DNA from: Candidatus Latescibacterota bacterium
Lineage (GTDB): Bacteria; Latescibacterota; UBA2968; UBA8231
Assembly: GCA_965206595.1 (NCBI GenBank)
Contig: OZ242214.1
Location: 3,072,001-3,136,000 of the forward strand
DNA: 64,000 bases
Reading direction: 5' to 3'
The notes under the pieces were generated by a model. It worked only from the letters and a program-made list of their open reading frames with translations, did not search any database and was not told the origin of the DNA. This document shows, piece after piece, positions 1-64,000 of this stretch (its first letter is position 1; every line of letters starts with the position of its first letter). The position numbers and the translations under genes are program-made.

Positions 1-1
1 C

Positions 2-169
2 GGGCAGCTGGTACGCACCCTGGTGAACGAAGTCCAGCCCGCCGGCTCCCACCAGGCCGGCTGGGACGCCCGCGACCGGCATGGCGCGCCGGTGGCCGCG
101 GGAGTCTACCTGGCGCGCCTGCAGTACCCCCACCGAGTGGAGACGCGGCGGCTCCTCTACCTCGAGTAA
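2..169 (+). CDS. 3' end of a secreted protein with FlgD-Ig/T9SS-like C-terminal sorting domain (partial)
   Basis: Frame from nt 2 reads GQLVRTLVNEVQPAGSHQAGWDARDRHGAPVAAGVYLARL...RRLLYLE*, the typical FlgD-like tail (LVRTLV..G.H...WD.RD..G..VA.GVY..RL). Not in the ORF track. Confidence 0.8.
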   Translation, partial: GQLVRTLVNEVQPAGSHQAGWDARDRHGAPVAAGVYLARLQYPHRVETRRLLYLE

Positions 170-362
170 GGACGTGGCGCCGCCAGCGGTCTGCAGCAAA
201 AGGGGCCAGCACCCCGCGCGATCCCGCAAGCCCTTGCCGCGCTTTCCGGCTGCCCGGTCCCAACGAGGGCCGCCGGGAGTGCCTTCCGGCACCCCGCTCC
301 TCGGCAGGGCCTCATCACCTCCCCGCTCTCACTCCCGGACCACCCTTCGGAAAAGGCCGACG

Positions 363-2192
363 TCAGCGCAGGCGCAGGCGGGCGACCAAGGGGTCGTGGT
401 CGCTGGGGGCGCCGGAGAACTCGCAGTTGAGGTGGACGACCCCGAACCGCCGCCCGAGGTCGAGCAGGGCGCGGCTGGCCAGCATGTGATCGAGCTCCTG
501 GGAGTTCCCCTCGTAGATGTAGGAGTAGCGCTCGGCGGCAGGCAGGCCGTCGGCGAGATTGAACAGCAGCTGCGGTCCGCCGCCGTAAGTGCCCTCCAGG
601 ATGGCCATGGGGGCGCCGAACCGGAACTCGTTGAAGTCGCCCAGCAGCACGATCCTCGCCTCTGGGTCCGCAGCCAGCAGGCCGTCGACGTGGGCTTTGA
701 GGAATTCGGCCTGGGCCACGCGCTTGTCCAGGCCTCCGATGGATGGCGGCTGCAGCGCCCCGAACAGCGGCGACGAGCCGCCCCTGGAGGTGAGGTGATT
801 GTTTATCAGGACGATCCGTTCGCCGGCGAACCGGAAGGTGGCCTGCAGGGGCGTGCGCGCGCGCTCGAAGGCATCCTCGCCGTCGCCGTCCTCGAGGCGG
901 AGGGGCTGGCCGATCAGCTCCACCCTGCCGGCATTGTAGAGAAAGCAGACGCGGATGTTGCCGCCGGGCTGGCCGCCGTCCTTCCCGTCGGCTGGGGGGT
1001 TGTCGATCGCGGAATAAGCCGGACCACCGGCGCCCGCAATGGCGTCGATCAGAGTCCGCAGGGTGCGGTCGGCCGCGGTTTTTCCGTCGTCCTCCGAACC
1101 GCTGTTGTCCTGCACCTCCTGCAGGGCGAGGATGTCCGGGCTGTTCAGGCTGCCGACGATCTGTGCGGCGAGGGCGGCGAAGCGCCCGTCCGCGATATCT
1201 GCGTCCCCGTCGCCATCGTTGGGATCGAGGTTGAGCAGGTTGAAGGAGGCGATCAGCAGATGGCTGGAGTCCCCGGCGAGGGTGGTGCCCTCCGGTTCCA
1301 GGGAGCCGGGAACCGGGGTGGGCGCCGTCGAGGGCAGCACCTCGAAATTGCCGAAACGGTAGCCGACCACCCCGGTGACGTCCCCCAGCCTGTCGCCGGT
1401 GTCGACCTCCGGCATCGATCCGGGCATCAGGCTGTCGTCGATCTGCAGGCGCTCCGGGTTGAAGTCGCCCGGGGAAAGGGTGAGGCCGCCGCGGCGGTTG
1501 CGGCCGCTGGCGCCGGCTCCGCGGTCGGCCAAAACGTAGATCTCGCCGAAGCGGGTGGTCGGTGCCACCGCCCGGGCCGCGGCGATGGTCACCCGCATGC
1601 TTTCGAGGCTCTCGTAGAAGTCGATGCCGTCGAAGACCGGGTCGAAATGTGAAAAGCCGTCGTCGTCGATGATTACCGCGGGAGGCCGGCGGCCGGAAGC
1701 CCCGACGACGACAGGGGGCGGCAGCGGGTTCCCCGACGAGGCCACGGAAACCGAGGGAGATCCGCCGACCTGGGTGACGGACAGGTTGTTGGTGCGGGCG
1801 CCGCCGGGAACGTATTCCCCGACCTTGCCGGCGACCGAGACCGCGTCCCCCGCGGCGACCCCGGGTTTCTTCCGGGTGTAGACGAAGATGCCGTCGGAGG
1901 TGAGGTCGTCCCCGTCGCCGGCGGCATCCTGCAGGTAGAAGCCGTTGGGCGCAACGGCCGTGACGATTCCCGAGGTCCGCACCCTGGCCCCGAGGTGCGG
2001 GGAGACGTGACCTGCCCCCTGGATCTCCCAGACAGCCAGCTCGCCTGCACGCGCCTTCGTTCGGCTGCCCGCGGCCGCAAAGACAGGATCGGTCCGGCCG
2101 GATGCGTCCGCGGCTCGCGCTTGCCCGGTTACGGGCAGGTTCCAGCCGAGCCACGCCGCTGCCAGCACCATCCCGGCGATTCGCCTTGGCAT
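363..2192 (-). CDS. Secreted endonuclease/exonuclease/phosphatase family nuclease with OB folds (ExeM/NucH/YhcR-like)
   Basis: IQGAGHVSP, GFYLQD, FYESLESMRV, ASFNLLNL, LQEVQD, GDFNE and SDHDP motifs; signal-like N-terminus from MPRRIAG. Start codon uncertain. Confidence 0.85.
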   Translation of the reverse strand: MPRRIAGMVLAAAWLGWNLPVTGQARAADASGRTDPVFAAAGSRTKARAGELAVWEIQGAGHVSPHLGARVRTSGIVTAVAPNGFYLQDAAGDGDDLTSDGIFVYTRKKPGVAAGDAVSVAGKVGEYVPGGARTNNLSVTQVGGSPSVSVASSGNPLPPPVVVGASGRRPPAVIIDDDGFSHFDPVFDGIDFYESLESMRVTIAAARAVAPTTRFGEIYVLADRGAGASGRNRRGGLTLSPGDFNPERLQIDDSLMPGSMPEVDTGDRLGDVTGVVGYRFGNFEVLPSTAPTPVPGSLEPEGTTLAGDSSHLLIASFNLLNLDPNDGDGDADIADGRFAALAAQIVGSLNSPDILALQEVQDNSGSEDDGKTAADRTLRTLIDAIAGAGGPAYSAIDNPPADGKDGGQPGGNIRVCFLYNAGRVELIGQPLRLEDGDGEDAFERARTPLQATFRFAGERIVLINNHLTSRGGSSPLFGALQPPSIGGLDKRVAQAEFLKAHVDGLLAADPEARIVLLGDFNEFRFGAPMAILEGTYGGGPQLLFNLADGLPAAERYSYIYEGNSQELDHMLASRALLDLGRRFGVVHLNCEFSGAPSDHDPLVARLRLR

Positions 2193-2386
2193 ACAGGCTT
2201 CCATTTCCTCAGCCTCCATCGCAGGAACCAATTGGAAGGAAGGGGGTCCCCCAAAGTGGCAGGATCTGGGAGCCCCAATAGATTCTGGTTCCGGTTCCAC
2301 CCCGGTCTGCCGACTCCGTGGAATTCATCGAGGCGGCCGACCGGAACGGACAGGAACCCCACATCCGACCCTGAAAAGGAGAACAG

Positions 2387-4222
2387 ATGACGATTCGATT
2401 TGCCCTGATCGCGCTCGCGATTTCCCTCTGGTCCTGTGGAGACGATGACGACGCTCCACCGGCCGCTCCGGAAGAAACGGTGCTGCGCCCGAGCGGGGAA
2501 CTGATGCCCTGGGATCTTTCCGCCGTCGTGCCGATCGACTCGGTCCGCGCCATTCCCACGGGCACCCCCCTGTACATGCGCACCGAGTTCGCCAACGGCG
2601 AGCTCGCCGACCTCGAGATGCTCTTCGTCCAGGTGGTCGACGACTTCATGCAGCCCATGCCCGTCATCATGGTGGAATCCTCGGACCCGGTCCTGATCCA
2701 GCTCGGGGGCATCGCCCGGGGCATGAGCGGCTCCCCCGTCTTTTCCGAGCAGGGCACCATGGGCGCCATCGCCTATGGATTCTCTTCCCAGGACAACCCG
2801 CCCTACTACTTCTTCGCCACGCCCATTGAATGGGTGATCGGCTCGCAGGGAACGGTGCCCGCGGCCAAACCCGCGGCCACGTGGGACGGGGCCCGTATCA
2901 CCCCCCTGGAGATCCCCCTGGTGAGCACGGGACTCCACGGTCCGCAGCCGGGGGGAGGGGGTTTGTTTCCCTTGGGTGAGGCCGTCTCCGCGGGGCTGAC
3001 CCAGGAGCGCCAGGAGAGCTTCGAGGCCGGCAGGCCCCTGGCCGTCGGTCTGCTGCTCGGTGAAACCACCAGAGGTTCGATCGGAACCATATCGTACGTC
3101 GACGGCAACCGGATATACGGATTCGGGCATCCATTTTTCGGTGTTGGTCCGGTAGAGCTTCCCATAATCGAGGCAAAGGTGCTCGGTGAAATCTCCAACC
3201 TCTCGGCTCCCTTCAAGTTCGCGACCCTGAACCCGACGGTGCGGGGAACCATAACCGAAGACCGGTTGCCCGCGGTTCGCGGCATGCTCGACCAGGAGCC
3301 GGAGTTGGTACCGATCAGCAGCATGTACACCTTTCCATCCGGGAGCCAGCTCGAGCTGACCCACCATATGCCCACGGTCGGTCTCGACTCGTATACCACC
3401 CTCAGTCTCGCCACTTCTGCTTCTTTCAGCCCTCTGTACAACAGGGTCGACGACGATCCGGACCACAGTGTTCGCGTCACGACGAATTTCTCCTTCGCCG
3501 GCTCCGACTCGGTGCTTGCCCGCACCCGCCTCTACGCGGAGCCGGATGGACGACTTTTCTCCCTGATCGGCGCTGCCTCGGGCGATTTGTCGTTCGCACT
3601 CTCCGAGCTGATGACGAGAAACGATTACGCCTTGCAGGTGGCCGAGGCCGAGGTCCACATCGAGATGATACCGGAGCCCCGCTTCGCCAAGGTGGTGGAA
3701 GTCTCCGCGGACACCGTGGCCGGCCTGGGAAGCACGCTGGCCATTACCGCTTCCCTGCGCGTGGGCCGGCGCGCCGACCGGGAAATCGGGCTGGAGCTCG
3801 CCATACCGGATACGATCCCCCCCGGCTTCTACCTGCTCGAGGTCGCTTCCGCGGCCAACCTGGTGGATGACGAGGGAGGGGATTTCGGGTTCTTCGGACC
3901 GCCGGGATTCGGTTTCGGAGACGAGGAAAAGCTCGAGGATGTTTTTGCCCGCCTGAACGAACCGGACGAAAACATCGTCCTGAAGGCCCGCCTGACGTTT
4001 TCCGCGCCGCCGCCTCCCCCGGAAATACCCGAGGGTGAACCCGGCTCGGAGGGAGAGGCTCCCGGCGATGTTCCCGACACCGGACCGGGCGACATCTGGT
4101 TCTTCGGAGATTTCTTTCCTCCCGACGGCTCCCTGCCAACTGCTTCCACGGAGCAGGAGGTGGGTCTGTATCTCGAGGGGACCCAGAGTATCGAGATCGA
4201 ACTGACGGTGGCGGAAGAGTAA
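2387..4222 (+). CDS. SpoIVB peptidase S55 domain lipoprotein
   Basis: Lipobox-like LWSC; GGIARGMSGSPV (catalytic Ser); IYGFGHPF; RBS AAGGAGA upstream. Confidence 0.8.
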   Translation: MTIRFALIALAISLWSCGDDDDAPPAAPEETVLRPSGELMPWDLSAVVPIDSVRAIPTGTPLYMRTEFANGELADLEMLFVQVVDDFMQPMPVIMVESSDPVLIQLGGIARGMSGSPVFSEQGTMGAIAYGFSSQDNPPYYFFATPIEWVIGSQGTVPAAKPAATWDGARITPLEIPLVSTGLHGPQPGGGGLFPLGEAVSAGLTQERQESFEAGRPLAVGLLLGETTRGSIGTISYVDGNRIYGFGHPFFGVGPVELPIIEAKVLGEISNLSAPFKFATLNPTVRGTITEDRLPAVRGMLDQEPELVPISSMYTFPSGSQLELTHHMPTVGLDSYTTLSLATSASFSPLYNRVDDDPDHSVRVTTNFSFAGSDSVLARTRLYAEPDGRLFSLIGAASGDLSFALSELMTRNDYALQVAEAEVHIEMIPEPRFAKVVEVSADTVAGLGSTLAITASLRVGRRADREIGLELAIPDTIPPGFYLLEVASAANLVDDEGGDFGFFGPPGFGFGDEEKLEDVFARLNEPDENIVLKARLTFSAPPPPPEIPEGEPGSEGEAPGDVPDTGPGDIWFFGDFFPPDGSLPTASTEQEVGLYLEGTQSIEIELTVAEE

Positions 4223-4234
4223 CGGCACGAGGCA

Positions 4235-4273
4235 CCGGGGCCGGTGGGGGGACGAAACTCCCGCCGGCCCCGG
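4235..4273. terminator. GC-rich hairpin between convergent genes
   Basis: CCGGGGCCGG...CCGGCCCCGG inverted repeat just after the S55 stop codon; no U-tract. Confidence 0.4.
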
Positions 4274-4414
4274 GCCATCGGGCCGGCAGTACTGATCGGG
4301 AACGACGCGGAAGGTCCGGCGCAGCCGCCGGGTTTTGCGGGGATCAGAGACCCGCTTCGGGGCAGGTTCCTCACTGATGCCGCGCTGGTTATCCCTCAAG
4401 CCATCCCTGACCAA

Positions 4415-7400
4415 CTACTGCGGCCCCGCATCGCCGAACCGGGTTCGGATGAACTCCCTGGTGTCGTCGGGTGAAAGCTTCACGGTTCCCGGGCCGCTGC
4501 GCACGAAGAAGTCGCCCCCCTCCTCCTTCTCCACCCCCTTCCACCTGAGGAACACCGGTTCCGGGCTGCGCTGGCAGCTCACCACGCAGACCCCCTTGCT
4601 GTCGACGATCTGAATCTCCGGATCGATGCAGGTCCCGGCGCGGTCGCCCAAACCGTTGCGCACCACCTGGGCGAGATGGCGCATGAACTTGTCGTCGTTG
4701 TCGAGCCGGTCCCGTTCGATCCCGACGACGGCTCCATCGTCTGCCACCCCCAATAGGAGATCCCCTCCCTCGGTATTGAGGAAAGCCGCGATGGTTTTCA
4801 GCGCGGCGTGGGTCACGCGCTTGTCGTCCTTGCGGTCCTCCACCAGGTTCCAGCGCAGCGTGGACTTGAACTCCAGGGTCTTCGACTCACCCCTCTTGAT
4901 CAGCTCTTCGGCGCTGCGGTGGCTGTGGAGGTACTGGTCGAAGAGCAGATCCCTGATCACCTCTCCAAAGGCCCGGTCGTCGGTGATCCGCTTGTAGAGA
5001 TCGAAATTGGAATCGACGATCTCCTGGATCACCTGGCTCACCTTGTGATCGAAGGTCAGCCGCACGTTGTCGCGCGTGTTCACCCGCGCCGCGGCGTCGA
5101 GGGCGGGGTCCCCTTCGAGCTTCTCCATCATCTGCCCGAGAGTGACGCGGTGCTCGGGCCCGAGCTCGAGCCCGAAGCGCTCGTTCAGCTCGGCGATGAT
5201 GCGCGAAAGCGTCTCCATCTCTTCCGGCGCATGTCCGTGCGCCTCCTTGGTGCCGATGGGGTCGAGCACCCCTGCCTTGCGTTCGAGACCGATCTTGCCG
5301 CTGCCGGTCTCCTGAATCCGGAAGGATTCCATGTCGATGTTCTGCTGCACTTCGAGCGGCAGCTCGGCCCGCTCCGGGCGCAACAGGCGAAGCAGGTGCC
5401 TGGCGAAGACGTAGAGCTTCTCCAGGTCGGAATCCGAGAAAGGCAGCACCTGGGACAGAAACGCGTAGAGCCGCACGTAGTCGGTGAGCTGCCCCCGGAA
5501 ATCCTGCCGCTCTTCCTCGTGCAGCTCGTTGAAGCGCTCGACGACCGGATTCAGCAGCGGCTGCAGCTGGTCCTGCCCCGCCTTGCCGCCGAAATAGAGC
5601 CTGGCGAAGCCGTCGACGTCGGCCTGAGCATAGACCGGGAAAGCGGTCAGACGCGTCTGGATTTCGTAGAGCAGGTTGGGATCGGTCTCTTCCGAAAGCA
5701 GGGTGGTCTCGTAGTAGGGCTCGAAGGCGGCCTTGATCCCGTCCGGCTCGTTGGCGAAGTCGAGCACCATGGTGCCCTGCTTTCCTTCCTTTGTGCGGTT
5801 GAGCCGCGACAGGGTTTGCACCGCGTTCACGCCGCCGAGCTTCTTGTCGACGTACATCGTGTGCAGCAGCGGCTGGTCGAACCCGGTCTGGAACTTGTTG
5901 GCGACGATCAGGAAGCGGTAGTCCGGCCCTTCGAAGGTTTTGGCAGTCTGCGCCTCTGAGACCTTGTTCATATTGGCTTCGGTATATGCGGGATCACCGC
6001 CATCCTTGACGGACCCGGAGAAGGCAACCAGCGCCTTGAACGGATTCCCCAGCTCCTCGAGATGCCGGTCCACCGCCAGCTTGTAGCGCACCGCGTGCAG
6101 GCGCGAGCGGGTGACGATCATCGCCTTGGCCCTGCCGCCGATCTGGCTCTGCACCTGCCCGGTGAAGTGCTCGATCACGATGCGCACCTTCTCGTCGATG
6201 GCGTGCGGGTGCAGGTCGACATAGGACTTGAGCAGACATGCGGCTTTCTGCTTGTCGTAGCGCGGATCATCCTCAACCGTCTTCAACAGCCGCCAGTAGG
6301 CCTTGCAGGTGGTGTAGCTCTCCAGGACGTCGAGGATGAACCTCTCCTCGATGGCCTGGCGCATGCTGTAGAGGTGGAACGGCGCGAACGAGCCGTCGGG
6401 TCGCTTCGTTCCGAACAGCTCCAGCGTCTTGGGCTTGGGCGTCGCCGTGAAGGCGAAGGTCGACAGATTGGGCAGCCGCCCGCGCTTTTCCATCTCCGCA
6501 AGGATCGCGTTCTCCAGCTCCTCTTCTGGGGTCTCGGCCCCGGATTCCTCGCTCTCGGCCTCTTCGAGCGAAGCTGGGGCCAGCACCGACTTCAGGCTCT
6601 TCGTGCTCTCCCCCGACTGCGACGAGTGCGCCTCGTCTACGATCAGCGCGAACCGCTTGCCCGGCAGATCGTCGATCTGTCCGGCGATCACCGGGAACTT
6701 CTGCAGCGTGGTGACGATGATGGTCTTGCCCCCCTCGAGGGCATCCCTGAGCTGGCGCGAGGTGGTGTCGATGTTCTCCACCACCCCCAGGGTCTGCTCG
6801 AACTGGCGCATGGTGCTCTGCAGGGCGCGGTCGAGCACGCGGCGGTCGGTGATGACCACGATCGAGTCGAAGACGCGGCGGTCGTCAGCGTCGTGCAGGG
6901 TCGAGAGCTGGTGGGCGAGCCAGGCGATGGTATAGCTCTTGCCGCTCCCGGCCGAGTGCTGGATGAGATACTGCTGCCCACCCCGTTCTCGCGGGCATCG
7001 GCGACGAGCCGGCGCACGCAGTCGAGCTGCTGGTAGCGCGGGAAGATCAGGGATTTCCTGCCGGTCTTGCGGCCGGTCTCGTCCTCTTCTTCGACTTCAT
7101 GGATGAACTGGCGCACCAGGTCGAGGACGCTGTCGCGCGCCCAGGTCTCTTCCCAGAGATAGGAGGTGGCGTACCCGGTCTGCGTGGGCGGCACCGGCGG
7201 GTTGCCGGCGCCTCCGAACTTGCCCCGATTGAAAGGGAGGAAGCGGGTCCCGGCGCCGTCGAGATGGGTGGCGACGTAGACCAGGTCGGCGTCCACGGCG
7301 AAGTGTCCGAGGCAGCGGCCGTATGCCAGCAGCGGCTCGCGGGGATCGCGGTCGGTCCGGTACTGGCGGATCGCGTCCTCGACGGTCTGGCCGCTGAGCG

Positions 7401-7947
7401 GGTTCTTGAGCTCCGCGGTGAACAGGGGGATACCGTTCAGGAACAGCACCAGGTCGAGGCTCTTCTCGTTTTTGAGGCTGTAGCGGACCTGGCGGACAAC
7501 GGCGAAGAAGTTCGCCGCGTGCAGCCGCCGCGTCTCCTCGTTGAGCCCGCTGGCCGGGGCGAAATAGACGAGCCGGAAGCTGCAGCCCATGTCCTTCACC
7601 CCGGAGCGCAGCACGTCGAGGGCGCCGCGTCTCGCGATCTCCGACGACAACCGTTTGAGGAACCGCTCCTGCACCTGGACCCCGTAGTGTTCGGACAGCC
7701 TCTGCCACTGCTTCGGCTGCGTAGCCAGCAGGAAGTCCACGACGTCGCGGGGCAACAGGCACAAGGTTCGGTCGTAGTCCCGGGGCAGGCGCTGGTGATA
7801 GCCGCCGGGCTGCATCCCCCGGGCGCCCAGGGAAGGCGTGGGTTCCCCCGCCAGGGCTTCGCCCCCGGGCAGCTCCCCCTCGACCCGGCGCAGCAAGGCC
7901 GCCTCGATGGCGTCCTCGAAGGCTCGTTCCGAGATCTCGGGATTCAC
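4415..7947 (-). pseudogene. hsdR: Type I restriction enzyme R subunit fused to a C-terminal Schlafen/AlbA_2 domain; 1-nt frameshift at ~6977-6979
   Basis: ORF 6688..7947 has the nuclease motif LDLVLFLNGIPLFTAELKN. The shifted frame gives QYLIQHSAGSGKS (Walker A), then IVDEAHSSQ, FTATPK and KFQTGFDQP. The C-terminus reads ESKTLEFKSTL...IAAFLNTEGGDLLLGVADDG. Confidence 0.9.
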
Positions 7948-9125
7948 ATGCCACCTCCCCGGGTTGTCGCGGCTTCAGGGTCCCGTCTCGGGGTGGACGG
8001 GGCATCCAGCACCTCTAGCACGGCGGGCGCGCAATAAATCCGATTGCGCTTCGCCTCCCCGACCAGGGTGACGATGCCTGCCGCTTCCAGCCGGTCGACG
8101 GCGCGCCGGGCCGTGGTGTAGGCGACCTCCAGATTCTGGGCAAGGCCGCGTACGGACCAGAAGGGATTCTCGACAAACAGCTCCAGCACCTTCTCCGACT
8201 GCCCGGAATGAACCCCGTCGATTTTCTCCAACCAGCCCTGAAACAGGTCGTCGATGCGTTGGATCCGGCCGACTGCGTCTCCTGCCTGGAGTTCCACCCC
8301 GCGCAGGAAGTACGTCAACCACGCCTCCCACTCCCCGCTTTCCGTCACCCCCTGAAGGCGGGCGTAGTACTCCTCGCGCGTCGCTTCAAAGTAAGCGCTC
8401 AGATAGAGAAGGGGTTCCGGCAGGAGTCCGCGGGCGACGAACAACAGCGAGATGAGCAGGCGACCGACGCGCCCATTGCCGTCGATAAACGGATGGATCG
8501 CCTCGAACTGCGAGTGGACGAGCGCGGCGTGCACCAGGGGAGGCAGGGTGCCGTCGTGAAGGAACTGCTCCCACGCCCCCAGGCAGGCCATCAGCTCGCC
8601 GGGCGGAGGGGGAACGTACCTGGCGTCCTCGAGGCCGCTCCCGGGCGGACCGATCCAGTTCTGGGTGCGTCGAAACTCACCCGGGGTAGCCGTGTCGCCC
8701 CGGACCCCCCGCATCAGACGCTCGTGCAGCTCCCGCACCAGACGCAGGGACAGCGGCAACGTGTTCAGGCGCCTTATCCCGTACTGCAGCGCCAGGACGT
8801 AGTTGGCGACCTCGTGCAGATCCGCTGCATTCCGTTCGACCCCTGCCCCAGCCTGCGCTGCAAGCAGTTCGCCCAGGGTGGCCTGCGTGCCTTCGATGCG
8901 GCTGGAAAGCACCGCTTCCCGGTGGAGGAAGGCCCGGATGAAGAGATGCGGATTGGACACCAGTCTGCCTTCCCCGGCGAGCCGGCCTACCGCCTGGTCG
9001 GCGCGGGAGAGCGCGAGGAGGAGGTCTCCATTCCAAGCAATAGGAAGCGGAAGGGGCGCCGGAACGAAGGCGCGGTACCCGCCCGGGCAGTCGATCAGGC
9101 GACCGGGCTGTGGTTTTGCATCCAT
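7944..9125 (-). CDS. Fic family protein (Fic_N + Fic + C-terminal HTH)
   Basis: Canonical HPFIDGNGRVGR and SSRIEG; overlaps the hsdR start (ATGA). Confidence 0.92.
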   Translation of the reverse strand: MDAKPQPGRLIDCPGGYRAFVPAPLPLPIAWNGDLLLALSRADQAVGRLAGEGRLVSNPHLFIRAFLHREAVLSSRIEGTQATLGELLAAQAGAGVERNAADLHEVANYVLALQYGIRRLNTLPLSLRLVRELHERLMRGVRGDTATPGEFRRTQNWIGPPGSGLEDARYVPPPPGELMACLGAWEQFLHDGTLPPLVHAALVHSQFEAIHPFIDGNGRVGRLLISLLFVARGLLPEPLLYLSAYFEATREEYYARLQGVTESGEWEAWLTYFLRGVELQAGDAVGRIQRIDDLFQGWLEKIDGVHSGQSEKVLELFVENPFWSVRGLAQNLEVAYTTARRAVDRLEAAGIVTLVGEAKRNRIYCAPAVLEVLDAPSTPRRDPEAATTRGGGM

Positions 9126-9144
9126 GCCGATGTTACCGCATTCC

Positions 9145-9207
9145 CTGTTTTCGGGTGCGAAAACAGAAACGGGTTTTATTAGCGCAAATTGCGAATCGCG
9201 CTAATAA
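9145..9207. promoter_or_regulatory. Two inverted repeats upstream of fic (candidate operators)
   Basis: CTGTTTTCG-N4-CGAAAACAG (9145-9166) and TTATTAGCGC-N12-GCGCTAATAA (9176-9207). Confidence 0.5.
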
Positions 9208-9420
9208 CCTAACGGCGGAGGGTAAATGAGGGAAATACCGGTGTTTTTTAGTTGACCCGAAGAAGGAGGACGAGTGACCTCACTTCCCGGTACCGTATCA
9301 GTCTGAAAATTCCATCCGCCCCGGAAAGCCGATTCCATCACCCAGGTTTCCTGGCTAAAGGGTGTGCTGTTTCGCCGCCAATAGTCGCTCTTGGTGGGAG
9401 GTTGATCCACCCCCATCCGC

Positions 9421-9439
9421 GTTATACATGTTGTATAAC
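9421..9439. promoter_or_regulatory. Palindromic operator upstream of the RelBE-like pair
   Basis: GTTATACA-TGT-TGTATAAC, followed by RBS AAGGAGGT and ATG at 9465. Confidence 0.6.
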
Positions 9440-9464
9440 ATCCCACACCAAGGAGGTAGGAATC

Positions 9465-9650
9465 ATGTCCACAGCCAATGGCATCCCTCGGGAGAAGGAC
9501 GAAACAATCGAGTTGCAAAAGATACTCGACGATCCTTCCACGGAGTGGGTGTCCTGGAAGGAAGCAGAAGATGAGCTACGAGAGCTCGATAAACAGGAAA
9601 GCCTTGAAAAGGCTGAAGCAAATCCCCCAGCCCACGAGAGGGCGCATTGA
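9465..9650 (+). CDS. Short acidic putative antitoxin
   Basis: Strong RBS; acidic peptide with ..EWVSWKEAEDEL motif; overlaps a RelE-like gene. Confidence 0.55.
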   Translation: MSTANGIPREKDETIELQKILDDPSTEWVSWKEAEDELRELDKQESLEKAEANPPAHERAH

Positions 9651-9821
9651 AGAGGCCATCAGGGCCATTGAGAAAAATCCTCGTGCTGGCGAAGCCTTAC
9701 GAGGGATTGAATTGGATTTCGAAAGATCAGGATTGGCCAGTTCCGGGTTCTCTACGAAGTGAATGAATCTGAGAAGCTGATCCGAATTGTGAAAATAGAA
9801 CCGCGAGGCTCTTCCTACTGA
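9571..9821 (+). pseudogene. RelE/ParE family toxin, frameshifted near 9700-9715
   Basis: MSYESSINRKALKRLKQIPQPTRGRIEEAIRAIEKNPRAGEALRG, then in a shifted frame GFRKIRIGQFRVLYEVNESEKLIRIVKIEPRGSSY*. Confidence 0.75.
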
Positions 9822-10045
9822 TAGTCGTCTTCTTCGCTCACCCTCTTAGGTCAAATTTTTTCCCAAGTACATCTCCTCTGAACTCGGCTCTTTTCGAGAG
9901 ATCGGGTTTATTTTTTTGCCAGTTCGTCAAATTATCCAAACCAAATCACTGACACATATGCTTGCCATTTTCGTTCTGAATTCGTTGATGTTATCTGAAC
10001 AAATTGCAGATTCAGTTGGAAAACGGAGAAGTTTGTAACATTTTG

Positions 10046-11512
10046 TTACGAACTAGAACTTTTGCAAAACTTCTTCGTAACGGCCGGAGTGAACGTGACA
10101 TATGCGGCAGCCTGCCGCACGTCGATCTTGCCGGTTACTGCAGCCGAGATGAGGGCCGTGCGGAGTTCCTTGTGGCAGTCGATGGCCTCGCGGACTTTGG
10201 CGACGAGGGCGTCGATCTTGGCGGTCTCGCGGTCGAGGAAGGCGGCGATGGCGTGTTGTTCCTCTATAGAGGGTAATGCCAATCTGACATTGCCAATTTC
10301 GTTCGTACTTACGTTGAACTGAGCAGTACCCGTTGTATATGAAAGAACTTGCTCGTAGAAAACCGTTGTCTGTAAGGCTCCAACAAGGAATCCGTCTGTG
10401 ATTCGGTCGATCACGGGCCGGAATCTAGCAACGCGTTGGTTCAGTTGCGCAGGGGTGTCACCTTTCCGGACAACAGCAAAGTTACCAAGGCTACCCGTGG
10501 AACCGATGCTTCCAGACAATCCGTAAATTATGTCATCTTCGTTAAGTGCAAACTCGTCTTTGCATTCATGTTCAGGTATTCGAACTACATTTTCAAAGTC
10601 TAATGCTCCCCGGCGGATGTTGTTCATGCGAATTATTGGGACCCCATCGTTCTGGAATGAATCAGAGGAAAAAGCAAACCCCCCTTGGACCCGAGACGCT
10701 TGCTTCAACCGAACAACCTCCCAATGCACAGGTATCGCCCCCAGCCACTCGACACCGGAGTCCTTCATCGGCACATCGGGGTCGAGGCCCTTGGTGACGG
10801 CGCGGTTGATGAGGGCAGTGCGCTTTTCCTGGAGCAGCTCGATCAGCCGCTCCTTCTTTGCCACGAGGGCGTCGATCCTGGCCGTCTCGCGGTCGAGAAA
10901 AACGGCGATGGCGCGTTGTTCCAGTAACTCCGGATAGGCTGCGACTTCATTCAGATAATTCTCACTATCTAAATTTTGTATTCCTGTATTCTGTTTTATA
11001 GAACGTGTATTTATGCGGGCGGAATACATCGCGGCGTGCACGTAGGTCAAGTATCGAGGATCGAAGCCCTCTTGCACGGGCATCTGCGCGATGAAATTTG
11101 AACAGATAGCAAGTTCGCCATAGGTGTTTATTACCACTGCCCCAACGGGTTGATTGTCCCCTCCTCCTGATTTCTCCAAAAGAAGATCGTTACGTCTAAG
11201 GCGTCGTCCACCCAAAATCATTGGGTCCACTGAACGGAGGGTAGGCTGGTTCATTTTGACTACGCCTGCCACCCGATCAAAATCCGCAACCCGGACACAT
11301 GCAACATCATTGATACCGTCAGGATCATCCCCCCACAATCCATTCTGACACTTAGTCACGGTAAATCGCAGTCTCTTCACCTCCCAGTGCTCCGGAACCT
11401 GCCCCAGCCACTCGACACCGGAGTCCTTGGAGGCCGGATAAGGCCTGTATCGTTCCCCCCCCATTCTGGGTGTACCACTGCTCTTCCCAATGTCAGCGGA
11501 TCGTTTAGTCAT
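10046..11512 (-). CDS. hsdS: Type I restriction enzyme specificity subunit
   Basis: Two KDSGVEWLG.[VI]P.HW repeats, two EQ.AIA.FLDRETA.IDALV helices, ALISAAVTGKIDVR, two AT-rich TRDs. Confidence 0.95.
   Translation of the reverse strand: MTKRSADIGKSSGTPRMGGERYRPYPASKDSGVEWLGQVPEHWEVKRLRFTVTKCQNGLWGDDPDGINDVACVRVADFDRVAGVVKMNQPTLRSVDPMILGGRRLRRNDLLLEKSGGGDNQPVGAVVINTYGELAICSNFIAQMPVQEGFDPRYLTYVHAAMYSARINTRSIKQNTGIQNLDSENYLNEVAAYPELLEQRAIAVFLDRETARIDALVAKKERLIELLQEKRTALINRAVTKGLDPDVPMKDSGVEWLGAIPVHWEVVRLKQASRVQGGFAFSSDSFQNDGVPIIRMNNIRRGALDFENVVRIPEHECKDEFALNEDDIIYGLSGSIGSTGSLGNFAVVRKGDTPAQLNQRVARFRPVIDRITDGFLVGALQTTVFYEQVLSYTTGTAQFNVSTNEIGNVRLALPSIEEQHAIAAFLDRETAKIDALVAKVREAIDCHKELRTALISAAVTGKIDVRQAAAYVTFTPAVTKKFCKSSSS
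10739..11428. repeat. hsdS conserved-region direct repeats
   Basis: Identical 27-nt CCCCAGCCACTCGACACCGGAGTCCTT at 10739-10765 and 11402-11428; a second near-identical ~60-nt pair at ~10201-10262 and ~10861-10922. Confidence 0.8.
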
Positions 11513-11542
11513 TTATTTCGACCCCTTGAAATTTGGGGGCTC

Positions 11543-12472
11543 TCATCGTCCAACTTCATTCCACCAAGGCCCACCTGCCGGCCAGGTTCCGGTGAACCCT
11601 GATCCGCGCGCCATCGCATCCCATGGCTCTCTGAGAAACGACAGTAGGCGCTCGCCTACGATACCGAAATCCGATTGCGCCCCCGGAAGCTCGTTCCTGT
11701 CCAGGTAATTACCCCACTGCTCCGCCCGCTCGGCATCCTCATAGAACCGAGGCGTCAGAGCCACCGGAACATCCCGGGAAATCACAGTACGGCGTTGGTC
11801 GAAGGTTGCGCCCACAGCGCGTTCGAGGTTCTCACCCTCGAAGGAAGAGCACTGTGCAAGCGCGTGAAGATCGTAAAAATCTTTGTAGCGACTGTTCCGT
11901 TCGCCGAGCACAACCATCGCGTGGAGCTTCTCGGCCACGACGGCTTCGCGTGGGTAAACACGGATTTGCGGATGAGGAGCGTCGAGCAGTGTCGGGTAAT
12001 CGGCGTTGGTCGGCGGAGGCTGGATGGCATTCCCGAACCCGACATCGATCCGCATCCGTATTCGCGCGCCCGAGATCCTGGCCCAGAAGAACGCTCGGAA
12101 GCCGTCATACTCTTGATGTTCCCGGAAGGGTTCGACCCCGATGTCCCCGCTGTCGAAAACAACTCCATCGTCGGCGGGAGTGTCGCAAATGTCGCGGATG
12201 GTGGAGCGCACCTCGTTTGCCAGGGGGCTTCCGTAGCCAGTGAAATCCAGATCGCGCGTCGGCCGATAGACTGCTTCGCTCCAAAGGCAAAGGAGCATCG
12301 CGCCCTTCAAGACGTAGCGCTCGCGGTGCTGCGATTCTCCAAGGCGGTAGAGGAATCGCTCCGCGGCGTAGCGCTGCAGCAGGAACTGGAAGTCCTCTCC
12401 GGTTGCGCGGCTCCGGTTCATCAACCTTGCGCGAACCGATGCTCCCATGTTTCGGCGTTTCCCGCGCGTCAT
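11543..12472 (-). CDS. abiEii: AbiEii/AbiGii nucleotidyltransferase toxin (type IV TA)
   Basis: LKGAM, RPTRDLDF, EKLHAM, NSRYKDFYD. Confidence 0.9.
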   Translation of the reverse strand: MTRGKRRNMGASVRARLMNRSRATGEDFQFLLQRYAAERFLYRLGESQHRERYVLKGAMLLCLWSEAVYRPTRDLDFTGYGSPLANEVRSTIRDICDTPADDGVVFDSGDIGVEPFREHQEYDGFRAFFWARISGARIRMRIDVGFGNAIQPPPTNADYPTLLDAPHPQIRVYPREAVVAEKLHAMVVLGERNSRYKDFYDLHALAQCSSFEGENLERAVGATFDQRRTVISRDVPVALTPRFYEDAERAEQWGNYLDRNELPGAQSDFGIVGERLLSFLREPWDAMARGSGFTGTWPAGGPWWNEVGR

Positions 12473-13074
12473 AGCGAGAGTGCTTGCAGGTAGGCACGCA
12501 TGACGGTCTGCGCACGGCAGACTTCGGCGGCGCGCACGATCTCATCCACGGTCGCAGCCCGTGATCGCAGGGCGTCGTGCAGTGCCTCGAGCGCGATGTC
12601 GAGACCGAGCTTGTGGCGGTAGCGAAAACAGTCCACCACGGTGCGGGCCGGCGAGGTGATGCGAAACGGCACCCCCTGCGCCGAATGGGAGGCAACGCCG
12701 TAGGTGAGCATCGCACCGGAGAAACGGACGATGCGCACACGCGAGGGTGGGTGCGCCGGCTTGCGGGCCTTGCGGTCGAGGGCGATCCAGACCTCGTGCG
12801 GCGACTGCGTGCCGATTTCGTGGAAGCGAAGCGCCGTCAGCAGGCAGATGACCGCGTTCGGGATGGCCGCGGCTACCATCGCGATCGTCTCGACCTCCGT
12901 GGGTTCGACCTCGGAGAGTCGGTATAGGCCGTTTCCCTGGTTCTCGACGAGTCCCCTGGTAACCAGACCCTGAAGCCTGCGGTGGGAAACCCCGAGCGGC
13001 GCGATGTCCCGAGGCCGGAAGTAGGCTCCGAGGCCGGCTTCCTGGAGTTCGGCAGTGTCCACTATATTCGCCAT
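12469..13074 (-). CDS. abiEi: AbiEi type IV antitoxin / transcriptional regulator
   Basis: N-terminal HTH ending GLYRL; CLLTALRFHEI; TSPARTVVDCF; ATGA overlap with abiEii. Confidence 0.9.
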   Translation of the reverse strand: MANIVDTAELQEAGLGAYFRPRDIAPLGVSHRRLQGLVTRGLVENQGNGLYRLSEVEPTEVETIAMVAAAIPNAVICLLTALRFHEIGTQSPHEVWIALDRKARKPAHPPSRVRIVRFSGAMLTYGVASHSAQGVPFRITSPARTVVDCFRYRHKLGLDIALEALHDALRSRAATVDEIVRAAEVCRAQTVMRAYLQALSL

Positions 13075-13091
13075 ACCTACAGATGATACTG

Positions 13092-13123
13092 AATGTCGGC
13101 ACTTAATCGCAACTGCCGACATT
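13092..13123. promoter_or_regulatory. Inverted repeat upstream of abiEi (likely autoregulatory operator)
   Basis: AATGTCGGCA-N12-TGCCGACATT just upstream of the ATG at 13074; AbiEi proteins are known to bind promoter inverted repeats. Confidence 0.65.
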
Positions 13124-13157
13124 TTAGGTCATCCAGTGGGTCCGGCGGACACGCCCT

Positions 13158-13754
13158 TCATAGCCTCCTCAATCGGTTCAGGAGATCCTTGGCATGCGGA
13201 CACGAGGATTCGACGAGTGTTGGATCGATTTGCGCAAGCAATCCGAATGAAGCCTTGCCCTTGGCATAAGGTTTTGGGCATTGGGCGGTGGCCCTGTCCA
13301 GCGCGGCGAGAACCGTCTCCCTGGACAGGTCTTCCAACTTTGGCCATTGCCTGAGCGCGTTCTCCGCAACCAACGGACCGAAGTAGCGTCGCAGTGCATC
13401 ATGGTCCGCCAGAAACCAGGTTTCCATGACCTGAACCATCAGGAAGGCCTGATCGTCGCCGGTCCCTGAAGGTCTATTCCAGCCGTCGCGTTGCTGCAGA
13501 TGCTGCCAAGCCGAGTGGCCCGCTGCGACCGGGTCTTCGCTGTCCACGAGGAGCAGTGGGATGGTACCAGGCTTCTGCCCAGCGGCATCTGTCGCAAAGC
13601 GGTTGAAGGTGTCTTGCCGTGTGCCGCCCCGAACTACTCTCGGCATGCGGCCACGCAGCCCTGCCGCTGTGAAGAAACTGGTCCAGCCCTCGCGGAATTG
13701 CGCGCCAAGCCGCCGATTATCCCCGCCCCCCTCGATGTAAAGCACGGCGGTCAC
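13158..13754 (-). CDS. DUF4276 family (TOPRIM-like) protein
   Basis: LYIEGGGD, LLVDSED, VQVMETWFLAD; GTG start overlapping the ATPase stop. Confidence 0.8.
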   Translation of the reverse strand: MTAVLYIEGGGDNRRLGAQFREGWTSFFTAAGLRGRMPRVVRGGTRQDTFNRFATDAAGQKPGTIPLLLVDSEDPVAAGHSAWQHLQQRDGWNRPSGTGDDQAFLMVQVMETWFLADHDALRRYFGPLVAENALRQWPKLEDLSRETVLAALDRATAQCPKPYAKGKASFGLLAQIDPTLVESSCPHAKDLLNRLRRL

Positions 13755-14968
13755 CAACGATTCCCTCCCAGTTGCCCGGAGCTCCAGAGATTGCCGAGGG
13801 TGTAATCCTTCAGCCACTTTGCCAGGTCCTCCTTGTCGAGCCGTCGCATTTCGGTCCGCCCCTCGTGCTTTTCGCAGATCACGACACTTTCCGGGGTGTC
13901 GGTCAGCGCATCGACCATGACATCCGAATGCGTCGTCACGATCAGTTGACTGCGCTCGGACGCTGAGCGCAGCAGCTCGACCAACGTCGGCAACAGGTCC
14001 GGGTGCAGGCCCAGTTCCGGCTCTTCGATTACGACAAGGGGCGGGGGCTCGGGGTGCAACAGGATGGCGAGCATGCAGAGGTAGCGCAGGGTGCCGTCCG
14101 AAAGGCCAGCGACCGGGATTTCACGGTTGCCACTTTCCTCCAAAAACAGGGTAACGGTACCGCCGACCACCGAGCATTTGATGTCGACGATTCCGTCGTA
14201 GAGCTTCTGCAATGCTGATATGAGCTGCCTCCTGTTCTCACCAGGAAAGTTCGACAGCACGGGCGCCAGGTTCGCCCCTCTCTCATCGAGGTAGTCAGCA
14301 GCGTCGTGAGCGCTCGCCGGCCGACGCAAATTCGCCGAAGGTCCGAACGACCAATCCCGGTAAAGACGAATGGCGTTGTACCGTTGGTTCAAAAACCAAA
14401 GGGCTGGGTAGTCCTTGGGATTGGCGACGGATACCAACGAGACTTTGGGTAAATAATCACTCCTGAAGTGGATACCGTCGTCCTCACGTAAATGCGCCAA
14501 AAGGCTACCTGCGGAGTTCGGGTCAGTTGGATTTGGAGATTTCTCACGCAGAAATGACTCGGTACGAGCCTCTCGAGGGGGCCGGAAATAAACCCAAGCG
14601 GCACGCTTATCCTCGCACTCCCCAACTGGCTGGACCTGCTCGGAAATAACTTCCGGGCGACCGTTCACCTCCCCCAGCGAGAAGAAATGCCGCAACTCGC
14701 CGCCCCATGGATAGTGAAGCATGGCCTCCATGGTCATCGACTCCGGCGGCCTTGGCCCCTTCCATAGCGACTCTCGAAGGCCACCCCTGGGTGAGAGGGG
14801 CTCGAAGACATCTCGGGGGATCGCCTTGAGCAACGAAATCGCCTCGATGAAGTTCGACTTCCCCGAACCGTTCGGGCCGATCAGGACGTTCAGCGGTTCC
14901 ATGGGCAAGTCGATCCCGTCGGGTCCGAACGACAGAAAGCCTGCGACTTTCAATCTGTGAATCAGCAT
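13751..14968 (-). CDS. ABC-type (AAA_21) ATPase
   Basis: GPNGSGKSN, LSDGT signature, VVIEEPELGLHP, TTHS. Confidence 0.9.
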   Translation of the reverse strand: MLIHRLKVAGFLSFGPDGIDLPMEPLNVLIGPNGSGKSNFIEAISLLKAIPRDVFEPLSPRGGLRESLWKGPRPPESMTMEAMLHYPWGGELRHFFSLGEVNGRPEVISEQVQPVGECEDKRAAWVYFRPPREARTESFLREKSPNPTDPNSAGSLLAHLREDDGIHFRSDYLPKVSLVSVANPKDYPALWFLNQRYNAIRLYRDWSFGPSANLRRPASAHDAADYLDERGANLAPVLSNFPGENRRQLISALQKLYDGIVDIKCSVVGGTVTLFLEESGNREIPVAGLSDGTLRYLCMLAILLHPEPPPLVVIEEPELGLHPDLLPTLVELLRSASERSQLIVTTHSDVMVDALTDTPESVVICEKHEGRTEMRRLDKEDLAKWLKDYTLGNLWSSGQLGGNRW

Positions 14969-14998
14969 GTCGTTACCTCTTCCACGCAGCGGTCCAAA

Positions 14999-17146
14999 TT
15001 ATCCGGCCGACACGCCCTTCAGCATCTCCAGGATGTCCTTCTCGATAACCTGAATGTCCGCCTCGATCTCCGCGAGCGGCCGTGGCGGCTTGTACTGATA
15101 GAAGTAGCGGTTGAAGTTGATCTCGTAGCCGACCATGCCAACCAGGCCGTCTCTTGGGTCCCGCTTCGACGTGTCGATCCAGGCATCCGGCACATGCGGC
15201 TCGACCTCGCGCTCGAAGAAAGCGCGGACGCTTTCCGGCACCCCATCCTCTCCGGCGGGATCCTCTCCATCGGTCAGGGGCACACGCTCGGTATCACGCA
15301 GCTCCGGGTCGGGTTCAAGAGCGCCGTCCTTGCCGCGGCAGATTGCCGCGGTTTCGTCCCGCTCTGAAAGGGCATCGAGTATCGCTGTTTTGAGCGGAGC
15401 CGGAAGCTTCATGCCGGCTTTCGCGGCCGCTTTGGCAAGCTCCGCATGGAACGCCTCTCGGTCCTTGCGGAGGGTGTCGGGCAGGGTCTGGAGCATGGCC
15501 AGAACGGCGTCCTGCAGGGCGCGGCCTTCCTCCTCTTCCCTGGCGCCGGCCTCCCCGCGCTTCTTGGATCTGGCCAGGTTCTGGAAGCCCTTCTGCTCGC
15601 CGAGGCGGGCGATCCGTTCGGCGCTCGCCTGGAAATTGAGCCGCAGCGGCCGTTCGACGGTGATCTTCCGGTACCCGAACTGCGCCGCCGAGAAGACGCG
15701 GCTGACGACGGTCTCTTCCTCTTCTCCGTCCTTTGAGAGTTTCCGGGTCTCGCCGTCTCGGAAACCGGCGAGGAGGTCGAGCACATCGGCCGCGTTTTCC
15801 GGGGGTATCTGGCGCCGCTTGTCGCCGAGGCTCCGGCGCATCGGCGCCCAGAACCCGGTGGCGTCGATGAGTTGCACCTTACCCCTGCGTGCCGCGGCCT
15901 TGCGGTTGCTCAGCAGCCACACGTAGGTGGCGATGCCGGTGTTGTAGAAAAGTTGCTCCGGCAGCGCGATCAGCGCCTCCAGCAGGTCGTTCTCGAGGAT
16001 GTGGCGGCGGATCTCGCTCTCACCGCTGCCGGCGTCGCCGGTGAACAGGGGCGAGCCGTTCATGATGATGGCGATGCGGGCGCCCCCGTCGTCCGCTGCC
16101 CTGGCATGGGCGAGCATGTGCACCAGGAACAGGGTCTGGCCGTCGCTTATGCGCGGCAGCCCGGGGCCGAAACGGCCGGACGCCCCCCGCTCGTGCTCGG
16201 CCTCGACCGCAGCCTTGTCCCGCTTCCAGTCCTTGCCGTAGGGGGGATTGGCGATCAGGTAGTCGAAGGTCCGGCCGGCGTGGCGGTCGTTGGAGAGGGT
16301 GCTTCCGAAAGCCACTTTCTCCGCGTCGCGGCCCGACGGGTCCTTCATGAAGATGTCGGACTTGGAGACCGCCCAGGTCTCCGGGTTCACTTCCTGGCCG
16401 AAGAGATGGATCTCCGCCTGCGCGTTGATGGCGGGGCGAACCAGTTGGCCGTTGCTGCTCATGCCGCCGGTGATGTGCTCCTTGGCGATCATCAGCATGC
16501 CGCCCGAACCGCAGCAGGGATCGTAGACCGAGCGCACCACTCCGGGGCCGGCGATCTCCTTTTCGTCGCCGGAAAGCATGAGGTCCACCATCAGATGGAC
16601 GACGTCGCGGGGCGTGAAGTGCTCGCCGGGGTTTTCGTCCAGGGCCTCGTTGAAGCGGCGGATCAGCTCCTCGAAGATCGTCCCCATGACCGGGTTGTCG
16701 ATCGCGTCCGGATGCAGATCGACGCTCCCGAACCGCTCCAGCACCTGGAACAGCAGCCCTGCCTCGTCGAGCTTGCTTATCGTGTTGTCGAAATCGAACC
16801 GCTCCAGCACCTCGCGCATGTTTCCGCTGAAACCGGCGATGTAGTTCCTGAGGTTGGCGGCGAGGTTCGGCGCGTCGGCGAGGAGCTTGTCGAAGTCGTA
16901 GCGGGAGGTGTTGTAGAAACTGAAGCCGGATGTTCCACAGAGCTGGTCGTTGAGGTCTTCGAGGCCCCGCTCGGACAGCTCGGCCTGCCGTTGCAGCACC
17001 TTCTCCTTGGTCGGTGCGAGCACGCAGTCGAGACGGCGCAGCACGGTCAGCGGCAGGATGACATCCTGGTACTTGCCGCGCTTGAAGCTGTCGCGGATCA
17101 GGTCCGCGACCCCCCAGAGAAAGCTGACGATTTCGCTGTGGTTCAT
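14999..17146 (-). CDS. hsdM: Type I restriction-modification N6-adenine methyltransferase
   Basis: GEHFTPRDVV, YDPCCGSGGM (motif I), ANPPYG (motif IV), FYNTGI. Confidence 0.96.
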   Translation of the reverse strand: MNHSEIVSFLWGVADLIRDSFKRGKYQDVILPLTVLRRLDCVLAPTKEKVLQRQAELSERGLEDLNDQLCGTSGFSFYNTSRYDFDKLLADAPNLAANLRNYIAGFSGNMREVLERFDFDNTISKLDEAGLLFQVLERFGSVDLHPDAIDNPVMGTIFEELIRRFNEALDENPGEHFTPRDVVHLMVDLMLSGDEKEIAGPGVVRSVYDPCCGSGGMLMIAKEHITGGMSSNGQLVRPAINAQAEIHLFGQEVNPETWAVSKSDIFMKDPSGRDAEKVAFGSTLSNDRHAGRTFDYLIANPPYGKDWKRDKAAVEAEHERGASGRFGPGLPRISDGQTLFLVHMLAHARAADDGGARIAIIMNGSPLFTGDAGSGESEIRRHILENDLLEALIALPEQLFYNTGIATYVWLLSNRKAAARRGKVQLIDATGFWAPMRRSLGDKRRQIPPENAADVLDLLAGFRDGETRKLSKDGEEEETVVSRVFSAAQFGYRKITVERPLRLNFQASAERIARLGEQKGFQNLARSKKRGEAGAREEEEGRALQDAVLAMLQTLPDTLRKDREAFHAELAKAAAKAGMKLPAPLKTAILDALSERDETAAICRGKDGALEPDPELRDTERVPLTDGEDPAGEDGVPESVRAFFEREVEPHVPDAWIDTSKRDPRDGLVGMVGYEINFNRYFYQYKPPRPLAEIEADIQVIEKDILEMLKGVSAG

Positions 17147-17191
17147 AGGAACCTTCCAAGTACCGGAAATTACCAATTAGGTCAGAGTTAT

Positions 17192-18223
17192 CTATTCAAA
17201 AACCAATCCTTTTGTCCCAGCGATTGAGTCAATCGCATCCGCCATTTCTTCTGATATCGAAAAGGCAGTTTGCCTAAAGCGATGACCGGAATTACATCTT
17301 CCATTGATCTCCCATGCCTTTGGGGCTGTTTGGTCCCACAGGGTTTCGTCCGGCAGGGCCCATCGAAATTTTAATGGAACATAATATTCCTCATCCTTGT
17401 CATCACCATAATCAGTTGTCCCATATTCGGAGAGAGCAATTCCACTAGCAATAACTCCCACTCCCGTGTGATACAGATATACTCGATCATCTTTGGAAAT
17501 TGAGCCCACAGAATTTTTCCTGACATAATAGGCAGAAGCTTTACCATCCGTGCCGTCCTTCAACATATCTTTCCAAGCGTCGGGCATGTAGGTTTTGTTA
17601 GTATTTACTACATAAAAATTTGTTTTTTGCTCGAAAATCACTTCATTTTTAGGATTGTAGGTATCAAACTGGATATAGGGAATTCCATCTATATCGTAAA
17701 TACGATAAGGAGAACATTGAACCTTGACTCCCTTATCGGACCAGAATTGGATTGCGGAAATAGTATCTCCATCGACGCCATTCGTGACTAAGACAAATTT
17801 CTGGTCTTTATTGAATTCAGATTCATCCAATTCTTTAGGAAGACTGAAATAGTCACAGTGCTCTTTTTTCAAAGGACCCTTCAGTTTTTGCCGCTGGGCA
17901 TAAGCCTCAAGCTCCTTATATGTATATCTTCCAAAAATTTGACCATATCTCATCACCTGAAGGATATTTTCGTGACTAGATTCCCATCTTTTCAATTCAA
18001 AAATGTAAAGTAATCCATCTTTATCGAGCGCGAGAAGATCGGGTTCCTCTTGCCCCTGTCGTTCCTGGCCAATTAGCATGAGTTGATCTTCGGAGACAAC
18101 TTCCTCAAGGCGGGATTTCAGGAAATCTTCGATGTGTTTCTCTTTCAGATGGAGATCCGCAGGCGTTCTGATCTCGATCCTTTCACTCGATTCGATTTTT
18201 TCAGCATTAATTCTATAAAGCAT
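17192..18223 (-). CDS. PD-(D/E)XK NucS-like nuclease with putative C-terminal EVE/PUA-like domain
   Basis: E..IEDFL...IGQE....PDLLALDKDG...IFELKR; C-terminal FYVVNTN...DDRVYLYHTGVGVIASG; markedly AT-rich. Confidence 0.65.
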   Translation of the reverse strand: MLYRINAEKIESSERIEIRTPADLHLKEKHIEDFLKSRLEEVVSEDQLMLIGQERQGQEEPDLLALDKDGLLYIFELKRWESSHENILQVMRYGQIFGRYTYKELEAYAQRQKLKGPLKKEHCDYFSLPKELDESEFNKDQKFVLVTNGVDGDTISAIQFWSDKGVKVQCSPYRIYDIDGIPYIQFDTYNPKNEVIFEQKTNFYVVNTNKTYMPDAWKDMLKDGTDGKASAYYVRKNSVGSISKDDRVYLYHTGVGVIASGIALSEYGTTDYGDDKDEEYYVPLKFRWALPDETLWDQTAPKAWEINGRCNSGHRFRQTAFSISEEMADAIDSIAGTKGLVFE

Positions 18224-18249
18224 TTTTTTCTCCTAATTCGGAAAGTGCA

Positions 18250-19317
18250 TCAACTATGGTTATTTCCGAGCCGTACCTCGCGCCCGGTTCGCGCCGACTC
18301 GTACACGGAGTCCTGGATCAGCTGCAGGTTGCGGATCTCGCGCGGGGTCTGCGACGGTTCGATCCCCTCGCGGATGGCGGTGACGAACCGGGAGATCTCC
18401 CGGCCCACGCTGTCTCCCCAGGAATGGTACTGTCCCGGTTCTGCGTAGTCGGTGGGAGTGCGGTCGACGATCTCCCCGACCTCGTCCATCAGGACCGACA
18501 GCGGGTTGAAGCGGACGGTGCCGCGCTCGCAGATCATCTCGAAGCTGTAGTCGGCGTCGAGCCGGTCGTGGGCCCAGGTGCCTTCGAGAACGAAGGTGGC
18601 GCCGGTGTCGAGGCGGATGTGGGCGGCGGCGATGTCCTCTACGTCGTATTTGTCGCGGGCCTCCGCGTCCGGCGCGGTCTCTGCCCGCTTGTGCGGGAAC
18701 AGCCGGTGGGTCGAACCGGACACCGAGACCAGGCCGGGGCTTCCGGCGACCCACAGGGCCACGTCGGCGATGTGGATCGCGGTCGAGGCCAGGGCTCCGC
18801 CTCCGGCGATCTCGCTGATGTAATGCGGGCCCCACCAGGGAATGGAGGGGTAGTAGGTCCAGGCGCGGATGTAGGTGGGCTTTCCGAGCTTCCCCGACGC
18901 CACCAGCTCCCTGAGCATGCCGGATTCCAGCATGTGCCGCATGTTGGTGCCGACCTGGATCATGCGCCCGCCTTGTTCCGCGGCCGCCAGCATCCGGTCC
19001 GCTTCGGCGACGTTCATCGCGAACGGCTTCTCGCACAGCACATGCGCCCCGGCCTCCAGCGCCGCGACCGCGATCTCGCAGTGCGTCTGCGGCATGGTGA
19101 TGACGCTGACGAGGTCGAGGTCACCCGGCTCGAGCAGCTCGCGGAAATCTCCGGCGGTGCGCGCCCCCGGAAAGCGCTGCGCCGCGGCGGCGAGCGCCTC
19201 TTCCCTGATGTCGCACAGCGCCGCGACCTCGACGGTCTCAGGCATGCGGCCGTAGGCGTTGAAATGGGACTGCCCCATTTTGCCGCAGCCGATCACTCCC
19301 ACCCGCAGCTTCTCCAT
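18250..19317 (-). CDS. Gfo/Idh/MocA family oxidoreductase
   Basis: GVIGCGKMG, HVLCEKP, GGGAL...IH.AD. Confidence 0.92.
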   Translation of the reverse strand: MEKLRVGVIGCGKMGQSHFNAYGRMPETVEVAALCDIREEALAAAAQRFPGARTAGDFRELLEPGDLDLVSVITMPQTHCEIAVAALEAGAHVLCEKPFAMNVAEADRMLAAAEQGGRMIQVGTNMRHMLESGMLRELVASGKLGKPTYIRAWTYYPSIPWWGPHYISEIAGGGALASTAIHIADVALWVAGSPGLVSVSGSTHRLFPHKRAETAPDAEARDKYDVEDIAAAHIRLDTGATFVLEGTWAHDRLDADYSFEMICERGTVRFNPLSVLMDEVGEIVDRTPTDYAEPGQYHSWGDSVGREISRFVTAIREGIEPSQTPREIRNLQLIQDSVYESARTGREVRLGNNHS

Positions 19318-19336
19318 CCCGGCTCCTTTCTCTCCG

Positions 19337-19813
19337 TTACGCCTTCTTCTTCGCGGCGGCCTTCTTCTTTGCCTTCGCCTTTTTTGCTTTCGCCTTCGGC
19401 TTCTTCGCTGCCGGCTTGGCAGCCGACTGCAGGAACTTCACCACCTCTGCGGCCTCCTTGCCCCCCTTCCGGGCATGGGTCATCAGCGCGATCCCGTGCG
19501 GTCCCTTCTCGTTGACGACCGCGGGGTTGTCGGCCACCACCGCCTGCACGATATCGAGCTTGCCCAGCATGGCCGCGGCGAACAGATCGATGCGCGCCCC
19601 GTTTTCCAGCAGGAACTCGGCGATGTCCCGGCGGCCCATGTGCGCCGCGGCTCCCAGTCCGGTCTCCCAGTCGCCGCTTCCCCAGTCCCAGGAGGAATTG
19701 ACGAGGGCCGGTTCCTGCAAGAGCAGGTTCTTTACGCTGTCGAAGTCGCCGTGGGCGTCGTTGACGAACTGGTTCACCAGCTCCGGGGAGATGGCGGCTT
19801 TCTTCGGGGACAT
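19337..19813 (-). CDS. Ankyrin repeat protein with Lys/Ala-rich tail
   Basis: ETGLGAAAHMGRRDIAEFLLENGA, LFAAAMLG; tail AAKPAAKKPKAKAKKAKAKKKAAAKKKA. Confidence 0.85.
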   Translation of the reverse strand: MSPKKAAISPELVNQFVNDAHGDFDSVKNLLLQEPALVNSSWDWGSGDWETGLGAAAHMGRRDIAEFLLENGARIDLFAAAMLGKLDIVQAVVADNPAVVNEKGPHGIALMTHARKGGKEAAEVVKFLQSAAKPAAKKPKAKAKKAKAKKKAAAKKKA

Positions 19814-19933
19814 GGTCTTCTTCCTTTGGCGGGGTTGGCGGCCTTTTGACTCGCAGCGGCCGTTTCGGGCCGCCGAATCGTTCGGGACGGGTCCTGGGTC
19901 CTGCCGGCCTTGCAGGTGGATCCTTCGGCCGTA

Positions 19934-20560
19934 TCAGCCGGAGGGGGGTGAGGCCGCTTCGAAGCTGGCCTCCACGTCGGTTCGATACGCTTCGAGGGGG
20001 GGCGTTTCCAGGCTCTCCACCTTCGACAGGTCGTCCCAGCGGCGCAGCCGCACCGCGGTGTCGAGGTGGGGATGACGGGCGAATTCCCGCCGCTCCTCGT
20101 CCGACATCGGCCCCCCCTGCAGCTCGAGGCTCTTCTTGGAGCCGGCGGACAGGCCGTCCCGGTACTCCGGCTCGACCGCGCACAGGTACCTCTTTGCCGG
20201 CACGTGCAGGCGGATCGGCCCGACGATGGAACCGGGAAGGATGGCCTCCATGTAGTCGGCCCCGATGACCTCGTGCTCGAGGTCATCGTGCTGGAAGTCC
20301 GCGGTCTCGTCGTGCTCGTCGAGCAGGAAATGCCCGATGTCGTGGAGCAGGCCCGCGGTCACCACCTGCGCTGCGGAGCCTTCGGCGCGGGCCAGGCGGG
20401 CGCACTGCAGGGCGTGCTCGAGCTGGGTGACGCTGCGGTCGTAGTAGATGCCTCCCTTTCTCTCCATGTAGGCGAAGAGCAGGTCGGTTTTCCGCGCTGC
20501 CGAGGGGCTTGCCTGCAGATCGGCGCGAAGGGATTGATCGATGCGTCCGGGGTTGTTCAC
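19934..20560 (-). CDS. HD-domain di-iron oxygenase, PhnZ/TmpB-like
   Basis: VTQLEHALQCA, LLHDIGH, HEVIGA, LHVPAKRYL, RRWDDLSK; GTG start overlaps the upstream stop. Confidence 0.85.
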   Translation of the reverse strand: MNNPGRIDQSLRADLQASPSAARKTDLLFAYMERKGGIYYDRSVTQLEHALQCARLARAEGSAAQVVTAGLLHDIGHFLLDEHDETADFQHDDLEHEVIGADYMEAILPGSIVGPIRLHVPAKRYLCAVEPEYRDGLSAGSKKSLELQGGPMSDEERREFARHPHLDTAVRLRRWDDLSKVESLETPPLEAYRTDVEASFEAASPPSG

Positions 20561-21360
20561 AGTACCGTCCTTCCTCGAAAGTGCCTGATCTTGCTGATCA
20601 TCCCGGCTTCCCCGGGATTCTCCTTCATCTTCTTCATGGCCGCGAGCTTGTCCTGGTAGTAGCGCTCGCGCAGGTCCCCCGCCGACTGGGCGTTGTAGGT
20701 GACGTAGAGCAGCCGCCGGGGCCGGTCGGTGTTGTTCGGGGGGCTGTGGTGGGGCGCGTACGAACCGAAGAACAGGATGTCCCCCGGAGCGGTCGGGACC
20801 GGCACCCATTCCATCTGCGCCGCGGCCGCCTCCTCTATGCAGCCGTGCTCGTCGAGGGCGACGAAGCCGCGGCGATGCAGGCCCGGGCTGAAGAACAGGC
20901 AGCCGTTCTCGGGAGTGGCCGGATCGACCGATATCAGGCAGGTGACGTGGTAGTCGACGAACTCGTAGGCCGGGGCGTCCTGGTGGGCGGCGTACCCGCC
21001 GCCGCCGGGGTACTTGTAGTTGATCTTCTCCTTGTAGAGGACGGCCGCTTCCCCCATCAGCTCGGAGACCGCGTCGACGACCTTGCCGCGGGTCAGCAGG
21101 GCGTGGAGATCCTTTTGGAACGGCGCGAAGTTCTCCGACCTCGACAGGCGCACTCCCGAATCGGTCCGCTCGAAGTGATGCAGCCATTCGCCGCGGTCCG
21201 GCGGCCATTCCGATACCTCCGCGACCGCCCTGCGCAGCATGGCGACCTCTCCCGCCTCGAAGAAGCCCCTGACGCGGAGAAACCCGTTCTCCTCCCAGCT
21301 GCTTTTCAGCGAGGAACTGATGGCGGTGGCCGTTCCCTGCGGACCGTCGGATCTGGACAT
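20557..21360 (-). CDS. PhyH-family 2OG-Fe(II) dioxygenase, PhnY-like
   Basis: KEKINYKYPGGGGYAAHQD, ENGCL, PHHSPPN. Confidence 0.88.
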   Translation of the reverse strand: MSRSDGPQGTATAISSSLKSSWEENGFLRVRGFFEAGEVAMLRRAVAEVSEWPPDRGEWLHHFERTDSGVRLSRSENFAPFQKDLHALLTRGKVVDAVSELMGEAAVLYKEKINYKYPGGGGYAAHQDAPAYEFVDYHVTCLISVDPATPENGCLFFSPGLHRRGFVALDEHGCIEEAAAAQMEWVPVPTAPGDILFFGSYAPHHSPPNNTDRPRRLLYVTYNAQSAGDLRERYYQDKLAAMKKMKENPGEAGMISKIRHFRGRTVL

Positions 21361-21546
21361 ATTTGGTAAAATATGCTTTGGCTGTTGTCGCTCTCCCGGA
21401 AGGTGGTGAAGCTCGCTTTACGGGAAAGTCCCGGCAAGCGGCGCCGGGTTTTCTGAAAATTTACGGCTGAAATCCAGACGTAGGGGCCCCCGGCTCGCAA
21501 GGCCCCGACTGCGGCGCCGGCCTTGGGAAGTACCCGATAAACCCTC

Positions 21547-22842
21547 GTGCAGACACTCATCCAGCGAATCGGTCCCCTGCTGTTCATCGCCGCCTCTGCG
21601 GCCGGCTTCTGGTACGCAGGCGCCCGCTCTCTCGAGCCCGGAGGCGACCGCGTCGAGGTCTCCTGGCTGATTCCGGTGAACGACATGAAGAACAGCTACG
21701 AGGAGCTCGCCGCCAGCTTCCGCGACCGCCATCCCGACATCGACCTGCGCATGATCTGGGTGCCCGGCCACCAGTACCAGACCAAGTTCAAGACTCTCGC
21801 CGCGGCAGGCGACGCCCCGGACGTCTTCTACACCGGCGACGTCTGGGTGGCGTACATGCTCCCCTTCCTGCGCGACATGACCTGGTACTTCGAGCGCGAC
21901 CGCGAGGAGATCGATCTCGACGACTTCTTCCCCGAGGTCATCTCGGCGATGCAGCACAAGGGCAAGTTCTACTTCCTCGCCGTGCACATCAACGTGTCGA
22001 TGCTCTACTACAATCGGCAGCTGTTCGACGAGGCCGGCGTTTCCTACCCGACTCCCGACTGGACCTGGGACGACTTCTTCCGCGCCGGCGAAACCATATC
22101 GCGGGTGCGGGACGACGGCACCCGGATCTGGGGGTCCGACATCAGCACCTCCTGGTGGGGGGAGTGGCTGATCTACGTTCGCCAGGCCGGCGGCAGCATG
22201 TTCAACGAGGACCTGACCCGCTGCCTCCTCGACTCCCCCGAGGCGATCCGGGGGGTGCAGTTCTACCACGACAAGGTGACCAGCGGCATCTCCCCGCGGC
22301 CCGGGTACGGCCCGGTAACCCGCTTCGCGAGCGGCCGCATGGGGCTGGTGTACGGCGGCCACACCACCTTCTGGCGCATCTACAACCGCGTCGAGGACCT
22401 CGACTGGGACGTCGCCCTGCTGCCCAAGGGGCCGGTGCGCCGGGACGGCGGGGAGATCGCGGTCGGCGCCTTTGCCGTCACCAAAACCAGCCCGCACCCG
22501 GAAGCGGCCTGGGAGCTGGTAAAGGTCCTGGGGTCGAAGGAAGGGGTCACCGCCGAGGTCCGGGCCGGCGGCCTGCCCTCGCGCCGCTCGGTTGCCCGGG
22601 AGCTGATGTTCGGCCCCGACCGCCTCAACGACAGGCCGCCCAGCGTCGAATGGGCCTTCGAACAGATCAAGTCCTCGATGACCATCCCCCGTTCCCCCGA
22701 CTACATCGAGATCGCCATCGAGGTCATCCAGCCGGAAATCGACCGCATGCTGCAGGGCGAGCTGACCCCGGAACAGGCCTGCCGCCGCGCCGCCGAGGCG
22801 GCCAACCGCTTCATCGAGACCCTCGGGCGGCGCGACAGATGA
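21547..22842 (+). CDS. Sugar ABC transporter substrate-binding protein
   Basis: AAGDAPDVF, LYYNRQLFDEAGV.YP..DWTWDD, HPEAAWE. Confidence 0.9.
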   Translation: MQTLIQRIGPLLFIAASAAGFWYAGARSLEPGGDRVEVSWLIPVNDMKNSYEELAASFRDRHPDIDLRMIWVPGHQYQTKFKTLAAAGDAPDVFYTGDVWVAYMLPFLRDMTWYFERDREEIDLDDFFPEVISAMQHKGKFYFLAVHINVSMLYYNRQLFDEAGVSYPTPDWTWDDFFRAGETISRVRDDGTRIWGSDISTSWWGEWLIYVRQAGGSMFNEDLTRCLLDSPEAIRGVQFYHDKVTSGISPRPGYGPVTRFASGRMGLVYGGHTTFWRIYNRVEDLDWDVALLPKGPVRRDGGEIAVGAFAVTKTSPHPEAAWELVKVLGSKEGVTAEVRAGGLPSRRSVARELMFGPDRLNDRPPSVEWAFEQIKSSMTIPRSPDYIEIAIEVIQPEIDRMLQGELTPEQACRRAAEAANRFIETLGRRDR

Positions 22843-22852
22843 GGAGCTCCCT

Positions 22853-23746
22853 TTGAGACACTACCGCGCCACATTCTGGTTCTACCTGATGGCGGGGCCG
22901 GCGATCGCCGGGTTCCTGGCTTTCGCCCTGATCCCGATGCTCTACTCCCTCTATCTCAGCTTCACGCGCTACACCGTGGTCAATCCGCCCGAGTGGATCG
23001 GCATCGATCACTACGTCTACCTGTTCAGCCACGACCCCTCGTTCTGGCCGTCGGTTCAGGTGACCCTGCTGTTCGCCGCCTTCCAGGTGCCCCTGGCGCT
23101 GATCACCTCCCTGTCGTTCGCCCTGCTGCTCAACTGCCCGATGCGCTTTCGCGGCCTCTTCCGGACGATCTACTACGTCCCCTCGATCCTTCCGTCTGCC
23201 GCCTCCGCGGCGATCTTCGTCTTCATCTTCAATCCCGAGTACGGCATGATGAACGCCCTGCTCGCCCGGGCGGGGATCGAGGGACCTGCCTGGCTCGACG
23301 ATTCGGCCTGGGCCCTGCCGACGCTCATCCTGATCAGCCTGTGGGGGTTCGGCAACGCCATGCTGATCTTCCTCGGCGGGCTGCAGGGGGTCGCCCGCTC
23401 GCTCTACGAGGCGGCCTCCATCGACGGGGCCGGGGCCTGGCGCCGCTTCTTTCACGTCACCCTGCCGCAGATCTCCCCCGTCTTCTTCTTCAACCTGGTG
23501 ATGGGCGTCATCGGGGCCCTGCGCGTCTTCGACCTCGCCTACGCCTTCGGAGCCGCCCAGGGGAAGATCCCGGGGGGGCCGGCGCAGTCGACGCTGTTCT
23601 ACGTTCTCAGCCTGTACCAGAAGGCCTTCAACTATTTCCACATGGGGCAGGCGAGCGCCATGGCCTGGATCCTGTTCGCCGTCACCGTCGGCCTGACCTG
23701 GCTCAACTTCCGCTTCGCCAGCAAGTGGGTGCACCATGAACAGTGA
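22853..23746 (+). CDS. Carbohydrate ABC transporter permease
   Basis: EAA motif LYEAASIDGAGAWRRFFHVTLP; hydrophobic helices. Confidence 0.93.
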   Translation: MRHYRATFWFYLMAGPAIAGFLAFALIPMLYSLYLSFTRYTVVNPPEWIGIDHYVYLFSHDPSFWPSVQVTLLFAAFQVPLALITSLSFALLLNCPMRFRGLFRTIYYVPSILPSAASAAIFVFIFNPEYGMMNALLARAGIEGPAWLDDSAWALPTLILISLWGFGNAMLIFLGGLQGVARSLYEAASIDGAGAWRRFFHVTLPQISPVFFFNLVMGVIGALRVFDLAYAFGAAQGKIPGGPAQSTLFYVLSLYQKAFNYFHMGQASAMAWILFAVTVGLTWLNFRFASKWVHHEQ

Positions 23747-24611
23747 GGGCGGCGTGCGGTTGCGTCCCGGGCAGTTGCTGTTCTACGGCGCCCTCGTCGT
23801 CGGCGGTGCCCTGATGCTGTTCCCGCTGGCCTGGATGCTGATGACGAGCCTGAAGTCGTTCACCGAGGTCCAGCAGGAGCCGATGAAGTGGATCCCCGAG
23901 CGGTCGCAGTGGAGCAACTACCTCGTGGTGTTCCGGGAGTTCGAGTTCGGCAGGTTCCTGTGGAACTCGGTCTTTGTCACCGGGATGACGATTGCCGGGA
24001 CCCTGGTCTCCTGCTCGGCCGCGGCCTACGCCTTCGTGTTCATCCGCGTGCGCTTCAAGGGTCCGATTTTCGCCGCCCTGCTGGCGACGATGATGCTGCC
24101 GGGACAGGTGACGATCATCCCGCTGTTCAAGTTCTTCGCCCAGATCGGCTGGGTGAACACCTACTACCCCCTCATCGTGCCGCACTGGCTCGGGGCCAAC
24201 GTCTTCGGGATCTTCCTGCTGCGCCAGTTCTTCCTCACCATCCCCCACGGGTACATCGAGGCGGCGCGCATGGACGGCGCCTCCGAGCTGCGCATCCTCT
24301 GGCACGTCGTCGTCCCCTTGAGCACACCGGTCCTGCTGACAGTCACGGTATTCACCTTCCTCGCCAGCTGGAACGATCTCTTCGGCCCGCTCATCTACCT
24401 GCACGACGAGCGGCTCTACACGATGCCGGTCGGGCTTTTCTACTTCATCGCCAAGGCGGGGGTGATCCTCGGGGGGGCGGGCACCCAGGTGACGCCGTGG
24501 AACCTGGTGATGGCGCTGACCACGGTGATGATCGTGCCGGTCATCGTCGTCTTCTTCCTGGCGCAGAAGCGGTTCATCGAGGGGATCAGCGCTTCGGGGA
24601 TCAAGGGGTAG
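23736..24611 (+). CDS. Carbohydrate ABC transporter permease
   Basis: EAARMDGASELRILWHVVVP; FFLAQKRFIEGI. Confidence 0.93.
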   Translation: MNSEGGVRLRPGQLLFYGALVVGGALMLFPLAWMLMTSLKSFTEVQQEPMKWIPERSQWSNYLVVFREFEFGRFLWNSVFVTGMTIAGTLVSCSAAAYAFVFIRVRFKGPIFAALLATMMLPGQVTIIPLFKFFAQIGWVNTYYPLIVPHWLGANVFGIFLLRQFFLTIPHGYIEAARMDGASELRILWHVVVPLSTPVLLTVTVFTFLASWNDLFGPLIYLHDERLYTMPVGLFYFIAKAGVILGGAGTQVTPWNLVMALTTVMIVPVIVVFFLAQKRFIEGISASGIKG

Positions 24612-24744
24612 GGGAAGAGCAGCAGGTGCCGGGAGCAAGCGCGGGGCGCGGGGATTTCCGCAATGCCGGGGCATGTGAGGCTTCAGGGCGGGGAGGACTC
24701 TCCGCTGATTGCCGTTCACCCTCCAGGCGCCGAGCCGTACATAC

Positions 24745-24786
24745 AAAGAGGGCGCCGAGGTAATTCCCGGCACCCTCTTTTTTTTT
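24745..24786. terminator. Bidirectional rho-independent terminator
   Basis: AAAGAGGGCGCCG...CGGCACCCTCTTTTTTTTT between the convergent ABC operon and the cold-shock gene. Confidence 0.85.
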
Positions 24787-24801
24787 CCGAAGCGGTTGGC
24801 T

Positions 24802-25011
24802 CTACAGCGCCCTGACGTTCTCCGCGGCGGGGCCCTTCTGGCCCGACACCACCTCGAACTCGACCTGCTGGCCTTCAGCGAGCGACTTGAAGCCGTCTGT
24901 CTGAATGGCGCTGTAGTGCACGAAGACATCGTCCCCGTTCTGCACGCTGATGAAGCCGAAGCCCTTGGCGTCGTTAAACCACTTCACTGTTCCTGACTGG
25001 CGTTCCGCCAT
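24802..25011 (-). CDS. cspA: Cold-shock protein
   Basis: [21 protein letters not shown]...DVFVHYSAI...GPAAENV. Confidence 0.96.
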
Positions 25012-25143
25012 AAGAAAATACCCTCCCTGTGGGGCATGTGTTTGCAGCAGGACGTTTCGAGATGGACTGGCGGGATGTAACTCAGAACAGCGCGGAACGA
25101 CTGCCGAAAAAACCTCTGCGGGTGCAGAGACTCGAATGGAAAT

Positions 25144-25173
25144 AATATATGGCCAATGTCGAAGGAAATGCAA
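25144..25173 (-). promoter_or_regulatory. Putative sigma70 promoter of the csp gene, implying a long 5' UTR
   Basis: TTGCAT-N18-TATATT on the minus strand, ~130 nt upstream of the ATG. Confidence 0.5.
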
Positions 25174-25268
25174 AAGCATTTTGCCGGTCGGGAATTATTT
25201 CGCCGTACTTGCGTTTTCGCGCGGCTTGCTGCGAGCCGGAGCAGGGAGCCCATCTTCGCAGGCCAGTC

Positions 25269-25306
25269 TCCCGTCTCCCCCCCGGGTACCCGGGGGGGAG
25301 ACGGGA
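25269..25306. repeat. Perfect 38-bp palindrome
   Basis: TCCCGTCTCCCCCCCGGGTACCCGGGGGGGAGACGGGA, immediately after the stop of the 25308..27143 gene. Confidence 0.85.
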
Positions 25307-25307
25307 T

Positions 25308-27143
25308 TCAGTTCGAGACACCCACCATCGGAGGGAAGTCATACGAAGGCCGGTGGACGAACCGCTTCATCCCGAGGTCGAGCTCGATGCGCGCGGCCGG
25401 TCCCAGCTCGACGAGAAGGTGCCTGCCCCCCACGGTCACCCGCTGCTCTTCCCCACCGCCGTCGCTGCCGCGGACCTCGGTGAACTCGTGCTCGCCGAAG
25501 GAACCGGCCTGAAGCAGCACCGGACGGGCATGGACCGGATCGGTGTTGACCAGGGTGACCCGGGCCCCGTGCGCACCGACGCGGTCGGCGAGGGCAGCGA
25601 CGTGCCGGGGCAGCCCGGCACGTCGCTGCTCCGGGTCGAAGTAGCGCAGGTGGGCCTGCAGCAGGCCTCCGTTGTACACCGCTGCCGGTGTCCCCATGGC
25701 CATCTGCACGAGAGCCTCCGGGAGCACCGGGCAGAGCCGCTGGAAGTGATAGCACTCCCGCGTTTCCGGGTCGGTGTCGTCTGCTTCGAGCCGGTCGAGG
25801 GCGCGGCAGACGCTGATGTAGGTGGTGTCGAGGACCTGCTCGGGGAACCGCGGGTTTTTCCCCTCGACGAACGCCGCCCAGGCCCTCGGCGGACAGATCC
25901 CCGCCTTGCCGGCGCCCCAGTCCTCCGGCAGGCCGGCGAACCCTTCCCGGCCGGGAAACAGCTCGTCGAGGCGGGCGAGGTCCTCCTCGCTCTGGCTCAG
26001 GTAGTAGAGGTGGATGTAGTGGTAGGGGTCCGGGGGCCGGTAGTCGAACCAGCCCTGGTCGCCGTGCCGGGACGGGATCATCTGCACCCCGTCGATCTCG
26101 CGGCGCAGCGACCACAGCATGTCGAGCTGCGAGCGACAGAGGTCGAGATGGGACATGTCTCCCGTCATCAGCGCCGCGCAGCTGCCGGCTACGAAGGCCG
26201 GCTCGACGACGTTGCGGGCCCCGTGCGGCCAGCGCCAGCCGTAGTACCCGCCCCACCACTTGCCGTTGTTCAGCTCCCCGACCCCGCCCCCGGGTCCGAT
26301 GTTGTCCGGCATGATGCCGTCGTTGGCGTCCCGGTGCTCGATCCACCTCTCCAGGTAGTCGAGCACCCACTGCCTGTACTTCTCCTCGCCGGTGTACAGG
26401 TAGGCGTTGGTGACCATGCTGGCGGCGTTCAGGTTCAGCGGCACGTCGCAGCGCGTCATGCGCTCGTTTATGAGGGCCAGGACCTTGGCGAAGATCCCGT
26501 CGTCGGTCCAGTCGACCTTGAACATCGGGTCGTCGCTGCCGGCCCCGGGTATGTCCTCGAAGGGGGAGAGGTAGTCGGCCAGGATCGGCCTGTGGTACTC
26601 CCAGTCGGCCTGCGTGGTGACGAATCGCGGGCCCCGACTGCCGTTCAGCGGACCGCGGATCATGCGCTTTTCCTCGTCCCAGTTCGGGGCCAGGGGGTCC
26701 TCCCCGGTGTACATGGCCGCGTAGCGCAGGGCGCGGTTGCGGTCGATGAAATGCCCGGGATCGGACATGGCGAGGTAGTAGATGTAGGTGTAGCTCTCGC
26801 TGTGGTGGAACCAATCGAAGCCGGTGACGAACTCGCGGTCGACGGTGCCGTAATCCGCGTACTGCCAGGTGATGGCGTCCCACTCCTTGCGGGCGGTGCG
26901 GTGAGTGAACTCGCTGCCGCCGAGGAGGTAGAAGAGCGGAAACGACAAGAAGGCCTCGTAGCCGTTGTCGGTACCGTCCATGCTCGTCCAGACCGTGCGC
27001 TGGATCAGGGTGCCGTCCGGGCGCGTCGCATGCTTTGTGAAGCGGACGGCCGCCCGGTCCATCAGGTCGAACAGGTGGCGCTGGCGCACCGCCCAATCCG
27101 GCGGGATCGTACGGTTGCTGGCACGCAGAGTCGTCATGGTCAT
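25308..27143 (-). CDS. Conserved hypothetical protein (aromatic-rich, probably an alpha/alpha-barrel lyase- or hydrolase-like enzyme)
   Basis: 611-aa ORF with host codon usage and RBS AAGGAGG; DWFHHSE, GIMPDNIG, KWWGGYYGWRWPHG. Function not determinable. Confidence 0.7.
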   Translation of the reverse strand: MTMTTLRASNRTIPPDWAVRQRHLFDLMDRAAVRFTKHATRPDGTLIQRTVWTSMDGTDNGYEAFLSFPLFYLLGGSEFTHRTARKEWDAITWQYADYGTVDREFVTGFDWFHHSESYTYIYYLAMSDPGHFIDRNRALRYAAMYTGEDPLAPNWDEEKRMIRGPLNGSRGPRFVTTQADWEYHRPILADYLSPFEDIPGAGSDDPMFKVDWTDDGIFAKVLALINERMTRCDVPLNLNAASMVTNAYLYTGEEKYRQWVLDYLERWIEHRDANDGIMPDNIGPGGGVGELNNGKWWGGYYGWRWPHGARNVVEPAFVAGSCAALMTGDMSHLDLCRSQLDMLWSLRREIDGVQMIPSRHGDQGWFDYRPPDPYHYIHLYYLSQSEEDLARLDELFPGREGFAGLPEDWGAGKAGICPPRAWAAFVEGKNPRFPEQVLDTTYISVCRALDRLEADDTDPETRECYHFQRLCPVLPEALVQMAMGTPAAVYNGGLLQAHLRYFDPEQRRAGLPRHVAALADRVGAHGARVTLVNTDPVHARPVLLQAGSFGEHEFTEVRGSDGGGEEQRVTVGGRHLLVELGPAARIELDLGMKRFVHRPSYDFPPMVGVSN

Positions 27144-27162
27144 GGAATCGCCTCCTTCGGTT

Positions 27163-28407
27163 TCATATTCCGCGGGAATCTAACGGCTCGTGCATGGCGT
27201 GGCGACCATGCTGATCTTTGTGTCCTGTTCCACCGATATCCCGCAATCTATTTCCGGGACAGGGCTCCGGCATCCCGTTTAACAGCCCATCCGGGCCGCG
27301 GCCGAGCAACTTTGTCAACGGACTGTTCGGGCCGGTCCGACACATCCCTCGTCGATGACTACCGATTCTCCATTCGGGGTCGCCGATGGCGTCGAGGACG
27401 CGCCGCGTCTCGCTGTAGACCACCTTGCTGAAGAACTCGTCGGGAAAGCCCATCTCCATGTTCATCATGGAGTTGACCCCGGGAAGCTCGATCCCGAGAA
27501 GCGCCTTGACCGCGGCGAAACAGTCCGCCTCGGTCAGCGACGGATTCCAGTTTTCCAGGCGCCTCACCCACCGGGCTATGGTTCCGTACATGCCGTCCAT
27601 GCCGCGGTGCCAGAAGTAGTGCTTGGGAAAAATGTAGTCGAAGTACTCCGCCATCTGATGGTAGTTCTGCCCGGTCAGTGACGACCAGGTCGCCGCCCGC
27701 GGAATCCTCCCGAGCTCGACCCTGCTGTCGACGCCGTCGACCTGCTCGCGCATGTAGCGCCAGTCGGCGCGGGAACGCTCCTGGCGCTGGCGCAGCCAGT
27801 AGAGGACGTCCTCGTTGACGTCGAACAGGATCAGGGACGCCAGCATCCCCCCGGCGGCGTGGTAGCGCACCATCTCCGGGCTGAGGTTGTGCAGGCGCTC
27901 GCGCAGATGGGCGATGCCGCGGCGGATGCGATCGACCTCGGCGCCACTCTGCGAGAAACGCTCGTCCTCACCGGGGCGCAGCTCGAGCAGCTCGCCGCCG
28001 TGATGGAAAGCGAGCTCGTAGTGGTTTTCCCCCGGGCCGTCGGAGATCACCCCGTGCACCTGCGGAAAGGCGTTCATCAGGTCCTGCATGTGCACGGTGG
28101 GTCCGACGCCGCTGAAAATGAGGATGCGCCAGCCGCGTTCCGCTGCGTTGTCGAGCATCGCCTGCAGCTTCTTCTCCTTTTCGAGATCGCGCGGGCGCGG
28201 TTCGGGGGGCTCGGCTCCGAACGCCTCGTAGAGCTTGCGGTCCGGTGCCCAGGCGGGAATCTTGGTGCCGTCCTCCTGGAGAAACTCCATGCGGCCGACG
28301 GCGAGGCCGCGCACTCCGCCCTCCTCCCAGGCGTCGAAGCGCTCCTCGAAACCGTCGAGCCAGTGCTCGTGCGGACTGTCGCTGCAGGTGAACACCCAGA
28401 GTTTCAT
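27163..28407 (-). pseudogene. 3'-truncated paralog of the 54731..56134 hypothetical protein
   Basis: Shares MKLW.., AW.EGGV..LAVG, DGP, PK.YFWHRG.DG and F...IV..ET.R with the paralog. Similarity stops at AIGDP (~27375) and the frame runs on into intergenic-like sequence. Confidence 0.7.
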
Positions 28408-28784
28408 CTTCTCTTCCTTTATATATACTCCCCGGTTGAGCGGCGCCGCCGCGGGGCGTAGAGTAGGTGGAGGAACCTCGGCGATGTCAAGCCGCCGCCA
28501 GGGGGCCTGCGGAGGCGTATGGCTGCCTGGAAAGTGGGGGAAAACCCTTCCGTCCCGACCCGGCAACCGATCCGGGTTGCCTGAGAAAACGCGGCCGACC
28601 CCCTCACGACGAAAGCGAAGGAAACCGAAATGGAAATGGGCGCCTGGACGACCATCGATCGGCGAACCTGTTCGAGTACCGGATTCGGGCTTCGTCCGGC
28701 CCTTGCCGCCGGTCCTGGCGTTGCCCTCGCTCCGCCCATCTGCCCTCCACGAGCTTCTGGCCACGAGCCGGATTTTCCACCGCG

Positions 28785-30206
28785 ATGACTCCGACTCGCC
28801 GCCAAGGGAAAAAAGAGGTACTCCTGGCGGGGTACGGTCTTCCCTACTGGCTCGACTTCGAGCGCCCGTCCTATCCCTCCCTCGAAGAACGGGTACAGGC
28901 CGACGCCGCGATCATCGGCGCCGGCATCGCCGGCTTGAAGATCGCCGACTGCCTCAGCGGCCGCGGCCTCTCCTGCGTGGTCATCGACGGCGGTAGAGTG
29001 GGGGAAGGGGCTTCCTCCAGAAACCAGGGGTGCATCGTCACCGGCCTCGGCATGCCCTACTCCGCGCTGGTTCAAAAGGCCGGCCGGGAAATGGCGCGCT
29101 CGCTGGTGGCCCTCAGCTACTACAATCAGGATCTCCTCGTCGACCAGATGGAGCGCCACGCCATCCACTGCGATTACGAGGTTCTCGGCGAGACCGGGCT
29201 TGTCCGCGGCGACCAGCCCGATGCCGGGCGGGTGCTGGAATCGCTCGGCGGCGACGTTCACCTGCTCCGGGAAGACGGCTTCGCCGCCGAATACCTCGAT
29301 GCCGGGGAGGCGCTCGCCGCGACCGGCTCCACGCTGTTCGCCGGCGGGATCAAGTTCCCGCGAGACGCCCAGTTCCATTCCGGCCGTTTCGCCGCCGGCC
29401 TCGGGGCAGCCGTTTCCCGCCTGCGCGGCGTTCGCCTTTTCGAGGGCTCCCCGGTCCTGTCGATCGAGGAGAGCGGCGGCGACCTCCTCCTGCGCACTCC
29501 CCGCGGCGAGATCAGATCCCGCCACCTCTTCGTGGCCGCCAACGCCCTCGCCCCCCAGTTGCTGCCGGGGCTGACGGGCAGTCTGCGGGCAGAACGGGGA
29601 CAGGTGCTGGTCACCGAGCCGCTGGCTGCGAGGCCCTGCCGCGGCTGTTTCGGGGGTGGGCTGGCCTGGTGGCGGGACATCCGCGAAGCCGACGGCAGGT
29701 ACCGGCTGCTCTTCGGCGGGGCGCGGCGCCGCGACGAGCCGGACAGCCTGTTCAAGCAGTACGGGACCAACGGCACGCGGAATCCCCGCCTCGGGAACGG
29801 TTTCCTGCCGACGGTCGCCCACCAGCGCCGTCTGCATGCGCGCCTCGCCGAAGTCTTTCCCCACCTGACCGGTATCCGCATCACCCATCGCTGGGGGGGC
29901 CTGCAGTCTTTCACCTGCGACGGAGTCCCCCTGATCGGCGCTCTCGATCCGGAGCGCCGCATCTACGGCATGGCCGGCTTCTCGGGGATGGGGAACTCCT
30001 ACTCCAACGTCGGCGCCGCCTACCTCGCCGACCGCGCCGCCGGGGTGACCGGGGAGGTCGAGCGGCGCTTCGGCCCGACCCTCGATATTCTCCTGGCCCC
30101 CCACCGGGAGGGGGCTCTCTGGCCCGGACCGGAGCCGACGCTGGCGCGCTCCGCAACAGGCGGAGTCTTTCGCCCCGGCCCGACTTCCCATAGTTCCTCG
30201 GCCTAG
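28785..30206 (+). CDS. FAD-dependent oxidoreductase (DadA/PuuB-like)
   Basis: IIGAGIAG, GASSRNQG, THRWGG..SFT.DG.PLIG, GFSGMG. Start uncertain. Confidence 0.88.
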   Translation: MTPTRRQGKKEVLLAGYGLPYWLDFERPSYPSLEERVQADAAIIGAGIAGLKIADCLSGRGLSCVVIDGGRVGEGASSRNQGCIVTGLGMPYSALVQKAGREMARSLVALSYYNQDLLVDQMERHAIHCDYEVLGETGLVRGDQPDAGRVLESLGGDVHLLREDGFAAEYLDAGEALAATGSTLFAGGIKFPRDAQFHSGRFAAGLGAAVSRLRGVRLFEGSPVLSIEESGGDLLLRTPRGEIRSRHLFVAANALAPQLLPGLTGSLRAERGQVLVTEPLAARPCRGCFGGGLAWWRDIREADGRYRLLFGGARRRDEPDSLFKQYGTNGTRNPRLGNGFLPTVAHQRRLHARLAEVFPHLTGIRITHRWGGLQSFTCDGVPLIGALDPERRIYGMAGFSGMGNSYSNVGAAYLADRAAGVTGEVERRFGPTLDILLAPHREGALWPGPEPTLARSATGGVFRPGPTSHSSSA

Positions 30207-30425
30207 TGTCCGCGAGCGCAGTTCTGCAACATCCGTTTCACTCTTTGCGTCCCAACCTGCTGAGTGACTTGACAAACCGGGGAAGTATTCCCCCCTGTTG
30301 CAGGAGCGCATTCTTCCAGGCAACACCTGGAGGTCCCACCCGAACCGCGGCCGACGCCTGGCTTATCCGCCTTCGACGAACCCGGAAGCTGAGTCGGCAG
30401 CTCCCCTATCCGACAAGAGGCCATC

Positions 30426-31889
30426 ATGCCGAACTCGTACGACACGGAACAAGAGACCGGGGAGGATGCCCTTGCCGGCCGCCTCACCGACGAGCAGGTA
30501 CAGCAGTTCATCGCCGACGGGTACCTGACCGTTCACGCCGACTACCCTGCCTCGTTTCACGAGGGGATATGCCGGAAGCTCGACTCGGTGCTGGAAAGGG
30601 AGGGGAACCCGGGGAACAACATCCTGCCGCGCATTCCCGAGATCGGGCAGGTCTTCCGGCACCCCGCGGTGGCCGGGGCCCTGACCAGCCTCCTCGGTCC
30701 GGGGTACATCCTCCATCCGCACCGGTATTGCCACCTCAACCCGCCCGGAAGCAGCGGCCAGTCCTGGCACAAGGACAACTACGTCTTCGACCACAACCTG
30801 CGCCACCCGCGCTTCTCCTGGGTGCTCGCCTTCTACTACCCGCAGGAGACGACAGCGGAGATGGGCCCCTCGGGCCTCCTGCCGGGGACGCAGTTCCAGC
30901 GCACGATCAGCGATCCCGACCCCGCGGCCACGAGGGAACGGGAGGCGGGGATCTGCGGTCCGGCAGGCACGGTGGGGCTCATCCATTTCGACTCCTGGCA
31001 CCGGGCCCTACGCAACGCCAGCGGCCGCGGCCGTTACATGCTCAAGTTCCAGTTCGCGCGTCTGCGCGAGCCGGCCGCCCCCACCTGGAACCACCGGAAT
31101 CCCGCCTGGGCCCCGGGTAGCGGCAACCCCAATCCGCGGGTTTCCCGCGATGTCTGGGACTGGATGAGAGGAAGCAGTGCGAATGGAGCCGGCAGCCCGG
31201 CTCCCGGGACCTCCGCGGAGGGGGATTCCGAGGCCGCGCTTCTCGAAGCGGCGTACCAACTCGCGGCCGTCGGCGAGGCCGCGGTCCCCGAACTGACCGC
31301 GGCAATGCGGGAGCAGACCCTTGCCTCCCTCGGGGAGACGACGGCGAAAACCCCGGACAACGCCCACGGGACCAACCCGACCCCCGGGCCCGCGGCAACC
31401 GCCCTGACCGCGGCCGGTGGCGCCGCGGTTCCCGCCCTGATCGACACCCTGGGAGACCCCCACTGGTGGGTGCGAGCCGTCGCCGCCGGAATCTTCGCCC
31501 GCATGGGCGGCGAGGCCGCCGAGGCGGTGCCGGCCCTGACTGCGGCGCTGGGGGACGATCACTGGTGGGTGCGGAGAAACGCCGCCGAGGCGCTCGGGAC
31601 CATCGGCCAGTACGGCGGCTGGCTCGTGGGGGAAATGGGCAGGTTGCTAGGCGACGGCGACTACCGCGTCCGTCGCAATGCGGCGCTGACCCTGGCAAAG
31701 ATCGGCCCGGACGCCGAGGCCGCGGTCCCCGACATCCTTCCCTTGCTGGGGGACGAAAACCGCTACAACCGCTTCTACGGGGGACTGGCCCTGCAGCGCA
31801 TCGGCACCCCGAAAGCCGGCGAAGCGCTTCTCGACTCACTGTTCGAGTCGCGCTGGTGCCCGTTGACCACCAGGGACGACATGTACTGA
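30426..31889 (+). CDS. PhyH-family dioxygenase fused to HEAT/PBS-lyase repeats
   Basis: LTDEQVQQFIADGYL, WHKD, WHRA; C-terminal repeats DPHWWVRAVAA, DDHWWVRRNAAEAL, DYRVRRNAALTL. Confidence 0.88.
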   Translation: MPNSYDTEQETGEDALAGRLTDEQVQQFIADGYLTVHADYPASFHEGICRKLDSVLEREGNPGNNILPRIPEIGQVFRHPAVAGALTSLLGPGYILHPHRYCHLNPPGSSGQSWHKDNYVFDHNLRHPRFSWVLAFYYPQETTAEMGPSGLLPGTQFQRTISDPDPAATREREAGICGPAGTVGLIHFDSWHRALRNASGRGRYMLKFQFARLREPAAPTWNHRNPAWAPGSGNPNPRVSRDVWDWMRGSSANGAGSPAPGTSAEGDSEAALLEAAYQLAAVGEAAVPELTAAMREQTLASLGETTAKTPDNAHGTNPTPGPAATALTAAGGAAVPALIDTLGDPHWWVRAVAAGIFARMGGEAAEAVPALTAALGDDHWWVRRNAAEALGTIGQYGGWLVGEMGRLLGDGDYRVRRNAALTLAKIGPDAEAAVPDILPLLGDENRYNRFYGGLALQRIGTPKAGEALLDSLFESRWCPLTTRDDMY

Positions 31890-31952
31890 CGTTCTTGCGA
31901 AAGGAAGGCCTTGGGCGCCGGCTCCCGCAACGGACATTCAGGAGGATCGAAA

Positions 31953-32801
31953 GTGAAGCACATCATCGTCACCGGTGCCAAAGGGGGCACCGGCTTCAGC
32001 ATCGTCGGCGAGCTCAGGAAGGCGGGGTACGAAGTCACCGGGGTCGACATGGCCTACCCCCGCCACGCCGACGGCGGCTACAAGAGGGCGGACGTCCTCG
32101 ATGCGGCCAGCCTCAACGACCTGTTCGCCGGCGCCGACGCCGTGGTTCATTTCGGCAGCCTGCCGACCGATCACTGGTCGTCCTGGAGCACCTGCTTCGA
32201 AAACGTGATGATGGGGGGCTTCAACGTGTTCCAGGCCTGCGCCAACACCGGGACAAGGCGCATCGCCTACGCCTCGAGCATGGAGGTGTACGGCGATCTC
32301 GCCCGGCAGCCGCACCTGCCCGTCACCGAGACCAGCGCTGCGGTGCCGCATTCCATCTACGGATCGGCGAAGCTGCGCCTCGAGGAGCTCGCCTCCGACT
32401 ACTGCCGCTGGCACGGCATGTCGATCGCCGGCTTCCGGCTCGGCCGCATCATCTACTCGAACTCCTTCGAGTGGCGGCTCAAGGCCCAGACCGAGGCCGC
32501 CGAGCGCTGCGCCGAATGTCTCTGGTGCTACGTCGACGCCCGCGACGTCGCCGAGGCCTGCCGGCTCTGGCTCGAGTCCGACCTGCAGGGGTTCAGGGCC
32601 TACAACCTCGCTGCCGACGACGTCTGCATCGACCTCCCGGCCGCGGAGCTGCTGCGGGAGCATTTTCCCGGCATTCCGGTTCGGGGAGAGCTCGGCGAGT
32701 TCCAGTGCCCGTACGTGTCGGACTCCCTGAAGCGGGAGCTGGGGTGGCGGGCCAGGTACGGCTGGCGCGAACTGCGCGCGGAGTGGGAGGCCGGCCGCTG
32801 A
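31953..32801 (+). CDS. NAD-dependent epimerase/dehydratase
   Basis: VTGAKGGTG, YGSAK, YVDARDVAEA. Confidence 0.9.
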   Translation: MKHIIVTGAKGGTGFSIVGELRKAGYEVTGVDMAYPRHADGGYKRADVLDAASLNDLFAGADAVVHFGSLPTDHWSSWSTCFENVMMGGFNVFQACANTGTRRIAYASSMEVYGDLARQPHLPVTETSAAVPHSIYGSAKLRLEELASDYCRWHGMSIAGFRLGRIIYSNSFEWRLKAQTEAAERCAECLWCYVDARDVAEACRLWLESDLQGFRAYNLAADDVCIDLPAAELLREHFPGIPVRGELGEFQCPYVSDSLKRELGWRARYGWRELRAEWEAGR

Positions 32802-32813
32802 GCCTTCCCGCAA

Positions 32814-33683
32814 TCAGCGGATCAGCCCCAGCTCTTCCACCAGGCGGTGGAGCTCGCGCAGCGTCAGCTCATCTGTAAGAGGTACGGGATGGCGAAGTCT
32901 GGAGCTCTTGAAGACGCCGCGCAGGCGTAGGACTTCCTTGTTGACGTGGGGGCCGTGGAGCCTGAACAGCGGTGTGTACCTGTTGAATTCCCGTTCCGCC
33001 TCCCCCTCCCTGCCGGCGTGGAAGAGGTCGATGACGCGGCGGAACATGTCCGGTATGTGACAGTGGGGCATGGTTCCGACCGACCCCCGGCGCATCTCTT
33101 CGATCAGGAAGGCGCCGCTCATGCCCCCGAGGACGATCAGGTCGTCGCCGGCAGCGGCCACGGTCTCGGCGATCCGCGGCGGCGTCGGGGGCGTCTCCAC
33201 CTTGGCGTAGCAGACGTTCTCCGATTCCCCGGCGATGCGGACCATCAGCGCCGGGGCGACGCCTGCCGCCCCGGCATCCTGGATGAAAACCGGCACCTTC
33301 ACCGCTTCCCCGATGGCGCGGAAGTACTCCGCGACAGGGTCGCCGCCTCCGGCGGCGGCAGGGGGTACCGCCATCACCGCGTCCGCCCCCAGCTCCTCGG
33401 CGCGGCGGCTGTACTCGACCGCCACCCGGGTCGACTCCGCCCCGGAATTGACCACGACCGGCACCCTTCCCGCGACTTGCGCGACAACGGTCCGAGCCGC
33501 CAGATCGCGTTCGGCCTCGGACAACCTGTTGACCTCGCTGCCGAAGGCGATGCCGAGCCCGTCGACCCCGGCTTCGATGGCGAAGTCCACCTCCCGCTGC
33601 AGGTCCTCGACGTCGATGTCGTCCCGGGCATTGAACGGCATCGCCAGAATCGGAAACAGCCCCCTCATCGACCTGTCCACCAT
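32814..33683 (-). CDS. Dihydrodipicolinate synthase (DapA-like) family aldolase/dehydratase
   Basis: MPFNARDDID, GSEVNRLS, GADAVMAVPP, YAKVE. Confidence 0.88.
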   Translation of the reverse strand: MVDRSMRGLFPILAMPFNARDDIDVEDLQREVDFAIEAGVDGLGIAFGSEVNRLSEAERDLAARTVVAQVAGRVPVVVNSGAESTRVAVEYSRRAEELGADAVMAVPPAAAGGGDPVAEYFRAIGEAVKVPVFIQDAGAAGVAPALMVRIAGESENVCYAKVETPPTPPRIAETVAAAGDDLIVLGGMSGAFLIEEMRRGSVGTMPHCHIPDMFRRVIDLFHAGREGEAEREFNRYTPLFRLHGPHVNKEVLRLRGVFKSSRLRHPVPLTDELTLRELHRLVEELGLIR

Positions 33684-33759
33684 CTATCGGTCTCCTTGGT
33701 TCAGAGGGATCCTCGTACCCCGCCGAGCAGATCCGGCCACAAAGCCCCGGCAGAGCGGA

Positions 33760-34956
33760 TCAGGCAAAGATGGCGCGGCTGGCGATGCCGCAGCGGTACC
33801 CCTCTTTCTGGATTCCGCCGAGGAACTGGGCGGTGCGGCCGGCCGGGGCCGTGCCCTCGTACCAGGCGCTGAAGGAGCCGTTGAAAGCCTGGATCCACTC
33901 CCGGTCGGCACTGGAATCGCCGGCGGCGACGACGTAGGCGTTGTTGAAGATGCCGTCCTCCTTCAAGCCGTTGCCCCCGGCATCCCTGATGCGGCCGTCG
34001 AGCGACCCCAGGATGGTACCGGCGTCGTCACCCCCGGCGGCGCTCAGCAGCACTTCGGTGAGGCCGCCGTACTTCAGCGCCGTCCAGGTGCTGAAGCCGT
34101 CGGCGATCTCGCCCGAGCGCACGATCTCGGCCTCGCCCGAAACCAGGCGCGGCTGGATCTCTACCTGCCCCTTCTCCAGCGGAATTCTCGACACCGGGTA
34201 GATCACGCCCGCAGGCCGTGCATCGCCGTAGTACTCCTCCACCAGCTTGCGGACGATCTCCACCCGCTCCCAGGCCTCGCCAGGGGCGTAGTCCGCGGCG
34301 ACCATGATCTCGATCCACGCGGTCTGCTTCTTCATGTCGACGCCGGCTTCGGCGAACGGCTTCTCCAGCTGTTCCTCGAGGATGAAGGTCGCCTCCTCGG
34401 CGATGCCGCCCCCCAGGGTGTCGACCATTTCTCCGTTGGCCTCGTGCAGCACCGTCTTGCCGCTCGGATGGTGGTCGGTCCAGTACCCGTGATCGATGTC
34501 GACGCTCCCCGAAAGCGACACCCCCGCTCCCTTGATCGCCTTGATCTGCACCTCGAACAGCGCCGCCGGATCGGGGAACCCCTCCGGGTGGGTGTGGCGT
34601 GCCATGCGGTTGGAGCGCAGGGGGCCGCCCGTAACCGCCTGGATCATCGCCGCGTACACCGCGTTGAAGGCGTTCTTCTGTTCGTCGCAGGGGCCCCAGT
34701 CGCTCGACGGGGTCGTCCACAGCACGTCGGTCTTGTACACGTCCGACCAGTGCGCGCCGCAGACCTCGAGGCCGGAGTTGAGGTTCTCGATCGTCCCCAG
34801 CCACTGGCTGCCGACGTCGGCCGGGTACTGGGTGCCGACGTTGCCGCTCGGCTCGATCAGCCGCAAAACGTTCTCCCTGTCGTCCTTGAGGATGACCTCG
34901 GTCGGGTTGGAAAAGATGGCGATCGGGTTGTGGCGGATGATGCTTACCTGGGCCAT
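33760..34956 (-). CDS. Hypothetical protein with YjgF/RidA-like repeated domains
   Basis: DVYKTDV...AFNAVY...PDPAALFEVQIKA; second copy RPAGVIYPVSRIP...VEIQ; third FNGSFSAWY...PAGRT. Confidence 0.5.
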   Translation of the reverse strand: MAQVSIIRHNPIAIFSNPTEVILKDDRENVLRLIEPSGNVGTQYPADVGSQWLGTIENLNSGLEVCGAHWSDVYKTDVLWTTPSSDWGPCDEQKNAFNAVYAAMIQAVTGGPLRSNRMARHTHPEGFPDPAALFEVQIKAIKGAGVSLSGSVDIDHGYWTDHHPSGKTVLHEANGEMVDTLGGGIAEEATFILEEQLEKPFAEAGVDMKKQTAWIEIMVAADYAPGEAWERVEIVRKLVEEYYGDARPAGVIYPVSRIPLEKGQVEIQPRLVSGEAEIVRSGEIADGFSTWTALKYGGLTEVLLSAAGGDDAGTILGSLDGRIRDAGGNGLKEDGIFNNAYVVAAGDSSADREWIQAFNGSFSAWYEGTAPAGRTAQFLGGIQKEGYRCGIASRAIFA

Positions 34957-35210
34957 GGGTGCGGTCCTCTTCCGGTTAGATCGGTTGATGTCGAATCGGG
35001 GGATACATCATCGGGGGCGGGGGTATATGGTGCAAGTTGCCGGAGGTCGGGGAGGCGGGGAATTTCCTTTCTGCTACGGGCTCGGGACCCCATCCCAGGC
35101 TTGGTCAGAAGTCCCGGCGCCGCTCAATGTGGCCGATCCGGCTCGTCCTGATTCTCGTGGACCACGGGAAGGTGATTTCCCCGATCCGCGGCCGGGGAAA
35201 CACCAGGGCG

Positions 35211-38200
35211 CTAGTCCAGCAACCCACCAAGCGCCGATGCAGCTTCCCAGCCCGTGTCCGACTCGGCAAGCTGTTGGCGTTGTGGGCCTGTGAGCCACTC
35301 CGCCCGACTCCCGGTGGCCTCTCGAGTGACCGCGAGGACATGGTCGATCTGCTCGGCAACCGCGCGGACGTGAGAGATCACGCCCACCATGCGTCCCCCG
35401 GCCGCGACCGTTCGCAGTGCCTGGACCGCAGAGTCGAGGTTGTTGCGGTCCAGCGAGCCGAATCCCTCGTCCAGGAACAGCGACTCCAGCCTTCCACCAC
35501 TGCGCGCCATCATCTCCACCATTCCGAGTGCGAGCGAGAGGGAGGCGATGAACTGCTCCCCTCCCGAGAGGCTCGCGGGGGAGCGCGCCTGCCCGGAATC
35601 CCGATCGAGGACGCGCCACTGCTCTTCGTTCTCGCCGGGATCGACGAAGGCGTACTTGCCGGCGCTCATTTCACCGAGCATCCGGGACGCATGAACCAGC
35701 AGACGCCGTGATCTCCGCAGGGTCAGCCACTTCAGGAACGCCCCGGGCTTGAGGGCATCATCGAGATCGCCGAGCGCCCGCTCCTTGCCTTCTACTTCCG
35801 CGAGGAGGGCGCGGAGGTCCCGAACGTCGTCGATGGTTGCGGCGAAGTCTTCCCAGACTTCCCTGGCCCGGCGAGCTTCGAAGCGGGCGTCGTTCGCCCG
35901 TGCACCCGCGCTTTCCACGACTGCATCGGTGCCCATGCCGATGTCCACCCCCAACCGGTTCCCGAGCGCGGTCAGTTCCGTGCTTGCGGCTTCTGCCCTG
36001 TCGGCTGCGGCGCGCAGGTGTTCCTCCGCTGCTCGCGAAACATTCGCCGTCGTCGTCCCCAGCTCGCCCATCCAAGAGGTCAGCTCCGCGATCTCCCGGG
36101 CCGAGACGGCGGTAGGAACGTTGGTGTTCAGCGCCAGCCGGCTTACCGATTCGACAAGGACGTCGCGGTGGGCATTGAGGTCATGAACGATCTCGTCGAG
36201 CGGCGCTTCGACTTCATCAACCCGCCGTCGCTCAAGGACTGATCGCGCGGTACCGGTATCGACAAGTTTCGTCTCCAGGCGTTGTCGTTCGGAGGCCCGT
36301 TCCGCCAGCACCTGTGCACGATCCTGAGCCGAGTTCGTCTGCGCGTCCACCGGGCTTGTGTCCACCTCGTGCAGGTCCGCGGCGTCGTCCGGCAAAGCGA
36401 GGCTGAGCTGGAACGCGGGCGGCACGGCCTGGATCGCCACCATCAGCCGCTCCAGGGAATCGGCCGCCGCCGTACGAGTGTGTTCGACCAACGTATCGGC
36501 GTTGGCCGCCGCTGTACTGGCAACGCTGGCGGCAGTCTCCTGGCGGGTCGCCTCCAAGCGAAGTTCCTCATTGACACGATCGTGTTCCGCCAGCCGATCC
36601 GCTGCTCCGGTGCAGGCAGCCTCCAAGGGGGCGAGCAGGGTGTCGCGCCCGGGGACTTGGGCACCCGAATCAATATCGACGTTCCGGGCGAGCTCCTGGA
36701 GCGCGTCTGTGAGAAGCGTTTCGGCTGCGGCAAGTCGATCTCCGGAATCGGCGATCTGACCCTCGATGCCCGTCCGTTCCGTGCGGATCCGCGTCAACTC
36801 CTGCTCTGCCTGTCGAGCAGCCTGGCGCGCGGCGTCGGCTATCTGCTCCGCCTCACCAAGCCGGGCTCCCTCGGGGGGCTCCCAGTCGGGGGGAAGGTCG
36901 CGGCGGCAGACCGGGCACTCATCCCCTGAATGCAGGCCGTGGGCGGCGGATGCAGCAGATTCCGACCGCCGCGCCGCAGCCAAATACTCGTCGGTCTCGG
37001 CGGCCGCACGGGTGGCGCGTCCTTCATCCTCCTGCGCGGTTTGCAGTTGTTCTGCCAGGACGGCGGCGGCTTGTCTGAGTTCACCAAGCTGTCTCTGCCT
37101 CTCCTCCAGCTCAGCCACCCGCTCCTCATACCGGGAGTACTCCTGGTCGACCGCGGCGCGGCGTGCCTGCGCCATCTCGACCTCATCGGCGAGCTGGGGT
37201 CGTCTCCGCGCGTGTTCGGCTGCCTGCTCCTGCGCCCCCTCGGCGCTTTCCGTCAGACCCCGTGCTTCTGCATGCTTCCGCAACCGGTCTTCCTCGCTCG
37301 CCCGGAGGGTGTTGGCTGCTTCCATACCGGCTGCGGCCAAGCCGCCGATGCTCTGCAATGTCGTCAGGGCAGCGGCAACCTCTTCTCCCATGGGGCCATC
37401 GCCGGAGGGAATGCGCGAAAGTTCTTCCTCGATAAACGCCTGGCGCTGCATGAGGGCCGCGTTCTCTTCTGCAATCCCCCGATCTATCTCCGCGACCGGC
37501 GCCAGCCTTTCCGCGACTCTCCCGGTTTCCAGGACGCGCAGCCGTCCGAGGACGCCGGATGCCGCCTCCTGCTCCCTTCCAGCGGCGACCACGCTATCGC
37601 GGGCAGCGATCGCCACCCGTTCGACCTCTGATGCCACGACTGCCTGCCGACTCGCCGCTTCGCGCACCTCCTCCAGTCCGGCCAGATGCGCGTCCGGGTT
37701 TTCCGGATAGGCCGAGGCCGCCTGCTCCAACCGGACCCGCAGCGTCACGGCTTCCTGGCGGGCTTCGCCTGCGAGCCCCCCTGCCTCTTCAAGCTCGTCG
37801 GTGGGCCAGACCTGCCGCAGGATCCGGCTCCGGTCGCGCGGTTCGTCCTCGACCAGCAGGCGTGCGAAGCGACCCTGAGGCAGCACGACGGTACGCAGAA
37901 ATGCATCGCTATCGAGCCCGAGCAGCTCCTTGACGCGCTCGTTGACCCGACGGACCTGCTCGACCTGCTCGACCGCCTCCCCGGCGGCGCCGAACTTCCG
38001 GAGTTGAACGTTAGGTTGGACTACGGTGCCATCACTGGCCCGGCGCAGCGTGCGGGCGACCTCCCACGTTTCGCCGGAAACCTGGAACCGGAGCACGACC
38101 CTCATATGGGACGAGGTATCGTTCATCAGCTCCTGATTGGCCTGGGCCGTGAACGTCGTCTGCCCGTAAAGGGCATAGGTGATCGCCTCCAGGATGGAAG

Positions 38201-38315
38201 ACTTTCCCGCCCCGGTGTCGCCGACGATGGCGATATGGTCCCGCCCGGTGAAGTCGATGGAGACGGGAGCCCTGAACGACCGCAGCCCTTCGATGGTGAG
38301 CCTGAGTGGACGCAT
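35211..38315 (-). CDS. sbcC: SbcC/Rad50 SMC-family ATPase
   Basis: GDTGAGKSS, long coiled coils, CPVC zinc hook, LSGGE, LFLDEGFGSLD. Confidence 0.93.
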   Translation of the reverse strand: MRPLRLTIEGLRSFRAPVSIDFTGRDHIAIVGDTGAGKSSILEAITYALYGQTTFTAQANQELMNDTSSHMRVVLRFQVSGETWEVARTLRRASDGTVVQPNVQLRKFGAAGEAVEQVEQVRRVNERVKELLGLDSDAFLRTVVLPQGRFARLLVEDEPRDRSRILRQVWPTDELEEAGGLAGEARQEAVTLRVRLEQAASAYPENPDAHLAGLEEVREAASRQAVVASEVERVAIAARDSVVAAGREQEAASGVLGRLRVLETGRVAERLAPVAEIDRGIAEENAALMQRQAFIEEELSRIPSGDGPMGEEVAAALTTLQSIGGLAAAGMEAANTLRASEEDRLRKHAEARGLTESAEGAQEQAAEHARRRPQLADEVEMAQARRAAVDQEYSRYEERVAELEERQRQLGELRQAAAVLAEQLQTAQEDEGRATRAAAETDEYLAAARRSESAASAAHGLHSGDECPVCRRDLPPDWEPPEGARLGEAEQIADAARQAARQAEQELTRIRTERTGIEGQIADSGDRLAAAETLLTDALQELARNVDIDSGAQVPGRDTLLAPLEAACTGAADRLAEHDRVNEELRLEATRQETAASVASTAAANADTLVEHTRTAAADSLERLMVAIQAVPPAFQLSLALPDDAADLHEVDTSPVDAQTNSAQDRAQVLAERASERQRLETKLVDTGTARSVLERRRVDEVEAPLDEIVHDLNAHRDVLVESVSRLALNTNVPTAVSAREIAELTSWMGELGTTTANVSRAAEEHLRAAADRAEAASTELTALGNRLGVDIGMGTDAVVESAGARANDARFEARRAREVWEDFAATIDDVRDLRALLAEVEGKERALGDLDDALKPGAFLKWLTLRRSRRLLVHASRMLGEMSAGKYAFVDPGENEEQWRVLDRDSGQARSPASLSGGEQFIASLSLALGMVEMMARSGGRLESLFLDEGFGSLDRNNLDSAVQALRTVAAGGRMVGVISHVRAVAEQIDHVLAVTREATGSRAEWLTGPQRQQLAESDTGWEAASALGGLLD

Positions 38316-38316
38316 G

Positions 38317-39573
38317 TCAGCTCCGGCTGCGGTTCCGCTCCGAGGCGAGGCGGTCGAGGATTTCCCGGGCGCCCGAAAGGAGCGGCGTCAGCCCGAAATC
38401 GGGTTTCGTTCCCTGGCCCACCCCGCCCAATGCCTTCGCGAAGAGCGTGGCCACCGAGTCGTGGGGCGCCCTGATCCCGCGCGCCGCGTTGTTGCGCCAT
38501 TCGAGAAACAGCTCTTCGAGCCCAGGTTCGGCCTCCCCTTCGCGGTCCGGGTCAATAGGGCTCACCGGCCGGTTCTCAACTACGTTCATCAGCTCGAAAA
38601 CAGCGCAGTTCGGCGACCATTCCAACAGCCGGTCCGCCAGGTCCGGAATCGGATCGTCCGAGCCCACACGCGCCTTCAGAATGCAGCCGTCGAACCCGCC
38701 GTTTGCGGCGCGATCCTCAAGTTCCGCCAGGGTGCCGGCAAACTCTACGAGGGGCCGTCCGCACGGCAGGTCGTGCGTGCCCACCTGCATGCCGTCCCCG
38801 ATCGTCACGAGCACCGCCTGCTTTGTCTGCTCGCGCTCGCCGAAGTCGAGAGGGATCAGCGAGCCGGCGTACCGTCCTTGCGCCTTTCCTCCCGGCAGGA
38901 GCTGCGGGTCGTGAAGGTGCCCGAAGGCGCAGTACAAGGCCTGCTGAAGACCATCGACGTGCGTGGCGTAGTCTCCCCCCACGGTGATCCGCCGTTCCGA
39001 TCTGCCCGACCGGGCGCCATGCACGAAAAGGTGGGCGGCGTAGAGGACGAGCCCTCGTTTGCCCACGCGGCGATGGGCATCATCGAGCAGACTCTCGTTG
39101 AGGGTCCTGATGCCGTCGGCGTAGGTGCCCTCGAACCGGGATGGATCGTCGGTCGCGTAGTCGGCGATGGCACTGGGAGGGATGAATGGCACACACGCCA
39201 CGGCAACCGGCTCCTCCGTGACCTCCGGATACTCAACCACTTCGGGTCGAGTGACCAGGCGCAGCCGCCTGGGGCTCGCCGCCCCTGCCAGCTCGTCGAT
39301 CACGCCCAGCAGAACGGTCGAATCGTGGTTGCCGGTCAGCACCAGCGTCGGTGCGATTTCCGCAAGGCCACTCAGCGCCTTGACACCGAGCTTCAGGGCT
39401 TCGTGCGGGGGACGCGAGGCGTCGAAAAGATCGCCGGTGTGCAGGATCAGATCCGGTCGGGAAGATTTCGCGAGGTTCAGCAGTCCCCGGAGCGCCTGCA
39501 CCTGGTCAGGAGTGCGATCGTGCCGGCCGAGCTTGGCCCCCAGGTGCCAGTCGGAAGTATGGAGCAGCTTCAC
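38317..39573 (-). CDS. sbcD: SbcD/Mre11 nuclease
   Basis: LLHTSDWHLG, GDLFD, GNHD, FGHLH; GTG start overlaps the herA stop. Confidence 0.93.
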   Translation of the reverse strand: MKLLHTSDWHLGAKLGRHDRTPDQVQALRGLLNLAKSSRPDLILHTGDLFDASRPPHEALKLGVKALSGLAEIAPTLVLTGNHDSTVLLGVIDELAGAASPRRLRLVTRPEVVEYPEVTEEPVAVACVPFIPPSAIADYATDDPSRFEGTYADGIRTLNESLLDDAHRRVGKRGLVLYAAHLFVHGARSGRSERRITVGGDYATHVDGLQQALYCAFGHLHDPQLLPGGKAQGRYAGSLIPLDFGEREQTKQAVLVTIGDGMQVGTHDLPCGRPLVEFAGTLAELEDRAANGGFDGCILKARVGSDDPIPDLADRLLEWSPNCAVFELMNVVENRPVSPIDPDREGEAEPGLEELFLEWRNNAARGIRAPHDSVATLFAKALGGVGQGTKPDFGLTPLLSGAREILDRLASERNRSRS

Positions 39574-41393
39574 AGGTCGATCCGGGGTCCGTCCAGGGCT
39601 TCGAGGTTCCCCTCGATCTTCCGCACCTGGGCCTGCTGGCCGTCGGGGTCGGTCGCGGCTTCGTCCGGGTTGGTCGCGAACGGCGGGAAGGGAAACCGGA
39701 TCGGGATCGGCTCCGGCACGATCGGCTGGGACGCCACCATGGTGCCCGGCCTGAAGCGGGTGGCGCGCTCGCGCAGGGCCGGAGTGAGGAACCGGTAGGT
39801 CTCGGACTCGCTGGCATCCAGCCGTCCGGCAACTTTCAGCGACGCGTTGCGGGGCAGCGCCTGGGCAACCGCGGAGGCGGCCTGCTGCGCCCCGATCAGC
39901 AGCACGCCAAGGGAGCGACCGCGTTCGGCAATATCCACCAGCAGGTCCTTCAGCGGCGAGAATCCCTGTGCCGGGGCGTACTTGTTGAGCTCGTCGAGGA
40001 CCACGAAGCGCAGCGGCAGGCGGCCGGTGCCCTGCTTCTCGCGCCAGATCCGCTCCAGCAGCGCGCCCACCACGAAGCGCTGGGCGTCGTCGTGGAGGGT
40101 CGAGATGTCGACGACATGGAGCTTCGCGTTCTCCGACGAGACCGGCTCGAGACCGCACCCGATCAGGGGGCCGACGTGGCGGCGCAGCCGCAGAAGTCTG
40201 CGGAGAAAAGCCTGCCGCGTGCCCGACTGTGTGCGTCCGAACCACTCGTCGATCACGGCCTCGTCTTCTTCCGAAGCGATGCCTTCGAGCAGGTCGATGA
40301 GGTCGCCGAAGTCGCGGATTACGAGCCCAGCCCCGGAGGCCATCGAATCCGGATCGCGCTCGGCGAGCCGGTCGGGGTTATAGCTCGTGTTGGGGGGAAC
40401 GGCATGGGCGATCACCACGGCCCCGGACGTGTCCCCCTGCAGCCGCCGCAGGCGCCGCAGGAGCTGGATCCGGACCTGCTGCTCCACGAAGCCGACCTGG
40501 GTCGAGCGCTCGTCGTCGGAGGTGAAGCAGAACTGCAGGAGCTGCTCGCGGATGAACTGCTCCGGAGTCCAGCCGTAGGGGTTCACGTCGGCGGTCTTGC
40601 GGGTCCTGACGTTGGAGACGGTGTTCGGCGACGAGTCGGACTGGCGGGGAGCGTAGAGACGGACCGATCGAAACGGCCCGGGATTTTCGATGCCCAGGGC
40701 GCGCCATTTCTCGAACTCCTCCGGCTTGCCGGCGAACTCGGCGTTGGCCCGGTCCAGGTGGAGCAGGTCCTCCCCCTTTGTGTTGAAGACCAGCGCCCGG
40801 ACGCTTTCGCGCCCCGCCCTTCCGCCCAGCAGATCCATGCCCTGCTCGGTCTCCAGCAGTTGGTAGAGAAGAAACAGCGCGTAGGAGGTCTTCGTCGCGA
40901 CTCCCGAAATTCCCGAGATCGAGACGTGGCCTCCGGAGCGCCCATCCACGAAGCGCATGTCCGCATACACCGGCGCCCCTCCCAGGTCGAGGCCCAGGGG
41001 CAGCTTGCCGCGGGTCATCTCGTCCTCGAAGAGGGCGACCTCTCGGTGTTTTCCGGCGGCCCGGGTAACCACTCCCCCGGCATGGGGGGCGAGGAACAGT
41101 TCCGGACTCACCCGCAGCACCCGCACCTCGGCTCTCCGCACAAGCTCCGCGGGAAGGGTCCGGTCGATAACGCGGCCTGTGTCCGAGGGCAGATCGGCTC
41201 CTTCGAAGCGGGAGAGCAGCTCGGTGACGATCCCGTAGTGGATGACCTCCCGCCCGTCGGGCAGCTCGGTGGAAACGGTGACCAGCTCGTCGAGCTGGAT
41301 TACCGTGTCCGCTTCCAGCACCACGTGGAACGTTCGCGAGTCGCTGTCCACGGAGCCATCGACAAGCCCGATGCGTTTCAGCTCACCGCTCAT
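39570..41393 (-). CDS. herA: HerA helicase/translocase (bacterial type)
   Basis: N-terminal HAS-barrel-like region; variant Walker A HVSISGISGVATKTS; FVVLDELNKYAP; ERGRSLGVLLIGAQQ. Confidence 0.9.
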   Translation of the reverse strand: MSGELKRIGLVDGSVDSDSRTFHVVLEADTVIQLDELVTVSTELPDGREVIHYGIVTELLSRFEGADLPSDTGRVIDRTLPAELVRRAEVRVLRVSPELFLAPHAGGVVTRAAGKHREVALFEDEMTRGKLPLGLDLGGAPVYADMRFVDGRSGGHVSISGISGVATKTSYALFLLYQLLETEQGMDLLGGRAGRESVRALVFNTKGEDLLHLDRANAEFAGKPEEFEKWRALGIENPGPFRSVRLYAPRQSDSSPNTVSNVRTRKTADVNPYGWTPEQFIREQLLQFCFTSDDERSTQVGFVEQQVRIQLLRRLRRLQGDTSGAVVIAHAVPPNTSYNPDRLAERDPDSMASGAGLVIRDFGDLIDLLEGIASEEDEAVIDEWFGRTQSGTRQAFLRRLLRLRRHVGPLIGCGLEPVSSENAKLHVVDISTLHDDAQRFVVGALLERIWREKQGTGRLPLRFVVLDELNKYAPAQGFSPLKDLLVDIAERGRSLGVLLIGAQQAASAVAQALPRNASLKVAGRLDASESETYRFLTPALRERATRFRPGTMVASQPIVPEPIPIRFPFPPFATNPDEAATDPDGQQAQVRKIEGNLEALDGPRIDL

Positions 41394-41436
41394 ACCTGTC
41401 CTCGTCGCTTCACTAGGGCGGCCCTTTCGCTCATGC

Positions 41437-42390
41437 CTACTGCGACTCGCGGTTGAGTTCCATCACTGCAGCACGCACGGCGCGCAAGGCCAGGCGCCTG
41501 TCTCCCTGCAAATGGTGCAAATGGCGCTCCAGCCCGGCGATCGGGACCATGTTGACCGGCGCGCGCTCGTCTCTATGGGGAGCGGAAGCGAACGCCGGAA
41601 GCCAGCTCGCGGCGGCATCCGCCGCCTCCACCGCATGGGCCCGGCCGACTCCGGCCGGAACCTCGAGCCGCACGATCCCCGCCCACGGACTTGCCCACGG
41701 TCCCGGCACGCCCACCCGCAGGTAGCAGCCGTAGAGGTCGTCGCGCATGGCGAACAGACCGGATCGCTCTCCGGAGAACAACCCCGGCACCTGGGACCAC
41801 GCCTCGGGCTCCAGCATAGGGCGGTGATGGGTCTTCACGTAGCCGATGACAGGGAGCGTGCGGGTGCGCCGGATGTGGTGCAGCGGTCCGTCGATCACTG
41901 TAAGCCAGTCCCGAACTGAGAGTCCCTCGGCAATGCCTGCCTCGGTATCGCGCATCCGCCAGCGCAGGCGGTCGCGGGCGGCCTCCAGTTCGGTGCTCGT
42001 GATCGAGTCTGCCTCCCAGCGCCATCCGCCGGGCTGTGGCGGCAGCTCTACCCGGTGACCGTCGGTGAAGATCGCCGCCCGACCTACGGTAACCTGGTCG
42101 AAGCGCAGGGGCCGCTCCCCCTCGACCAGCACTGCACCGGCTCCCCAGCTTCCCGCCAGGCCGGTCACCGTTCCCCGGTCATAAGTACGTGTCAGGCGCG
42201 CCTCGACGCGCATGGTGCCGTCGACGAATGCCAATCGCCGCGGCCGTTGCGTCTCCGCGGGCCGATGGCGGCGAAACACCCCGTCATCCTCCACCAACTT
42301 GCATGCCTGGGCATCGGCAGAATCGGTGCGGACCTGAAAGCCGGCTCCGAAACCGGTATCGAACGGCTCCACGCCGATGGTACTATTCAA
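41437..42390 (-). CDS. nurA: NurA-like nuclease
   Basis: LAFVDGTMRV, VIDGPL, IGYVKTHH, RAPVN..PI.GLE.HL; directly upstream of herA. Confidence 0.8.
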   Translation of the reverse strand: MNSTIGVEPFDTGFGAGFQVRTDSADAQACKLVEDDGVFRRHRPAETQRPRRLAFVDGTMRVEARLTRTYDRGTVTGLAGSWGAGAVLVEGERPLRFDQVTVGRAAIFTDGHRVELPPQPGGWRWEADSITSTELEAARDRLRWRMRDTEAGIAEGLSVRDWLTVIDGPLHHIRRTRTLPVIGYVKTHHRPMLEPEAWSQVPGLFSGERSGLFAMRDDLYGCYLRVGVPGPWASPWAGIVRLEVPAGVGRAHAVEAADAAASWLPAFASAPHRDERAPVNMVPIAGLERHLHHLQGDRRLALRAVRAAVMELNRESQ

Positions 42391-42559
42391 GCCAAGTCCT
42401 TTTGCAGCGCCACCCAGAAGGCCAGGGGCGTAACGGGCTCGCTCCCCAGTACACGTCCGATTACAACAGATTCACTCAATGGCCGATCCCATCACGGTTA
42501 TACGTCTCCAAACACGCCAGCAGCGCAACGCACAGGGCAATCACTCTTGAGGTCCGGCC

Positions 42560-43735
42560 TCAGACCGCGGTCTCAAAAGGCTTCCAGGCTTCGCCGGCGG
42601 CCGCGGCCTGGCGCTCCAGCTCGCTGCGCCAGCCCACCACCTCCCCGGACTTGTTGCGACTGATGTCGAAACCGGCGTAGCGGTCCTCGAGCGTGTCCCC
42701 CAGTTTCTGCGTTTCCGCCCAGCGGTCCCAGGCCGTCTTCATCCACTCGTGCGGCAGGGCCTCGCGCACCGCCGGGTCGAGCTGCCAGGCGCTTCTGGCG
42801 TCGGCCACCGGCGGCTCCCCGGTGAACGGGCCCGACCATTTCGACCAGCCGATCGACAGGGTGTTGCGCTCGCGGTCGGGGACTGCGTGCCCGGTGTGGA
42901 GCGTGGCCCCGTTGCGGATCAGGGCCTCGCCGGGCTTGAGCCGGATCGCCACCTGGCCAGGCAGGGGGTCGGAGCCGTTCCAGCTGGGAGTGTACGGCAC
43001 CCCCTTGTCCTTCATTGCCTGCGGCAGCAGGACGTCGTGCTCGAGCGGCGTCCGCCACCTTTCGTGGCTTGCGGGCACGAGCTCGTGGCACTCGTCGTCG
43101 ACCAGCGCCAGGAACATGCTCACGCCGTCCCGCTCTTTGACGAGCCTGGCGTTGTTGGCGCGGATCTCCTTCCAGCGGATTCTCTCCACCTCCTCCGAGT
43201 AGTCCTCGAGGCTCTCTCCCCGGACCTCCCGCTGCGCCAGGTAGCTCTTCCCGGTCCCCCACCAGGTCACGTCCCGGTGCCAGCTCGGCCCGTTCTCGTA
43301 GCGCCGGGGATTGCACCACAGCAGCATTCCACCCAGAACCATATCCTCGGGCCCGAGCCCGTTGCACCAGGACTCGACGAAGCCGAGGAACTCGGGCGAG
43401 CCGTGGAACCCGGCAAAGTCCGGCTCCCCGAAGGCGGGGTGGATGAGGCCCCGGATCGCCCACGGCTCATCCTCCCGGGCGCGGTGGACGTACCCCTTCG
43501 AGCAGTCGATCCTGCTGTAGCCGTGCTCCGGCGCGCAGGCCTCGGTGACGCGGCGGCCGGCTTCGCGGAGGATGGGGATCCAGGGGCTGTCGACGAAGTC
43601 GTTGATGATGACGAAACCGTGCTCCTGCAGGTGGGCGAGCCTCTCCGGGGTGGCCCCGGGAGCGGTCAGCTCCGGCTTTGAGTCGGCAAAGGCGGTGGCC
43701 CGGTAAGACGACGACGGCTGCGGCTGATCGTTCAT
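42560..43735 (-). CDS. PhyH-family dioxygenase-like protein
   Basis: LQEHGFVII, SWHRD, LVPASH, TLHTG. Confidence 0.8.
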   Translation of the reverse strand: MNDQPQPSSSYRATAFADSKPELTAPGATPERLAHLQEHGFVIINDFVDSPWIPILREAGRRVTEACAPEHGYSRIDCSKGYVHRAREDEPWAIRGLIHPAFGEPDFAGFHGSPEFLGFVESWCNGLGPEDMVLGGMLLWCNPRRYENGPSWHRDVTWWGTGKSYLAQREVRGESLEDYSEEVERIRWKEIRANNARLVKERDGVSMFLALVDDECHELVPASHERWRTPLEHDVLLPQAMKDKGVPYTPSWNGSDPLPGQVAIRLKPGEALIRNGATLHTGHAVPDRERNTLSIGWSKWSGPFTGEPPVADARSAWQLDPAVREALPHEWMKTAWDRWAETQKLGDTLEDRYAGFDISRNKSGEVVGWRSELERQAAAAGEAWKPFETAV

Positions 43736-43888
43736 TTCCGCTCTTCCTTCTGAGAGATAACGGCAAAGAGTTCTACGTGCAGGCCTCCTTGTCGGGCCTT
43801 GCAGCGGTGCAAGCTCGCCTTGCCGGCGTGGCCGGGCAATCGCCACGGGCAGGGAGCCCGGTCAGGCAGGGGGGGATTGGGCGAGCCT

Positions 43889-44049
43889 TCACTCGCCGGG
43901 AGCGCCGTGTCCTGCGAATCCCCAACGGCTCAGGACCTCCAGCCAGCGCCGGCGCCGCGGGCTGCCGCCGGGATTGGCGAGCCACTCGCGGTGGGGCGCA
44001 GCAGCGGGAAGGTCTCGAACAGGGCAAGCTGGCTCGCGGTGAGGGTCAC
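43889..44049 (-). pseudogene. Internally deleted PhyH-family gene remnant
   Basis: GTG start overlapping the upstream stop gives VTLTASQLALFETF, a typical PhyH N-terminus. It is joined out of frame to HREWLANPGGSPRRRRWLEVLSRWGF...*. Confidence 0.55.
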
Positions 44050-45053
44050 AGGCCCACTTCCGTCCAACGCCGGAAGCTCTCCTCGTCGACGTTGCGCCCG
44101 CTGACGACGATCACCACATCCCCCTCTCCGTCGAGATCTACGGCCCCGCCCAGGGCCGCGGCCACGGCGATCGCCCCGGAGGGCTCGGTGCGCAGTCCGT
44201 GCGCGGCGTAGAGCCAGCGCATGGCGGCGCAGGTGGCGGCATCCGCCACGGTCACGGCCGCGGGCACGTGCCGGCGCAGGATCGGCCAGTTGTGCTCCCC
44301 TACGTCGTACGACAGCAGGCCGTCGCAGATGCTCTGCGGCTTTTCGATCCGCATCCGCTCCCCCTTTGCCAGCGACCGGCAGTAGTCGTCGGCCCCCTCC
44401 GGTTCGACGCCGACGATGGCGGCCCCGGGAAAGCCCCCGGCGATGGCGAGGGCATGTCCCGCCATCAGTCCGCCGCCGCTGACCGGACAGAGGAAATGCG
44501 AGAGCTCGCGGTCCTGCCGGCGCAGCTCCTCGACGATCTCGAGACCTCCCACCCCGTTGCCGGCAATGACGTGGTTGTCGTCGTAGGGCGAGGCTTGGAC
44601 CGCCCCGCTTGCGGCGATCCCGGCGGTCAGGCGGTCCCGCTCCCCGGTCAGGTGGTCGCTGGCCTGGTCGTAGGTGCGGATCTCGGCTCCGAACGAGCGC
44701 GTCAGCTCGAACTTCACCTTGGGCGCGCTCTCCGGCATGACGATGACGACCCGCTTGCCGTAGCGCATGCCCGCGAAAGAGATGCCGGAGGCGAAGTTGC
44801 CCGACGAGTGCGCCACCACCGGACGGCTGCCGATGGCGGCGAGGTTGTTCTCCATCCAGTTCAGCGCCCCGAGCAGCTTGAAGGAGCCGACAGGGGTCCA
44901 GCCGTAGTCCTTGAGCCAGGCGCGGCGGCCGTCCGCCAGCCCGAGCTTCTTCTCCAGGGAATAGGAGCGCAGCAGCGGTGCCGGGGAGAGGTGCCGGCGG
45001 ACGACAGCGGCGGCGCTTTGCACGTCGGCGAGGGTCGCGGTTTGAATTGACAT
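44046..45053 (-). CDS. PLP-dependent threonine/serine dehydratase family protein
   Basis: GSFKLLGA, AHSSGNFA, PVSGGGL, SGRNVD. Confidence 0.9.
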   Translation of the reverse strand: MSIQTATLADVQSAAAVVRRHLSPAPLLRSYSLEKKLGLADGRRAWLKDYGWTPVGSFKLLGALNWMENNLAAIGSRPVVAHSSGNFASGISFAGMRYGKRVVIVMPESAPKVKFELTRSFGAEIRTYDQASDHLTGERDRLTAGIAASGAVQASPYDDNHVIAGNGVGGLEIVEELRRQDRELSHFLCPVSGGGLMAGHALAIAGGFPGAAIVGVEPEGADDYCRSLAKGERMRIEKPQSICDGLLSYDVGEHNWPILRRHVPAAVTVADAATCAAMRWLYAAHGLRTEPSGAIAVAAALGGAVDLDGEGDVVIVVSGRNVDEESFRRWTEVGL

Positions 45054-45161
45054 TGCGGTCACAGCTTCTAAACTCAGCGGGCCAAATCGGCTTGTAAAGG
45101 AGAACAGGCCGCCGGGCGGCGCGCCCAGATCGGAGCAAGGGATTCACGGGGATTCAGGAAA

Positions 45162-46074
45162 ATGGCTTCACCGGAACGAGAGGTGTTCAGACAGACCTGG
45201 AACTGGCACGATCCCCTCGGCAGCGGCGAGTACACCATCGGCAAGGAGCAGTTCTACCAGATGGACGCCTCCTGCGGCAGGGTGCAGAACAGCCGCCTGC
45301 TCGCCGCGCACCACCTCCGGCGAACCCGCGGCCCTCTTCTACGAGCCGATGCTGAGCACCGCCGGGCAGGTCGTGCCCTCGATTGAATGGACCCGGGAGA
45401 TGCGCCGCATCTGCGACGAGCGCGGCATGCTGATGGTGGCCGACGAGGCCCTCACCGGGTTCGGGCGCACCGGCAAGTGGTTCGGCTTCGAGCACTTCGG
45501 CGTCGTGCCCGACATCCTCGCCTGCTCCAAGGGATTGGGCGGCGGCGTTCCCCTGTGCTCGGTGACCACCAGCGACGAGATCGCCGACGCCGCCCTCGAG
45601 AAGGGATACCTGCAGTCGTCGTCGCACTCGGGGGACCCCTTGCTGTGCGCGGTCGGCCTGAAGAACCTCGAGATCGTCGAGAGAGAAAACCTCGTCGAGA
45701 ACGCCCGCGTCGTCGGCGCCTACATGGAGGCGAAGCTCAAACGCATGGAGGAGCAGTACGAGATCGTCGGCGAAGCCCGCGGTCTTGGGTTGTGCCTCGG
45801 TCTCGAGATGGTGACCGACAAGGAGAGCCGCACCCCGAACGTCGACGCCGCGGTCGAGGTCACCCGCCACTGCTTCGAGCAAAAACTGTGGATCGCCGCG
45901 GGCAAGCCCCCGGAGAACGACGAGGAGCGCAAGATGGGCGGCCGCTTCGGCTCGCACATCATCCGCTTCATGCCGCCGATCTCGATAACCGAAGAGCAGG
46001 TGGACGAAGCCCTCGACATCATCGAGGCCGGCATTGTGGCGGCGCAGCAGAACCTTCCGGCGCGCACCGGGTGA
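45162..46074 (+). pseudogene. Class III aminotransferase (dialkylglycine decarboxylase-like) lacking its N-terminal half, joined out of frame to an unrelated 5' fragment
   Basis: From ~45310: TTSGEPAALFYEPML...ADEALTGFGRTG...PDILACSKGLGGG...IRFMPP. The upstream ATG (45162) encodes an unrelated ~50 aa in another frame. Confidence 0.75.
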
Positions 46075-46154
46075 TCACCGCACGGCGGGGTCCGGCAGAA
46101 TTCCGACGCCTGACAGCCCGTTGATATGCCTTTTAAAAGGAGGAAGCCAAAAAA

Positions 46155-47531
46155 ATGGGAACAGGATTCGACGACACCGGCTATCGCGTCCTCCGGGGGG
46201 CGCTGACAGAAGCGGAAGTCGACCGCCTCGCCGGGCCTATTCGTGCCGCCTTTGCGACGGGTGAGTACGACGGGTTCAGAGAGGAGGCAGCCTATCCGTC
46301 CCCCGGCATCTACTCGATGGGCCCGCGGATCCTCGAAAAGCACCCGGAGATTGCGGGTGTGAGCCTGGCGCACCCTGCCATCGTCGCGGCCGTCGAAGAC
46401 CTCTTCGGCGAGCCGGCTGCGCTGGCGCAGTACTGGTCGATCATGCGCACCCCCGGGGCGGGGGTGGGCGACAAGCCCTTCGTCAACGGCAGCGGCGCCC
46501 ACTACGACTACAAGCCATGGCGCTGCGTCGGCTCGTTCGTGAAGTGGATGTTCGCCGTGGTCCCGTTCGTCGACTACACCGAGGCAGCTGGCCCACTCGC
46601 GGTGTCTCCCGGCTCCCACCTCAAGACAAAGGTGCTTCCCTCGGACGGGCGCGTGCACCCGGTGGATGCAGCGCAGGTCCCCTTGCCGGCCGAGATCCCC
46701 TTTGACGACCCGTCCTTGAAGAAGGGGGACGCGATCTTGATGAACGGCTTCGCCTGGCACGAGGCGCGGCCTAACTTCGGCGACAGCGACCGCTGCGGTC
46801 TGTACATGAAGTTCCACGCCAGATCCTCTCCCCCCGCCTGCGGGCCGACGATCTACCCTTCCCAGGTCCACGACTTTCTGCCACCCGAGGCCAGGCACCT
46901 GGTTCCCTATCACCGGGGCGACGGCAGGTACGCCGCACTCCGCCAGCGCCCGGTGGGGGGAGTCGACGAGGCCCGGCTGCTGATCGAAGACAGCGAAGGA
47001 CGGGTGCTGGTGCTCGGCGACGGCGCCGACGGCTGGGGGCTGCCGAGGTTTGCCGCCGCCGAGGACGAATCAGCGGGCATACTGGACGTCTGCAACGTGA
47101 TGGGGTCGGTGCTCGAACAGGCCGGCGAGCAGCTTGGCCTGCGGCTGCCGTGGCTCAGCTGGCTCCTCGACCTTCCCGGCTCCCCTCCGGATGGGGGCGA
47201 GTGGCGCTGCCGGGTCTACGGCCATCGTCTGGCGGACGCCGCCCCTGAGATCGTCAGCGGGAACGGCAGGACACCCGGGCATCGCTGGATGTCGGCCGCC
47301 GAGCTCGAGGAGGCGGGAGCGGCGGGCCGGATCGAGTGCGGAGGGCAGGTGCGGCGGTGGCTGCGCATGTGGCAGGAGGAGGAGGAGGAAGAAGGGCGCG
47401 CGGTGACGAGAAGCTTTGGCGTCCCGAGCACCTACGTGAAGTATTTCTCGTACAATCGCGGCGGAAACCCGCAGGGACACTATCGCGTCGGTGTCTTCGA
47501 CAGCGAAGGCCGACCGGCGCCGCCACCGTAA
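46155..47531 (+). CDS. PhyH-family dioxygenase fused to a degenerate NUDIX-like domain
   Basis: AHYD, VSPGSH, AWHEA; C-terminal LLIEDSEGRVLVL....WGLP.....DE...EQLGL. Confidence 0.75.
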   Translation: MGTGFDDTGYRVLRGALTEAEVDRLAGPIRAAFATGEYDGFREEAAYPSPGIYSMGPRILEKHPEIAGVSLAHPAIVAAVEDLFGEPAALAQYWSIMRTPGAGVGDKPFVNGSGAHYDYKPWRCVGSFVKWMFAVVPFVDYTEAAGPLAVSPGSHLKTKVLPSDGRVHPVDAAQVPLPAEIPFDDPSLKKGDAILMNGFAWHEARPNFGDSDRCGLYMKFHARSSPPACGPTIYPSQVHDFLPPEARHLVPYHRGDGRYAALRQRPVGGVDEARLLIEDSEGRVLVLGDGADGWGLPRFAAAEDESAGILDVCNVMGSVLEQAGEQLGLRLPWLSWLLDLPGSPPDGGEWRCRVYGHRLADAAPEIVSGNGRTPGHRWMSAAELEEAGAAGRIECGGQVRRWLRMWQEEEEEEGRAVTRSFGVPSTYVKYFSYNRGGNPQGHYRVGVFDSEGRPAPPP

Positions 47532-47542
47532 AAGGAGCGCCG

Positions 47543-48718
47543 ATGAGAATCCGCAGAATCACTCCCTGGCTGATCCGCGGCCCGCAGCCCTTCATGGCCG
47601 CGGCCGGCGAACAACCCGGCGCCGAGCGCGCCTACATCTTCGTCCAGGTCGAGACCGATGAAGGGGTGACCGGATGGGGGGAGGTCACCAACTCCACCCC
47701 GGCCCACAACGCCGCGGTCGCCGCCCTGCTGGCGCAGGCCAACGAGCTCGTCGCCGGCGACGACGCCAGCCACATCGAAGCGATCTGGCACAAGATCTTC
47801 CGCTCCTACACCTACATGGGGTCGCGCGGCGCCGTGACCAGCGTCATCAGCGGCATCGACATCGCGCTCTGGGATATCCGCGGCAAGGTCGCCGGCCGCC
47901 CGGTGTACGATCTCCTCGGCGGCCCGGTGCGGGAGCGCATCTCCCTCTACGCCCACCCCAACGGCGGCACCTCGCCCGAAGAGGTCGCGCGCGCCGCGAA
48001 GGCGATCGTCGACTTCGGTCACACCGCGCTCAAGACCGACCCCTTCCCGCTGACGGAAGAGGAGGGGACCTATTTCGGATATCTCAGCGGCGAGGTGGAT
48101 GCGGCGACGGAGAAAACCGGCATCGAAAAGGTCGCGGCGATACGGGAGGCGGTCGGCCCGGACGTCGAGATCCTGATCGACGCCCACGGCCGCTTCGACG
48201 TGCCGACCGCGGTGCGCCTGGCGAAGCGCCTGGCCGAGTACGACATCGGCTGGTTCGAGGAGCCGGTCCCGCCCGAAAGCTACGCCGCGCTCAAGCAGGT
48301 CCGGTCGGAGGTGCCGGTGCCGATCTGCGTCGGCGAGCGGCTGTTCACCCGCTTCGACTTCCTGCCGGTGCTGCAGGAGGGCCTGGCCGACTACCTGATG
48401 CCGGACGTGACCTGGACCGGGGGGATCACCGAGCTGCGCAAGATTTCCAGCCTCGCCGAGACCTTCTACATCCCGGTGTCGCCGCACGACGCCTCCGGGC
48501 CGGTGAACGTCCTCGCCGGGGCGCACGTGATGATGACGGTGCCCAACTTCTACCGGCTCGAGACCATGCGCGCCGACCTCGGCGCTTACGACGCCTTCAT
48601 CGACCACCCTCTCGACATCCGCGAAGGCCACCTGCACCTGTCGGAGCGGCCGGGCCTCGGCATCGAGCTCGACCTCGATTTCCTGCGCGCCCACGTCCTC
48701 CCGGTCCCCGGGGTCTGA
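47543..48718 (+). CDS. Mandelate racemase/galactonate dehydratase-like enolase superfamily protein
   Basis: SGIDIALWDIRGK, LKTD, IDAHGRF, WFEEP, VGERL, PHD. Confidence 0.92.
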   Translation: MRIRRITPWLIRGPQPFMAAAGEQPGAERAYIFVQVETDEGVTGWGEVTNSTPAHNAAVAALLAQANELVAGDDASHIEAIWHKIFRSYTYMGSRGAVTSVISGIDIALWDIRGKVAGRPVYDLLGGPVRERISLYAHPNGGTSPEEVARAAKAIVDFGHTALKTDPFPLTEEEGTYFGYLSGEVDAATEKTGIEKVAAIREAVGPDVEILIDAHGRFDVPTAVRLAKRLAEYDIGWFEEPVPPESYAALKQVRSEVPVPICVGERLFTRFDFLPVLQEGLADYLMPDVTWTGGITELRKISSLAETFYIPVSPHDASGPVNVLAGAHVMMTVPNFYRLETMRADLGAYDAFIDHPLDIREGHLHLSERPGLGIELDLDFLRAHVLPVPGV

Positions 48719-48719
48719 C

Positions 48720-49859
48720 TTAGTTCCCCGCCTCGCGGGACAGCACCTTCGCCGCCTCGACCAGGGCCTCGATCTCTTCCTCGCTGGTGTAGAAGGCGAT
48801 GGAAATGCGAACCCCGGTCGGATCGGTCATGTAGGTGCCTCGCTGCACGATCTGCCAGCGGGACTTCAGCGCCTTGTCGAGGTCGCCGCCGTCCATCCCT
48901 TCGATGCCGAAGGTGACGATGCCGGTCTGCGAGTCGGGGCGCCGGGAGCTGACCACGATGGCGCCGGGCACCTCGTCGAGCTGCGCCTTGAGCATGTCGG
49001 TCTTGCGCACGCACTCCCGCCGCACCGCCTCGACGCCGCCGATGTTCTCGATGAAGTCGATGGCCGCTCCCACCCCGGCGTAGAGGGCGTGGGCGGGGTT
49101 GCTCAACCTGTACTGGCCGGCTCCCCCGTCTGGATTGTGGGGATGCACGAGGGGCTTCAGCTTCTGCTGCGCTTCCCTGCTCACGTACAGGAAACCGGTC
49201 CCCATCGGGCCGAGCAGCCACTTGTAGCAGTTGGAGGCGTAGAAGTCGCAGCCCATCTCGTTGAGATGCACCGGGACCTGGGCGACCGCGTGGCAGCCGT
49301 CCCACAGCGTCAGGATGTCGCGCTCGCGCGCCAGCCTGCAGATCTCCCCGGCCGGCACCACCAGGCCGGTGTCGGTGGTGACGTGGCTCATGCAGATCAT
49401 CCGGGTGCGCGGCGTCAGGGCTTCCCCGGTGCGCGCCAGCATCACCGCGGGGTCGTGGTCGATCTCGACGACCTTGAGAACCACCCCCTGCCGCTGCTCG
49501 AGGCCGAGCACGGCCTGGTGCGGCATGGGGTGCTCCTCGCTGGTGATCACCACCTCGTCCCCCGGCTCCCAGGACAGACCGGCGATCGCCGCGGCGTACC
49601 CGTCCGCGGTGCTGACGGTCAGGGCGATTTCGTCGTCCTCCGCCCCGAAGAAGGCCGCCAGCTTCCCCCGCGCCACCTCGGCCGACTGGCACATCTGGGA
49701 ATGCCACTCGATCGGCGGCACGTGCTCTTCGTAGAGCCTGTTGAAACCGCCCTCGATCGCCTCGCGCACTTCGTTGGAGGGCAGGCCGACCCCCCCGGTG
49801 TTGAGCTGGACGCCGTTCCGGAGTCCGGGATAGTGGGTGCGGATCTCTTCGAGGTTCAC
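48720..49859 (-). CDS. Class V aminotransferase (cysteine desulfurase/isopenicillin N epimerase-like)
   Basis: SHVTTDTG, WDGCHAVAQ, NCYKWLLGPMGTG, RISIAFY. Confidence 0.88.
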   Translation of the reverse strand: MNLEEIRTHYPGLRNGVQLNTGGVGLPSNEVREAIEGGFNRLYEEHVPPIEWHSQMCQSAEVARGKLAAFFGAEDDEIALTVSTADGYAAAIAGLSWEPGDEVVITSEEHPMPHQAVLGLEQRQGVVLKVVEIDHDPAVMLARTGEALTPRTRMICMSHVTTDTGLVVPAGEICRLARERDILTLWDGCHAVAQVPVHLNEMGCDFYASNCYKWLLGPMGTGFLYVSREAQQKLKPLVHPHNPDGGAGQYRLSNPAHALYAGVGAAIDFIENIGGVEAVRRECVRKTDMLKAQLDEVPGAIVVSSRRPDSQTGIVTFGIEGMDGGDLDKALKSRWQIVQRGTYMTDPTGVRISIAFYTSEEEIEALVEAAKVLSREAGN

Positions 49860-49887
49860 TGGCAGCGTCCTCCTTTTCGATTCATTG

Positions 49888-50372
49888 TCATTCTCCCATT
49901 TCGTCGAGCAGCCGCTGCACCACTTTCTTGCGGTGCCGGAACGAGGCCGGCTGCTTGAGCTCGTAAAGTTCGGGTGAGATGCGGTCGCGGTACTCCTCCA
50001 GGGGACCGCCCCCCGGCGACCAGGAGGCGTACGACGTCGTGTAGCGCACGAAGGCGGTGGTGCGCGGGCTCTCCTCCGTCCACCTGCGGGCGCCGTGGCA
50101 GAGCGCCTCGGTGAACAGCACCACATCCCCGGCCCGCACCGCCGGGTTGGCGACCAGGGGCGGCCCGTCGCAGATGGTGACGCGGTCCGGTTTGGGAAAG
50201 TAGGCCTTGTGGCTTCCCGGAATGCAGACGAAGCCGGTGCCGGCCGGCACGTCGACCAGGGAGACGCCGGCGTTGAGGAAGGTGGCGAAGACCTTGCCGT
50301 CCGCCGCCTGGTAGTCGTTGGCCGGGTGGTGGATGCCGCCGCTGACGCCGCCGTGGAAAGGCAGGTTGAATC
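49888..50372 (-). pseudogene. 5'-truncated PhyH-family dioxygenase
   Basis: LPFHGG, GFVCIPGSHK, GDVVLFTEALCHG, R...F.RY; no N-terminal half. Confidence 0.7.
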
Positions 50373-50374
50373 GG

Positions 50375-50605
50375 ATGGAGGAAGATGTCGAGGGTGTCCG
50401 CCCCAGGGTCTTGACCGACATGGCCGAACGTCTGCGGCCCTTTCTGCCTTTCCGCCACCTGTTCCGCAACATCTACGGCGGACAGCTGCGCTGGGAGCGC
50501 AGTAGCGAGCTGCTTCAGGAGGCGGATGAAGTGTGGCCGCTATTCAAGCAGCAGACAGAGGAGTTCAAGGGCGTGATGGCGCGGCCTCACGACGGCTGCC
50601 GGTAA
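50375..50605 (+). pseudogene. C-terminal fragment of a HEPN (HepT-like) RNase
   Basis: GVRPRVL...FRHLFRNIYG..L.WER; the 5' part is missing and it abuts the PhyH fragment back-to-back. Confidence 0.6.
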
Positions 50606-51086
50606 AGGAGTCCCTCCTCATCCGGCGGGGCGGTTCACTCACCCCGGCAAAAACGCAGTAGGCGCCCCAGGCGCTGTCGACGAAGAGATCGAGGCTGCGG
50701 TACCCGGTGCCGCCGAAGTGCACGAGCAGGCGCCGGCTGCGGTCCGCATGCACGAAGGGCTCGTGCGGCCAGACGATCGGGCGGTGCCGCTGCGCATCCG
50801 GGTGCTGCTCGCCGAAGCAGACCGCCTCTTCCGCGGTCGGCCGCCGCAGCCCGCGCCTGTGGAGCTCGGCGACCGCTTCTGCGGAGGTGGCGATCCGCCC
50901 GAGGTCGACGAGCTCGACAGTGACCTCCGCCTGCGGCCGCGGCACCAGCGGAAAGTTCTCCTGGTTGATGAAGGAGTGCACCCCGTCGTAGCCGCCAGCG
51001 CTCACGATCTCGTCCATGGTGCGGCCGCCGCCGATCCTCACCGGAAACCGCCTGCCCCCCGTCCTGCGGGGACTTTCTGCAGTCAT
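50565..51086 (-). CDS. Hypothetical protein (possible CLec/FGE-like small fold)
   Basis: ATGA overlap with the upstream gene; YD.V...I..ENFP, GLRRPTAEE...FGEQHPD.QR..PIV. Confidence 0.6.
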   Translation of the reverse strand: MTAESPRRTGGRRFPVRIGGGRTMDEIVSAGGYDGVHSFINQENFPLVPRPQAEVTVELVDLGRIATSAEAVAELHRRGLRRPTAEEAVCFGEQHPDAQRHRPIVWPHEPFVHADRSRRLLVHFGGTGYRSLDLFVDSAWGAYCVFAGVSEPPRRMRRDSFTGSRREAAPSRP

Positions 51087-52150
51087 TTCACCATTACCTC
51101 GTAGACCTTGACGCGCCTGGCCTTTCCCTCGGGGCCCTCGACGTTCAGGGTCACCACGAACGCCCCGGCTTCGCCGTACTGGTGGATCGGGTGCTGCTCG
51201 TTCGAGGTCGTGTCGTCGCCGAAATCCCACGACCAGGAGGTGATTTCGCCGCGGGAGCGGTCGGTGAAGGCGACCATGCGGCGGTCCATGTCGACGACGC
51301 TGTAGCCGTACTCCGCCTCGAGCGGTTTGAGGTACTCCGGCTCCAGGGGCATCAGCCGGAAGGCGCACAGGTTCGAGGCGTTGTTGTCCATGCGGGTCTC
51401 GTGGGACAGGTTCCAGAACCCCTCGTACTCCGTGTTGTCCTCGTCGTAGTCGAGGATCGACCAGGAGAGCGCGATCAGGCCGTTCTCCACCAGCTGCGAG
51501 ACGCTGGCCCGCTCCGGTCCGTCGAAGGGGGCGTAGTCGAACGGGGTGATCCAGCACTCGAGCACGAGGTTGCCGCTCTCCCCCTCCTTGAAGTCGTAGG
51601 AATAGGCGTGGTTGGCGTACGGGAGCTTGCCGATCCAGGGCTGGCAGCCCCAGACGAAGACCCAGTCCCGCCCCTCCCCGGGGGGCGTGAAGATGTGGTA
51701 GTTCTGGGCGTGCACCCCCTTGAACAGAAAGTGGCTCTCCCAGGGGTCCTCGATCTGCGGGTTTGTGATGTTCGGCCCTCCCGAGCGGTCGGCGTCGACG
51801 GCGATCTCGAAGAGGTCGCCGCGGGCGTAGTACATGTTCCAGAAATCGTCGTACGCCTCGTACAGGAAGTAGAGGCGGTTGAGGCCCTTGACCCAGCCGA
51901 CGCGCACCCTGACATCGAGGTCATCCGGGTCGTGGTCAGTCCCCTTCCCCATCACCGTGTCGGACACCTGGTCGGTGCCATAGACGTACTCCTCGGGGAC
52001 CATCTCCCAGTCGTCGATGCGGCCGTCGACGCGGGGGATCATGTCCGCGGGGAACTGGAAGATCTTGAACTCGGTGCCGGTGCGCTGCAGCGCCTCGGAA
52101 GCGGTCGCGCCGACCAGTAGGGCCGCCAGCATGCAGAGTACTTGCTTCAT
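51083..52150 (-). CDS. Secreted protein with CBM9/DOMON-like domain and C-terminal PKD domain
   Basis: Signal peptide; PRVDGRIDDW; FTDRS.G.ITSWSWDFGD....EQHP.H.Y...G.F.VTL.V. Confidence 0.85.
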   Translation of the reverse strand: MKQVLCMLAALLVGATASEALQRTGTEFKIFQFPADMIPRVDGRIDDWEMVPEEYVYGTDQVSDTVMGKGTDHDPDDLDVRVRVGWVKGLNRLYFLYEAYDDFWNMYYARGDLFEIAVDADRSGGPNITNPQIEDPWESHFLFKGVHAQNYHIFTPPGEGRDWVFVWGCQPWIGKLPYANHAYSYDFKEGESGNLVLECWITPFDYAPFDGPERASVSQLVENGLIALSWSILDYDEDNTEYEGFWNLSHETRMDNNASNLCAFRLMPLEPEYLKPLEAEYGYSVVDMDRRMVAFTDRSRGEITSWSWDFGDDTTSNEQHPIHQYGEAGAFVVTLNVEGPEGKARRVKVYEVMVK

Positions 52151-52311
52151 CGATTCTGTTCCTTTCAGGTCCTTGTGGGATGACTCGCGGGGATTTCAAT
52201 CTGGTTCCAGGCTGTCTATTTAATCGATCCGGAGGCGTACAAGATAACAAACGGCAGCTGCCTTATTCGTCGCAGATGCCGCCGCCCAAATGCAAATGCT
52301 GACACCACACC

Positions 52312-52939
52312 TCAGGCAGGTGTGCCCGCGGACCGGACTTCGCAACGAAGGGTGCGAACCCTTGCCGCCAGTTCGCGGATGCGCGCCTGCAGATCGCCGA
52401 TCATGCCCGACAGGTCGAGCGCGGCGACTTCGAGTCGTTTCCCGGCGTGGCGAACCCGGTGCACTACATCTTCCGCTTCGCCCCCGGCATAAACAAGCAG
52501 GCCTCCAGGCAGATCCAACGCGGTGGCGTAAGCGAGGAGCTGGTACAGGTCGGCGTTGGGAACGCGCTCATCATGGACCCGCTTGTACTTGGCGTCACCG
52601 ACGAATCTGCAGGTGCGCCGCGGAGACGAGGGCGGGAGCCAGCGCCTCGACCAGGGTGGGCGCATCCTCGAAGTCGAAACGGTCCTCCCGCAAACGGATC
52701 CCGTCCATTGCGAAAGAAGCCAGGTAGAGCACGCGCGCGATCGGCAGCTTGGGACGGATTGCGACCGAGAGATCCCCGATTTCGAGCGCACCTATGGTGG
52801 AACCGGGCGTCAGGTGGTACTCGTTCTTCGTCCCGGCTGCCGGCTCGACGGCGACGATGTCGAGGAGCGCGTCTCGTTGGGAAGCTGAGAGCTGTACCGC
52901 TTCGCTTTTCTCGTGCTCCTTCAGGTCAAGCTTCGTCAT
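52312..52939 (-). pseudogene. mcrC: McrC restriction subunit with an internal deletion and frameshift at ~52615
   Basis: The N-part (GSTIG.LEIGDLSV.IRPKLPIARV) jumps out of frame to the C-part (VGDAKYK...ADLYQLLAYA....GLLVY). Only ~630 nt remain. Confidence 0.8.
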
Positions 52940-54524
52940 TGTCCGGGGCCGCGCCCTCTGGCGGTTCCTCATCGTCCTGCTCCGTGGCGCTCTCCCGTCC
53001 GAGCCTATCGAGATCGAACTCTTCGAGGCGATCGCGTTCCCCGTAGAGGCGCTCTTCGATGTAAGGAAGGACATTGTGCTCCCAGATCATGCCGGCCTTG
53101 TCGTCGTCGAGCCCGCGCTTCATGAAGTAGCTCGGGCCGATGGATGCCTGCCGGTCGTCCAGCTTCTCGTTCGCCAGTTCGACCGCGTCCACCACCCAAA
53201 GCATTTGAGGCGCATGCTTCTCCAGCCAACGCCTGAGCAGGCCCTGTACTGGCGGCTTGTCAGGATGGAACTCCACGAAATGGAAGCGGCGGCGCAGGGC
53301 GAGATCGACGAGGGCGATGGAGCGGTCGGCGGTGTTCATCGTACCGATGATGTAGAGGTTTTCGGGCAGGGCGAAGGACTCGTTGGAATATTGCAGGCGT
53401 ATCGGCTCAGCCCGGTACTCCAGCAGGAAGTAGAGCTCGCCGAACACCTTGGCGAGGTTGCCCCGGTTGATCTCGTCGATGACGAGGAAGTGGTTGGAAT
53501 TTCGATCGGACCGGGCCGCTTTGGCCGCCTGGAGCAGAGGTCCGTTTCGCAGTTCGAAGCCGGGGTGTCCGTCGACAAGCCCGGGCCGGAAGCCCTGGAC
53601 AAAGTCCTCGTACGCGTAGGACGGATGGAACTGCACCAGCGTAACGCGCTCCTCCGCCCCGGCGAGGCAGTTCGCCAGCTTCTTCGCGGCGTAAGTCTTG
53701 CCGGTGCCCGGCGGTCCCTGAAAGATGACCTGCCGTTTGTCGTCGAGCAGTTTCTCGATCTTTCGAAGCTCTGCGACGTCGAACAACAATTCCGTAGCCA
53801 GCGCTTCTAGGTCGGGCGCTGATTCTGTGGAATCGATTGGTACCTCTGCCTCCCCATCCCCTGTCTCGGCGCCATCGTCATCCAGTGTATCCGGTTGACT
53901 GTCGTTTCTGATTACCCAAACCACCGACTGCGCTTCGAGAGGGGTGCCGGGTCTTTCAAGGCCCTTCTCACGCGCTTTCTCAACTACAAGTTCGAGGAAG
54001 CTCAAGGCATGCTCGTACCGTTCCGCTTCATCTGCACCCTGTGGATGCCCGGGATACCCGGTGCGTTTGTACGCATTTGAGAACACCCTCTCCCTGTATG
54101 GCGGATATTGGTCTGGGTCCATCGCCATAAGCAGAACGGAGATAAAGTTCAAGCGGGTCCCCGTTCCACTGAGTACCTCATCTGGAAACTGGATTGAGAA
54201 GGAGCGGATGCGCGCACCAAAACCTTTCTCCCCCACGGACCACATGGCATGAAGCGCTGCCGCTGCTTCCTCCGTGTGCCCATCGAGCCAGCGGCGGACG
54301 CTTTGGCCAGGTCGCCAGTTGATCAGGTTGTTCCGATTTGGACTGATCGCAGCCTTAAGTTGCTTGAGCCAACTGCCGTCTCCCACAAGCAGGGCGTCCC
54401 GCGTCGAGGCCAGGTTTTTTCCTATCTCACGCTTGTAAACTATCTCCTCTTTATCCAGCCGACCGCTATCGACATACTGCCGCACATCCTCGATGAAACC
54501 ATCCCACTTGCTGCCTTCGGTCAT
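52926..54524 (-). CDS. mcrB: McrB family AAA+ GTPase
   Basis: QGPPGTGKT, VQFHPSYAYEDFV, IDEINRGN, GTMNTADRS, LRRRF. Confidence 0.93.
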   Translation of the reverse strand: MTEGSKWDGFIEDVRQYVDSGRLDKEEIVYKREIGKNLASTRDALLVGDGSWLKQLKAAISPNRNNLINWRPGQSVRRWLDGHTEEAAAALHAMWSVGEKGFGARIRSFSIQFPDEVLSGTGTRLNFISVLLMAMDPDQYPPYRERVFSNAYKRTGYPGHPQGADEAERYEHALSFLELVVEKAREKGLERPGTPLEAQSVVWVIRNDSQPDTLDDDGAETGDGEAEVPIDSTESAPDLEALATELLFDVAELRKIEKLLDDKRQVIFQGPPGTGKTYAAKKLANCLAGAEERVTLVQFHPSYAYEDFVQGFRPGLVDGHPGFELRNGPLLQAAKAARSDRNSNHFLVIDEINRGNLAKVFGELYFLLEYRAEPIRLQYSNESFALPENLYIIGTMNTADRSIALVDLALRRRFHFVEFHPDKPPVQGLLRRWLEKHAPQMLWVVDAVELANEKLDDRQASIGPSYFMKRGLDDDKAGMIWEHNVLPYIEERLYGERDRLEEFDLDRLGRESATEQDDEEPPEGAAPDNDEA

Positions 54525-54730
54525 GATTCCCTCCTCAAGCCGGACTGCACTCGCCGCCCAAGGGCCAGCCGGCCAAATTGGTTGTTTACAGATCCAGCAC
54601 GTTCCGCTCCCATGAGCAACAAGCACGAATCCTGACCAGGGAACCAGTCACCCTTCCAGTGTCGGCGGACATCAAGGCCTCCATCCCTGGGCGCGGGCCA
54701 GTTCCGGGTTCGCCGTTTTCCCCGAACACC

Positions 54731-56134
54731 CTACATGACCGGCATGTCGGGCGGCCGCCAGGAGCTGGTGCGCGGGTTCCAGCGGCTGCCGCAGGTCTCG
54801 CTGATCACCGTCCACTCGCCCGGGGTCAGGTGGCCCATGTGGTGGAAGAGGAAGCGCTGCAGGCCCCCCTCCCGCGCCGCCTCCAACAGCTGCCGGAGAT
54901 CCCCCGCAGTCATCGGGTCGCCGTCGTGGGGATGGCGCCCGGTCTCCACCCAGGGGACGATCCTGCGCGCATCCTCCACCGCGGCAATCGCCCGCTCGGT
55001 CTCGCCGGTGACGATCTCCCGGTAGAACTCCGGGCTGAGGGCGTTCTCGAAGTCCCCGACATCCCGCACCCCCGGAAGCACGATGCCGAACAGCGCCTGC
55101 ACGACCTTCAGGGCGTCGCCTGTTTCCAGCCCCGGGTTCCACTCGCACAGGGTCTCGACGTAGCGGTAGACGGTGCCGGCGAAGCCATCGAAGCCGCGGT
55201 GCCAGAAGTAGAACTTGGGCAGCAGGAAGTCCATGAACCCGGCCAAGCGGGCAGCATCGTACCCGCACAGCGGGGCGAAGGCGGGTGAGCGCGGCCCGAC
55301 GCCGACCTCGACGGGCCGGCCGAGCTCGGAGGCGAGCCCCTCGCGCATGAAGCGGAAGAAGGCGGTCAGCGAGTCGACCCGGAAGTTCATCCAGGCCATC
55401 AGGTCGGGATCGGCGCCGAGCAGGTGGTACCCGCCGAGCAGGCCGCCGGCTCCGTGCAGGCGGACCCGTTTCGGGTCGAGGTCGTGCAGTTGCTCGTAAA
55501 GGCGGTCCCTGGCTCCCGTGAGGGCGGCGTAGTCGTACCCGAGACGGGAGCACAGCGGGGCGGTGCTCAGCGGCAGGTCGTCGAAGATGAAGGAGCGCCG
55601 GTTCATATGGTGCGGGGCGATCTCGTACCCCCACTCCGGACCGTCCATGATGGCCCCGTCCGCGGCCGGAAACTGCTCGAGCGTATCCACCGCCCGGGCC
55701 AGGCGCGCCCGCATGCTCTTCTCGTCCTCGAAGTGGTGGCCATCCCCTCCCGGACCGGCGCCGCTGTCAGCGTAGATGATGTAAACGGACAGCCCCCGGT
55801 CCCTGGCCGCATTCAGCGTCCTGTCGAGCAGAGCCCGCTGTTCCGGCAGGGCATGCTCCGGAGGCGGAGGAGGCTCGACGCCGAAACGCTCGTACACCTT
55901 GGGATCGGGATCGAACACCGCGACCGGGGCCCCCTCTTCCGTGGAGGGTGCCACGGCGACGCCGTCGGTGAGGTCGTCCTCGGGCAGCCCCCCCTTGCCG
56001 AGAGTGCGGACGCTGAAGGCCAGGGGGCCGACGGCGAGGGCCTCCACACCCCCCTCCGCCCAGGCGTCGAGGATGCGCTCGTGATCGTTCATCAGGAGCT
56101 CGAGGTCGCGCATAACCGCCATCCACAGTTTCAT
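54731..56134 (-). CDS. Conserved hypothetical protein (possibly TIM-barrel/glycoside-hydrolase-like)
   Basis: 467-aa ORF with RBS; IMDGPEWGYEI, PKFYFWHRGFDG, GRHPHDGDPM; paralog at 27-28 kb. Confidence 0.75.
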   Translation of the reverse strand: MKLWMAVMRDLELLMNDHERILDAWAEGGVEALAVGPLAFSVRTLGKGGLPEDDLTDGVAVAPSTEEGAPVAVFDPDPKVYERFGVEPPPPPEHALPEQRALLDRTLNAARDRGLSVYIIYADSGAGPGGDGHHFEDEKSMRARLARAVDTLEQFPAADGAIMDGPEWGYEIAPHHMNRRSFIFDDLPLSTAPLCSRLGYDYAALTGARDRLYEQLHDLDPKRVRLHGAGGLLGGYHLLGADPDLMAWMNFRVDSLTAFFRFMREGLASELGRPVEVGVGPRSPAFAPLCGYDAARLAGFMDFLLPKFYFWHRGFDGFAGTVYRYVETLCEWNPGLETGDALKVVQALFGIVLPGVRDVGDFENALSPEFYREIVTGETERAIAAVEDARRIVPWVETGRHPHDGDPMTAGDLRQLLEAAREGGLQRFLFHHMGHLTPGEWTVISETCGSRWNPRTSSWRPPDMPVM

Positions 56135-56255
56135 CGGCCGCCTCTCTTTCCAGGGGGGATTGCGTCGCTTTCCCGATCTTTCGGGGGCTCTATATTACCC
56201 GGCCTTCGCGGCCCCTTCCAGCGGCCGTTCCCCTCGCTCCGGGAGCCATCGACCC

Positions 56256-57032
56256 ATGCATATCGCCGTATTCGGCGCCGCCGGCTGGCTCGGCCGCGCC
56301 CTCCTCGGCAACCTGAAGGAGAAGCACACCGTCCGCGCCGTCGACCGCTCCCCGGATGCCTGGGGGGCCTGGGAGGACATCGACGGAACCTGGGAGGGAG
56401 AGGTCGTTCACGGGGAGATCACGGACTTCGCTTCCGTGGATGCCGCACTCGAGGGGATGGACGCCGCGGTCCACGCGACCGCCTTCTTCCCCGCGGACCG
56501 CCCTGCCGAGGAAGAGGCCGAGACCGCCTTCGCCGTCAACGTGCGCGGCCTGTGGAACTTCCTCGAAGCGGCCCGCCGCCGCGGCCTCAAGCGGGTCGTC
56601 CACGTCGGCTCCTGTCAGAGCCGGCACCCGGACGGCCGCTTCTTCACCGCGGAAATGCGCCGGCCCGACGCCTCCCTCTACGCCGTGACCAAGCGGCTGC
56701 AGGAGGAGATGTGCCGCCAGTACCACGAGGGCCACGGCCTCTCCATCGCCGTCATGCGCCCCGACTACATAGTCGACAGCCGCATCGGCAGGGGCCGCTT
56801 CCGCGAGCAGCTGGAAAAGTCCCACCTGGGAAGCAGCGGATGGGTCTGCCGGCACGATCTGGCGGATGCCTGCAGGCTCGCCCTCGAGTCGGAGAACATC
56901 CAATTCGACATCTTTCACACGGTGGGCGAACCCGAGGCGGACGCGACCTGCGACGTCGCCCGCTCCCGCGAGGTCCTGGGGCTGACGTACCGGGGGGATC
57001 TCGCCCAGTATCGGACCGAAGCGAACCCGTAA
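56256..57032 (+). CDS. NAD(P)-dependent epimerase/dehydrogenase (uronate dehydrogenase-like)
   Basis: VFGAAGWLG, YAVTK, WVCRHDLA. Confidence 0.85.
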   Translation: MHIAVFGAAGWLGRALLGNLKEKHTVRAVDRSPDAWGAWEDIDGTWEGEVVHGEITDFASVDAALEGMDAAVHATAFFPADRPAEEEAETAFAVNVRGLWNFLEAARRRGLKRVVHVGSCQSRHPDGRFFTAEMRRPDASLYAVTKRLQEEMCRQYHEGHGLSIAVMRPDYIVDSRIGRGRFREQLEKSHLGSSGWVCRHDLADACRLALESENIQFDIFHTVGEPEADATCDVARSREVLGLTYRGDLAQYRTEANP

Positions 57033-57049
57033 CCGAACGGAGACCCGAC

Positions 57050-57880
57050 ATGCCGCAGCGCGCCGACGCCCACATCCACCTGTTCGAGCACAGCCTGCAG
57101 GGCACCTTCCCAACCCGGCCGGGGGTGCAGATCGACGAGGCCGCCTGCTACGACTCGCTGGCCGGGGAGCACGACGTCGCCGCGGCCCTGATCGTCTGCT
57201 ACAGGGGGGACCGAAACGAGGGGAACAACGAATACGTCGCCGGACTGAAACCGAAGTACGACTGGATCCGGCCGGCGGCCCACGTCGACCCGGGGGACCC
57301 GCCGCCGCTCGAAACTCTCGCGAAATGGCAGGACCAGGGGTTCGTCGGCCTGGTGATGTACGTCGACCCGGGGAACGTCACCGGGTTGCAGACCTTCCCC
57401 GACGAGATCTGGGAATGGATGGTCGCGCGGAACTGGCTGCTCAGCGTCAACTCCAAGGGGGAGCCCTGGTCGGCCTGGCACGGCGTGCTCGAGCGCCACC
57501 CGCGGCTGCGCCTGGTGATGTCCCACCTCGGCCTGCCGGATCGGGTCGCCTCTCCCATCGGCCCGGAGCAGGCGCGGTCGGGGCTGAGCCTCCAGACCGG
57601 CCTGGCCCGCTATCCGGAAGTGCGCGTCAAGCTCAGCGGATTCTACGCCCTCACCGAACCGATGTACGACTACCCCCACGAGCTCGCCTGGCCCTACGTC
57701 GAGGTGCTGATCGAGGCGTTCGGCGTCGAGCGGCTGCTGTGGGCATCCGATTTCACCCCCCACCTCAACCACCAGACCTTCCCGCAGACCCTCGGGCTGT
57801 TGTGGAAGATGCCCTTCCTCGGCGACGGCGACCGCGACCGCATCGCCGGGGAGAACCTGCTCGAGCTGCTGGAAGGCTGA
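57050..57880 (+). CDS. Amidohydrolase_2 family protein (lactonase-like)
   Basis: DAHIHLF, SHLGLP, VKLSG, RLLWASDF. Confidence 0.88.
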   Translation: MPQRADAHIHLFEHSLQGTFPTRPGVQIDEAACYDSLAGEHDVAAALIVCYRGDRNEGNNEYVAGLKPKYDWIRPAAHVDPGDPPPLETLAKWQDQGFVGLVMYVDPGNVTGLQTFPDEIWEWMVARNWLLSVNSKGEPWSAWHGVLERHPRLRLVMSHLGLPDRVASPIGPEQARSGLSLQTGLARYPEVRVKLSGFYALTEPMYDYPHELAWPYVEVLIEAFGVERLLWASDFTPHLNHQTFPQTLGLLWKMPFLGDGDRDRIAGENLLELLEG

Positions 57881-57926
57881 AGCCCTCCCGCAGGCGCAAG
57901 GCAGAACCGATCAGGAAAGGAGCCCC

Positions 57927-59189
57927 ATGAAAGTCACCGCAGTCGAACGCATCGTCGTCGACGTCCCCTTCACCCCGCGCCAGCAGGAGATCACGCGCCA
58001 GTCGGTCTACAACTGGTCGATTCTCGAGCTGTGCAAGGTCGTCACCGACAGCGGCCACGTCGGCTGGGGGGAAACCGTCATCCACTACACCTACGGCCGC
58101 GTCACCGACGACACGGTCGCCCGGGCCATCGGGCGCAGCCCCGCGGAGCTGATGAACGAGGACGGCCTCGGCGCCGGCCTGCAGATGGCGCTCTTCGACG
58201 CCGTCGGCAAGATCCTCGAGGTGCCCGTGCATCAGCTGATCGGGCCCAAGGTGCGGGACCGGACCCCGATCTCCTGGTGGTGCAGCCACTCCTCGCCGGA
58301 GAACTGGGCCGCGGAGGCGGCCGCAGCGGTGGAGCACGGGTACACGAGTCTCAAGAACAAGCCGCGGCCCTGGACCGACATCGTCGCCCAGGTCGACGCC
58401 ATCTGCAAGGTGGTGCCGCCGCACTTCCACCTCGACCTCGATCCCAACGGCTCCTGGGAGAACTCCGCCACCGCCGTCCCGATCATGAAGCGGCTCGAGC
58501 GCTTCGAGAACGTCGCCATGTTCGAGACCCCGATACCGCAGGAGGACATCCTCGGCAACCGCCAGATCCGCCGGGCGGTCAACAGACCTGTGGCCATGCA
58601 CTTCGGTTCGCCGCCGTTCACCACCGCGGTGCGGGAGGAGGTATGCGACGGCTTCGTGATCGGCGGCGGCAAGTCCAACACCGTCCACCAGGGAACCTGC
58701 GCCGCCGAAGTCTCGATGCCGTTCTGGCTGCAGATCGTCGGCAACGGACTGACCACCACCTGGGACGCCCATCTCGGGGCGGTGCTGACCCACGCCAAGT
58801 GGCCGGCGATCAGCTGCATCAACCTTTACAGCCACCACCTGCTGACCGAGCCGGTGCGCGTGGTCAACGGCCACCAGCGCGTCCCGGACGGCCCCGGCCT
58901 CGGCGTCGAGGTGGACGAGGAGGCGGTCCAGCGCTTCCGGGTGCCGCAGGAGGTCCTCGACGAGCACGCGAGCCGGGGGGAGCTGTTCATCCACCCGAAA
59001 CCGCGGCTGATCAACGCCGTCGTCTACCCGGACGGCACTTGCATTTACATGGACGGCCTGGCGGCCCCGGGCACCTACGTAGAGGGGGTGCGCACCGAGA
59101 TTCTCGACGACGACGACTCGAAGGAATGGCGGGAGCTGCACGGGCGGGTGCAGCGGGAAGGGCAGGTGGTCAGCCGCTGGGAGGGGTGA
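57927..59189 (+). CDS. Mandelate racemase/muconate lactonizing enzyme family protein
   Basis: MALFDAVGK, LKNKPRP, LDPN, FETP, PGLGVEVD. Confidence 0.88.
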   Translation: MKVTAVERIVVDVPFTPRQQEITRQSVYNWSILELCKVVTDSGHVGWGETVIHYTYGRVTDDTVARAIGRSPAELMNEDGLGAGLQMALFDAVGKILEVPVHQLIGPKVRDRTPISWWCSHSSPENWAAEAAAAVEHGYTSLKNKPRPWTDIVAQVDAICKVVPPHFHLDLDPNGSWENSATAVPIMKRLERFENVAMFETPIPQEDILGNRQIRRAVNRPVAMHFGSPPFTTAVREEVCDGFVIGGGKSNTVHQGTCAAEVSMPFWLQIVGNGLTTTWDAHLGAVLTHAKWPAISCINLYSHHLLTEPVRVVNGHQRVPDGPGLGVEVDEEAVQRFRVPQEVLDEHASRGELFIHPKPRLINAVVYPDGTCIYMDGLAAPGTYVEGVRTEILDDDDSKEWRELHGRVQREGQVVSRWEG

Positions 59190-59338
59190 GGTGGCGGGGG
59201 TCGCAGAGCGCACGAGCCGGCGCCAGATCGAACGGGTGGAACCGCGGGGGGCAGTCGAAACCTGATCCATCCCCGGTAGTTTCCCGGGGGCGGTTTACGC
59301 TATTGAGTATTTTTACTCAGTAGTGTAATTTCCCGGGC

Positions 59339-60616
59339 ATGGAGCCCTTCCAACGCCCCCAGGTCGACACGCTCGTCGAGCGCCTGGCCGAGCCTGCCCG
59401 CCACATCATCGCCCTCTTCGGCCCGCGCCAGACCGGCAAGACCACCATCGCCCGCCAGGCCCTGGGCCGGATCGACCTCGAAAGCCGCTACCTCGCGGTC
59501 GACGAGCCCGAGGTCCCCGGACTCCCCGCCCCGCACGATGAGGATGCGGCCACCTTCCGACTGCACCCGGAGCGGAACTCGGAGTGGCTCGTGCGCCAGT
59601 GGGAAGGGGCCCGGCTCGAGGCGGAACGGTCGCCGCGCGGATCCGTGCTGGTCCTCGACGAGATCCAGAAGATCGAGGGGTGGTCGGAGACCGTGAAGGG
59701 GCTGTGGGACGCCGACCGCATCCGGGACTGCCCCCTGCGCGTGGTCATCCTGGGCTCGGCTCCGCTGCTCATGCAGTCGGGACTGAGCGAGAGCCTCGCC
59801 GGCCGCTTCGAGACCGTCCGCGTCACCCACTGGTCCTTCGCCGAGATGTCCGCGGCCTTCGACTTCGACCTGTCGAAATACCTCTACTTCGGGGGGTATC
59901 CGGGGGCTGCCCCCCTCGTGCGGGACCCCGACCGCTGGCGCGGTTACATCCTCGGCGCCCTCGTGGAGCCGAACATCGAGCGCGACCTCCTGGCCATGAC
60001 CCGGGTCGACAAGCCGGCCCTGCTCAAGCGGCTCTTCCAGCTGGGCGCCGACTGCTCCGGGCAGATCCTGTCATACACCAAGATGCTGGGCCAGCTCAAG
60101 GACGCCGGGAACGCCACGACCCTGGCGCGCTATCTCGACCTGCTGGCCAAGGTCGGTCTGCTCGCCGGCCTGCAGAACTACAGCGGAAGCCCCGTCTCTC
60201 GGCGGAGGTCCATCCCCAAGCTCAACGTGCTCAACACGGCCCTGATGACGGCAGACTCGGCGTACTCCTTCGAGGAGGCGCAGGCCGACCGCACCTACTG
60301 GGGCCGCATCGTCGAGAGCGCGGTGGGCGCGCATCTGTTGAACACTGCCGGGTCCGACATGCACCTGTACTACTGGCGCGACGGTCAGCACGAGGTGGAC
60401 TTCGTCCTGAAGCGGGGTGGCCGCGTCGTAGGCATCGAGGTGAAGAGCGGCAAGGAGCGGCAACCGGCGAGAGGCCGGAGGCCGTTGCCGGGCATGGCTG
60501 CCTTTGAGAAGCGCTTCAAACGCTGCCGATGCCGGCTGGTCGGCGAGGGCGGGATACCGCTCAACGAGTTCCTAACAGCGCCGGCGGATGAGTGGTTCGA
60601 GGAGGCATGGGCGTGA
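59339..60616 (+). CDS. AAA_14 ATPase with DUF4143 (PD-(D/E)XK-like) C-terminus
   Basis: GPRQTGKTT, LDEIQ, LAGRF, FGGYP, YYWRD...EVDFV...IEVKSG. Confidence 0.92.
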   Translation: MEPFQRPQVDTLVERLAEPARHIIALFGPRQTGKTTIARQALGRIDLESRYLAVDEPEVPGLPAPHDEDAATFRLHPERNSEWLVRQWEGARLEAERSPRGSVLVLDEIQKIEGWSETVKGLWDADRIRDCPLRVVILGSAPLLMQSGLSESLAGRFETVRVTHWSFAEMSAAFDFDLSKYLYFGGYPGAAPLVRDPDRWRGYILGALVEPNIERDLLAMTRVDKPALLKRLFQLGADCSGQILSYTKMLGQLKDAGNATTLARYLDLLAKVGLLAGLQNYSGSPVSRRRSIPKLNVLNTALMTADSAYSFEEAQADRTYWGRIVESAVGAHLLNTAGSDMHLYYWRDGQHEVDFVLKRGGRVVGIEVKSGKERQPARGRRPLPGMAAFEKRFKRCRCRLVGEGGIPLNEFLTAPADEWFEEAWA

Positions 60617-63600
60617 TCGTTTCACGCACCTGCACGGAGATTCCGCGAAGGGACGGCAAGCGGCCTCAGCACGGGGAAAGGCAGTCCCGCCCTCTGGAGG
60701 AGTTCCGAGAGGCGCAGGCCTACGTGCTGGTGGGCGACCCCGGCGCCGGCAAGACGACCTCCTTTAAGGCGGAGTGCGCGGCGCTCGGGGAGAAGGCCTG
60801 CCTCGTGACTGCCCGGAACTTCCTGACCTTCGAGCCGAAAGACCATCCCGAGTGGCGCCAGAAGACACTTTTCATCGATGGGTTGGATGAGGTCCGCGCC
60901 GGGTCCGCGGACATCCGCACCCCCTTCGACCAGGTTCGGGGAAAGCTCGACGAACTGGGGAAGCCTCCTTTTCGCCTGTCCTGCCGGGAGGCGGACTGGC
61001 TGGGTGAGAATGATCGAGGGCATCTGGAATCCGTGTCGCCGGATTCGCAGGTGACGGTGCTGCTTCTCGATCCCCTGACGGATGCGGACATTGCCTCGAT
61101 CCTGGACGCGCGGCGGGATATCGACGATGCCAGGGCCTTTTTCGAGGAAGCGAGGCAGCGGGGTGTCGAGGGGCTGCTGGCGAACCCGCAGACCCTGGAA
61201 ATGCTGGCCCTTGCCGTGGGGCGGAGAGATGAGTGGCCGAAGAGCCGCATGCAGACCTTCGAGATGGCCTGCGGCCAGATGGTCCGCGAGCACAACGAGG
61301 AACATCAGGCGGCGCAGGAATCGGGCAGTCCACCTGCGCCCGACCAGCTTCTCGATGCCGCAGGACGTCTCTGTGCGCTTCAACTGATCTCGGGCGGGGC
61401 CGGGTACACGTTGCGCGGGGAACCGGACGAAGAGTACCCCGCTGTGGACCAGTGGGACTACGACCGCCAAGCGCTTCGTTTCGCACTCGCCACCAAGCTG
61501 TTCAAGGGGGCTTACAGCAACCGCTTCTCCCCGGTTCACCGCCACATTGCGGAGTTCCTGGGCGCCCGGCACATCCATGGCCGGCTCCCCGCCCGCCGGG
61601 TCATCGCTCTAATGGCGGGAGGGGACGGCACGGTCGTCACCGAGATGAGAGGCTTGTCCGCCTGGCTGGCGGCCCATTCGAGGGAAGCCCGGGCAGACCT
61701 CATCGAACGGGATCCCATCGGCGTCGGGCTGTACGGGGACATCGGGGAGTTCTCCAACGAGGAGAAAAGGGCGCTTCTGGAATCCCTCAACCGCGAGGGA
61801 TCCCGCCTTGGCCCGCTGTGGAGTTCGGCGGCGGCCTTTCGGGCGCTCGCCGTGCCAGAGTTGGAAACGGTGCTGAGGGAGATCCTTGACGACAGCGACC
61901 GCACTCCGGACCACCAGACGTTCACTGATTTCGTCTTGCGGCTTCTGGACGAAGGTGCCGCTTTGCCGGGCCTTTCTGACATTCTGCTGGACATCGTCCG
62001 CGATGACACGCGGTGGCCTCGCGTCAACACATCGGCCCTCAATGCCTTCATCCACAACTGCCCGGACACCCAGGAGAAAGCCAACGAGTTGAAGTCGCTG
62101 CTGGCTGATATTCGCGCCAGCAGTGTCCCCGATTCCGACAACGAACTTCTCGGAATCCTCCTGTATGAGCTCTATCCCCGGGACCTGTCACCGTCGGAGG
62201 TGTGGAACTTCTACTTTGAGGCAAGGTACCGGAAACCATTTTTCGGCATGTACCACGGGTTTTTCATGCTCGGCCTTCTCGAAAAGTCCTCCGACGGCCA
62301 AGTGGCCGAGCTCCTCGACAGCCTGAGCGGGCGCTTTTCCGACCTGCGCCCAGCACTGGAGATCGGCAGTCGTCTGGAGGACCTTCCTGCGAAACTGCTC
62401 GCCTGGGGCCTGCAAGCGCATGGGGATCAGCTGGCCACAGGGCATCTCTACGACTGGCTTGATCTGGGCTTCAGGGAGAACCTGGGCAGCTTAGCCACCG
62501 GCGACGAAGCCGACATCCAACAGATACGCTCCTGGATGGAGGGTCATCCCGAGATCCAGAAGGCCGTCATCTTGGAGGGCCTGGAGCGCTGTCCCGAGTC
62601 CGAAGACTTCTGGCAGCACGCCTTCGTCGTTGCGGAACGATGGTACGGTGCCAACCCACCGTCCGACTTCGGTCTCTGGTGCCTGAAGCAGTCGGCAGTC
62701 ATGGCAGACGAGAAGCCACTGGCAGCTAAACATCTTCTCGAATCGGCTTTCAAGGCTCATGCCGAAAAGAGGGGCCACGCCGGTCTGTCGCTCGAAGTCC
62801 TGCGGGAACACACGCAGAGGAACGAGACGTTGAAGGCGCAATTGAATCGGTTGCTTGCTCCTCCGTCCACGCCGCGGCAACAGAGATTGCGAGAACGGAC
62901 GCGGACTTTCACCGAGGAACAACGGCTGCGAGAGGAGCAATGGATCGAGCTCATCCGCTCCAACGAAGTCGCGCTGCGCGAGAACCGAGCAGCGCCTGCC
63001 TTGCTTCACCAGATGGCGATCAGGTACTTCGGAAACTCCATCAATGTTCACAGTCAAGGCGGACCGAAGGATATCGAGCAGGAGCTAGGAGATCCGAACT
63101 TGATCGATGCAGCCCTCCTGGGCATCCGCGGAGTTATCGAACGGAAAGACGTTCCAGGAGTTGAGGAAATTCTCGCGCTCAGAGCAGTGGAGCGTATACA
63201 CTGTCTCGGTTTTCCGTTTCTGGCGGCCTTATCAGAAATCGAAAAATCCTCACCAGAGGAGCTATGTCGCCTCGATGAAGATCGGATGCGCAAAGCGCTG
63301 GCATTCCACTTTTCTTTCTCCAGTTCCAACGAGCCCGACTGGTATGGACACCTCCTCGACTCAAACCCTGGTATCGTAGCAGATGTGATGATACAGTCCG
63401 GCAAAGCCGAACTCCGTGGCCGTGGCAAGATTACCGGGCTCTTTGCGCTCGCCCATAGTGAGAATCACGCGCAAGTCGCCAGACACGCGAGCCTGCCCTT
63501 GCTCCGCGCTTTTCCAACTCGCTGCAAACTGAATCAGATCGAGAATCTGAAGCATCTGCTTTGGGCTGCACTACGATATGCGGATAGATCAGCGCTTCAG

Positions 63601-64000
63601 GATCTGATCGAAATGAAGCTATCCCGGAAGAGCATGAACGAAGCCCAGCGCGTGCGTTGGCTGGCTGTGGGCGTCGCCATTTCGCCCACGAGGTACAAGG
63701 CTCTCTTGAATGACTTCTCACAGGGCAACGAGCGCCGGATTTCGCACTTGGCGGAGTTTTTCTGCTTTGAAGATCGTATACAGTATTCGTTCGATGAACT
63801 GGGGATTCCGGTATTGGAGCTTCTCATTCGCCTTGTTGGAAGCTATGTCGGACCGGATCAGAGGCGTGGTGAAGACGCCGATGATGATGATGAGGGCGAG
63901 CTCGTAGGGCCGGAAATGGAAGCCGCATGGCTTGTCTACCGTCTGATCCAACGCCTCGCCGCCTCTCCCACCAAGGAGTCGAGCGATGTGCTGGGTGGGC
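60613..64000 (+). CDS. Large NACHT/STAND-type NTPase (3' partial)
   Basis: GGAGG RBS + GTG overlapping the upstream stop; YVLVGDPGAGKTT, LFIDGLDEVR, RLSCREADW, NPQTLEML, HRHIAEFLGAR. The frame stays open to the window end, so it is absent from the ORF track. Confidence 0.88.
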   Translation, partial: MIVSRTCTEIPRRDGKRPQHGERQSRPLEEFREAQAYVLVGDPGAGKTTSFKAECAALGEKACLVTARNFLTFEPKDHPEWRQKTLFIDGLDEVRAGSADIRTPFDQVRGKLDELGKPPFRLSCREADWLGENDRGHLESVSPDSQVTVLLLDPLTDADIASILDARRDIDDARAFFEEARQRGVEGLLANPQTLEMLALAVGRRDEWPKSRMQTFEMACGQMVREHNEEHQAAQESGSPPAPDQLLDAAGRLCALQLISGGAGYTLRGEPDEEYPAVDQWDYDRQALRFALATKLFKGAYSNRFSPVHRHIAEFLGARHIHGRLPARRVIALMAGGDGTVVTEMRGLSAWLAAHSREARADLIERDPIGVGLYGDIGEFSNEEKRALLESLNREGSRLGPLWSSAAAFRALAVPELETVLREILDDSDRTPDHQTFTDFVLRLLDEGAALPGLSDILLDIVRDDTRWPRVNTSALNAFIHNCPDTQEKANELKSLLADIRASSVPDSDNELLGILLYELYPRDLSPSEVWNFYFEARYRKPFFGMYHGFFMLGLLEKSSDGQVAELLDSLSGRFSDLRPALEIGSRLEDLPAKLLAWGLQAHGDQLATGHLYDWLDLGFRENLGSLATGDEADIQQIRSWMEGHPEIQKAVILEGLERCPESEDFWQHAFVVAERWYGANPPSDFGLWCLKQSAVMADEKPLAAKHLLESAFKAHAEKRGHAGLSLEVLREHTQRNETLKAQLNRLLAPPSTPRQQRLRERTRTFTEEQRLREEQWIELIRSNEVALRENRAAPALLHQMAIRYFGNSINVHSQGGPKDIEQELGDPNLIDAALLGIRGVIERKDVPGVEEILALRAVERIHCLGFPFLAALSEIEKSSPEELCRLDEDRMRKALAFHFSFSSSNEPDWYGHLLDSNPGIVADVMIQSGKAELRGRGKITGLFALAHSENHAQVARHASLPLLRAFPTRCKLNQIENLKHLLWAALRYADRSALQDLIEMKLSRKSMNEAQRVRWLAVGVAISPTRYKALLNDFSQGNERRISHLAEFFCFEDRIQYSFDELGIPVLELLIRLVGSYVGPDQRRGEDADDDDEGELVGPEMEAAWLVYRLIQRLAASPTKESSDVLGG

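Follow-up and report, generated by a model that had tools for sequence, protein, structure and literature searches.

Analysis of a 64,000-nt stretch of DNA from Candidatus Latescibacterota bacterium (here called the window; assembly GCA_965206595.1, contig OZ242214.1, 3,072,001 to 3,136,000) confirmed that a type I HsdR subunit carries a full-length Schlafen/AlbA_2 domain fused right after its normal C-terminus. Judged from its sequence, this fusion probably couples restriction of DNA to cleavage of RNA. As a rule, restriction-modification counts as a different defence layer from abortive infection, and PrrC is the long-standing textbook tRNase that is wired to a type I enzyme. If the reading given below is true, wiring between restriction and a tRNase would be hard-coded into a widespread and strongly conserved restriction motor.

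The Schlafen/AlbA_2 tail of HsdR

The 814-aa minus-strand ORF 4415-6859 reads RAFGEVIRDLLFDQYL up to L644 (nt 4928-4930), and past this residue the hsdR frame stays open for 170 residues more (window 4927-4418) until a stop codon at 4415-4417. Close relatives without the tail end at LFDQYL. A preliminary description of this DNA had claimed an HsdR-Schlafen/AlbA_2 fusion with about 170 aa containing ESKTLEFK, IAAFLNTEGG and LLLGVADDG, and all three motifs indeed lie within the 170-residue tail. The profile search and the structure prediction that it had proposed for the C-terminal part both bear out the fusion. SLFN_AlbA_2 (PF04326) matches residues 658-795 (nt 4475-4888) over profile positions 1-117 of 118, with 65.6 bits (E 7.7e-18) for the whole ORF and 69.5 bits (E 4.8e-19) for the last 181 aa alone, both far above chance at a cut-off of 25.3 bits. 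The AlphaFold2 model of the tail (pLDDT 91.1, pTM 0.88) has 27 PDB matches in Foldseek at E≤0.001, and all those listed are AlbA_2, Schlafen or SAMD9 structures, with DIP2311, SLFN13, the SAMD9 tRNase domain and SLFN11/14/12/5 at the top. The predicted fold of the tail is that of Schlafen/SAMD9 proteins. A homodimer prediction of the 175-aa tail, run without controls, scored 0.00, which is below the mark and speaks neither for nor against pairing. PADLOC and NCBIfam hold no model that matches the tail by itself, and no PrrC-type family was found in Pfam, NCBIfam and PADLOC scans of it.

Table 1. Positions of the hsdR features and of the neighbouring operon genes in the window.
Feature	Position (nt)	Strand	Basis
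HsdR C-terminal extension	4418..4927	-	aa 645-814 of the 814-aa ORF: 13-residue linker and Schlafen/AlbA_2 domain
D707 in GVADDG	4739..4741	-	aligned with second Asp of SLFN13 GVDD (5yd0)
E658-S-K-T-L-E663-F-K665, E-x4-E-x-K Schlafen nuclease motif	4865..4888	-	ORF translation and alignments
HsdR motor (SF2 ATPase), T1R_D3-like and helical regions	4928..6978	-	SWI2_SNF2, T1R_D3-like and ResIII matches
Frameshift site	6977..6982	-	one G of G run absent compared with intact relatives (...ENGVG|QQYLIQ...)
HsdR N-terminal PD-(D/E)xK nuclease region (HSDR_N)	6979..7947	-	PF04313, E 1.3e-16
Fic/DOC protein, PADLOC SoFic	7944..9125	-	Fic_N and Fic in Pfam; SoFic E 7.2e-115
hsdS specificity subunit	10046..11512	-	Methylase_S, E 1.7e-17
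AbiEii toxin	11543-12472	-	Pfam
AbiEi antitoxin	12469-13122	-	Pfam
HEC-01B/DUF4276	13158-13817	-	domain and defence-system scans
HEC-01A AAA_21 ATPase	13751-14968	-	domain and defence-system scans
hsdM methyltransferase	14999..17176	-	PADLOC MTase_I E 6.7e-262; HsdM_N, N6_Mtase

The HsdR in front of the tail has a complete domain set (PD-(D/E)xK, SF2 motor, domain 3/helical), which in the window is spread over two frames. The motor region lies in the frame of ORF 4415-6859, which is open upstream through QQYLIQHSAGSGKS, and the HSDR_N region in that of ORF 6688-7947; PADLOC calls the gene REase_I. The PD-ExK, QxxxY, DEAH and motif VI signatures are kept in all 54 family rows, 53 of which also have the Walker A lysine, and the nuclease motifs D...ELK and Q..Y are conserved across the HsdR-Schlafen family. 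Since every HsdR motif is kept, the Schlafen domain would be an added second effector and not a replacement. The intact homologue P0002 misses the NCBIfam TIGR00348 cut-off (198.7 versus 284.55 bits, E 1.7e-58), and by this measure HsdRs of its type are a divergent HsdR subfamily that is still recognised.

The Schlafen active site read earlier from the letters, E-x4-E-x-K plus a downstream Asp, is intact, with E658, E663, K665 and D707 all in place, and ESKTLEFK aligns with ESQSIEFK of SLFN11 (7fex). Among the best 120 of 2192 database matches, E-x4-E-x-K is kept in 117 of 117 anchorable sequences and the Asp at the D707 position in 116 of them. By residue counting, we take the Asp aligned with D707 to be the catalytic D248 of SLFN13. 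E19, E24, K26 and D68 of alignment A1, which also takes in relatives at 38-50% identity, are each at least 90% conserved. Part of this motif conservation is mere recent shared ancestry, because the whole family is 70-95% identical. In the natural variant L025 just the three motif residues are changed (E>A, E>A and K>T, by four nucleotide changes) in a domain that is otherwise conserved, which suggests that the three function as a unit and come at a cost.

Distribution and genomic context of the fusion

Conservation analysis showed that the Schlafen tail is modular, dispensable and widely distributed. Identity reaches at least 80% in each of the best 120 of the 2192 matches, and these include 77 full-length proteins (~1175 aa). 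A survey of HsdR-AlbA_2 fusions, as the preliminary description had proposed, found the tail in 53 of 79 genome loci from at least 12 phylum-level labels, so that it is by no means unique to this assembly. The other 26 loci encode the same HsdR without the tail, ending 0-11 residues beyond the match to the query; this match reaches query residues 85-96, and LFDQYL ends at query residue 85. What had been taken for the apparent normal HsdR end is thus the place where members of the same subfamily do end. No separate AlbA_2 gene, that is, no split form, lies within 10 kb of the tail-less hsdR in these 26 loci. The core tree requires at least four gains or losses of the tail, with tail-less genes nested in tail-bearing clades, and it implies no fewer than three losses of the tail from an otherwise intact HsdR.

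Across 33 tail-bearing HsdRs, pairwise identity averages 77% for the tail, compared with 80% for the motor, 74% for the nuclease and 72% for the helical region. At this level of sequence comparison the tail is shown to be about as conserved as the ATPase motor, indicating purifying selection. The same AlbA_2 clade is also found on GmrSD_N, RNase HII (P0213), PLD-like (P0186), TPR and ATP12-like proteins as well as in the variant HsdR-AlbA_2-Peptidase_S24 (P0194), and, going by these architectures, it is a portable C-terminal module. The nearest non-HsdR relatives of the tail, proteins of ~420 aa, were considered as HsdS fusions of the published TRD.TRD.pSlfn class and rejected, as Pfam gave no Methylase_S match even at E 10; their modelled N-domain is helical and matches Atp12 chaperones.

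In this genome, hsdR shares an operon with hsdM and hsdS in a gene order common to related loci. A Fic/DOC gene is embedded between hsdS and hsdR, and an AbiE pair (11543..13122) lies within the operon in an order that recurs in most related loci. A G missing at ~6979, as judged against the intact P0002 and against L009, divides hsdR between ORFs 6688-7947 and 4415-6859; L009 carries one extra G at window coordinate 6979. The frame problem implied earlier, where a frame-repaired construct was proposed, hence corresponds to a one-base deletion. From its sequence, this hsdR copy is either broken and inactive or mis-assembled.

A decaying pseudogene, in which the frameshift is real, the restriction subunit is inactivated and methylation is kept, has in our view somewhat less than an even chance, and this applies to the present copy only. 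One base is absent relative to both P0002 and L009, but as a G within a G run its loss is typical of errors in long-read assembly, and L009, a relative from the same genus, shows indels at three further sites of this gene. A 99-nt contig of metagenome run X19 (depth ~4), which spans 6934-7032, reproduces the window across the frameshift with no difference and no gap, but it comes from fragmented assemblies of complex metagenomes, and X19 may be the source sample and hence not independent. Decay would also fit the first start codon of the downstream frame (6859), which falls after the Walker A motif, whereas the seven other genes of the operon are intact. Phase variation at this site was considered unlikely and rejected, since 3-4 G make too short a run. 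Open frames of less than 700 aa are seen in 13 of the 53 tail-bearing loci despite at least 3 kb of upstream DNA; they could reflect long-read indel errors or frequent decay.

Relation to known Schlafen and type I systems

PrrC, whose N-domain is ABC-ATPase-like, is a separate protein of unrelated fold that binds non-covalently, whereas the Schlafen domain described here sits covalently on HsdR, which is not a member of the PrrC family. What PrrC and RloC would share with HsdR-Schlafen, going by the accessible account, is a tRNA-directed suicide nuclease tied physically and genetically to a type I enzyme (PMC12707154). Mammalian SLFN11/13/14 likewise combine, within a single chain, a Schlafen nuclease with a nucleic-acid motor or helicase, and their catalytic E, E and D align with those of the tail. 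However, they have two lobes located N-terminal to an SF1 helicase, whereas in HsdR-Schlafen a single lobe is placed at the C-terminal side of an SF2 translocase that bears a PD-ExK DNase, and identity is below 25%.

In the accessible parts of recent work, prokaryotic Schlafens are described as anti-phage tRNases fused to sensors (PMC13056530), and more than half of the defence-linked Schlafen homologues are tied to restriction-modification and other nucleases (PMC13462974). The same parts report that a nuclease of the mammalian type is rebuilt when dimers or tetramers form (bioRxiv 10.64898/2026.05.29.728809), that the triggers of three characterised prokaryotic Schlafens are a phage protein, cA4 and target DNA (PMC13056530, PMC13462974, bioRxiv 10.64898/2026.05.29.728809), and that ssDNA binding by the SLFN11 helicase activates the SLFN11 tRNase (PMC13056530).

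The closest published relatives, as far as the available material goes, are the pSlfn effectors (Taboada et al., Nat Microbiol 2026, PMC13056530), which share the Pfam domain, E-x4-(E/D)-x-K, the one-polypeptide fusion and the defence-island setting; pSlfn7 (DUF262/GmrSD_N + pSlfn) is likewise a restriction-type module with a C-terminal Schlafen. Proteins of this pSlfn7 type (GmrSD_N and Schlafen) also occur in Latescibacterota. In contrast to HsdR-Schlafen with its DNA translocase, the systems tested in that study use Ig-like or other sensors, according to the same material. Within the material covered, none of its 55 architectures pSlfn1-55 contains a full HsdR, a PDDEXK+helicase+pSlfn class is absent, and the main text never uses the term "HsdR". 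The sole trace in the available Supplementary Table 2 of PMC13056530 is one 517-aa "T1R_D3-like.SLFN_AlbA_2" fragment, and the nearest class seen there, pSlfn15 ("P-loop_NTPase.pSlfn"), has 17 members, 13 of which are listed with ~340-690 aa.

Schlafens fused to or adjoining restriction-modification subunits, as here, are also reported by Weickert, Liu & Strecker (Nat Commun 2026, PMC13462974), whose text covers methyltransferase fusions and separate ATPase-Schlafen genes beside restriction-modification loci and highlights no HsdR. One entry of its supplementary table, GIW53030.1 (1192 aa, nearest system RM_Type_I), has an AlbA domain that clearly belongs to the HsdR-Schlafen family. A further Schlafen on a restriction-modification subunit, SLFN-GHKL fused to HsdS, is presented in the available part of Kuzmenko et al. 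(bioRxiv 2026). The claim of an undescribed system thus holds in part: within the text covered of the 2025-2026 work on prokaryotic Schlafens, no description of an HsdR-Schlafen fusion was found, but Schlafen effectors and their restriction-modification links, including fusions with modules of the methyltransferase, HsdS-like and GmrSD-like kinds, are already published, and one member is present in a supplementary table.

Possible functions of the tail

Our main reading, which we hold with a probability of roughly 0.55, is that the Schlafen domain provides an added RNase, probably tRNase, activity that is tied to the R2M2S1 state and serves as a second defence layer. Foreign DNA would be sensed by the type I restriction complex, and the tail would add a block of translation to restriction. 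Two HsdR tails that are brought together, e.g., when translocating complexes stall or collide, might form the active nuclease; this pairing is a plausible switch because single-lobe prokaryotic Schlafens must pair or oligomerise for an active nuclease. Type I enzymes also cut DNA in response to such stalling or collision. The signal could be either that restriction is engaged or that it is blocked. For the substrate, RNA as against DNA and tRNA as against other RNA, we draw by analogy on relatives that are less than 25% identical, and we infer the coupling of the tail to the complex as well as the trigger. The system would be tractable, as it comprises one operon and its natural tail-less and motif-lacking variants can serve as controls, and it bears on the control of a Schlafen RNase by a DNA translocase, which is also of interest for human SLFN11. 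Counted against this reading were the dispensable tail, the shared ancestry behind part of the motif conservation, the lack of a PADLOC model for the tail, the short open frames at some tail-bearing loci and the frameshift in the window copy.

More tentative, and rather doubtful in our view, is a full coupling of restriction and abortive infection in one polypeptide, in which the complex would sense unmodified DNA or its own blockade and stalling or collision would pair the tails into a tRNase, making the protein the prokaryotic equivalent of SLFN11, in which a motor bound to DNA turns on a Schlafen tRNase. One event would then both permit DNA cleavage and stop translation.

We consider it unlikely that the tail is a PrrC-like guard, which a working complex would hold inactive and which inhibition by phage anti-restriction factors (Ocr/ArdA/Stp-like) would release for abortive infection. 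The tail comes after the helical region at the C-terminus of HsdR, a part that contributes to assembly with the methyltransferase in EcoR124I-type enzymes, and the operon also holds the abortive-infection-type modules AbiE, SoFic and HEC-01, but the sequence data do not separate such a trigger from activation by restriction itself. The model for the guard is PrrC, which according to the accessible account is encoded within a type IC locus and becomes active on inhibition of EcoPrrI by T4 Stp (PMC12707154), yet the tail has no homology to PrrC or RloC, and the three characterised prokaryotic Schlafens are, in the parts of the papers available, switched on by invader sensing and not by inhibition of a partner.

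A purely accessory role, in which the tail merely helps HsdR to hold DNA or RNA, is still less probable. Members are annotated at NCBI as "RNA-binding" or "putative DNA binding domain-containing protein", the Foldseek matches include the DNA-bound SAMD9 DNA-binding domain (7ksp) and nuclease-poor Schlafens such as SLFN5, and L025 retains the domain with its motif destroyed; however, pure binding would not need an acidic triad, and the E, E, K and D are kept in nearly all anchored matches and also at 38-50% identity. Very improbable, finally, is an auxiliary nuclease that cuts nascent RNA, R-loops or ssDNA met by the motor and so aids restriction, since the Schlafen nucleases characterised in the accessible parts of the cited literature cut tRNA or rRNA, even though RNase HII (P0213) and a PLD-like domain (P0186) also carry domains of this AlbA_2 clade and the LexA-like Peptidase_S24 after the tail in P0194 hints at a link to ssDNA or DNA damage. 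A tail that acts on DNA or hybrids instead would represent a new accessory activity for type I enzymes.

Schlafen domain at the C terminus of HsdR

The minus-strand hsdR gene of the window, which encodes a type I restriction motor subunit, had been described preliminarily as ending in a Schlafen/AlbA_2 domain at 4415–4930. These coordinates proved exact, and the frame runs 170 residues past ...LFDQYL (L644) to its stop codon. The AlbA_2 profile PF04326 matches residues 658–795 over profile positions 1–117 of 118, and the isolated tail reaches E 4.8e-19. A PDB sequence search with the tail returned ten chains at E<=1, two of them designed proteins and eight Schlafens (SLFN13, 5yd0, E 0.0012; SLFN12, SLFN5 and SLFN11); in these alignments ESKTLEFK of the tail pairs with ESQSIEFK of SLFN11, and GVADDG with GVDDES of SLFN13. 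An AlphaFold2 model of the tail, built from a 46-row alignment, has a pLDDT of 91.1 and a pTM of 0.88. Foldseek found 27 PDB matches to it at E<=0.001, and those listed are DIP2311 (3lmm), SLFN13, 2kyy, the SAMD9 tRNase domain (9o0d), the SAMD9 DNA-binding domain, and SLFN11, SLFN14, SLFN12 and SLFN5. The assignment of the tail to the Schlafen/AlbA_2 domains is secure.

Distribution and conservation of the tail

A survey of related loci, with one genome per species, showed that the fusion is not unique to one assembly: 53 of 79 loci across many phyla carry the tail and 26 lack it. The tail-less loci (L061–L072, L074–L087) match only query residues 1 to 85–96 and their frames stop 0–11 residues past the match end, which upholds the HsdR end proposed previously, as LFDQYL ends at query residue 85. 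A separate AlbA_2-like sequence was absent within 10 kb of hsdR in 26/26 tail-less loci. In a maximum-likelihood tree of the HsdR core (54 rows, 34 with and 20 without the tail; tail columns excluded, rows with an open frame <1000 aa omitted), tail presence changes state at least four times, all four changes being forced by well-supported branches. The tail-less genes comprise one Chloroflexota clade of 16 and three other lineages nested among tail-bearing genes, namely L063/L069 beside L014 (Latescibacterota), L062, and L061. PD-ExK, QxxxY, DEAH and motif VI are kept in all 54 HsdR rows, and the Walker A lysine in 53 (the remaining row reads GSGET). The restriction subunit is thus complete in itself, and the tail is an optional addition to it.

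By record title, tail-bearing loci belong to Latescibacterota, Binatia, Thermodesulfobacteriota, Acidobacteriota, several Pseudomonadota, Spirochaetia, Gemmatimonadota, Nitrospiraceae, Chloroflexota, Planctomycetota, Eisenbacteria and Rhodothermales, and include one cultured isolate, Pelomicrobium sp. G1. The HsdR core tree is out of step with the phyla, and thus the operon moves horizontally. Of 168 species genomes from the phylum of the window, 19 gave a match at E<=1e-10. The tail is encoded in 11 of these, at 78–100% identity (eight over the whole query, three partially), and three encode the tail-less form; the remainder encode other AlbA_2 proteins. Of 6125 candidates from a large collection of proteins, 2192 reach E<=1e-3. 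Each of the best 120 shows 80% identity or more across the last 255 residues, and 77 of them are at least 1100 aa long and combine HSDR_N, SWI2_SNF2, T1R_D3 and AlbA_2. Some of these bear the NCBI name 'RNA-binding domain-containing protein'.

Mean pairwise identity among 33 tail-bearing full-length genes is 77% for the tail, 80% for the motor, 74% for the nuclease and 72% for the helical region. Among the best 120 matches, E-x4-E-x-K is present in all 117 anchorable sequences (three lack an anchor) and the Asp in 116 of these 117. In a tail alignment that takes in relatives at 38–50% identity, conservation is at least 90% at E19, E24, K26 and D68. In the locus alignment the motif is found in every in-frame row but L025, from a Nitrospiraceae metagenome-assembled genome, with codons GCC...GCG.ACG versus GAG...GAG.AAG in its neighbours L028 and L073. 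Exactly the three motif residues are swapped there (L025:10286–10351; E>A, E>A, K>T; four nucleotide changes), and conservation extends over the remainder of the domain. Judged from its sequence, the L025 fusion is a natural catalytic knock-out, and such a targeted loss fits an active site that can carry a cost.

Operon layout and the apparent hsdR frameshift

Pfam and PADLOC place a type I restriction-modification operon that includes hsdR on the minus strand.

Features of the restriction-modification operon, in window positions
Feature	Position	Strand	Remark
hsdM	14999-17176	-	restriction-modification operon
HEC-01A ATPase	13751-14968	-	restriction-modification operon
HEC-01B/DUF4276	13158-13817	-	restriction-modification operon
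AbiEi	12469-13122	-	restriction-modification operon
AbiEii	11543-12472	-	restriction-modification operon
hsdS	10046-11512	-	restriction-modification operon
Fic protein (SoFic)	7944-9125	-	PADLOC
hsdR	7947-4415	-	split over two frames
HSDR_N nuclease region of hsdR	ORF 6688-7947	-	Pfam
SWI2_SNF2/ResIII motor, T1R_D3-like, helical region, then SLFN_AlbA_2	ORF 4415-6859	-	Pfam

The order hsdM–AbiEi–AbiEii–(HEC-01A/B)–hsdS–(SoFic)–hsdR is common to most related loci (window 7944–17176; L009–L087) and spans many phyla, with or without the Schlafen tail; because it recurs, the AbiE toxin-antitoxin pair between hsdM and hsdS is a conserved trait of this type I subfamily. About 920 bp separate hsdS from the Fic gene (9126–10045) and hold ORFs of 105, 132 and 94 aa, for which Pfam gave no family; L009, a same-genus relative, has a similar-sized gap at the equivalent position. 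PDLC03023, a PADLOC model for type I methyltransferases, has a weak match to residues 578–714 of ORF 4415–6859 (E 2.9e-4), i.e., the end of the helical region and the first half of the tail, which suggests that some HsdM proteins in its seed carry an AlbA_2-like segment.

The second hsdR frame remains open farther upstream, with the sequence ...GGQQYLIQHSAGSGKS, whereas P0002, an intact 1175-aa homologue sharing 95% identity across the last 255 residues, has ...ENGVGQQYLIQHSAGSGKS...; therefore, the window is without one base after 'ggggtggg'. In L009 an additional G stands precisely at window coordinate 6979. The missing G is either a real frameshift or a long-read error. Loss of a G within a G run is typical of long-read errors, and hsdR of L009 has three further indel sites, which argues for an error; on the other hand, one 99-nt contig from the public sequencing run X19, possibly the source sample, agrees with the window over the site with no gap. 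A real frameshift would mean that this genome makes no full-length HsdR, since the first start codon in the frame downstream comes only past the Walker A motif. The seven other operon genes are intact. Open frames <700 aa, despite 3 kb or more of DNA upstream, occur in 13 of the 53 tail-bearing loci (among them L009, L024, L027, L033, L039, L049, L052, L053, L056 and L058–L060; L016, cut off at 850 aa by its contig end, is not counted).

Possible role and relatives of the tail

Prokaryotic Schlafens are reported to act against phages by tRNA cutting, fused to sensors (PMC13056530). A CRISPR-associated Schlafen is described as activated by cA4-driven filament formation, and more than half of the defence-linked homologues as associated with restriction-modification and other nucleases; the authors speculate that these homologues respond to structures arising when DNA is cleaved (PMC13462974). 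For SLFN-pAgo, oligomerisation is reported to rebuild the two-lobe mammalian nuclease, with activity released on target DNA recognition (bioRxiv 10.64898/2026.05.29.728809). The type I complex may accordingly be pictured as the sensor and the tail as an RNase effector that would need pairing. By analogy with these three characterised systems, we favour a trigger by engagement with unmodified DNA, e.g., stalling or collision, over inhibition of the complex. The latter, proposed in the preliminary description as a tRNase fail-safe set off by a blocked enzyme, for instance by Ocr/ArdA-like mimics, may apply instead; PrrC is a tRNase reported to be switched on by inhibition of its type I partner (PMC12707154). 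A role in nucleic-acid binding alone, or as a nuclease for RNA or hybrids along the DNA track, is less likely.

The fusion had been put forward as undescribed, and in the text of the literature on Schlafen/AlbA_2 with HsdR or type I restriction no paper describing it was found. The main text of PMC13056530 (Taboada) has no mention of HsdR, and in its Supplementary Table 2 the sole such entry is a 517-aa fragment, with none of the classes matching; the text of the 2025 restriction-modification review (PMC12707154) has no mention of Schlafen. A family member is, however, already in the Weickert supplement (PMC13462974): GIW53030.1 (1192 aa, RM_Type_I), whose AlbA domain plainly belongs to the HsdR-Schlafen family, and which appears neither in the text of that paper nor among its highlighted members.

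Searched against 1.84 billion cluster representatives, the tail gave 6364 matches, 222 of them at E<=1e-30. The nearest beyond HsdR-family fragments are ~420-aa proteins with the domain at the C terminus (45–50% identity); their N-domain has no Pfam match and is helical, with a predicted fold like the Atp12 chaperone in a structure model. These proteins (P0176, P0184 and about 45 similar representatives) probably correspond to the published rare 'ATP12-like.pSlfn' class, represented here by many clusters. More distant is P0194, a 1329-aa HsdR-AlbA_2-Peptidase_S24 protein; the LexA-like peptidase that follows the Schlafen domain in P0194 and P0154 hints that regulation may come from self-cleavage dependent on RecA or ssDNA. 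Other AlbA_2 fusions involve RNase HII (P0213), PLD-like (P0186) and TPR (P0193) domains, as well as GmrSD_N (DUF262) in two further genomes from the window's phylum (L088:3772–6915, minus strand; L089:607–2856, plus strand), with proteins of 1047 and 749 aa whose AlbA_2 domain is 39–41% identical to the HsdR tail. Given these varied partners, this Schlafen clade is a portable C-terminal module, often on nucleic-acid enzymes. The window's own genome (7.05 Mb, one contig) has 16 separate SLFN_AlbA_2 matches above the Pfam cut-off, in frames of 214–893 aa, an unusually large Schlafen-domain set.
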